A stretch of 64,000 nucleotides of DNA, taken from assembly GCF_001194135.2 (NCBI RefSeq), contig NC_068995.1, forward strand, positions 56,608,328 to 56,672,327. Direction: 5' to 3'. Position numbers and translations under genes: made by a program. Positions within the stretch are counted from its first letter, which is position 1, and each line of letters starts with the position of its first letter. The DNA is from Octopus bimaculoides. Lineage: Eukaryota. The notes beneath the pieces were generated by a model. That model saw only the letters and a list, made by a program, of their open reading frames with translations. It was not told the DNA's origin and ran no database searches. Positions 1-64,000 of this stretch are shown here, piece after piece.

Positions 1-1043
1 AATCATTAATTTTCTTAAAAAAAAAAAAACACCCTTATTCAGAATTACTTGGAACCATTATTAATATGGATACTTAACATAGTTATATAAATATATAATT
101 TTTAATTTCTTTTTTTATTGTAACATAGGTGTTTTGCATGATGTTCAGAGAAAAGGAAACACTAACAGAAATATTATACATTTAAACGTCCAATAAGAAG
201 AGAGAATTTATTATTATTATTATTATTATTATTTACTTTTAAATGAAGGAATTAGTTAAAGTAGGTAAAAGTAAAGTATTTTAGTTGCCTGAAATACACA
301 ACAAGTGAAGCTAGAAATTAATAGCCTTGAGCTATAAGAACAAGCTATGGAACATTAAACTACAAAGAGTAGCAGAACCGAACCATTTTGAATCCATTAA
401 CATCATCAAAGAAGAACCAAATCCAGTTTTCAAAGACAAAGCTGCAGGTAAATCTTCAGATTGGCAGCAGTAAGATAAGCAAGGACTGAAAATGAAGGAA
501 CTGATAAGAATGGGAGAAGGGTGGCAGTGACCGTATATTGAAAGATCAAGGCAGGAGGTAGGAATGGCACACCAGAAGCAATGCTTGCAAGTTTATAAGA
601 GCAAAGAAAGAAAAACAGAAATAACAAGTACTTTCTCACTATTACAGTTGTTGCACATTCTTTGAGCAGCAGCGGTTAGTTATCCACTGACCATTTCTGT
701 CAATCCTTAAACTATTCCATTCCACTTCTGGCTTTCAGATTCTTAAACTGTGGAGAAGCAAGTCTATGCCATTAGTAAAGATGTGAGCAGTCTTCAATAA
801 GAAATAAAATTTGAATTATAAAACTTTACGTGGACAATTTCCTTTGGTTCTCTCGCCAATCTAATGCATGCACAATATATTCAAGTGACTAAAATAGCTT
901 TAAATCCCACAACAAAGTCAGTAAAGGGTCACCTGATCTAAACAAGGTAGTGTAACCTTTTAGTATAAAATGCGTTATATTGCACAAGGTTTTAACTTTA
1001 TAATCTGCAAAAGATATTAAATTTTATACTGAATTATTTGTTT

Positions 1044-1099
<56 letters not shown>

Positions 1100-1116
1100 N
1101 NNNNNNNNNATATATA

Positions 1117-1150
<34 letters not shown>

Positions 1151-1518
1151 ATTATAACATTATATATATATATTTGTATTATATGTACATTATTTGTCTA
1201 ATAATATTATGCTTAACAATATATAAATTGCATTTTAAGCATTTCTTGGAAGCTTTTTAGAGGCCAATGTGTTAGCCGTGTTGTGTGAAGAGAGAAACTC
1301 TAAGTAAACAACATATATATACTGAAATGAACATTCTACTGTTAAGAGTGTGGCTTAAAGCCACTGTAGCTCACCTTGCAGACATGCATGTCTCATTGCT
1401 ATAGCTATGTACAAACACAGGATAGAGATAGAGAATCATATACACATTTTTCTATATATGTCTGTATGGGTGTGTGCTTATCCAGATACACATAAATGAT
1501 GATGATGATGATGATGGT

Positions 1519-1558
<40 letters not shown>

Positions 1559-1602
1559 AACATATACATACATCTGTCTATCTACTTCTATACATATTAT
1601 GC

Positions 1603-1633
<31 letters not shown>

Positions 1634-1769
1634 CATACATATACACACATATACACAGACACACATAAATTCATACACAGTTTTACTGGTATAGACATAC
1701 AAGCCTACATGTCACAATCTCCCTAACATTACATATATGTGTACATGTGCGTATGTTTAGACATAATGG

Positions 1770-1833
<64 letters not shown>

Positions 1834-2444
1834 ATATGTAGATATCTATCTGCATATTAGGAATGAGTGAACACAGATATCAAGATCTGTGCATATGTAT
1901 CTGCATCCCGCCACACTGACACAGCGTCATCATCTTCCATGTAACAAGACCTGCCAGTTTCACATCACCCATCACAAACCCAAGAGACATTCTTAATTCT
2001 AAATGTCAGCAACAAATGGTTGTGCGATCCTGAAGGCTGTTCTGCTGGGACACTTTGATACATTACGAAAATGTCTTCTTCGATATAGGTCTGACGAAGA
2101 AAAGAACTGAACCAAGAATTTTAACAGAAATTTATCAAAATAAACTTAAACTCCTGCTATTCTTCAGCAGTTCAATAGAAGTAAAATATTGGACAGTTTC
2201 AAAACCTGGAGTTTATCCCAATAGCTTATACAGTCTTTAAGTTGCATTTGAGTAATATTTCCTTTATATTTCCTTTATATTTCCTTAATGAAGCTGAAAT
2301 AAAATAATTCCTTTGAGATCTGATAGGAAGAATTGATATTAAGACAGGTATTTATGATGAGTCTTAAAGACAGTGTCTTCTTTAACCTATTTGATCAGGC
2401 TCTTCATATCTCCTGAATGTTGTCACATCATGTGATGTACTGAG

Positions 2445-2842
2445 CTGCCACCATGCTGGAGCACCACTTGAATGGTTTCCTTGAACAAATTAAACCCAGC
2501 ACTTATTTTTAGGTGTAGTACTTAATCAGTCTCTTTTGCTGAACTGGTAAGTTATGCGGACATAAAGAAATCAACCCACACACAAATATATGTATGTGTA
2601 TATATGTGGGTGTATGTGTATAAGAATATGTTCTAATTCATGCCAGCATGGAAAACAGGTTAAAATATAATGATGATGATGATTACACACACACAAGTTT
2701 CTGTCTACTAAATCCACTCAGGAGAAATTGATTGGTCTGGGGATATTGTAGAAGACATTTGACCAAAGTGTCTTTGAAAAGAACTGATCCTGAAACCATG
2801 TGGTTGTAAAGAAAGCTTCTTCTTAAAGAAAGCCATGCCTGC
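2445..2842 (-). mobile_element. Family A SINE, decayed
   Basis: CCATGCTGGAGCACC..TCTCTTTTGCTGAAC tail and GAAACCATGTGGTTG..AGCCATGCC head, both in reverse complement. Confidence 0.7.
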
Positions 2843-3059
2843 ACCAATTAATATTTTGAATAATTCCCTAGAATTCTTGTACAGTGGATGAGATTAAAAG
2901 CCATGCATTCATTAATCAACCTCCATGGTACACGAAGCATCACATAGATGTGGACCCAATAATTTTTTTTTTCTAAATTAATAAAAGCCTGAAATTCATC
3001 AAGAGCTATAAATGGTGCAATTGTTCATTAAACACACATTTACAGAAAGTTCAAGTAAT

Positions 3060-3290
3060 ATGGAACTGTGTGTGTGTGTGGTATGTATGTATACATATCT
3101 GTGTCTGTGTTTGCCCCCCACCCACCATTTGACAACCAGTGCTGATGTGTTTAGATCCCCATAACTTAGTAGTTCACCAAAAGAAACCAATAGAATTAAT
3201 ATCATGCCAAGTACTGCGGTCAATTCTTTTGACTAAAAATTCTTGCAAGCACTGCCCCAGCATGGCCACAGTCAAGATAAAAGATACAAT
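3060..3290 (+). mobile_element. Family A SINE tail
   Basis: TTGACAACCAGTGCTGATGTGTTT..CATAACTTAG..CCCAGCATGGCCACAGTCAA matches the tail at 63750-63900. Confidence 0.8.
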
Positions 3291-5314
3291 CACCATCATT
3301 TTAATATCCATGCATCCATGTGTGTCAGTGTTGAACAAAATATATTGATGCAGATTTTCTACAGCTGGATGCTCTTCCTGTTGCCAATCCTTGTTCCTAA
3401 GCAAGCTAATATTTCCCCATGGGCAGACAAGTTTTTCATTGGAGACTGGAAACGATCAATGTTACATGTATGATTATAATTCTCATTTGCAACCATCATG
3501 CAATGTCTAGGTAAGCACACACACACACACATCTGTCAAACCCACTCGTATGTGTGTATATGTATGCATGTATGTATGCATTAACCAAAATGATTGCAAA
3601 TTGATAATCATTGTTTTTATTATCTAATTAAATTTTACATGCATTATTTATGTGCACACACACATAAAACAATATGTATATATAGCTTTTATTATTTTAT
3701 TTTAAAGGTTAATATGGATTTGAACACAACACTTCTTCAAAGTATTCAAATGTATTATCTTAATTATAACAGTAATGAATGAGAAAATTATCGTTTTCTT
3801 AATAATCTTTTTCAGTTTAAGCACCATAATGCAACCGATTAAACATTCTGAAGATATGAACAAAAGAAAATCAACTCCATAAAATTCATTCACTCAAACG
3901 GATGCCCTTCACTTGTAAAATAACATCATTTCTGCTGTTAAAAAGAGAAGAAAAAATTAGAAAAGCTACAAAGTGATAATCCATTAGAACATAAAAACAC
4001 CTCATCGATTTCATTTGAAAATACTAAGATTTCATATGAAAGTATTGGCAAGACTTTTGCATAATCTAAAGCTGGTTAAGCAAAAACCACAAACAACAGA
4101 TGCTTTATAAAGCAATATAATTCAAGAAATAAAATTTACTGAAGCTGAAGTTTACCATTCTGTAAAATAATTTAGAAAGCCATATAGAAAATATCATATA
4201 AGCAGGTTTGATTGAACACATGCTTTAAATATTATAAAACACTCCATAAAATTTTTATTTAATTTTCATTTTTTACTGGTTCCAGTCATTAAACTGTAGC
4301 CATGCTGGGGCATGTTGAAGGGTTTTAGTTGAACAAAACAATCCAAGATTTTTTTACTTTCTTTCTTTCATTTATTTATTTTTTTGTTTTTTGTTTTTTA
4401 GTCTGTTACTTATTCTATCAGTTTGTATTGCCAAAATGGTTTCTGAGAAAATATACATCACCCTCCATTACAATATTGGATTGGAAACACAAAACATTTT
4501 TGCCCTGATTCTTGCTTGGAATAAATAATATAATAACTACGACCACAATATTGCTTCATTTCAGAAGGCAAAGTTGGAATTATCTGAAAACACTGATGTA
4601 GCTATGTCCTCTGGTGGTCTGAATGTAAACATAAGGGATTAAAGGAAATATGAAAAGACCCTTAATATAGGTGCAGGTATGGCAGTGTGATTTAAAAGGT
4701 CACTTTACAACAATGTATACAAGTTCGCTAAGACTGATGAGCAATCAATCTTTTTTCCCTCCAGGGACAGAGACAATAGCAAGCTGAGAAGTTTTCCTCA
4801 ACCAGATATCTATCAAACTATTCATCAATACAACTGTTTATTTATTTCAAGCCTACTAACCTAACTACTTAGAATTAATGTGATTACATCAATCCTCACA
4901 GTAAAGACATTACAGACCTGCTGTATAGCAGCTCTATCAAACCCATTGTAGCACGAAACGGTTAAGATGATGCTGCTGCTGCAGCTGGTGATGAATGTAA
5001 ACACACTATTCTTATTTTCTCTTCCACTATCATATATATATACATATATAAATTATGATTTTGTGAAAACCAAACCAAATCCCTAGCATTAATTCAATGA
5101 TATCAATGTATATTATTATTACAAAAGCTTATTTGTCGAGTTGAGAGTTAAAAACCTGTAAGAGCAACATTGTCTGGCTTAGATTTTCACCTTCATAAGT
5201 GATTTGCCTCAATAGGATATAATGTAAGTTTATTATTTCATTATATAATAAAGAAAGCAATGGACACATCCACCTTGACACTGCCTGAACCATTTATACA
5301 TATATACATACATA

Positions 5315-5351
<37 letters not shown>

Positions 5352-5643
5352 GTAAAATTGTATAAAATCTTCTTTCTTTTTAATCATTTTATACAAGATT
5401 CATAGTTACAGGTTTCATTCATGAGAGAAAAGAATAATTGTTTACAATATATTCAAGTGAAAAGAAAAAACACACAGATATATAACAAATATATACATAT
5501 GTAAATAAAAAGTAAAAAGAATAGCTAAAAAATGAAAGGTAAAAGCATAAAAAAGATATAGATTTATAAATAGGAAAAAATAAAAGACAAATAATTTATG
5601 AAAATATACATGTATATACATATGTGTGTGTGTGTACATGCAT

Positions 5644-5700
<57 letters not shown>

Positions 5701-5709
5701 CATACACAC

Positions 5710-5740
<31 letters not shown>

Positions 5741-6045
5741 TACAGATAAAAGTAAGTGCTGCAAAGTCACCCACAAAAGTTTGTCATTTAAACACAAAGA
5801 AAATGCATTGAGAAACTTAATGGGATTTACTGAGCTAACAATGCTTCCCAGCAACAGTGAAACAATTGTTAGTGTTGTTGTTGCTGTTGTTGCTGATTTC
5901 TCAGGATTAACACTTCTATCTATACCCAACCAACTCATCTCGTTTTATTAAACCCGATCCAATAATAAATTTAAACTAAAATAAACTAATACACAAGAAA
6001 AATTAGCAACACATACACAGACATATATGTGTATGTGTGTGTGTG

Positions 6046-6077
<32 letters not shown>

Positions 6078-7611
6078 ATCAGTCAGAAACAAACAGTTGC
6101 TTGAACAAAGGATGTTACAAAATTCACTATAAATAAACACCTACAGTAACAACAAAATTTTGTTAATCCCAGAATATATATTTGGAGAAGCTGACCAAGT
6201 GAGCTGCTAAAAAGTTTAACATAAGAGCTGCATGAATATCAGAAAGGTTACCAAACAATGGTTTGGAATGTCTTGGCTTTCATTTAATTTATTTTTGTTG
6301 TAATCTACAAGCAGGACAATCCTTTCTACCAAACTTGTAGATTATATTCCAATAGCATTTCAGTTGAACATAGAACGTGAAAGTGGTATTCTTCCTTCAA
6401 TTGATAGCCAGAGGCAAAAAGCAGCATAGAATTAAAAGAAGTTGTTCTGCAATACTGCTTTGTCCAAAGATAAAAAAAAAAAAAAGAGAGAGAGAGGGAG
6501 ATACAGAGAAAGATTACAGCTTTCAGTAACTTGTTTATTTTGGACAGTGGACATTGGAAATGTTGGCATCAAGTGCTGCTTTCAACAGAGAAAACAGACA
6601 GGAAAGCCATATAGAGAGAAGAAATGAAGAGAGAGGAAGAGGGGAAAGAGAGAAGTGGGGGATAACTAGGAATGAGCTGGACAAACATTATACACAATAA
6701 CAGTACAATTCCTGAGCTGTAAAATAAGCAGGCCAAAGAGAAAATGGGATGAAGCTGCAGATGCCAAGTTGCAGACTGCAAGCGCCTAACCAGAAAATAG
6801 CTACAGATGAAAATGTATGAGTATTTACTATGTTCACGAAATTAAAAAAAATGAAGGCTGGCCTGACAATGGGGAGGGAACTAGTTATAGAGATAGTCAT
6901 ATCTACAAATGATACATTCAGAGTCATTTGAATTAAAATCTCTCAACTAATAAACCAACGTAAAGCTTCTTTCTATCATTTTGTGGCCAGTTAAGTAGGT
7001 CATTGTTAATTACTATTTCCACATGTTTTCTTCATATTCACATTATTTTGTTAACCAATCTTTGCCAGTTGCTGTCTTTATAAAATTTAGCTCCAAGAAT
7101 TCATAGTGGTTTCTAATTGTTTTTGAAGTCAATCTCATAAAGTAAGCAGTTTTTTTCTAAGTTCCTATCCTCCCCAAATGTGTAGTTCTGGCTCTTGTCC
7201 CACAATGTGGCACCTTGGGAAAATGATGTTTCCAAGCAAGGTATTATTTTCTCATAGCTATATGTATTTTACACAGAAGACTGGAAACAAACAACCTTAC
7301 TTGTATGACGATGTCTATTAATGACCATCACATGATGGCTAGACAAGGGTACACATGAACACACACACATATATATATGAGCTTCTTTCAGTTTCCATCC
7401 ATTGAATCAACTCACAAAGCTTCAGTTGGCCTGGGACTAGTGCCACATCATGGGACTGACCCCAGGACTGCATGGTTGGGAAGCAAGTTTTGGAAGCAAG
7501 TGCAGCCATGCCAGTTTTCTACAAAAAAGACTGAGCCAATTCCTAATGAATTTCCTTTGCCTTTTAGTTGAGTTCATTGCCTAAGATATTCTAAAGTAAA
7601 AAAAAAAAATC

Positions 7612-7814
7612 TTTTTTTACTCTAGGAACAAGGTCCAACATTTTTGGGGATTAGATCAACCAACCCAGTACACAACTGGTACATAATTTATTGATCCCGA
7701 AAGGATGAAAGGCAAAGTCAACCTCAGGAGAATTTGAACTCAGAACATAAAGACATATGAAATATCGCTAACCATTCCGCCTGGTGTGCTGCGTTTCTGC
7801 CAGCTCGCTGCCTT
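7612..7814 (-). mobile_element. tRNA-derived SINE family C
   Basis: Minus strand: GGCAGCGAGCTGGCAGAA head, GAGTTCAAATTC B-box, then the central GAGGTTGACTTTGCCTTTCATCCTTTCGGGATCAATAAAA..TACCAG block. Homologous copies lie at 35020-35220, 40007-40224 and 46200-46600. Confidence 0.85.
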
Positions 7815-10800
7815 TTAGTAAAAAAATATTATTAACATAATTTCTACCATGATAAGTGATTCTATAAACTTCTCAATTTAAAACATTTGGTAATACCATG
7901 TTATGGAATGATGTGTCAATTTTCTAACAGACTCAGAAAATTGCAATAAACAAATACATCAATTTAGCAATCATGTTCTATATTATTTTTATTCATTTTG
8001 ATTCTTTTTATGTTTTCATTCTTATCAACAGATTTTTGGCAGCTAAATGGTAACTAAATTTAATTTTAAGCAGCTTCTCTGTATGCATAAGCGTGCATGT
8101 GTGTGCACATGTGCATGTGCTTGTGTGTATTTATGCAAGTATGTGTGTGTAAAATGAAGTTTTTAAAAAATTGCTTTATCTAAAGCAACCCTGATGCCTT
8201 ACATTCTTTCAGCTTTTATCTCTGCCTTCAAAACACGCTAATAATATTTTATTTTTAAAAACAGATAAAGACATATGTTATACTTAATCATGATGAATGC
8301 AGATTATAATTTCTGCTAGAAAACGGCTTTCTTAGAGTTACTTCTTTAACAAAAAAGAAAAAGAAAAAAATGAAAAAAATATGGGAATATCAGTAGGTAA
8401 GAAATCCATGATACTGTTTGCATTCATTAAGGAATGGTTAAGCAAAGAATGTGGCATTAACTTTTATAAGGTCATCAGAACCTGAATTTTGTTCAAAAAC
8501 AACTGTACAAGGAGAATAATTGTTTTATAAACATATATGTCAGGTCAGAAACACTAATTGGCAGGCAGGAATTTTGACATTAGCTTAAAACCAAGATAAA
8601 GTTTTATGTTATGTGAATAGATATAATTTAATGAAGTGATAAGAACATTTTTTTGAAAAACTAGTTATGAGTTAGTGTGTTGTTCCATAACACATTGATT
8701 CATTTCTATTTGTAGTTATAGTTAAAGCAAATACTTATAAAATTATTTTCAAATGTAGCACTCCATGAAGAAGAAAGTAAGACAAAATAGAAAAGAGAAA
8801 CAAAACTTGAATGTCTTCAGACTGTAATTATTTTCCATCTATAAGAAATGTCATGCTTTGTAAGATGTTTAATTTATTTAGCTCCAGTTATGTCATTCTG
8901 ACAATTTCTAAAAGGAACGATATAGCCCTATACATGGCTACCTAAAATTAGAATTTTGAAGATCTTCTTAATATGCAAACAATAAATAATCCTGTCAAAT
9001 ATTATGCAGAAATGATTATCTCCCTTATGCTAATTGGCCACCAGGGAATACCATGTATTTTCATACATAATTTTTGAAAAATATATGATTCAAATCTCAC
9101 CAGGTAAAGTAATTTCAATTGTGACATTGATACTATGCATATCAAAAAAATTAAGCAAATTCCTCATACTGCTTCTATGAAACTTCATTCCACTTCTCTA
9201 AATAGTGAGACTGAGGAATTCTTGCAAAGTAACTTGGAAACATTTAATATTATATTCCAAAGAAAATATGTTCAGGCTTTATCAGGAGATGACAGTGAAG
9301 TTTGCTTTAGCATGAAAGTAGAATTATGAGAAAAACTCTCAACTTCAGTTTAAAAAGAAAATCCCCATATACATATATATATATGAGGAATTTATTTCAA
9401 GTTTCCATGAACTAATTTTACTCACAATGTACTGGTCAACCTGCTATAATATAGGAGGACACAAACTGATGGTGTCCACATTATCACCTGGTGTAGATAT
9501 AATTAATTAAAAAAGATTGTGTAAAAGAAAATTTGACAAAAAAGAAAACAGCTCTAAACACCATAGTTTGATATATGCTTTAAGTTGACATGAAATTTAA
9601 TTTTTTTGCTCTCTTCTGACAAAATAAAGAGCATTTCCGTGATATTTAATCAATGTGACTTTTTTCTTTGTTATTAAATGAAACCAAGAAATATGAAAGG
9701 CCTAGAAAACAGGATTCAAACTTCATATAATGAATTCTTAAAGTGTAAAACTATATTACAAGATTAAACACCTTAAAAACTTTAGTGCATAATCTTTAAT
9801 TATCATGCAATTCAATACAAAATGTAATATGACAAGGTGACAACTCAGTCATATACTACAGGATTTTAAAGTTCATTATTCCATGTCCAGTGTGAGTAAT
9901 GATTGAATTATATCTTTGAAAAGCCTGATGGCTAAGAAGTAAAATGGCTAAATAGTTAGAGCAATGAAGCCATACATTATGAATTCAGATTGCAACGAGC
10001 ATTATTTTATGGCCTTGAGCAATTCGCATTATTCTTCACCATTCAATTCATCTAGTTATTAAAGTCCTACTTTACAATATTTTATAACAAAGCTAAGAAG
10101 AGCAATCAAATATATTTTTTAAAAAATAATAAAACTGTTTAAAAAATTTCTGAAATATCCAGTTTTGTAGACTGTCCGTAGTACTATAAAAATAAATAAA
10201 ACAATTTTTGAAAAATTAATGGATATAAAAAATAAAATTTCCAAAAATGTCAATTGTGTTCCAGAAGTGTTGCTTCATCAAAAATGCCACAAAATATAAT
10301 TCACAGAGCATTCTACTAAACCTAGTTTATAAATAAAAATAATTAAACATTAACTAAAAACAAATAAATTATAAATTAACAATTTGAAAATTAATTTCTT
10401 TTTTTTGAAAAAAAAAATCTTTTATATTTTATATTTTGATAATATTTCTTTTAAACAATTAACTATCATTCAGGTGTTTTAATAACTTTTGGGCTTTAAA
10501 AAAAAATATGGATGTCAACAAATCAGAAATGTTACATGAAGATAATCCTTTGCAAATAAATACCCTAACTCACCTGATTTATAGTTTTGTTTAGTGATTT
10601 CAGCTTTGGTAATAGCAATTTTCAGAAAGAACATGTGAATCGTCAAAAATTAAGCATCTTCCAAAATCATTTCTTGTACTTTTATGCATGTAAATTTGAA
10701 GAGTGCTAACATTAAATTAAAACAAACAAATAACAGTAAAGAGGAGCCAAACATAAAAGTAAAATAAAATAGAATAAATAAATTCACAATGAGATTAAAA

Positions 10801-11182
10801 AAAAAAAAAATTGGTCTTCATATGCAGAAGAGCAATTTTTGAAGCTTAACACATTTTCAACGACTGTACAAGCATTGAATTCAATGACAGGGAATACTGA
10901 CTACAAAAGCATCCTACGCTATCGATGAATAAGTTTCCGGTATACACTCAAGTTTGTCTAATACTTGAAATAATAATGATTAGCTTGTTCTATTCAATTG
11001 TCAGTCATTATTGCTGTTGTAGTTGGTGGTAGTTTTTGCTGCTGCTGCTGCTGCCGTTGTTCTTGTTATTTACCAGAATAAAAAAGATAATATAATGTAC
11101 AAGCTTTGCATGCAGTTCTAACAAAATTGTCTGCTGACTATGAATGACAAAGTCTGTTGACTAATTAAATTTGCTGCTGCTG

Positions 11183-11215
<33 letters not shown>

Positions 11216-12412
11216 AAAAAGTTTTTATTAAAACAAATAATATTCAGTAAACAATTGTAAAGAGTTGTGCATTGGGGGCGGAGGGAGGAAAAATGTGTTT
11301 GTGTGTGTGAATATGTATTCTATAAAGACACGGCAACAGTAGGAAAATGATCAACTTGCTTAAATCCATCAACAAGTAAACATAGTTTAAATTCAAAATG
11401 CTAGAAGTGTCAAACATTTCATAATTTCACATTGACATCATTCTTCGACTGAGTCTATAATTTCTCTGTAATACAAATCTATTATTGTCTGCTTTATGAA
11501 TGTATCTGAATATGTATGAATGAAAATTAGGAAGGAAAAGAAAGAAGCAAACAAACAAAACAAAGCAAATGAAAGCAATTATGAAAGCAGTTGTGTTGAT
11601 CTTCTTGATTGCTAGCTATTATGGAAGCACAAGTAAGTCTCTGATGATCTTTCAAAACCCTGAAAGACTTCAAATGACTTGAGATCAATCATGATTGATG
11701 TTTCATTCATAGCAATTTCTCGTATACAACTGAGAAGAAAAAACAGAAACCCAAGTGTATCCCAAAGACAAGGCATCTTCTTAAGAGCCAGAAAAACTTC
11801 ATTCTTGATTTTTCTGACCTCAAACAATTATCAAGTATAATTTGAAGAACTGTTTACATATCTTGGTTAGTGCCAATGCTATGAGCCTTGGACCACAACT
11901 ACCAAGAAGAAAAACATTTTTTAAAAAATAAACACAACCTAGTTCATCAATAATTTATTACCCTGAGTCAACTAGAAAGTTTCCATATAGAGATTCAGAT
12001 AGAAATAGCAGTAACGTATCACTCAAATCACACCCTACTGTCTTAGATAAAGAAAGGACACAAAGAACAAAGTGCTCAATGGATTGTAGCCATGCTGGTT
12101 CGATTTAATCCTTGGGTGGCATACTTAATCACTGAGTTGCAGACTCAAAAACATCTTAGTTTAAATAAAGGAAATATACATATTGTAGCTGTAGACATAC
12201 TCGTATAATGATGTGATGGTCATGTTTGGAATGTCCTGTTTGATTAAAGTTGATCGGACTAAATTGACCCCAGGACTTATTCTTTGTGGGCCTAGTACTT
12301 ATTGTATTGGTCTCTTTTGCTGAACTGCTAAGTTACAGGGATGTAAACACACCAACATCAGTTGTCAAGCAATAGTAGGAGGAGGGAGGCAAACACAGAC
12401 ACACACATAAAT

Positions 12413-12871
12413 ATCATCATCATCATCATCATCATCATCGTTTAACGTCCGCTTTCCATGCTAGCATGGGTTGGACGATTTGACTGAGGACTGGTGAAAC
12501 CGGATGGCAACACCAGGCTCCAGTCTGATTTGGCAGAGTTTCTACAGCTGGATGCCCTTCCTAACGCCAACCACTCAGAGAGTGTAGTGGGTGCTTTTAC
12601 GTGTCACCCGCACGAAAACGNNNNNNNNNNNNNNNNNNNNNNNNNNNNNNNNNNNNNNNNNNNNNNNNNNNNNNNNNNNNNNNNNNNNNNNNNNNNNNNN
12701 NNNNNNNNNNNNNNNNNNNNNNNNNNNNNCTTTTAGTTTCCGTCTACCAAATCCACTCACAAGGCTTTGGTTGGCCTGAGGCTATAGCAGAAGACACTTG
12801 CCCAAGGTGCCATGCAGTGGGACTGAACCTGGAACCATGTGGTTACGAAGCAAGCTTCTTACCACACAGCC
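12413..12871 (-). mobile_element. Young tRNA-derived SINE with (GAT)n tail (family B), interrupted by an assembly gap
   Basis: Minus-strand head GGCTGTGTGGTAAGAAGCTTGCTTCGTAACCACATGGTTCCAGGTTCAGTCCC (A and B boxes). The 3' part contains GTTAGGAAGGGCATCCAGCTGTAGAAA and ends GGACGTTAAAC(GAT)n. CpGs are retained. N gap at 12621-12729. Confidence 0.85.
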
Positions 12872-12883
12872 ATTTCTGTACCT

Positions 12884-12920
<37 letters not shown>

Positions 12921-13144
12921 ATGTATGTATATATGCACATACAGACACACATTACGGTCACTCAAATGGCACTACATAATCATCCAGCTGATACCAAGAG
13001 GAAAAAAAATACAAAACCACAATGTTAAAATGATGATAATTAACGACTATGTACACAATGCATACTTGTGGTATTTTTCATTTAATTAGAAGCATTTTTT
13101 TTTCCAAATGAAGCTATATAATAAAATTTCATTGAGAATATGTC

Positions 13145-13180
<36 letters not shown>

Positions 13181-13515
13181 CACATGAAAATAAATGCTTG
13201 CATATGTGTACAAAGGTATACACAGCTGTATACACACATACAGAGACAACAGACATATATCACAATACATGCACAATGCATACACACGCATATATGCGTA
13301 TGTGTAAAAATGAGGAAGTCTGTATGGAGAGGTCTTAATGTAAATTGAGATTCCAATGTAGAATTATAATTGGTTCTGAGCCAGATATCACTCATACTAC
13401 ATGCTCTAAGTACAGCATGTTGGAAAAGTTCTTGTTCCTTTCCTGTTTTGAAATGAACAAAAAAGAAAAAAACCCAGAAAAACTGAAAATAAATAAATAA
13501 ATGAATAAAATAGTA

Positions 13516-13546
<31 letters not shown>

Positions 13547-15631
13547 TGATAATAATAACAATGGTTTCAAATTTTGGCACAAGGCTAGCTGTTTTGGAGG
13601 ATGGTATGAGTCACATACAATGACCCTAGTATTCAACTGAAATTTTCTTATCAAGTGATTACATTATCTCAGTGGTCCTTGATATTTTTCCCTCGGCAGT
13701 GCACCGGAGACCAGCTAAAGAATTGCTAGCACACATCACACAGGAATTTTTTGAAAAAATATGTCTTTCAGTATAAAAATACAGAGAAAAACTACAGAAA
13801 ACTACAGCTTAGTTTTATCAATAAATAATATTTTTGATAGCAAAATTATGGATAACACAAATTAGTTATTAGTGACAGAAGCAGTATTAATTCAAAATAG
13901 CATTGTGTATATCTTACTGAATGTGGATATACTTAGAAAAGCCACAATACTGCAGGACTTGTCCCAAGAAAGCATCTCATGAACACCTCAGTGCTATGGC
14001 TTCACACAGTCTATTCTACATTATGTAAAATATACAGATTATTATCCTGAACAAAACACTTTTGAAGGTACTCAAGCATTTATAAGGATTTTTTGTAAGA
14101 CTTCAATTTTATGTTTAAACAAATTACAGGGCATTTAGATAGACCTTATGGTGATGCTCTGCCAGAGAATTGTTGGGTTTTCTGTTTTTTTTTTTGGCAG
14201 TTCTACCAAATGAAATAGTGTGGTGTGTGAGATGGTGAAGAGTGGTGTGTGGCAAGTTTAGATGCTCCTTCACAGTAGTGCTCTGCCTGAGATCAAGTGT
14301 ATTAAACATGAAAAAGATTCATCAATAAATAAATTTGACTGGAATATTGAAAAGGACAAATATGAAACTAAATTATTGCTACATTATCATGGCCTTTATT
14401 TTAAACAAATAGACCTATTTATTTCACCAAAAGGTAGAATAAATGAATAAATTATTTAAACAGTAAAAAAACTGTCAATGCACGTATGCATAATGGTATG
14501 CATTTATGTATACAAATATATATTACGTCTGAGCATTACATATAACTTCAGGTCAAAATTAAGAGCTTTCACAAATATATAAAAAGAAAAAAGAGAGGTG
14601 GGAGAGTAAAAGTTCCAATAAATTTATCAACAATTGGATGATAATTGCTGTTTGGTATGTGCTTTGTTTTACAATTACTTTCTGTTGAGAAAACTATTCT
14701 TTGCCTTCTTTGGAAAGTTCTAATGATGTGAAGGTTACTATGGAAACAGATAACATTGAAGATGAAAACAGAATAGAAAGTACATAGGCACATCCAGAGT
14801 TAAGTGAACACATGAAGAATGAAAGAATATGCAAGTTAAAGTAAAACAATGCAGATTAACCAAACAAGAGGTTTAACTGTAAGGGATTGCAATTTCCATG
14901 CATGCATGTATGTATAACTGCACATGGAAATGTATGGATATATATATATATATATATATGTATACACACATGCACACACACGTGACTATATGAGTGTTCC
15001 AATAATTTTTAAGTGATATAATAACTAGGCACATCACAGAAATATTTTAATCAAGCAAACTAGTTACGTCTTTAATATATATGTGTATGTGAATATATAT
15101 GTGTGTGTGCGCATATGTGTATACATGTATATATATCAACATTTAATGTCCTCTATCTATAAACATGTATACATATGTATGTGTGTGCATGTACATATGT
15201 ATGTATATTTGTGTATACATATATATATGCATAAATATATATATATATATATATATATGCAAGGCTTATTTATATGCTCTAAGAATACATTTGGCAGAGA
15301 CAGAAACAGATAAAAGAAGAGAAAAATGTTCTAATTTAATATATTTGAAGTAGTTTGAAATTACCAGGAAATTGCTAGATAATTTCCCTGAAGTGCCAGC
15401 TGTAACGAGAATCCCCGTCCGCATCATATTTTAAAAGTTATTCATTCAATTAGTTACATGTTTGTTTGCACTTCTGTGTGCATGTCTCAGTCATTGCAAT
15501 ACCACAAAACAAAACAACTTACTATTACTACCACTATTTACAGATGCATGCACGCATACATACACACAGACACACACACACACACACACGCATATATATA
15601 TATATNNNNNNNNNNTATATATATATATATA

Positions 15632-15768
15632 GGTGCATGGCACAGTGGTTAGAGTGTCAGGCTTACAATCGCAAGGTTGTGAGTTTAATTCCCGGATTGG
15701 GCTGTGTGTTGTGTTCTTGAGCAAGAAACTTTATTTCATGTTACTCCAGTTCCCTCAGCTGTAGAAAT
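15632..15768 (+). mobile_element. tRNA-derived SINE family D head
   Basis: GGTGCATGGCACAGTGGTTAGAGTG (A box), GAGTTTAATTCCC (B box), then GTGTTCTTGAGCAAGAAACTTTATTTCA. Related copies lie at 24930-25000 (-), 52630-52700 (-), 55309 and 55562. Confidence 0.8.
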
Positions 15769-15774
15769 ATATAT

Positions 15775-15808
<34 letters not shown>

Positions 15809-16281
15809 CCAACCCATGCCAACATGGAAAATAGATGTTAGATGATGATGATGATAGTGATGATGTATANNNNNNNNNNNNNNNNNNNNNNNNNNNNNNN
15901 NNNNNNNNNNNNNNNNNNNNNNNNNNNNNNNNNNNNNNNNNNNNNNNNNNNNNNNNNNNNNNNNNNNNNNNNNNNNNNNNNNNNNNNNNNNNNNNNNNNN
16001 NNNNNNNNNNNNNNNNNNNNNNNNNNNNNNNNNNNNNNNNNNNNNNNNNNNNNNNNNNNNNNNNNNNNNNNNNNNNNNNNNNNNNNNNNNNNNNNNNNNN
16101 NNNNNNNNNNNNNNNNNNNNNNNNNNNNNNNNNNNNNNNNNNNNNNNNNNNNNNNNNNNNNNNNNNNNNNNNNNNNNNNNNNNNNNNNNNNNNNNNNNNN
16201 NNNNNNNNNNNNNNNNNNNNNNNNNNNNNNNNNNNNNNNNNNNNNNNNNNNNNNNNNNNNNNNNNNNNNNNNNNNNNNNNN

Positions 16282-16318
<37 letters not shown>

Positions 16319-18219
16319 TATATACATACATACATATATACATACACACACACACTGAGGAGCAAGGGAGAAAGATAAACAGAGAGGGAAAGATAAAGTT
16401 ATATATACATAAAAAACAGATGTTTTGGCAAGTGTATTATGTGTTGAGAAATAAATATGGCTTATGTGTGGGGCATGATTTCAGTTAATCAAATGCCAAT
16501 TGTTTTATTGAATATAATTAAATACAATATATTTTGCAGTTAATATAAATCTCACAGCATATGCATACGTGTGTGTGTGTGTGTGTGTGCATGCGTGTGA
16601 GCATGTTTCTGAGCGCATATTCCAGCATACATGCATTCATACATACACTCATAAATTAGCTGGATTTAATAATATTAGGAATGTGCAAAATATAAATTTT
16701 TATTAAAATTCACATTCACAGCAAATTTATTCTGTGTCTTATTCTAGTAGGTCCAAGAAATGTCGAATAACAAAATGAATATATAAAAATAAAAAAATTA
16801 AAAAAGTAACATTAACAAAAATTTAAAAATAAGGAAACCAAAAACCATATTGGCAAATCAACATAATTCTTAAAATGTGTTTTTTTTTTTCAATGTAATA
16901 ATTCATCTGACATGAAATAAGTTTAACCAAAAATGTCACCTAGTTATTTATATAATATCTTCCTACACCTGTTAAATGATAAACAATGACTGTTTTTAAT
17001 TTCATTATGTAAATTAGTGACTATTTAGATATCTATTTCAGCTGCAGCGAAATTATTACAATTTATTTATTTTTTGTTTGTTTTGTCTTTTGCATTTTTT
17101 TCTCCAATGGGACATTTCCAAACGAAAGAGAAAGAGACAGATACACAGAACTGTTAGGAATTATTCTGACGTTTGAAAATAGATACCTCTGGGAATTCAA
17201 TATGTATCAATTTTTTTGTTTGTCTATGATGGTTAAAAATTCAATTTATTGTTTAATTAACAAATATCAGATAATTTTTTTTGAGAGACATAAAGTCCTT
17301 CAATCTGAATTAATTCAAACAATAGGCATAAGTATGGCAATGCAGTTAAGAAGATTGTTTTCAAACCACTTACTATCAGGTTCAATCCTGCAGTTTGGCA
17401 TCTTGAGTAAGTGCCTTCTGCTATAGTCCTGAACTGGTCAAAGCCTTGAGAGTAGATTTGGTAGATGGAAACTAAAAGCCTATCTATCTCTCTCTCTATC
17501 TATCTGTCTGTATGTATGTATACATGCATGTGTGTGCATCTCTGTGTGTATGCATGCATTCCTGTAAGTGTGTATGTGTGTCACTTCATTTTAGTAGTCA
17601 TGAATGCAGGAAAGGAAGAAAAAGAGAGAGGCATTTGGATGTGATGGCTTGCATCATAAACTTATGCTGCGTAACATACATCCAACACATTTAATGGACA
17701 TTTCACACCATTTATTAGATACAAGTTGAATTATACTTCTTTTTTGTTATTCTTTCTGTAACATAAAATTCTTTTTTAAATCCCCATATTAAAAAAAAAC
17801 AACAACAAATATTTTAGTGTGCGCATGTGTTTGTGTAAGGGCCTATGGTTTGTCAAATGTTTAATTGTTTGCTCAGATAGCTATGCTTAGATACTAATCG
17901 TATTCAACAGACATGCTTGGAATTTAAATTTATTTTATCAATTTACTATTTTTATACAAAGAATTTTTTCTTACATCATAACATACCAGCATCACATGTG
18001 TACATGTCGTTCAGCCTAAGTCAACCTTGATTGATCAGAACTACAATGAAAAGCATTCCAGCCATGACCAGACCATATTTTGAACACTACATAGGCTTTA
18101 GATTATCTAATGTGTATTTCCATTATCTAAGACTACTGGATGTGATTTGACAGAAATTTGGTTGCTATTTCTAGCAGGTTGTGAATTATTCACTGGTTCA
18201 AGTGGAAGAGTTTGTTTCA

Positions 18220-18600
18220 TTTGAAAATAAAATCTATTCTTTCATCTTTTTCTTGCTTCAGTCATTGGGCTATGGTCATACTGGAGCAATGATTTGAAGA
18301 GCTTAGTCAAGGAAATTGAGCACAGAACTTATTTTTTAAAATTTGGTACTTATTTTATTGATCTGGTTTGCAGAACCGCTAAGTTATGAGGGTGTAAAAA
18401 AACCAACATAAATTGTTAGCTAATGTGGGTGGGGGACAAAAACAAACACACGCACACACCTAAAGAGGCTTCCAAAGTTACTCCCAAGTAAATTCATTCA
18501 CAAGACATTGGTTCTACCAGAGCCATAAAAGAGAACCCTTGCCCAGGGTGTCACACTGTGGGACTAAGCCCTTGTGGCTTTAAGTTCTGTCTGTCATAAC
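18220..18600 (-). mobile_element. Family A SINE, decayed
   Basis: TTGCTTCAGTCATTGGGCTATGGTCATACTGGAGCA tail and CTTGCCCAGGGTGTCACACTGTGGGACT head fragment. Confidence 0.65.
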
Positions 18601-18618
18601 AACAACAANNNNNNNNNN

Positions 18619-18674
<56 letters not shown>

Positions 18675-19366
18675 GGACAATTGGATAACATTTCCTAGAT
18701 CTTTTATACTATTTGCAATTATGTAGGCAAATTAGGTGATAAAGTTGTGTTTGTGTTGGATATGCAATCGAGAAAGAGAAAAGGAGAGAAGGAGAAAGCT
18801 AGAGAGAATGAAAGAAAGAAAGAAAGAAAGAAAGAAAGGAGCCAATGTAGGTCATTAACTGCCCATTCTAAACCATATTGTCTGTCTGTTGACGATTCCT
18901 TACCTTTTAATTACCATTTTATGACTTCTTGTTGCTTCTTTTTGTTTGTTGTTTGTTAATTCTGAGACAAAATGACTGAGAATGGCCAACAGAGTGAAGT
19001 ATAATGATGATGTTGTAGAAGGTGGTGCAGTGGTGGTGGTGGTGGTGGTGTATGGCAGTTGGAATGTTCAGGTAAGGCTACGGTGGGGTGCAATGCATGA
19101 TTAGCAAAGTAAAGTGGTAGGTAACATCTCATTTCTGACCAAGGGTGAATGGATAGGTTCTGATGGAAGGCATTCATTTTGTGTTCGTTGTATTTTTCCC
19201 CATAAAACCTACTACTACTATAACACATACCAGCACCACCACTACCACTACTACAGCTGTTGTTAGATCTGACAAGAGTTTTTTTCATGACTGCCATCAT
19301 ACACTTGCTATAATTGTTAGAACCGCTGCCTATCTTCAATGTTACTAGAATTCACACCTTTGTAAA

Positions 19367-19404
<38 letters not shown>

Positions 19405-19635
19405 AATGCATCATTTCCTCTTAGAGGTCTTTTAACAAACAGTGAAGTTAGTTGCAACTGAATGACAACAAAAGAAAACAAAAAAAAAGCTGCAAATGCC
19501 ATCTTCACAGCATTTACTCCTCATAATCTGTATATTGACAACACTATCGCTACATTATTATAATCATGATATCACATTATGTCATTATAGATTATTATCA
19601 TCATCATCATCATATCATCACTCCACACACAGACA

Positions 19636-19673
<38 letters not shown>

Positions 19674-19720
19674 GTAAAGAGAGATGTTATCTTAGCAACA
19701 TGACTTGACTTTATCTCCAT

Positions 19721-19751
<31 letters not shown>

Positions 19752-20669
19752 AGATACGAACACACTGATCACAGTAACAAATGAATAGCCGTAAGACTAC
19801 TTACTATACATGACGGTTACAACAACAACAATAACCAAAAAGAATCATAAGATGAGGCTATGAATGAAACAACAACAACAAAAGGGAGATAAGAACAGTT
19901 AAAAAGCAAGATCCTATCTGCTGGACAGGGTGTTGGTTGATTATGTAATGCTGCGATAAAGCATATAAGTGATNNNNNNNNNNNNNNNNNNNNNNNNNNN
20001 NNNNNNNNNNNNNNNNNNNNNNNNNNNNNNNNNNNNNNNNNNNNNNNNNNTATATATATATATATATATATATACATACATATATATATATATATATGGT
20101 ATACAATATACATCTATAATGTTTCTGTATATGTGGTGTGTGTGTGTCCCCGCATGGTTTTATATTGACATGCAAGTCTTCTGAAGAAGAGATTAACAAT
20201 AAAATGATTCATATCATTAGTATTGATGAAGTTATTCTAGTATCAGGTGGATGTAGACATGGCTGTGGGTCTAAGACTTTTTCTTCACAAGCATATGGCC
20301 GTGAGTTCAGTCCCACTGCATGGCATCTTGGGAGCAGGTGTCTTTTACTGTAGCCTCAGCCAATATCTTGTGAATGAAACAGATATAAACTGAACAAAAG
20401 CTTCATGTCATCATCATCATCATAACCATCACCATCATTTAATATACATTTAATATACATTTACTGTATCTGTAAAGACAGCCTGTGTTTACTTCTCTCA
20501 ACTTAGCAATGAAAAGAGATTCCAGAAATAAGTACTGTACTCAAAGTGATCAAACAAAGCAGTTTACAGAGTGCTGCAGCATGGTCACAGTCCAACAACT
20601 GAAATAATTAAAAGGGAACAAAAGTATGGAACTTGAAGACGAAATACTGCAAAATTATTTTCTCTCGTA

Positions 20670-20682
<13 letters not shown>

Positions 20683-20702
<20 letters not shown>

Positions 20703-21301
20703 NNNNNNNNNNNNNNNNNNNNNNNNNNNNNNNNNNNNNNNNNNNNNNNNNNNNNNNNNNNNNNNNNNNNNNNNNNNNNNNNNNNNNNNNNNNNNNNNNN
20801 NNNNNNNNNNNNNNNNNNNNNNNNNNNNNNNNNNNNNNNNNNNNNNNNNNNNNNNNNNNNNNNNNNNNNNNNNNNNNNNNNNNNNNNNNNNNNNNNNNNN
20901 NNNNNNNNNNNNNNNNNNNNNNNNNNNNNNNNNNNNNNNNNNNNNNNNNNNNNNNNNNNNNNNNNNNNNNNNNNNNNNNNNNNNNNNNNNNNNNNNNNNN
21001 NNNNNNNNNNNNNNNNNNNNNNNNNNNNNNNNNNNNNNNNNNNNNNNNNNNNNNNNNNNNNNNNNNNNNNNNNNNNNNNNNNNNNNNNNNNNNNNNNNNN
21101 NNNNNNNNNNNNNNNNNNNNNNNNNNNNNNNNNNNNNNNNNNNNNNNNNNNNNNNNNNNNNNNNNNNNNNNNNNNNNNNNNNNNNNNNNNNNNNNNNNNN
21201 NNNNNNNNNNNNNNNNNNNNNNNNNNNNNNNNNNNNNNNNNNNNNNNNNNNNNNNNNNNNNNNNNNNNNNNNNNNNNNNNNNNNNNNNNNNNNNNNNNNN
21301 N

Positions 21302-21345
<44 letters not shown>
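20683..21345. other. Largest assembly gap (N 20703-21301), between (CT)n and (TA)n microsatellites
   Basis: About 600 N flanked by simple repeats; representative of most gaps in the window. Confidence 0.95.
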
Positions 21346-21346
<1 letters not shown>

Positions 21347-23194
21347 CACACATATGTATATATACATAAAGATGCATATACAGACATATACATGCACATA
21401 AACACACATATACATACTTATACACACACACACACACACCACAATCATATCCATATACATGTATGCACATATATATATGTACATTCATACACAAGCTTTC
21501 TTTCTCCCCACCCTCTCTCTCTCTCACACACACACACACAGTATACATACCTTCCAAATGTTTCCGAATTTGACAACATATGAATATCCATGATTATTAC
21601 ATATGGTGTTGTTGTTGTCTGAGTTGTTGGAGAGGCGGTACTTACAGAAGCTAATCACCATAACAATACAAGCCGAAGACTACCAGAAATTTATTGAAAA
21701 ATGCATATTCTTTAGATTTCTAGTGACAAGAATACATGATATAGCGACATTCACAGAAATCAGAATGGCAATCAAGGCTGGCAAGAAGGAAGAAAATAGC
21801 AGCTGGGAGTAGGCTACCCTGTGTTTGTGCACTCTCAACTTCAAAATCCCAGAGTTGGTTGGGGAAGAGAAAGTTTCATCTCTCATCTATTGCTTCTTTT
21901 TTTTTTCCTTCTCTGTACTTTGACCAGTTTGGTCTGTAATTAGGTGAGTATAATATATGACACCTCCAAAGCAGCTTTCCTCTCCACAACCTGGGGCAGA
22001 AAGCAAATAACAGTTATGTAACTCCACCACCTTCACCACCACTATTTCTTGTAAAACTTCTAGGAAGACAAAAACTACCACCGCCACCACCACCAGCACC
22101 AGCACCAGCACCACCACCTAGTCTCCTCAAATGTGTACACATAGCCAACCATCCTGCTACCACTTCTAAGAATCTATGGATTTTTATGGTAGGATAAATT
22201 TCATAAGAATAGCAGGCTAATAATTCCATTTTGTCTTGTTTTTGTTGTTTTTTTTTTGTTTGTTTCATGATATAAAATTGTTTTGGAAAAAATAAACAGA
22301 CAAATAAACTACAACATCAACAATAATGACAACAACAATAATAATAATAATAATAATAATAATGATAATAATTAGAATAAATTAAAATAGAAAAACATAA
22401 CAACAAATGATCAACATAACTGCTGATTTCTGTCTCCAAGATAATTAGTGTGGTTTATCAGTATCTTCAAAGACCTCTGAGCACTGGCAGCAAAGTATCT
22501 CTGCATAGAGTAACTGAAATTGCTGGGCAAAAATGGTAATCAGGCCTACATTTTAACTGCTAGTTCTATGAAAGAACAGAATAGAGACATGCTGGCTGCT
22601 TTGTCCAAAGACATACACATGGCAATTTCCGCTTAAGTAGTGAAAATTTATCACTTTCCTTTTCATTCCCGATCTTCATATTTTTTTTTTGTTTTTGTTT
22701 TCAGGGAAGAAGGAAAGGAATGAGAAATCTTGGAAGCAATTGAAGAATTCATTGGCACACAATCAAGAAATTATATTCTGCAGTTGCTTACAGCTCTGGA
22801 TGAAGAGGAACAGCAACATGTCTGAGTTACTTTGTTCTTCTGATGGCAAGATTTAGTTGTTATAGCAGTAAATTCTTGTCAAATAACAAGTAAATTCAAT
22901 TCCATTGGTAAAATGGTAGAATAACTTTTGAAAAGAAGAATCTGCAAACAGTATTGGTGGAATTATGGTCCAATGGAAACACTTCATGTTGGAATCTGCA
23001 GCCCTCTTTAAATTTCCAACTGAAATCATTCCTTTACAGTACCAGTGTCCTCTGGAACTGCACGGGCATCACAAATTTCCAAATGTTTTCCTTCACATGT
23101 CTAAGAATTTATGCTGAAGAAGTGAAGTGTAAGAAAGGACTTGAGAGGAAATAAGCATTGTGTGTGGAGTTCTTCCTCCACAAGGCTCAGTCCT

Positions 23195-23690
23195 TGTGGT
23201 GTGGTAGCAATATGTCTCTCAATAACTTTGAGAGCTGAGCCAAGAGAGTTCAATCACCTGGAGGGATTTCCCATACTAGATAGGCCAAAAGACAGGCCAA
23301 AGCTATAAAGATCACTTCACTCCAAAAATAAAAATGGATTTGTGTAGGGCCAACATTCTTATCTAGACAACAAAAAAAAACAAAGTTACAAAAGCATTGA
23401 TGATAATTCTAAACCAACAAAATCAGGGAGAATAAGGCCTTTCTTTAGGGAAACATGTGATGTGGTTAAGCAAAATCTGAAAGGAAACCAATATCCTACA
23501 TCACACACCAGGCCCTGACCTGGGATGCACAAGGCAGGTGGAAGAGGAGACACCCTAAAAAGAAGTGGAGGCAGGTTACAAAGGCTGAGCAGGAACCTAG
23601 CTGGTGAGAAGCAGAAAAGATTTGAGAACAGTCAAGGAAAACCATCAACAGCCTATGATCTTAAGGGAGGGACACAGTTCTAACAATGGA
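23195..23690 (+). mobile_element. Internally deleted RTE-type element, copy 1 (5'UTR-like part joined to the ORF C-terminus)
   Basis: From 23503 it translates THQALTWDAQGRWKRRHPKKKWRQ, like the RTE C-terminal ALxWxPxGKRxRGRPKxTWR motif. The upstream part aligns by eye with 49305-49616. Confidence 0.7.
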
Positions 23691-23829
23691 TATACAAGAA
23701 GAAGTGAAAAATGCATGAATACAGGTCTTTAGATTTTCCAGGTGTAGTCAGTGGCAAGAAAACCTTTGCAATCATGTTTATGGCAATCCATTAAAATGCA
23801 GCCGGTGAATAAGTATTTCTTGTTGGTGC

Positions 23830-23970
23830 AGAAATGGCTATAAAGTGAATAAGCTCACTTTGCAGCCATATTGTTTCAAGAAAAGAGCCGCTGCACGACA
23901 CCATGGGCAAATGTCTAATACTACAACCCCAGGCAAACTAAAGCCCAGTGAGTGAATTTGGTAGACACAA

Positions 23971-24040
<70 letters not shown>

Positions 24041-24170
24041 TTTGTGCTAGTACTTGTCACTGCCACCACTTGACAACTGTAAAGAAAAATTTCACGTCAC
24101 AACATGTCAGTAAGCTTGGATATCCTTTCACAGTGGACTACAAACCAACAACACCAACAGGAAGCCATTG
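23830..24170 (+). mobile_element. Family A SINE with internal (GT)n
   Basis: CACCATGGGCAAATGTCT..GAATTTGGTAGAC, then (TG)n, then CCACTTGACAACTG. Confidence 0.6.
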
Positions 24171-24631
24171 TTTAAAACTCAACAAACATGAGAGAAATAC
24201 AAACTCACTCACACAGACTATATGTGGTGTGTGTGTGTGTGTGTGTGTGTGCATGCGTTTGTGTGTACGCGCATGCACGTGCCTAAATACAGGTATGATC
24301 AATTTTGATTCTCTTTAATTAAAGAATATTTAATTAATAGTTAAATATTTTAAAAAAAAAACCGAAAGTATTTTACTTATAGTTTAGAATAATAACATTT
24401 CAATTTCTGTTAATGCTTCATGATTTTCACTGTGCCAGTTCCATTTCCCAGATAAACTAATGATATTAATGGTACAACTTTGATGTGTTTTGCAGTAAGT
24501 CACAAAGATTCTTCAGAACAACTTTATAACACTTAAATTCATTAGATGGATATGAAATTAACCAAACCAATATAAATATATACCTGCATACACGCTCGCA
24601 CACACACACACACACACACGCACAAAAATGG

Positions 24632-24791
24632 TTCATACACATGTCTATATACACACATGCACAAAAAAACAGGGCTAAAGGCAAAATTCCCCAAAAAGTG
24701 AAAAAATAAGCAATTTTTTACACCGTTTTCTGTACTTTGCCTTTAGCCCTGTTTTTTCTTGTGTATGTGCATATATAGACATGTGTATGAA
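24632..24791. repeat. Inverted repeat, ~55 bp arms with a 50 bp spacer
   Basis: Left arm TTCATACACATGTCTATATACACACATGCACAAAAAAACAGGGCTAAAGGCAAA (24632-24685). Right arm TTTGCCTTTAGCCCTGTTTTTTCTTGTGTATGTGCATATATAGACATGTGTATGAA (24736-24791). Confidence 0.9.
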
Positions 24792-26939
24792 TCTCATTAT
24801 GCATACATGTCATGTGATCATGTGACTGACCACATTATCAGATGTTGTTACACATCACTGGTTACATGATGCCACTCCACTGGGTAGGGGAGCAGGCTAA
24901 CATTCCCTCTTGATCAAAAGGGGGACTGGAGTAATGTGAAATGAATTGTCTTGCTCAAGAACACAACATGTCACCCAGTCAGGGAATCAAACCCATGACC
25001 TGTTACATATGCCTCAGTGTTCAATAATTAATTAATGACGTCACACTATAAATGCAATCTATTGATGCAACTTAAGTGCAGCATACATAATTAAAATGAA
25101 CGCATTCTCAGACAGAGATGCTACACACACAAACACACACACACACGTACAAGACTGTAAGCATCACTTGCAAGGCAAACATTGACACCTTCTCAGCTCT
25201 CCCACCCTTCATCCCAAAGGTTATCAAAGATATGACAACTAGAGACAGAGGGGAGGGGCAGTACCATCACTGAACTGGTGCTTGTTTTTGTTTTCAGCTG
25301 AGTAGTTTAATGTACACTGCCCAGTCCAGGGACAGAAACCATGACCTTATGATTAGAAGCTTAACACTCTTACCAGGACAGATTTCTTTCGGTTTGGATC
25401 TACCAAATCAACTTGCAAGGCTTTGGTCAGTTTGGGGTTACAGCAGAAGGCACGTACCCGATGTGCCTTGTAGTAGGATTAAACCTGAGATTATGTGGTT
25501 TGGAAAGAAACTTCTTAATCATGCAGCCATGCCTGTGTCTGATGTGCATATAATATTAAATAGTAAAACATTCCCTTCACTAATATAAAACAATTGTTTT
25601 AAATACAGTTGATATTCCCCTGACAAGTCGTAATAAAATTTATGGCCCAATTCATGTTTTTCTGATACACCATATACATTTAAACATATGCTTCTGCAGA
25701 TAAAGAGCAAAGTTGAAGCCAAAAAAAAAAAATGGGTTAGATTCTAATCTTACTGCAAAAGGCTTGTCATTTATGCATTCCATTTAACTTCCTCTTTGAT
25801 GTACGAGCTATGTGGGTACCAGATATAGGTTGTTAAATCTACAAGATAGTTTTATTGGAATTTAAATCAAGGCCTTGTGTTCCTCAGTTCAATGCTTTCA
25901 TTGCAGAAGTTTGGCCAAGTGCCATTTAAATTTTTAACTTATTCCGTTATATGTTAAGTGAAAGATAAGTAAATATTAATATGATTAAAAATGAAATAGA
26001 AATATATGCTTGAAAGACTACTGTAATTTTTCATAACTTCCCATTTAAAATAAACTGTGAAGTGATTTTCTGTCGTTCTTAACCACAGATTTATCATTGC
26101 AGAAAGTCTTATATATCTTCAAAAAACAAAAATAAGTGCTAAAACATCGAATATATAGAAAAATAATTGTAAAGTAATTAATTGAACAACATAATGCTTT
26201 CATTGTGATTTCATGAGAAATTTATGACCAGAGAACTAATTTGCAACAATTTCTAATTTCTGAAGGAGATTGCTTGAACCAGTTAAAAGCAGAAATACAA
26301 ATTGTTAAAACTGAAATACTTAAAAGTACATTTCTTAATAGTGTTCTCTTCAATCATACTTTTTTTTTTAGTCTCCAGTTTATATTTGCTACTCTTCTAA
26401 TATTAGTAACTATGTCTATTCAATGTAACCAATTTTTTTTTTTATTATATATGAGAAATATTTTCAATAAAAAAAATTAAATATATTCTCTTCTATTTTT
26501 AATTATCTGATGTCTCCTTGTATGGAAGAAGTTAGTTTCTATCAAATATATAAAACTCTATTGTTGGACTGTAGATAAAAAAAATTTCACATTTTGAACT
26601 TGAGTAAAGTTTTGCATATTTTTACTGTTCTGCTTATAGATGTTATATGTAATGTGCATGTTAGCATGTTGATTTCTTTTTCTGAAAGCTCCAGCTTTTC
26701 CAGATTGTCACTTAAACCATTTACTAACTAAACCAAGTACACTAATTATTTTTGGTATAAATGTGAATTTATAATCTATATTTAAAAGTTGGGAGCTTTT
26801 CTCTTCCCCAAATTAAACCTTCTCAGAATTTATTTCCCGTTTTTGTTGTCCTATCAGTAAAAATAAAATAAAATAAAACTACATCTGTGTAAAATAAACA
26901 TCATTCTCATCTTCTTCCTCCTTATTCGATACCTGTTAT

Positions 26940-27240
26940 ACATGCAGGCAGAATCCAAGAAATTGAAGGACTGCATCAAATTCTAATGTCAGCTTTGGCA
27001 TAATTTCTATGGTTGGATGCCCTTCCTAATGCCAACCACTCCACAAAGTGTTCTGGGTGCTTTTTTCGTGCCACCAGCACTAGTGAGGATGCCACAAAAC
27101 TTGAAAGACAAGAAAAGTAAAAAAAAAAACCTCCACTAAGTGTGTGGAGAGGTGGGGGATGGCTTTATGCTAAGTCTTGGGAGTGGTTAAAGTATGATAC
27201 AGAGTAAAGCCTAACTGTCTATAGAGAAAGTGTATAGCTA
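26940..27240 (-). mobile_element. Family B repeat, decayed
   Basis: GGATGCCCTTCCTAATGCCAACCACTCC and flanks match 12550-12600; downstream sequence matches 53930-54130. Confidence 0.7.
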
Positions 27241-41308: not shown

Positions 41309-43034
41309 NNNNNNNNNNNNNNNNNNNNNNNNNNNNNNNNNNNNNNNNNNNNNNNNNNNNNNNNNNNNNNNNNNNNNNNNNNNNNNNNNNNNNNNNNNNN
41401 NNNNNNNNNNNNNNNNNNNNNNNNNNNNNNNNNNNNNNNNNNNNNNNNNNNNNNNNNNNNNNNNNNNNNNNNNNNNNNNNNNNNNNNNNNNNNNNNNNNN
41501 NNNNNNNNNNNNNNNNNNNNNNNNNNNNNNNNNNNNNNNNNNNNNNNNNNNNNNNNNNNNNNNNNNNNNNNNNNNNNNNNNNNNNNNNNNNNNNNNNNNN
41601 NNNNNNNNNNNNNNNNNNNNNNNNNNNNNNNNNNNNNNNNNNNNNNNNNNNNNNNNNNNNNNNNNNNNNNNNNNNNNNNNNNNNNNNNNNNNNNNNNNNN
41701 NNNNNNNNNNNNNNNNNNNNNNNNNNNNNNNNNNNNNNNNNNNNNNNNNNNNNNNNNNNNNNNNNNNNNNNNNNNNNNNNNNNNNNNNNNNNNNNNNNNN
41801 NNNNNNNNNNNNNNNNNNNNNNNNATATACAATAGTTTCACTGATATATGTATATATATATTTGAGTGAAAATCTAAGCATCAAACGATGTTAACACACG
41901 GTAGGATTTTTGGAGATGACCAAGAATTCTTTTGCATTTTTCATTTATTATTATTATTTTAATTATTATTATCATTGTAGTTTCTACTTCCATGACAGTT
42001 CTACATTCCAGTATTAATTTTGCATTTCCTGAGCCTATGGCAGGTGTTTCAACATACTTGCATCCCTTCATTTTTGTTGAAGCAATGACATCAGCAACCA
42101 TCTTTGAAGTTATCTCTGACCATTTTGTCTAGACTTAGCTAGCCATGAACAAATTATTTGTATATATTTTTTTTCATTTTACCTTTTATTTATTTATTTA
42201 TTTACTTTTAGTTGTTTTTACTCCCATTCCGCTCTCCTTTCTGCTAGTGTCTTTTTTGGTTTGCCTCTTTCTTCCTATCTGCATTGCATTTCTTTTTCAG
42301 GTTTCTTATTATTACCATTATTCTTTGTTCTCTGTGTCCATCCATTTCCTTCTCTCACTCTTCTGATACTCTTTCATAATGTAATTCTTTACCATTTATT
42401 CATGATGCCAGCCAAACTGTCTTTTACATTTCTAATTCTTTGCATCTCTAAAACATAGCTAAGCTGTGATGTTAGAATATATTCTCTCTCTTTCTCTCCC
42501 TCTCTCTCTCTCTCTCTCTTTCTCTTACACACACACACACAAACAAACAAGCACATTCATGCACAGTCACAAACACACAATCTTTTTTTCTTTTCTCTCA
42601 GTTCATTTGTATTTTATCATTTAACCTTTTTGAAACTAATTCGCTTAAAACTTCCCTCAATTTGATGACAAAACTGTTTGTTTTAAAGTATCTATTTATA
42701 AATTTAGATACCTCATTAATATTTTTTGTGTGGACCATTTGTGAAGTTGTGTTCCAAATGCTAATTTGATAAGAGAGGAGTTCAAAATTTTAATAAATCC
42801 CTCCAAATCCTATACACCAGGTTAAAAAACCTGTTATCATTGTCATCTCTGCCCATTATGCTTTTTGGGTTTTGGGTGTACCCCAGTCAGTTGGTGACTC
42901 CAGAACCCTTGTTTAAATTTCTATTGCATAATGTAATTCATACCAACCCCAGTTGGTATACGCATATGGTTGGTACGTCTGTAGACAACATATTTTACAA
43001 AGTAAAAATATCAAACATGGTATGCATCCATTTC

Positions 43035-43108
43035 AACAGAAAGCGTAGTTTCAGGCTACAGACCTCTGGGTTATTGGCCCAGCATGCTTCCACTGCACCA
43101 CTGAAGCA
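43035..43108 (-). pseudogene. tRNA-iMet: Initiator tRNA-Met pseudogene; anticodon reads AAT instead of CAT
   Basis: Minus strand TGCTTCAGTGGTGCAGTGGAAGCATGCTGGGCCAATAACCCAGAGGTCTGTAGCCTGAAACTACGCTTTCTGTT versus metazoan iMet AGCAGAGTGGCGCAGYGGAAGCGTGCTGGGCCCATAACCCAGAGGTC..ATCGAAAC..CTCTGCTA. The anticodon stem CTGGG/CCCAG is intact; the acceptor stem and T-loop are damaged. Confidence 0.9.
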
Positions 43109-45914
43109 AATATATAAGGTATTCTCTCTTATATTATCTGTTTTGGGTTGCATTACTTCCATGCCATCTATTTATCATACATTTATTTCTCTGCACCATT
43201 TCACACGTATGAAATATATTAAAGACACAATATATGCTGCAGCACTAGGATGTTAATTTACTAACAGAAAAGTGGTATTTCACTGTGCCTATAGTCCAAG
43301 AGTCACATTTGACGAACCACATGCATGTTTTGTAAGTTTTTTCTGGATGTCTCTTCGTTTGCCATTTTCAGATCAACCAGTAGCAAAAGAACTCTATAAA
43401 TGTTGCCTTAACACAACATAGCAAGTGAGTCTGTGAGGAGTTGATGGTTTTGAGAATTAACTGAAGCTTCCAGATAATATTTCCTTGGAAAATATTGTCG
43501 CAAAAAGGTTAAGTAGGAGCTTTACAATTCTTTTAACATGGTATTATTATGTCTTTAAGTGCTTTCAAGAGGAAATATTGAAGCAAAGAGTGGGAAACAT
43601 TTGAGAGATAGTAAGTGAACAGATTATGAAATGAGAAAACAGAAAAATGATTTTAAAATTAGAAGAAAGAAAATGAAGTCAGAGAGATGGAATGGAGAAG
43701 TGGAAGAGAGACAAGATTGCAATAAAAGAGTGGAATTGAGATAAATTAATGAACTAAAGAGGGATATTAGGAAGAAGAAAGAAAATGTAACAGAGGAAGA
43801 AAATGAGAAAAATAAGAGAAGGAAAGGATTGAAAACAAAATGAAGGAACTGCTCGTGTAGTTGGGGGGTTCAGTTCCACTGCATGGTACCTTGGGCAAGT
43901 GACTTCTACCAAATCCCCAGGCTGATTATAGTTTTGAGTAGATCTGAGGGATGGAAACTGAAAGAAGCTCATTGTGTGTGTGTGTGAGTCTATCCTAGTG
44001 TTGACATCATGTGACAGTTATAAGTGAATGTTATTCATTTCCTGTATTTTGCAAAAACATTTTCTGGCCTTAGGGAAATATTACTTTGTTTAAAAAGCAG
44101 GTAATGGTTGAAGTTGGAATTAGTTTATTACTAAGGTTTAATTGGAGCTAAGCAACGCATAATTGATAAAAAAGCCAAAAAAAAAAAAACCCCATTAATC
44201 ACGTGATTGATTAGGTGAGTTAACGGAGATGATAAAGAAAAAGGTTAGATAATCTGGAGCATTTTCATTCTTTTGACTCACAGTTCTGCATTCACATTCT
44301 TCTCAAGTCTGTAAAATACCAGTAATATATTACACTTAATTCTGTACACCGTAGATCTTACTTAAAAAAGGATTGTAAAAAAGCCAAAAAAAAACAATCA
44401 TTAAAAAAAATTTATGTCTCATGTTTTGTTTCTCATTTTCATCTAATAAAAAGAAAGTCTTCATGTGATAACTTATACTTTTCAAGACCACAGTTATACA
44501 TTAGCACCAGGCATATACCATTTTTGTTTGTATATAAATGATGCACTTTTGTTTTTAAAAAATATCTCAAAAATTCGTCCAGGGTCCTATATATAGAGTT
44601 GAACATCCTATAGTCTTTAATGCACTAAAACACTAAAACCTCTTTTCTCCTGAAAATGCTCTGCTGAAATTGGGGTGGATCTGATATGCCCATGCAACTT
44701 TTATGCCATCAAATACAGTAAGTGTTATTACATAGTTCAAACATATTTAACTGAGGTCAATTCAACCAACTAACAGATACTCAAAGACACCAGCTATATA
44801 GATTTAGTCATTTCATTCTTTTGTTTTAATGTCTCAGATTTAGTTGAGATATTTTATTTTCGAGGAGACTTTTTTTCAGATTTTCAAAAAGAGAAAAAAA
44901 TGAAAGAAAAGCCATTAAGCTTTTTTATATTTAATTTAAACATCAAAAAAAAAAGTCAATAAATAAAGTTTAACATAGCTTTTGACTCATCACTATCCTG
45001 CTAGCAACATATTTTAACCAGCTGTTACAACCAACCATATTACCTAACGCTTTAAGAAGTAGATTAAGAACATTGCAATATAATTTTGTACTCAACATTT
45101 GCAAATATCACTAACACTAAAACACAAAAATCACATAAAAATCAAAAGCAAAAAGTAAAAAAAAAAAAAACCCACCCAGAAATATTCGATAACTTACTTT
45201 TAATCTAAACAAATTTTGGCAGTGAAATATAGTTTTAGAAGAGGACATTCTCAAAGACATATGTTGATCATTAAGCAGGAACAAAAAACTCAGACAATTT
45301 TTTGTATGTGTTTCCATGACAACAGACAAAGTCTACATGTGTTTCAAGATAGCAAACAAGATTTCTAAAATCTGTCTTTCTCTGTGAATGCATGTGTGTG
45401 TGTATGTTTGTGTATGCATATATATATACACATGCCACACACATACACACAAATGTGTGTATATATATATAATTTTTTTTTTTCTTGCACATACATACAA
45501 ATATGCATCTATCCATTCATGTGTGTCTTTACATCTGTCTATTTACATCTATTTATCTACATATGTACATGCACAGATATACATTATATGCTGATACACA
45601 CACACACACACACAGCGACTGTATATTTTATTTTGTTTATATATTGGATTATGTGGTCCAAACAGAACAAAACTACTAATGGTTATTTGATGTATTTGCA
45701 AAACTCACAGGCCGCACAGATGAGAACATATTAGATAATTTTTAAGTCACATCTGAGAAAGAGAGCAAATAAAGCAAAAAGAAAAAGTTAAAGAGAGAAG
45801 GAATAAAGAAAAAAAAACAAGGAAGAGACATATAGAATGGTATAATAGGGAAAGAAAAAGTTTTATGTAAATATTATGGGAAAAAAAAAATTCTTCAGTA
45901 ACCTAAAATATTAA

Positions 45915-46030
45915 TGTTAGAGTCTCCTGTAGCTTTGACAAATGAGGGTCCAGTTTTTCCCCATTTCTAACAAAACTGTCCGATGAACGGAAACGTGAAA
46001 CTCTGAGTAACAGTCTTTTGTTATATTTCT
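45915..46030 (+). mobile_element. Probable Penelope-like element pseudo-LTR / retrozyme remnant carrying the hammerhead
   Basis: Short non-simple segment around the hammerhead. It is followed by a short tract ending AATAAAG (about 46047) and a long (TA)n run. Minimal type I hammerheads are an established feature of PLE repeats. No RT or GIY-YIG coding sequence is seen, so the class is inferred. Confidence 0.45.
45968..46023 (+). ncRNA. Type I hammerhead ribozyme motif (minimal, Penelope-like element type)
   Basis: Stem I ACTGT 45975-45979 / ACAGT 46010-46014, extended by TAACAAA / TTTGTTA. Core CCGATGA 45980-45986. Stem II ACG-GAAA-CGT 45987-45996. GAAA 45997-46000. Stem III ACTC-T-GAGT 46000-46008. 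Cleavage triplet GTA 46007-46009. Confidence 0.8.
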
Positions 46031-46046
46031 GCTGCTTTTAAATAAA

Positions 46047-46098
<52 letters not shown>

Positions 46099-47435
46099 TT
46101 TTGTATATATATATATATATGTGTGTGTGTGTATATATGTATATGTACATTATTTAACATTCTGGCTACCAGATGTTGGTGTTAAATAAGGTAACAGATT
46201 AAATCTACCACCCAAGTAAGGCAAGGTGGGATTTGAACATAGAATGTAAAGAGATGGAGCAAATACCAGAAGGCATTGTGTCCAAAATTCTTACACTTCA
46301 GCCAATCCACTTCTTTGAGCTCATACGTCATTTCATGGACCCTGAAAGGATGAAAGATAAAGTTGACTCTGGAGGGACTTGAATACCAAGTGCAGATATT
46401 TAGGGCAAATACCACAAGGCACCTGGTCTTATGTTCTTACACTTCTGCCAATCTTCACCCCTGGACTGGACTGTTATGTTTTTATCAACCCTGAAAAGAT
46501 GGTGACAAAGTTGGCCCTTAGCAGGATTTGAACCCAGTCTGCAGGATGTTGTCAAAAATGCCATGACATGAAGCATTTTGTCCGATGCTTTGACATCTCT
46601 AATAGTTTGTTACAAAGAAACAAACTTATACAGATTGATGCATTGTAGCTTTATTTCTTCAAAAGTGAATTTATTGTCATCCAGTGTTTAGAATGAAAGC
46701 TTCAGTTAAAAAAAAGAGAATTTAGTCCAGAAACTGCTAACATTAAAGAACAAGGGTTTGGTAAGCAGCAGACAGTTTGTCTCCATCAGTATTTAAAGCA
46801 ATATGAATAACAATTAGATTGAAAGTACAAGCATAGAGTTGAAATCAAGTTGTTGACAGAATAGATTGATGTGTATATTTCTTATTTGAAAAGAACAGAA
46901 AACAACGACGACAACAACAACAATAAAAGATTGCTATGGTCCAAGAAAAAAGAAAAAAAGTATAAGAAACAAGAAAATGTTTGTAAAGAAAAGTCAATGA
47001 AACACATCAGTTTTTACATAACAAATTAGATTATTGTGATAATGTAGAGAAGAAATCTGGTTAAAATAACTTCAAACAATCAGTGACCGATTCCAAAAGC
47101 AGTTATCAAACTGGTAAACCAGGATTAAAAAAAAAAGAAAACATTAAGTTTCTGACATGGTATTTTAGCAAAGAATTCATAAATATGATATTTTTGCATA
47201 TTTCCACAATTATTGAGAAGAAACAGCATCGCCAGCCCTACCCCATGATCCAAAGTTTGCATTTTATCTTTTGCTTACCTTCTTGTACCTTAAGAGATTG
47301 CTTTGACACCCCGTCACTCCCATCAGTACCTTCTTCCCAGCTACCCCTACTCACTCTTATACAATGTAGGGTAGCCATGTAACTCCTTGATAAGAAGACC
47401 CCTACATTAATTATATATCTATATATATATCTATA

Positions 47436-47549
<114 letters not shown>

Positions 47550-47569
47550 CATACGTGTGTGTAAGTGAG

Positions 47570-47770
47570 TGTCTTTGTTTCTGTGTTTATCTCCCTGATT
47601 ATACCAGTTGACAACAGGTGTTGGTTTGTTTATGCCCCAATAACTTAACAATTTGACAAAAGAGACTAATACAATAAATAACAGACTAAGAATAAGAACT
47701 AAAGTTGATTTGTTTGACGAAAACCCTTCAAGGTGGTGCCCCAGCACAGCAACACCCTCCAAGTAAACAA
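47570..47770 (+). mobile_element. Family A SINE tail after a compound (TA)n(CA)n microsatellite
   Basis: GTTGACAACAGGTGTTGGTTTGTTTATGCCCCAATAACTT..GGTGGTGCCCCAGCAC. Confidence 0.75.
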
Positions 47771-48109
47771 ATAAAACTGAACTAAGAAAAAAATATAAAA
47801 CTTAAATGTTATTCAATAATACTTCAAAAAGCAAAATATATAGGTTAATGTTAAGAGAGAAACAATGAAACTGATATAAATTTGAAATCAAAGATTAGAC
47901 ACTACTAAAATATAAAATAAGGATTTCACATTGCAAAAATGTTTGAAGTAACACGAAATCTTTTTAATCTTTTATCATTTTCTGATATTTTATCAATATG
48001 GGTCTTCTTAGCTGCTGGCTCTTAAGAGTCTCACTTTATAACCATTGTTTAGAAACAATGATTTTCCACTTGACAACAAAACATCTGAAAACCTTTCATC
48101 CCTCCCAAG

Positions 48110-48400
48110 GGGTCCCAGAGCTTTTTGCTTGTTAACTGCATGTAACTCTGGCTCATGCTCATAATGTTCATAACGCACGTTGATCCTCAATAGATGATAC
48201 ACAGCCATTTCCTAAAGAGTCACTAAAGCCAATACATTTTACTACTAATATCCAATGCCATGCTTAGTGATTTTAATCAGACTAACACCATTCTCCATTA
48301 CACGATGTCCATAGTAGCTGCATTATTCCGTGAGGCAGTGGTGTGCCGATTTCACTAATATTTTTATGCTTACGACTCCACATACCTTGTAACAATGATA
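48110..48400 (-). mobile_element. Older, highly decayed RLE-type non-LTR retrotransposon fragment
   Basis: Minus-strand motifs in the expected order: KY**NRHTTA (about 48334-48363), HYEHEPE (48146-48166), then LWD after a frameshift (48112-48120). They resemble the RHN..WYEHEP..ILWD motifs of the 39 kb element; spacing is longer than in that copy. Confidence 0.35.
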
Positions 48401-49304
48401 CACCCTGATGGGGATGGCTGCATCGAAAGATTAAAAAGACAGACATTAGGATAGAAACTTCTATCTTTTTTCTTTTTTTTATGTTTTCATCACATTTCCC
48501 AAGAGTTACTCGACTGACCAACTAAGTGTAATGACTCAAACTTCCAATGGCATTCTAGATTTAATATTACTGAAGATGCACCATCATCATAATTGTCATC
48601 ATTACAATCTTAACATACATTTTCCCATGCAGGTAAGAAATGGCCTTGTGTTAGCAGAATAGCATGTTCCTGTAAGTACTTAGCTTCTCATTTCTTCTTA
48701 GAACCAAATGTTGCTCATTTAACGAGACTTGGCATAATCGTTTGTTGCTATGCACAAGTTAATATAATAAACCCAAAGTCTTTTACTTCAATATCTATTT
48801 TACCAGTCTGGCATGAATAAGAAAAAGTTCTGAGATAAGTTGAGAAAGTAAACAAACAAGAGTTGAAAACACCAATGTAAAGTGTCTGAAAGAAATCTCT
48901 AGGCTGGTAATGATATCATCACCATCATTTGAACATTCACTTCTCTATGCTTGCATTGCTCGGTGGTGGGGGCGGGGGTTGCACTGAAGCAGATTTTTAA
49001 GGTTGGATGCCCTTCCTGTCACCAACACTTACCTGTTTCCAAGCAAGATAATATTTTCCCATGAGCTGCTGCTGCTGCTTGTATAACAGTGTCACTCATT
49101 TACGACTATCATACAGTGTGAAGACAAGAACACATGAACATACACACAGTCAGTCACAGCCATATAGACAAGGGCTTGTACATTTACCTGAAATATTGAA
49201 GGTAAAAGCAAAATGCATTGTCAAGTATTTTTTATTATAACCTGCACTATTTTAACTTTGAAAACAAATTTTAAAAACACTTTTATATATATATCAGACA
49301 ATGC

Positions 49305-49745
49305 CCCATGCAAACCATACTACTTTGTGGTGAGGTGGCTTGAATGCCTCAATGACCCTGAGTGAGAGCCATGTCAGAGGAGTGCAAGCTCATGGTAGGA
49401 TTTCTCATTCTGGATAGGTCAAAAGATTGAGGTCAAAATAATATGGACCACCACTTCCCGGAGGTAAAAATGGGTTTGCATAGGGCCAACATTCATACCT
49501 AGTAAAAAAGCAGATTTACAGAAACATTGATGAAAAATCAAGACCAATATGTCCTGGGAAAGGAAGGCCTTCTCTCAGAGAAATATGTAATACGGTGCAA
49601 CAAAATCTGAAAGGAAGCTGCAAGACTGAAAAAGCAGGGATCCAAGAGAAGCAGAAAAGACAGCCCAGAATCAAAAACAGTGGAGGAAAGTTGTGAATTG
49701 TTTGTGGTCCCTTAAGGAGCATAGGGTTTAAGTAAGTAGGTAATT
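49305..49745 (+). mobile_element. Internally deleted RTE-type element, copy 2, with (TAAG)-like tail
   Basis: Shares TAAAAATGGRTTTGYRTAGGGCCAACATTC (49465 vs 23329) and CAAAATCTGAAAGGAA (49601 vs 23471) with copy 1. The 3' part translates REAEKTAQNQKQWRKVVNCLWSLKEHRV*, like the RTE terminal AQxRxxWR motif, followed by TAAGTAAGTAGGTAA. Confidence 0.7.
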
Positions 49746-50879
49746 ATCATATTGCCATGAATGGTGCTAAGGTTGTAGAATAGTTTCAGGGAGGTGCTCC
49801 ATTCCAAGGCTTATATTAATTGGTCTTGTAAAGATTGAAACAATAGCTGTCTCCAAATAAAGAGCAGAAAAATAATAAATTAATATTTAGAATATAAAAG
49901 ATAGATTTTATAGAAGTCTTCAGAAATAAGCTTACAAAACATATTAGATGCATACATATTTAAAACTTTTATAAACAGTTATTTAACTCCATTTATATAT
50001 TCTTTATGTGTCTTAATTTTATAAAACTCATTCTTATAATTGTAAAGGCTATTTTTTTTGTATTTTTATAAATTTTAAATTTGTAAAAATATTTTTAGTT
50101 CAAATTGTAAATTCAAGGAAAATAGTAAGTTACTTATGAAGCAGCCATGAGTTGCTAACGACGTATATTAAATCATTAAGCCCTACAGCAATATGACAAA
50201 ATATTAGAAAAAATGTTATAGAAAGAAATTACTTTCTTCTTTGAGCACTTCAGATAATTGTGGAAATTTTGGAAGAACTCACCAGCATTTTAACGAGAAT
50301 TGAACCTGGGGTTATCATAATTTAGAGTCTTTTTTTTATAAATGTGTGTGTGTATGCATGCACAAACACACACACACACACACGTGCAAACAATGTTTAT
50401 AAACACAGAATTTTGTTTGGATGCATTTTAAATTCACTTTATAATATAATATATACCTCCTATTCTCTCTCACTGGATGTATATACCTATCATATATTTA
50501 TTTATATACACACTCACACAAGCATGTATGTAGATGCATGAGTGTAGATATATACATATATATATATACGCACAGAGATAAAGGCACTTTCACATATGTG
50601 TGTGCACGAGTTTTTGTGTGTGTGATCAAAAATACATATGTATGATAGCAATGGCTTTGTGGTTACAAATCACTTGAATGATAATATTCTGAGTTCAATC
50701 CCATCATATGGCACTTAAGGGAAATGTCTTTTACTCTTTGTCCTATTGTTGGTTCAAATCATTTCTTGTAAGAAAAGTTAGGCAAAAGATGTGTGGCAGT
50801 ACATCAAACGAGTTGTGCCTGTTTAAATTGATATAAACATAAACAGAGGTGCAAGTATACATACACATATGTCTGTTAC

Positions 50880-51107
50880 CTTTCACTTGTTTCAGTCATT
50901 AGACTGTGGCCATGCTGGGGCACCATCCTGAAGAATTTTTGTTGAATGAATCGAGCTCTGCACTTGTTTATTTTTGTTTTTTCTTTTAAACTGATACTTA
51001 TTCTATCAGTCATTTTTACTGAACTTCTAAGTTATAGGACATAAACAGACCAACAACAGTTGTCAAGTGGCGGTGGGGGACATAGACACAAAAACACACA
51101 CATGCGC

Positions 51108-51206
<99 letters not shown>

Positions 51207-51343
51207 TATATATATATATATATATGACGGGCTTTTTCCAGTTTCCATCTATCAAATCCACACAGAAGCCTTTGGTCTGCTTGAAGCTATAGTAGAAAAC
51301 ACTTGCCTAAGGTGCCATGCAATGGGACTGAACCCAGAACCAT
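50880..51343 (-). mobile_element. tRNA-derived SINE (family A), 5'-truncated, with internal compound microsatellite; fused to the rDNA fragment
   Basis: Minus strand starts ATGGTTCTGGGTTCAGTCCCATTGCATGGCACCTTAGGCAAGTGTTTTCTACTATAGC (B-box retained; first ~30 nt of the head seen at 12841-12871 missing). It continues through (TA)(CT)(TA)(GT) repeats to the tail CCAGCATGGCCACAGTCTAATGACTGAAACAAGTGAAA shared with 63870-63920. Confidence 0.9.
51107..51226. repeat. Compound microsatellite (CA)n(TA)n(GA)n(TA)n inside a SINE
   Basis: Directly visible; bounded on both sides by family A SINE sequence. Confidence 0.95.
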
Positions 51344-51460
51344 TCGGCGTTGGGCTTCTCCCGGTTCACTCGCCGTTACTTAGGGAATCCCGGTTAGTTT
51401 CTTTTCCTCCGCTTAGTGATATGCTTAAGTTCGGCAGGTAGTCTCGTCCAAGTCGAGGGC
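51342..51460 (-). rRNA. 28S rRNA: 28S (LSU) rRNA 5'-end fragment, ~119 nt, dispersed non-functional copy
   Basis: Minus strand reads GCCCTCGACTTGGACGAGACTACCTGCCGAACTTAAGCATATCACTAAGCGGAGGAAAAGAAACTAACCGGGATTCCCTAAGTAACGGCGAGTGAACCGGGAGAAGCCCAACGCCGAAT. This matches the conserved eukaryotic LSU 5' end (ACCCGCTGAAYTTAAGCATAT..TAAGCGGAGGAAAAGAAACTAAC..GATTCC..AGTAACGGCGAGTGAA). It stops abruptly after GCCGAAT. Confidence 0.95.
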
Positions 51461-51840
51461 AGGAGCGTGCATGGAGATGTCGCTGCTTGCAGCAGCAGCC
51501 GCGTTCGATGTGTCATCATTTTCGGCCGGCATGGATGCTCGCAACGAGATCTACAGGCTGAACGCCGACCGACGGCGGCCGCGGCCATGGAGGCGACAGG
51601 AACAAGTACGTACGAGATGAGTGAGCATCCGAACGGCAGAGCGGACAGACCGGGTGTCTGTCCGTTCCGTCCGTTCGTCGTCCGGGCAGTTGATTCGTTT
51701 CCTGCTGCTGCATATTTTATGCATATATACATACACATACACATATATAGCAAGTGAAAGACAGACGATGGAATATACGAGAATTTATTATTAATCACGA
51801 CAATTGTTTCGACACATCTAGCATCGATTCCATTCGTTTT
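51461..51840 (-). other. ITS2-like spacer immediately upstream of the 28S fragment
   Basis: GC- and CpG-rich sequence contiguous with the 28S 5' end in an otherwise CpG-poor window. It contains a helix-like inverted repeat, CGGACAGAC-cgggt-GTCTGTCCG (51642-51664), extendable by GAACGG/CCGTTC. No 5.8S sequence is visible. The distal boundary is uncertain (51710-51840). Confidence 0.7.
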
Positions 51841-51849
51841 ATTATCCAT

Positions 51850-51903
<54 letters not shown>

Positions 51904-53756
51904 TATATACATACATGTACACACATATTGACAGCCATACACACACACCCTCTCTCTCATACACACACACAATTATCTTTTTGAATAAATATTTTCAAAA
52001 CCTCTTCATAATGCAATTCTGGATGTAGCTTTTTCAGACAAAGAACCATTTTTGGCAAAGTTATGTGGTTTTGCTTTTTATTTATTAATTCATTTATTTA
52101 TTGAAAAAACAAAAAACACTTTCTCCAGTGATTGCTGTTGTTAATATTACAGTTGCTAATTCCATTTTTAACTATTTTAGTTCTTAAAATATCCAGTTGT
52201 ATTTTATCAATACTTTTGCAATCTGAATACTTGAATCTTTCCGCAACTGCATATTCATGACGTTGTTTGAAGCAAGAGAGCAAATGGTGCTACAGAGCTG
52301 ACAAAAAGGCCTCTAAACCAACAGGAAATATTGAGAATGATGTGAAGACTTTCAGGAAGCAGACAACGTGATCAACAACAATTTTTTTAAATGGTTGAAG
52401 ATAATATTTCTGGACTCTTTTAAAAAAAGAAATGCACCACTACTCAAGAGACATGCTGCGGTTTTTTGGATAAAATGTTACTAAATAAATTTTAAAAAAG
52501 TAACAGACACACATGTATATGTGTAAATATGTACACAGGCAATCCTTGAGATTCATCTCTTCAACCTTTGTCTCTATTTCTGCGTATGTAAAGTGAAATA
52601 GCAGTTTTGTCATGTAGATATGATATGAGGTGCTTTGCTCAAGAACAAAGTGCATCATATAATCCTGGAATTGAAACCACAATTTTGTGATCACGTGTGC
52701 AACAGCCTAAGCATACCTTCTGACATGCATTATAAAAAATTTGAAGTAGAAATACTTAATAAACTTAAAGTAACCCAAGACAAATATTACCAGCACAAAA
52801 CTAACTCAGTAGTTGGCAATTTTCTTCCTGGCATTCGGAGGATTTCTGTGTATTATTTCACTATGGAATTCTGAAATTTAGCCAATTTTTTTTTTCTCTA
52901 ATACAAGCTGAATCTAGTTTGATAACAGCTAAATAACTCAAAAACATTTCAAAAGACACTACACTATTCATGTAGACTGTTTGTCTGCATAATATGTTCA
53001 TACAAGCAAAAATGGCCAATACAAACAATTTATTCCTTTTCATTTTTAAATGGGAAATGCACCAGCAGATGATTCTTGTAATATAGAAATTGCATGATTT
53101 TTTTTTCTTATTATTGCTATAATCATTAATTTAATTTCTATTGTATTACAATGAAAAGGAAATAATTTTCATCTTATTAAAACTGTTAAGGTAAAGTGTG
53201 ATTAAGATATAGTTTTAAGAGAGAACAGGCAGTGAATATTTCATATTCATTTTTAATTTCTTATCCCTAAAACTTTTCATTATTTTGATGAAGGATGGAA
53301 CAATATTTTTTGTCTTTTCCTTCACCCACTCCTTCACTCTCCCCCCCCCCACTCTTAGTCTGGATGAGATTGAGATATTTACATATTTATGGTTGGAGCA
53401 GTAATATTATAATTAAATATTCTTCTTTGTCCAAACAACATATTGCGAATCACAGTGAAGCTCATCACACAAAGGCAAATTAAATACACCGAAATACACA
53501 GAAAATTCTCTGGATTTAGGTGAACGTTTTGCACAATAGCACTGAAAACTCTCAACAGAGTTTCTCAATACAACCTAAGGAAACAACAGAGTTATATTAA
53601 AAACAAACAAACAAAAGAGAAACGAATCTTCAAATTTTAAGTTATCTGCTACCATTCATAACATTTTAAGGGTCATGTCTTTTCTTTGATAGGGATTTTG
53701 AAAGATAAATAAACAACTGTTTAAATAATGGCTAATTGTTATCTTGAAAAATGGTT

Positions 53757-54240
53757 CATCGTCATCATCATCATCATCATCATTTACCAGTCTGAAAGGA
53801 TCGACAGGTTCTGATGAGCCACAGACTGATGCTGAACTCCAGTGTCAGCTTTGGCCTGGTTTCTATAGCAGGATGCTCTTTTCTAACACCAACCACTTTA
53901 CAGAGTACCAGGTGCTTGTTGTCATTCCACCTGCACTCGTGATGTTGCCAAGTAATTTGCAAGATGGGGAAATAATAACAGGGAAAAAGGAAAAAAAAAA
54001 TCTGCCATTAAGTGAGGGGAGTATTCGAGGATGAGGGCAGGAGGTGGCTTATTGTAAAGAGTTGGAAGTTGAAGTATGACAGAAGGAACAGACATAAGAG
54101 TCTTGTTGTAGAGTGAATACAGGATTATCACACATCATGTAAAGAGGAGTGGGAGTAAGAGTTTGTGAGCAAACTCCAAAGGCACAGAAAAGTGAGTATA
54201 AGAAAGGCGGTGAAGATGAGCAGAGAGGTGAGCATATGTG
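53757..54240 (-). mobile_element. Family B repeat, long decayed copy
   Basis: (CAT)n tail, GGATGCTCTTTTCTAACACCAACCACTTTACAGAGT, and a purine-rich extension similar to 27100-27240. Confidence 0.7.
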
Positions 54241-55308
54241 AGGTTTAGTTATTAAATTTAATCTAAGAATCAAGAAAGAAAAAAAAGGATATAAGCCTTA
54301 CTTATATAAGGAATTGCAAATAAATGTGTAGCATGATTTATTTGTTTCTTTTTCAGCTAACAAATGTTTTGTGTCGTTTAGTTTATAGCATCCTATAACG
54401 AATACGAGAGGACATATAATGCATTTGTGTCACCACAAACTGAAAGAGCTCCTAAAACTGGTGCTTATTTCCAGATTTGAAACATGAAACAGAGGAATGA
54501 AGAATTTCACTAATTCCTAGAAGATCTAATATGTATTTCTTTAGCCATGTCAACCGAAGCATGACTCCTGTCCGAATACATAGACTATAGAAGTGTGAAA
54601 TTATGATTCAAGAGCTAGTAATCAGACAACTTATTCACTTAGCTATTTTGTCTCTACATAATGTAGCTAATTAAAGATGAAGAAAACAAAAGTTTGTAAT
54701 TAACTGAACTGAGGGTTTTAAGCTCTTTGAAAGTTCTGCTGCATGTGAAATTTTCAGTCAACAAATTGCTTTGGATTGTTTGATATGGATAAAACTAACA
54801 GACCAAGTAAAGTTGACAAGTCAACTCCATTATTTTAACTGAGGAACGACACACGTGTTTTCTCTTTTATAAGGAAATGTAAAATGTGTTTAAACAGCCC
54901 AGTGAATGTGAAAAATACTTTTGATGGTGAAAGAATGGCCAGTCTTTAGATTTGTTAGTATTTTGCTATCTTATTTTCTGTGATAAGAGAGTGACAGTTC
55001 TCAAGAATATTATGTTCTATTTTGAAATTTGTTAACTCAAAGAATAAATTTTATATTTAGTTGATTTAACTCTTTAATTCTCATGAAATATATTATCCTT
55101 ATATTTTAAATGGGTTTATAAAACAATGCAAACTTTGGAAGGATTTAGTAAGATAATTAACATCTGTTTTATAATTAAGCTAATAATATTTGTAACTATG
55201 AGATTTCAATGGTGTGATTGCTTATTTTTAGAAAATTGCAGGGTGGGTGCAAAAGCTTGAATCTGGCCGCTTTGAATACAACACAGGTAGAGTATTTAGT
55301 TCAAATAT

Positions 55309-55860
55309 GGCCAGTTTAGTTGCCTAGTGGTTAGGGTGTTCACTTGATCATGGGTTCAATTCCCAGACTGGTCAGCATGTGTTCTTGAGCAAAACACTTC
55401 ATTTCATATTTCTCTAATGGGTGGGAGAGAGCCAGAATCATTGCTGCATCAGCAGAAATACGTTATGATATATCTTCCAGCTTTCCACATTCTGAGTTCA
55501 AATACTACCTGCCTGGAGAAGGCAACAGGAAACCACTCCAGTATTCACCCCAAGTGAACGTTCATGGCTTAGTGGCTTGGGTATTCAGCTAAGAATCATA
55601 AGGCCATGATTTCAATTCCCAGAGGTGTGGTGTGTTCTTGAGCAAAGAATCTTATATCTCGTTGCTCCAGTCCACTCAGTTGCCAAAAATGAGTTGTACT
55701 TGTAATACACTGGGCCTACCTTGTCACACTCTGTTGAGAACTACATTAAGGGTATGCATATCTGTAGAGTTCTCAGCTTAACTTGCATGTTAACTTCATG
55801 AGCAGGTTGTTCCAGTGATCGATTCAACTGGAACCCTCATTGCCGTGGTTGATGGAGAGC
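55309..55860 (+). mobile_element. Nested/tandem SINE cluster (two family D heads, a family C-like piece, and an RTE/Bov-A-like motif)
   Basis: Two GTGTTCTTGAGCAAA blocks (about 55380 and 55632), TTCTGAGTTCAAAT at about 55490, and CCTGGAGAAGGCAACAGGAAACCACTCCAGTATT at 55512-55544. Confidence 0.7.
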
Positions 55861-56204
55861 CAGGCCATTCATCCTAAGTCAACTCATGCAGGAATGTCAT
55901 TTCAGTGGCAGGGGACGGTATGAGTCCTTCTAGGTTGTACAGAGCATGCTAGAGGTTAACATGCACAGGACTTGCCCAAGGGCCAACCACTGTTACACTC
56001 CAGGGTCAGCTTAATTGCTAAAGTGTTAAATATCTGAAAAGTTTCATTCACTTCAAAATTCCAAATAATCTCTCTTTTTTCATTACAAAAGTCAGACGAC
56101 CATTATTCTAATTCTTGTTTTGGTTGAATAAAACTCATTTTCAATAAAGAATAAATATATATATAAAAAAAATGATGGTATTAATAATGTAACAAGTAGT
56201 AGAG

Positions 56205-56390
56205 GTTGTTATGGTGGTGGTGGTAGTAGTAGTAGTAAATGTAGTAGCAGTGATGGTGCCAGCAATAGTAGTAGTAGTGGTAATGGAGCTTGCAACAATA
56301 GTGTTTGCAGTTGTGGTGATGCTGATAGTCGTAGTAGCAGCAGCAGTGGTGGTGGTTGTGGTGGTGGTGAGCAGTAGTGGTAACGTTAGT
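56205..56390. repeat. Degenerate trinucleotide array (GTG/GTA/GCA)n
   Basis: Runs of GGT, AGT and GCA triplets; these produce the poly-T/V/H ORFs in the track. Confidence 0.9.
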
Positions 56391-57309
56391 GGCAAAGAAG
56401 TAAAGGAAAAAAAAACTAATAAATTTAAGCACAAAATCTAAAAGAAAGAAAAAAAAATGCTGTTTGTTGTGCAGTCAGCTTTGTTGTTGTTGTTGTTCTC
56501 TTCCTTCATGTGTGCAAGTTCCAATGTTTTTATTTATTTATTTATTTGTTTTCTTTTTTTTCTTTTATTTTTGCCTTTTATTTATTTTAATCTGTGCTCA
56601 AAGCACATGTATCAAGTTTATCCAGGGCACACCTTCAGGTAACTTCTTTCTCGTCTGCAGTCTGTGTCGACTCGATTATCCAGAACCTTGCCATCTAATT
56701 TGCAACATATGATTCAAGGGTGAGAAAGTTCCAAGTGTAAAACTGTAAACTTAATTGTGCCTAATCTAATGATCAAAAGGAAAGAACTGAGAGCAAACAT
56801 CTCTCTTGGAGAATATGCTGCTGAAATATCTTCACCTCTCTTTTTCAGCTGTAGAATTCATGAATACTTAATATGCAAAAATATTATTTGCTTTCAACAG
56901 CTACCGTTTTGTCACAGTTTCTTTTGCATTTGTTGGCACCAGAACCCAGAAGTCAAAGTTAAAATTAATGCAAGACTATCTTCATAGCTCACATTTCCAA
57001 AGACTAAGAGAATACTCTAATATTGTTTGTATTTTTTCATCAGATGCTGTTTATTAAGATCCTGTCTTTAATGCTCTAAGTTTCTGCTACAGTTATTCCA
57101 AATATTTGTACTATATTTTATTTACATGCATGCAATTACGTTTGCGGTGAGAGTGGGGCAGGGTTCAACACATCACAAACAAGATACGAGATGATATATT
57201 CAATAGCAATGATTTGCATGCAGAGTATATCAAGTCATATAAAAACATATGTGCATGTGTTTGGGTGTGCAATGGGTTATCATATCATCTGTCTATGCAT
57301 TACACACAC

Positions 57310-57382
<73 letters not shown>

Positions 57383-57837
57383 TGCATGTGTGCACACATA
57401 TGTGCACACACAGTGTCCCATAAGTAAGACAGAATTTAACATTGATTAAATTATGTCTTTCTCTCTGTTGTAGCTGGAACAAGGAAGATGTGTTCTTGTC
57501 TGTCTCCTGTCTCAACTGTGAGCCCACCACCTAATAGTAGAAACAGCTGTAAGCTAATGAAGTTCATAAAAACAATTGTAAATTCCTTTGTCATCTCTTC
57601 TTTCTTATTACCACTCTGTACTCAACTAACAATTCATTCTGAAGCATTGCACATTAAGTTCTACACCAGGTTATTAGTATTGCAGTGTGTGTGTGTGTGT
57701 GTGTGTGTAAGAGTGTTACTCAGAGTTTCAAAGGCACAAGGCAAAGCATGTGTGTAATCGATGAATGAAATGTCTTTGATGAGGGAAGCTTTTCAGTCCA
57801 TGTTTGGATTGAAATATGGTGAAGTAAGTATTGCTAT

Positions 57838-57965
57838 ATCATCATCATCATCATCATCACCATTTAACGTCTGTTGTCCATGCTGGCATGGGTTGGACGG
57901 TTTGACCAGGGCAGGCAAGCTGGAAGGCTGCACCAGACTCCAGTCTGATTTGGTATGGTTTCTAC
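57838..57965 (-). mobile_element. Family B repeat 3' fragment
   Basis: (CAT)n then TTTAACGTCTGTTGTCCATGCTGGCATGGGTTGGACGG..CTCCAGTCTGATTTGG, matching 12440-12535. Confidence 0.85.
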
Positions 57966-59363
57966 AATTGTCTTATAAAAGCTGTCTTTGCATAGCTACG
58001 ATGCATGGCAAATTGTTGTATTCTTCAATGGGTGCAAATGCAAATGCTGCACACTGGATCTACTGTTGTTTCTCTTTCGCCTTGTTTCAAGATGGCTCCC
58101 ATTGTCAGTTCCAAGCATAATTTTTATACCTTGCCTTACTGGAAAGCTGCATAGATAACTGGGCAACTAACTCTGGAGTTGTTTACCCTGCTTCCATGTT
58201 CTTGTTGATGGAAGACCTCCAATCATTAATTAATGTTTTCCCCGCACACATAAATCGTTAAACCCAGAGGGCAACTGACATTTATGACTTGAACTATAAA
58301 CTTCAGAACTAACTGATGCTTCAAATGTACGGAGAGAGACAACAGTATCGCACAGTGGAAAATCAGCAATAATTGATGCCTCAGGTGATTCAGGAATTTA
58401 CCTTGCATCTCAGGTATAATGATTCTGAGTAAGTGTCTAAACACTACAGTTTAAAAGTGCATTAACCCTTTAACTGTGAAATTAAATTTCATGATCATTC
58501 CAGTTATGATGTTAAACATCTACCAAAAACTAGAATTGGTATTTTCTGCAAGTCATGCTGCCTCCATAACGTTGCTGTATCTCAACATAAAATAGTTTCA
58601 AACATGACACAACAAGAGATAGATTAGTATATAAAACTGCTTTCTTTTAGTTAAACCATCCAACCCATACCAGTATAGAAAACGAGTGTATGATGATGAT
58701 GATATATAGACAGGCACATAGATATGAGTGGGGTAGGGTGTATATGTGTGTATAAGTGTATTTGTGCTTGTGCCCTAGCATCACTTGACAACTGCTATTG
58801 GTTTGTTTACACACCCATAATGGTTTAACAAAAGATTAATAAAATAGGTACCAGACTTAAAAAAGCAAGTACTGGGGTCTGTTTGTTTGCAGTCCAATGA
58901 CTGAAACAAGTAAAACAATTATGAAAAAAGGTAACCCCAAATAAATACTTTGTCAGTGTTGTTCATTTCCATTTGTACTAGTAATTGGCAGCAGGGTATG
59001 CGGTCATACTGACAAAATGGGTCATCCAAATCGAGTTTTGAAAGATGAATCTATGTAGACAGCAATTTAATTTATATTATTACAGTTTAAGTGTATACAT
59101 ACAAACATACACACCTACATACATACATACATACACCTACATACATACATACATACACACACATACATACATGCAGCAAAAGAAGTTTGTTTTTCAAAAA
59201 AATTTAGAAATCATAAATTAAGAAGTTATGTATTTTTCATCATAGAAAGAAAATTCTTGACATTTTTTTTTCCCCCAAAGAAAATTCATAAGTTTTATTT
59301 CATTCTGTTATTGGTGAAAAAAAAAAGCATCTTTGATTCAAGAGAAGACATGCTGAATAATGA

Positions 59364-59407
<44 letters not shown>

Positions 59408-59664
59408 GATTAAAGTGAACACACACAACCACATAGACAGAATATAATAAAAATTCTAAGAAACATATGGAATAAAAGAAAAAAAAAAGGTTAATTAAAT
59501 ACAGTCTGAGTCAGTAGAGAGAAAATAAAACATCTTATGTAAAATAGACTTTTGAAATAAGTGAAAAGTGGAAGAAGAATTGGTAAAATGGACCAAGAAA
59601 GGTAGGGAAGGATTTACAAAAAACACTTTAGCTTATCTTTGCAAATTTTTTTCCATCTCTTCTG

Positions 59665-59693
59665 CATCATCATCACCATTACTATTATTATTA

Positions 59694-59724
<31 letters not shown>

Positions 59725-59785
59725 CATTATTATTATTATTGTTGTTGTTATTACATTATTATTGCTGTTGTTGTTGTTGTTATTT
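59665..59785. repeat. Trinucleotide array (CAT/TAT/TGT)n
   Basis: Directly visible. Confidence 0.9.
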
Positions 59786-62604
59786 TCTTTATCCAGAATA
59801 GAAGGGAGGAGTCGTTTCCATTGTGTGAGTGATGAGTTATATTGTCATTATGACTGACATGCTGTTGTCTAGCTGTCCACTGAAGGTACTTGGCATGGCA
59901 TGACATATGTCAACTTCTCCCACAGAAACACAAAATCATAATGGTGAAAGAGGTTAACTGAGTGATGAAAAAAATAAATAAACAGTGAAATATTAACAAT
60001 AATAATAATAATAATAATAATAATGATGATGATAACATTTAAAACACCCACAGATAGACAAAAAAATAACTGGGTGATTTTTGGGTCTTTTCCCCCTTTT
60101 CCCTGAAACAATAACCCACCCCAACATCATTATCTCCCTTCCTACCTCAATTCCAAAGGGCCATCTAAAATTATATGAGTTTCTTTGCCAGGACAGGGAA
60201 TATTTCAAAAAGACGAAAATAAACGATGATGCAGACAATAAGCTGACCATTCTCTGAGCTTTCCACATCCCACTCTACCTACATGTGGGTATGTTGGATA
60301 ATGACTCGATGATTGGAAAATAAGATAATTAACAGAGAAATGATAAAAAAAATAAATCAACATAACAAGAAATATTAAAATGATTAAGAATATAATAATG
60401 TAATGTATGTATATGCAGACCTATCTATGTGCTTTTATATACGCAAAGAAATATTGAAAAATTTTTCTTAAAAAAAAAATGAATAAAGGACTTTTATTTA
60501 TATTCTGCATATAAAAATGAAATTAATAAAATGTTGCACACACAGTCGTATATCCTTTTAGAATGGGAAATTTTCATATGGTTATGAGAAAAATAAGGGA
60601 ACCTTCCTCTCTTATCCCCTAACATCCATGCAGTAGTTACATCTTTCTTCCCCAACACTCAGTGTTCTTTCTTACAAGTTTTGTCATTCATTCTTTGAAT
60701 CTTTATGTCTCAAGAAAAAAAAAAAAACGCCCCCACCTCAAAAACAACCAAAAGGAAAAAAAAAAACAAATAAGTGACTTGAATTCTATAAAATCCCCCC
60801 ACCCAATGAAAATGAATAAAAAAAAATAAAAGTAAAAATTAAAATTAAATCTTATCCCAAATGAAAGTAAAAAAGAAACCGAATGAAATAAACTATAACA
60901 AAATTTTCATCCCCTAAAATATTTAAGTGGGGTTGGGTTCAGTTTAATGTGTACAAATAGTGAAGAAGAAAAATAGGGGAGAAGCTTTTGTATGAATGAA
61001 TCAATGAATAGATGAATGAATGAAGGAATGAAGAATATGTGTAGGTTGGGGTGGGGGGATAAGAAGGAGAAAGAGAGAATGAAAGAATTAAAGATAGCTA
61101 TAAATTTTCAACAATGCATGTTGGGTTGGATAGAATTATTTACAGATTATATGTGTGCTTGTGTATAAACAGATAGGTAGATAGGCATAGATATATACAT
61201 ACATATGTATGTATAAAAAATAGTCATACATATATATGTATACAATTACATACATAAATATGAAGATAGAGCTATCTGTCAATACATGTGTATGTATGTA
61301 TGTATATATATATNNNNNNNNNNNNNNNNNNNNNNNNNNNNNNNNNNNNNNNNNNNNNNNNNNNNNNNNNNNNNNNNNNNNNNNNNNNNNNNNNNNNNNN
61401 NNNNNNNNNNNNNNNNNNNNNNNNNNNNNNNNNNNNNNNNNNNNNNNNNNNNNNNNNNNNNNNNNNNNNNNNNNNNNNNNNNNNNNNNNNNNNNNNNNNN
61501 NNNNNNNNNNNNNNNNNNNNNNNNNNNNNNNNNNNNNNNNNNNNNNNNNNNNNNNNNNNNNNNNNNNNNNNNNNNNNNNNNNNNNNNNNNNNNNNNNNNN
61601 NNNNNNNNNNNNNNNNNNNNNNNNNNNNNNNNNNNNNNNNNNNNNNNNNNNNNNNNNNNNNNNNNNNNNNNNNNNNNNATGAATAAATTTGAAAAAGAAA
61701 AAAATGTTGTTGAAAAATGGGGAAATGAATATGAAACAGAAAGGAGAGGACAGGCTGTATGTATGTATGTATGCATGTATGTATGTATGTATGCATGTAT
61801 GTATGTACAAACACACACACACACATATATATACAGAGAGAGAAAGAGAATGAAGGAGACAGAGAGAAAGAGGGAGATAGAGCGGGAGGGAGAACAGAAA
61901 TGGAATGGGGAAAAAAAGAAGAAAAAATGCTTGTTTTGTCAAAAAGATTTTTAGAACCATCAACTTTTCACAATATATATTTTCCATGGGATAAAAATGG
62001 AAGAGGCCACTGTAACACCAAGAACTTCCTTATGCCTGTCAGCTGATATCTGAGAACATTGCAAGACTTGTATCTCATAGTGTTGTTCTTGCAGTTATTG
62101 CGCATGTATACCGGCATGGAAACTATGTTCCTTATTTCATATCTCCCGTTTGCATGTGCATTGTCTATCCAATATCTTTTTGTTACACATTTTCCTTTTA
62201 TATTTTTTTAATATTCAATTTGTAGACTCACTCTCTCCTTCACTTCAATACTTAACATTAAAAAATATTGATATAATTTCATTTTTTTTTTTCTTTTCTG
62301 GCATTCAACTTTATACACAACTATCTTTTTCTTATGCATTTCGGGGGTGTATTTTTTTTCTCTCTTTTTACCAAAATTACATTTCAACAAAATCACAAAA
62401 GTGAAGTGAAAATATAAAAGTTAAGAGAAAAGATCATCAACAACGATGATGATGATGATAGTGATGGAACATTACATGTTTTATGTATATCTGTATGTGT
62501 GCAATGTTTATCAAACACTACACATACACACACACACACACTTACAGTGTTTATATATATTTACACTGCCCTTATATATGTCTTTACAATGAAATGTATG
62601 TATG

Positions 62605-62639
<35 letters not shown>

Positions 62640-63290
62640 NNNNNNNNNNNNNNNNNNNNNNNNNNNNNNNNNNNNNNNNNNNNNNNNNNNNNNNNNNNNN
62701 NNNNNNNNNNNNNNNNNNNNNNNNNNNNNNNNNNNGTGTGTATACACAAACACACACATACGCATTATAGATATTATACACATTCATTTTTACAAGTTTT
62801 TTCAAGCAAAAGAGACAGAGAAACAGTAAAACAAGAAAGGGACAATGAGTGATGTTGTAATTTTAAAAAGGGGCTGCAAAAGGTGGATTTATGACAGCCC
62901 AGGCATTTTAAAAATATGGCTTTAACACACACACAAAAAAAAGAGTTCTCTGCATTTAGCTTAGATTCAATTTGAAGAATTCCTGCACACACATTTTATC
63001 AGAATTTCTTCATCACTGAATAAAGGAAGTTGATAAAGTAGAAAAAGAAAAATTCAATGAATAAGCAATGGCTGTGTAGTTAAGAAGCGTATGCATGTAT
63101 GTATATACATACATGCATACGTGCGTGTCTTTGTGACTGTTTCTGTCATGCACCACCACCACCTGACAACCAGGAATGGTTTGTTTATATCCCTCAAAAC
63201 TTAGGAACTCCACATAAGAGACCTATAGAATAAGTACAAGACTCAAAAAATAAATATTGGAGGTGGAGGCAATTTATTCAATTAAACACT

Positions 63291-63559
63291 CTGAAAGGGG
63301 TCTTGGGGAGTAGCGTCCCTGCCCCCCTGAGCCAGCTTCCCACCACATTTCTTAAAAATCGTGGTAGAAGCCTTGGTCTCGGAACCACTCAGGTCTAGAA
63401 ACTGAAGTTGGGGGGGGGGGTAAGCAAGAGCATGCTTCCCATAGAAAATCCGGCTCCAAAAAAGCCTCATGATAGCAAAGGGCACCAGCCAGCCCAAAGT
63501 TTGGGGTGGGCTGCACCTGCCTACTTCAATTGACAGGGACAAAACCCAGATTTAAAACA

Positions 63560-63594
<35 letters not shown>
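63291..63594 (+). mobile_element. Unclassified GC-rich interspersed repeat ending in a (GAT)n tail
   Basis: About 270 bp, clearly more GC-rich than its flanks, with a G11 run. It ends CCAGATTTAAAACACTG followed by (GAT)10, a retroposon-style tail. No clear tRNA A/B boxes. Confidence 0.55.
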
Positions 63595-63595
<1 letters not shown>

Positions 63596-63651
63596 GGCAG
63601 TGCCTGAACATGACCATAGTCCAATGACAAAAACAGGTAAACATAGAGCAT

Positions 63652-63929
63652 AGGCATGAATGAGTGGTTAAGAAGTTTTGTTTCAGAACCGTGCGGTTAC
63701 AAGTTCAATACTCATGCATAGCATCCTGGGAAAACTCCCCAACTTCGCTTGACAATCAATGTTAGTGTGTTTATGTCCCTGTAACTTGGCGGACTGGCAA
63801 AAGAAACCGATAGAATGAGTACTAGGCTAGACTTACAATGACTAAGTCCTGCGGTTGATTTGTTTGACTAAAGGCGGTGCTCCAGCATGGCCGCAGTCAA
63901 ACGACTGAAACAAATAAAAGAATAAGAGA
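63652..63929 (+). mobile_element. Family A SINE, head fused to a well-preserved tail (internal part missing)
   Basis: GAGTGGTTAAGAAG head, then CTTGACAATC..GCAAAAGAAACCGATAGAATGAGTACTAGGC..GACTAAAGGCGGTGCTCCAGCATGGCCGCAGTCAAACGACTGAAACAA. Confidence 0.85.
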
Positions 63930-63953
63930 ATATATACACATATATTTACACAC

Positions 63954-64000
<47 letters not shown>

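What the first reader, a model, noticed from the sequence alone, without database searches (positions are those of the whole stretch)
50880..51840. Pre-rRNA (ITS2 + 28S 5' end) fused in-sense to a 5'-truncated SINE: candidate template-switch chimeric retrocopy
Seen: on the minus strand, CpG-rich ITS2-like DNA runs into the first ~119 nt of 28S (..CCCAACGCCGAAT). It then continues with no filler into a SINE that begins at ATGGTTCTGGGTTCAGTCCC. The SINE lacks only its first ~30 nt, including the A box, and is complete to its 3' tail. The junction shares a 2-nt AT microhomology (51342-51343), and both parts are co-oriented. The missing SINE 5' end does not reappear beyond the rDNA, so this is not a simple insertion into a SINE. 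Known: LINE reverse transcriptases make 5'-cellular RNA / 3'-retroposon chimeras by template switching (U6-L1 type), and 28S-derived SINEs exist. Inference: the RT switched from SINE RNA to an unprocessed rRNA precursor, because the copy crosses the ITS2-28S processing site. That would imply nucleolar or nuclear RNA was captured. If multicopy, it could be an incipient rRNA-headed SINE subfamily. CpGs in the rDNA part are largely intact, suggesting a recent event or an unmethylated locus.
Basis: partly seen in the sequence, partly recalled or inferred. Interest (0 to 1): 0.78.

Follow-up and report, generated by a model that had tools for sequence, protein, structure and literature searches.

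The report
28S rRNA–SINE chimeric retrocopy, not pre-rRNA
A single-copy piece of junk DNA in what looks like an octopus genome joins the first 121 bases of mature 28S ribosomal RNA to a head-less SINE, most likely because a retrotransposon's reverse transcriptase jumped between RNA templates; the supposed ITS2 part is not ITS2, so nothing shows capture of unprocessed rRNA.

Summary
The core observation holds. On the minus strand, 28S rRNA nt 1-121 (51462-51342) runs with no filler into a SINE that lacks its first 33-36 nt and is complete to its tail (51343-~50870). The two parts are co-oriented and share a 2-nt AT overlap.

The key interpretive claim fails. DNA and RNA reads of the species' real rDNA leave the window at exactly 51462. 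They continue as an AT-rich sequence that matches the window's CpG-rich block at 6 of 30 positions. That block (51463-51725) is single copy even at 80% identity. Rfam model position 1 projects to 51461, so the copy starts at the mature 28S 5' end and does not cross into ITS2.

The junction is real and single or low copy: one read pair from an independent 2026 sample spans it, against about 1.4 reads expected for one copy. It is not a SINE subfamily.

A perfect 14-nt direct repeat (TATGTGTATGTATA; chance 0.2-0.9%) brackets the block, the 28S piece and the SINE together. This suggests one 856-bp insertion made by two template jumps. The block's source is unidentified.

Such chimeras, including 28S rRNA/LINE-1 and tripartite ones, are documented in mammals and fungi. 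This is a new member of a known kind, of modest interest.

The parts
50856..50869 (-). 3' copy of the 14-nt direct repeat TATGTGTATGTATA (candidate target-site duplication), directly after the SINE tail
   Evidence: Exact match to 51739-51726. Only 3 occurrences in the window on both strands. Control segment pairs reach >=14 nt in about 1% of cases. A position-aware null gives 0.2-0.9%.
50870..51343 (-). High-copy tRNA-type SINE lacking its first 33-36 nt (A-box part of the head). It is complete to its 3' tail and contains an expanded internal (TA)n(TC)n(TA)n(TG)n microsatellite at about 51100-51230.
   Evidence: Depth reaches thousands to tens of thousands in a sample where single-copy DNA has depth about 1. 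Head defined from the full-length copy at 12880-12735(-) and from clipped reads. 3' end placed at about 50870-50885 from the depth drop and the A-rich loose ends of other copies. Exact unique contigs from X1 and X2 cover 50690-50901 and 50902-51024.
51342..51343 (-). 2-nt AT overlap (microhomology) at the 28S/SINE junction
   Evidence: SINE reads clip at 51343 and real 28S contigs clip at 51342. One read pair of run X21 spans 51317-51368 at >=99% identity and runs over both ends.
51342..51462 (-). Copy of nt 1-121 of mature 28S rRNA. It has 4 differences from the species' rDNA, at 51396, 51417, 51436 and 51450; three of them are CpG transitions.
   Evidence: Rfam LSU_rRNA_eukarya 85.5 bits, with model position 1 projecting to 51461. 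rDNA-level depth of 70-400 runs from 51344 to 51465, and clipped reads mark 51462 and 51342 as the ends of homology. CpG context.
51463..51725 (-). Block X: a 263-nt single-copy segment, CpG-rich from 51715 down (GC 0.60, CpG obs/exp 1.31). Origin unknown. It is not ITS2. It lies inside the direct repeats, so it is probably a third captured template.
   Evidence: Depth 0-4 at >=80% identity. Exact single-copy contigs in X1, X2, X13, X4, X6 and X43. No Rfam hit, no protein homologue and no Pfam family. Folds with z=-3.5 and -3.3 on the two strands. Composition.
51726..51739 (-). 5' copy of the 14-nt direct repeat TATGTGTATGTATA
   Evidence: Covered by exact single-copy contigs running from 51690 to 51784/51792 in three individuals.
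51750..51831 (.). Upstream flank: a fragment of another, unidentified high-copy repeat, cut off at 51831. It is part of the target site, not of the chimera.
   Evidence: Depth up to about 600 in the X21 sample. Clipped reads at 51828/51831 continue as ..GGGTGGGACACTCAACAACTGGTTCA in other copies.

Best explanation
This is a dead, single-copy chimeric retrocopy made in one LINE-driven, target-primed reverse transcription event. The proposed sequence of steps is as follows. The reverse transcriptase primed on the 3' tail of a SINE RNA and copied it up to about nt 34 of the tRNA-like head. It then switched, through a 2-nt AT microhomology, onto 28S rRNA at nt 121 and ran off the 5' end of the mature 28S molecule. 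Most probably it then jumped once more onto a third template, the 263-nt block X, before the cDNA was joined to the chromosome. That joining duplicated 14 bp of a TA/TG microsatellite next to an older repeat.

Shown: the part boundaries, the co-orientation, the microhomology, the coincidence with the mature 28S 5' end, single-copy status, presence in several individuals, and the direct repeat. Inferred: that the joins were made by template switching rather than by RNA ligation or DNA repair, that X was an RNA, and which LINE supplied the enzyme.

The element has no evident function. It has lost the A-box region, it is not detectably transcribed across the junction, and it is decaying at CpGs.
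For: 1. 28S identity and extent: Rfam 85.5 bits; read homology 51462-51342.
2. The copy starts at the RNA's 5' end. Rfam model position 1 projects to 51461, and 166 clipped rDNA/pre-rRNA reads leave the window at 51462. Other low-depth 28S-like contigs elsewhere in the genome also lose homology at 51461/51462 with heterogeneous flanks, as expected for retrocopies of an RNA end.
3. A 3' part that is 5'-truncated but complete at its tail, in the same orientation, with no filler and a 2-nt overlap.
4. It is not a sequential insertion into a 28S pseudogene. No 28S sequence follows the SINE tail, there is only one LSU hit in 48-55 kb, and the true continuation CTCGTCGGCC.. is absent from the window.
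5. The junction is real. One read pair in an independent 2026 sample spans it, against about 1.4 reads expected for one copy. Exact unique contigs cover both flanks in runs from 2015, 2022 and 2025.
6. A 14-nt perfect direct repeat lies exactly at the SINE tail and just upstream of X, with chance 0.2-0.9%. No repeat of >=6 nt lies next to the 28S start.
7. 3 of the 4 differences from the rDNA are CpG transitions, so the piece derives from this lineage's own 28S and has decayed in place.
8. Precedent: 28S rRNA/LINE-1 chimeras (n=18, 83% in sense, fragments of 50-482 nt) in PMC13174262, and a tripartite chimera with 14-bp direct repeats in PMC2104539.
Against: 1. No parent for X was found. It is single copy at >=90% over 51466-51555. 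Only about 85-90% identical, indel-bearing paralogs are seen, over 51482-51595 and 51641-51711. A recently captured cellular RNA should still have a closer parent gene.
2. The direct repeat is microsatellite-like sequence in a microsatellite-rich genome.
3. The SINE part is somewhat more diverged from its family majority (11/112) than the 28S part is from the rDNA (4/121). The difference is not significant (p=0.06) and could also reflect an old source copy.
4. Junction support rests on a single read pair. Logan contigs never span the junction, although assemblers prune such short paths between two repeats.
5. A 2-nt overlap arises by chance about 1 time in 16 and is equally compatible with microhomology-mediated DNA end joining.
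6. The mature 28S 5' end was not mapped experimentally. The RNA start pile-up at 51457 leaves up to 5 nt of possible ITS2.
Confidence: 0.62

Rival explanations
1. Bipartite chimera next to native DNA. Only 28S nt 1-121 plus the SINE were inserted, by a single template switch. Block X is a native single-copy CpG island at the target site, and the 14-nt repeat is a coincidence of microsatellite sequence. The insertion has no target-site duplication, for example because of a target deletion or 5' end joining by repair.
For: X is single copy with no close parent. Its CpG obs/exp of 1.31 contrasts with 0-0.26 in the SINE and the flanks, as for a native unmethylated island. One or two RNA reads cover X.
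Against: No direct repeat of >=6 nt lies next to the 28S start. The 14-nt repeat sits exactly at the SINE tail, and its recurrence has a chance of 0.2-0.9%. X has no gene model, protein homologue or Pfam match, and no indexed RNA run holds it.
Confidence: 0.22
2. DNA-level patchwork. An older SINE suffered a double-strand break in its head. Repair by end joining deleted 33-36 nt and captured a stray 28S cDNA or rDNA fragment, with or without X.
For: A 2-nt microhomology is typical of end joining. The SINE part is nominally more decayed than the 28S part (11/112 against 4/121, p=0.06; both consensus CpGs lost against 3 of 13 lost, p=0.095).
Against: A random rDNA fragment would not start at the mature RNA 5' end. 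The parts are co-oriented. The direct repeat brackets the whole composite including the SINE tail, which argues for one integration event. The difference in decay is not significant.
Confidence: 0.1
3. The reverse transcriptase switched from SINE RNA onto unprocessed pre-rRNA, so block X is ITS2, either the current one or one from a divergent, non-homogenised rDNA unit.
For: X is GC- and CpG-rich and strongly self-pairing like a spacer (z=-3.5). It shares one 8-mer (GCAGCGAC) with the last 30 nt of the true ITS2, at a similar distance from 28S. Homology breaking at the 28S start would also be expected if the spacer were simply unalignable.
Against: 166 clipped DNA and RNA reads give one dominant true spacer end that matches X at 6 of 30 positions. 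X is single copy even at 80% identity. The 28S piece differs from the rDNA only by in-place decay, so a spacer copied at the same time should still be recognisable. X folds equally well on both strands. There is no 5.8S upstream.
Confidence: 0.04
4. Assembly chimera. The 28S/SINE junction does not exist in the animal.
For: No Logan contig spans the junction. The window comes from a gapped assembly with 3107 N.
Against: Exact unique contigs reach 51402 from one side and cover the SINE 3' half from the other in several runs.
Confidence: 0.02

Closest known systems
Bipartite and tripartite chimeric retrogenes formed by LINE reverse-transcriptase template switching (U6/L1 type; MINE and the WEIRD-MgSINE-MGL chimera of Magnaporthe; B2-U6-L1 in mouse), PMC2104539
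   Same: A cellular RNA copy sits at the 5' side and a 5'-truncated retroposon copy at the 3' side. They are joined directly in the same orientation and bracketed by a short direct repeat; 14 bp here, and 14 bp in the fungal tripartite case. A WEIRD/5'-truncated Mg-SINE chimera shows that a SINE can be the 3' partner.
   Different: The 5'-side RNA here is not full length. It is only nt 1-121 of 28S, complete at its 5' end and truncated at its 3' end. The host is a mollusc, so the enzyme is not L1 or MGL and is unidentified. The third part, X, has no identified parent RNA.
[quoted passage not shown]
   Same: Fragments of 28S rRNA (50-482 nt) are fused in sense orientation (83%) to the 5' end of a retroposon copy, and are attributed to template switching or RNA ligation during target-primed reverse transcription.
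   Different: In those cases the partner is LINE-1 itself and the fragments cluster around nt 3636-4115 of 28S. Here the partner is a SINE and the fragment is the extreme 5' end, nt 1-121.
SINEs with heads derived from rRNA or snRNA: SINE28 (PMC4994717), 5S-derived SINE3 and SINEU (PMC4494074)
   Same: An rRNA- or snRNA-derived 5' part is joined to a SINE or LINE-type body. Such families are thought to start from chimeras of this kind.
   Different: Those are multicopy, transcribed families. This junction is single or low copy. The 28S 5' end is not known to carry an internal pol III promoter (general knowledge, not tested here), and the SINE's A-box region is lost.
tRNA-derived SINEs of octopus (OK, OR1, OR2; Ohshima and Okada 1994, cited in PMC4824008)
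   Same: The 3' partner is a very abundant SINE with a tRNA-like head and an internal microsatellite, of the type I recall from octopus genomes. The family resemblance is from memory and was not tested against a reference consensus.
   Different: This copy is head-truncated and fused to rRNA. The exact family could not be assigned with these tools, and ARAGORN does not call the head of the full-length copy as a tRNA.

Membership tests
Chimeric retrogene/retrocopy by LINE RT template switching (criteria i-v of PMC2104539) | (i) The 5' part is a copy of a cellular RNA that reaches that RNA's 5' end (full length in the classic U6 cases) | tested here: inconclusive
   The 28S copy begins at the mature 5' end: homology starts at 51462 and Rfam position 1 projects to 51461. 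It covers only nt 1-121, so it is complete at the 5' end but not full length. Fragmentary 28S parts are the norm in PMC13174262.
Chimeric retrogene/retrocopy by LINE RT template switching (criteria i-v of PMC2104539) | (ii) The 3' part is a 5'-truncated retroposon copy that is complete at its 3' end | tested here: met
   The SINE lacks 33-36 nt of its head and runs to its tail at about 50870.
Chimeric retrogene/retrocopy by LINE RT template switching (criteria i-v of PMC2104539) | (iv) The parts are joined directly in the same transcriptional orientation | tested here: met
   Both parts are on the minus strand, with no filler and a 2-nt overlap at 51343-51342.
Chimeric retrogene/retrocopy by LINE RT template switching (criteria i-v of PMC2104539) | [quoted passage not shown] | tested here: met
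   A 14-nt perfect repeat lies at 50869-50856 and 51739-51726, with chance 0.2-0.9%. It brackets X, 28S and SINE together, not 28S and SINE alone. No repeat of >=6 nt adjoins the 28S start.
Chimeric retrogene/retrocopy by LINE RT template switching (criteria i-v of PMC2104539) | Each part derives from an identifiable transcript | tested here: inconclusive
   Met for 28S and for the SINE. Not met for X: no Rfam, Pfam or protein match, no close genomic parent, and only 85-90% identical partial paralogs.
Copy of pre-rRNA spanning ITS2 and 28S | The sequence upstream of 28S matches the species' ITS2 | tested here: not met
   The true upstream sequence from 166 clipped reads matches at 6 of 30 positions. 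The block is single copy at >=80% identity.
Copy of pre-rRNA spanning ITS2 and 28S | 5.8S or further rDNA lies upstream of the spacer | tested here: not met
   There is no other rRNA hit in 48000-55000 at E<=1.
rRNA-headed SINE family (SINE28 / SINE3 type) | Many dispersed copies share the same head-body junction | tested here: not met
   2 reads (one pair) span the junction in about 2x sampled coverage, against about 1.4 expected for a single copy. The motif occurs once in the window.
rRNA-headed SINE family (SINE28 / SINE3 type) | The element is transcribed from an internal promoter | tested here: not met
   The A-box part of the tRNA-like head is deleted. No junction-spanning read was found in the RNA run sampled, and no indexed RNA run holds the locus. 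Promoter activity itself cannot be tested here.
Octopus tRNA-derived SINE (OK/OR families) | High copy number and a tRNA-like head with A and B boxes | tested here: inconclusive
   Copy number is very high. A B-box-like GGTTCAGTCCC is retained. ARAGORN calls no tRNA in the window. No reference consensus was available, so the family name rests on memory.

The most novel reading that the evidence does not exclude
The locus is a true tripartite retrocopy made by two successive template jumps of a molluscan LINE reverse transcriptase: SINE RNA, then mature 28S rRNA at nt 121 and off its 5' end, then an unidentified CpG-rich RNA. It would be one of a recurrent class, because other dispersed 28S-like fragments in this genome also lose homology at the same first nucleotide of 28S. 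That would mean octopus retrotransposition complexes regularly engage ribosomal RNA, perhaps on the ribosome, and would extend double template jumping from fungi and mammals to cephalopods.
Probability: 0.4. Interest if true: 0.45.

Novelty: new member of a known kind. Interest (0 to 1): 0.3.

Why it matters
If the reading is right, this locus is a clean natural record of template switching, probably double switching, by a non-mammalian LINE enzyme that used a SINE as its first template and mature 28S rRNA as its second. It shows that the phenomenon catalogued in primates and in a fungus also operates in what appears to be a cephalopod genome, a lineage where SINE and LINE activity is of current interest.

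It does not support the more exciting claims. It gives no evidence that nucleolar pre-rRNA is accessible to the retrotransposition machinery, and no new rRNA-headed SINE lineage is being born.

It also carries a practical lesson for scans. CpG-rich DNA next to a 28S start is not necessarily ITS2, and read depth separates the two readings quickly.

Tried and rejected
1. Block X as a + strand first coding exon (49-aa ATG ORF at 51471-51620 with a GTACGT donor-like site). Rejected: no homologue or gene model in 5.8 billion proteins, no Pfam family, no indexed RNA run holds it, and the one or two RNA reads run through the putative donor.

2. X as a structured ncRNA. There is no Rfam hit at E<=1. 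The folding z-score is equally low on both strands, so it reflects inverted repeats and is not strand-specific.

3. Sequential insertion of a SINE into a 28S retropseudogene. Rejected: no 28S sequence follows the SINE tail.

4. Junction support from Logan contigs. Uninformative: the k=31 contigs break at the two repeats and none spans the junction. A raw-read design with 27 nt on each side solved this.

All later stretches avoided them.

6. Cross-species empty-site test. Only runs of organism A hold the flank or X at near-identity, so no orthologous site could be examined. No empty allele was seen among the individuals examined.

7. The mir-297, mir-3149, SCARNA7 and similar Rfam hits around the locus are all below gathering score and lie on TA/TG microsatellites. 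They are false positives.

8. A whole-window Rfam run at gathering threshold returned nothing. The 28S fragment was reported only by the permissive (E-value threshold) run.
Full report
WHAT IS IN THE SEQUENCE. Reading the minus strand from 51,739 down to 50,856, the parts occur in this order:
- a 14-nt motif TATGTGTATGTATA (51,739-51,726);
- a 263-nt block, here called X (51,725-51,463), which is CpG-rich from about 51,715 down (GC 0.60, CpG obs/exp 1.31);
- a 28S rRNA 5' fragment (51,462-51,342);
- a SINE (51,343 to about 50,870) that contains a long internal (TA)n(TC)n(TA)n(TG)n microsatellite;
- the same 14-nt motif again (50,869-50,856).

Rfam identifies the 28S piece: LSU_rRNA_eukarya, 85.5 bits, E=1.4e-19, model positions 24-103 at 51,438-51,359. 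Extrapolating, model position 1 falls at 51,461. The window contains one full-length copy of the same SINE, at 12,880-12,735 on the minus strand. Its head reads GGCTGTGTGGTAAGAAGCTTGCTTCGTAACCAC before ATGGTTCC, so the copy at 51,343 lacks 33-36 nt. I recognise the SINE from memory as the abundant tRNA-type SINE of octopus genomes. The organism is coded in the tools, so this identification is a lead, not a result.

READ EVIDENCE FOR THE BOUNDARIES. Runs of one species ('organism A') from several studies between 2015 and 2026 hold the locus. In raw DNA reads where unique sequence has depth about 1, the SINE part has depth in the thousands. The 28S part has depth 70-400. Depth then falls to 0-4 at 51,465/51,466 and stays there through X. 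The same pattern holds when reads are accepted down to 80% identity. SINE reads clip at 51,343 (8,775 reads in one run), continuing as the missing head. Real 28S contigs clip at 51,342, continuing as CTCGTCGGCCGCGCCGG... At the other end, 103 and 35 DNA reads and 28 RNA reads of the real rDNA or pre-rRNA clip at 51,462. They give the true upstream sequence CGCAGCGACGACTTTTTATTTTTTTCTAAG, which matches the window at only 6 of 30 positions. X is therefore not this species' ITS2. The rDNA homology begins within about a nucleotide of the 28S 5' end predicted by Rfam. A small pile-up of RNA molecule starts at 51,457 leaves at most about 5 nt of uncertainty. The SINE's 3' end is at about 50,870-50,885: depth goes from about 28,000 to about 100 to about 1, and other copies continue into A-rich tails.

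IS THE JUNCTION REAL, AND HOW MANY COPIES ARE THERE? Logan contigs never span the junction. This is expected for a 30-nt unique path between two high-copy repeats. I therefore laid raw reads on a 52-nt stretch with only 27 nt on each side at >=98% identity, so that SINE-only and rDNA-only reads could not be placed. One read pair of run X21 (an independent 2026 sample) covers the whole stretch and runs over both ends. None was found in two other DNA runs or in an RNA run. Sampled coverage is about 2x, assuming a genome of about 2.7 Gb. That assumption is consistent with the observed depth of about 1 per run on unique flanks. A single-copy locus should then yield about 1.4 such reads, and a family of hundreds of copies would yield hundreds. 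The junction exists and is single or low copy. Exact single-copy contigs cover 50,690-50,901, 50,902-51,024, 51,402-51,670 and 51,642-51,745 in runs from 2015 and 2025. They also cover 51,690-51,784/792 in three further individuals. The insertion is therefore shared, and no empty allele was seen.

ORIGIN AND AGE OF THE 28S PIECE. It differs from the species' rDNA at four positions. Three of these are CpG>TpG/CpA changes, and 10 of 13 CpGs survive. This is what in-place decay of a copy of this lineage's own 28S looks like. It argues against a foreign or strongly divergent rDNA source, and against the idea that the locus has been protected from methylation. The SINE part differs from its family majority at 11 of 112 positions. 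The contrast with 4 of 121 in the 28S part is not significant (p=0.06; CpG loss p=0.095), and a SINE RNA transcribed from an old copy would give the same pattern.

ONE INSERTION OR SEVERAL? The 14-mer TATGTGTATGTATA begins directly after the SINE tail and recurs just upstream of X. It occurs only three times in the window on both strands. Matched control segment pairs reach 14 nt in about 1% of cases. A position-aware null, including one restricted to microsatellite-like 14-mers, gives 0.2-0.9%. No repeat of 6 nt or more adjoins the 28S start. No 28S sequence follows the SINE tail, which excludes insertion of a SINE into a pre-existing 28S pseudogene. The missing SINE head is nowhere nearby. 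The most economical reading is a single 856-bp integration comprising X, 28S nt 1-121 and the SINE. It landed in a short TA/TG microsatellite beside a fragment of another high-copy repeat (51,750-51,831).

WHAT IS X? I could not identify it. It is single copy. It has no Rfam hit. Its 49-aa + strand ORF has no homologue or gene model, and its ORFs match no Pfam family. No indexed RNA run holds it, and only one or two RNA reads cover it. It folds better than shuffles on both strands alike (z=-3.5 and -3.3), which reflects an imperfect palindrome around 51,640-51,690 rather than strand-specific RNA structure. One run of unknown library type (X13) has contigs at about 85-90% identity, with indels, over 51,482-51,595 at high depth, and others over 51,641-51,711. 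Distant paralogs therefore exist, but no close parent. This is the main weakness of the tripartite model and the main support for the rival in which X is native DNA.

MECHANISM. The anatomy matches the published criteria for chimeric retrocopies made by LINE reverse-transcriptase template switching: a 5' cellular RNA copy, a 5'-truncated retroposon at the 3' side, direct co-oriented joining, and flanking direct repeats (PMC2104539). That paper also documents a cellular-RNA/5'-truncated SINE chimera and a tripartite chimera flanked by 14-bp repeats. A 2026 catalogue reports 18 28S rRNA/LINE-1 chimeras in primates, 83% in sense orientation, with 28S fragments of 50-482 nt (PMC13174262). Here the enzyme would have started on the SINE tail and left the SINE RNA at about nt 34, inside the tRNA-like head. 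It would have landed on 28S at nt 121 through a 2-nt match and run off the 5' end of the mature rRNA. It then probably made an end-to-template jump onto X. RNA ligation before reverse transcription, or microhomology-mediated DNA end joining, cannot be excluded for individual joins. The start at the RNA's 5' terminus and the bracketing repeat favour an RNA-templated single event.

The structural observation was accurate, apart from the label on the upstream block. The suggestion of an incipient rRNA-headed SINE subfamily is not supported either: the junction is single or low copy, the A-box region is lost, and no junction transcript was seen.

VERDICT. This is a real, fixed or high-frequency, single-copy chimeric retrocopy of mature 28S rRNA nt 1-121 fused to a head-truncated SINE. 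It is probably tripartite. It is a new member of a well-described kind, in a lineage (apparently a cephalopod) for which my literature searches turned up no such chimeras. Interest is modest at 0.3. Confidence in the template-switch retrocopy explanation is about 0.6, and in the tripartite version about 0.4-0.5.

Noticed in passing
window 51750-51831: Fragment of an unidentified high-copy repeat (depth about 600 where single copy is about 1). It is cut off at 51831, whereas other copies continue as ..GGGTGGGACACTCAACAACTGGTTCA. It occurs only once in the window.
   Followed up: partly
elsewhere in the genome (seen via reads laid on window 51342-51462): Several low-depth contigs carry diverged 28S 5'-end fragments (5-19 differences per about 100 nt) embedded in 0.4-2.5 kb of unrelated sequence. 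For several of them homology ends at the same 51461/51462 position, with heterogeneous upstream flanks. This suggests recurrent retrocopies that start at the mature 28S 5' end.
   Followed up: partly
window 12296-12880 (-): Full-length copy of the same SINE, interrupted by an assembly gap (N run at about 12631-12729). It is followed by a different SINE-like element at about 12430-12620 that ends in a (GAT)n run, which looks like a nested or adjacent insertion.
   Followed up: no
window 43866-43968 (+): A roughly 75% identical, older relative of the SINE's B-box/core region (GGTTCAGTTCCACTGCATGGTACCTTGGGCAAGTGA..) without the usual downstream body.
   Followed up: no
window 51482-51595 and 51641-51711: In run X13 (library type unknown), contigs about 85-90% identical to these parts of block X reach depth about 190, against about 5-10 for unique sequence. 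In ordinary DNA runs the paralogs look like 1-3 copies. This could mean an enriched library (open chromatin or RNA) covering a paralogous CpG island.
   Followed up: partly
window 50333-50660 and 51850-51920: TA/TG microsatellites give sub-threshold Rfam hits to mir-297, mir-3149, mir-1277, SCARNA7 and others. All are below gathering score and are composition artefacts.
   Followed up: yes
window 51640-51690 (-): An imperfect palindrome of about 48 nt, CGAACGGACGGAACGGACAGAC..GTCTGTCCGCTCTGCCGTTCG, inside block X accounts for much of its folding stability on both strands.
   Followed up: no
whole window: The window contains 3107 N, so it comes from a gapped assembly. It is AT-rich (about 33% GC), with CpG obs/exp of about 0.25 in the flanks of the locus.
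   Followed up: no
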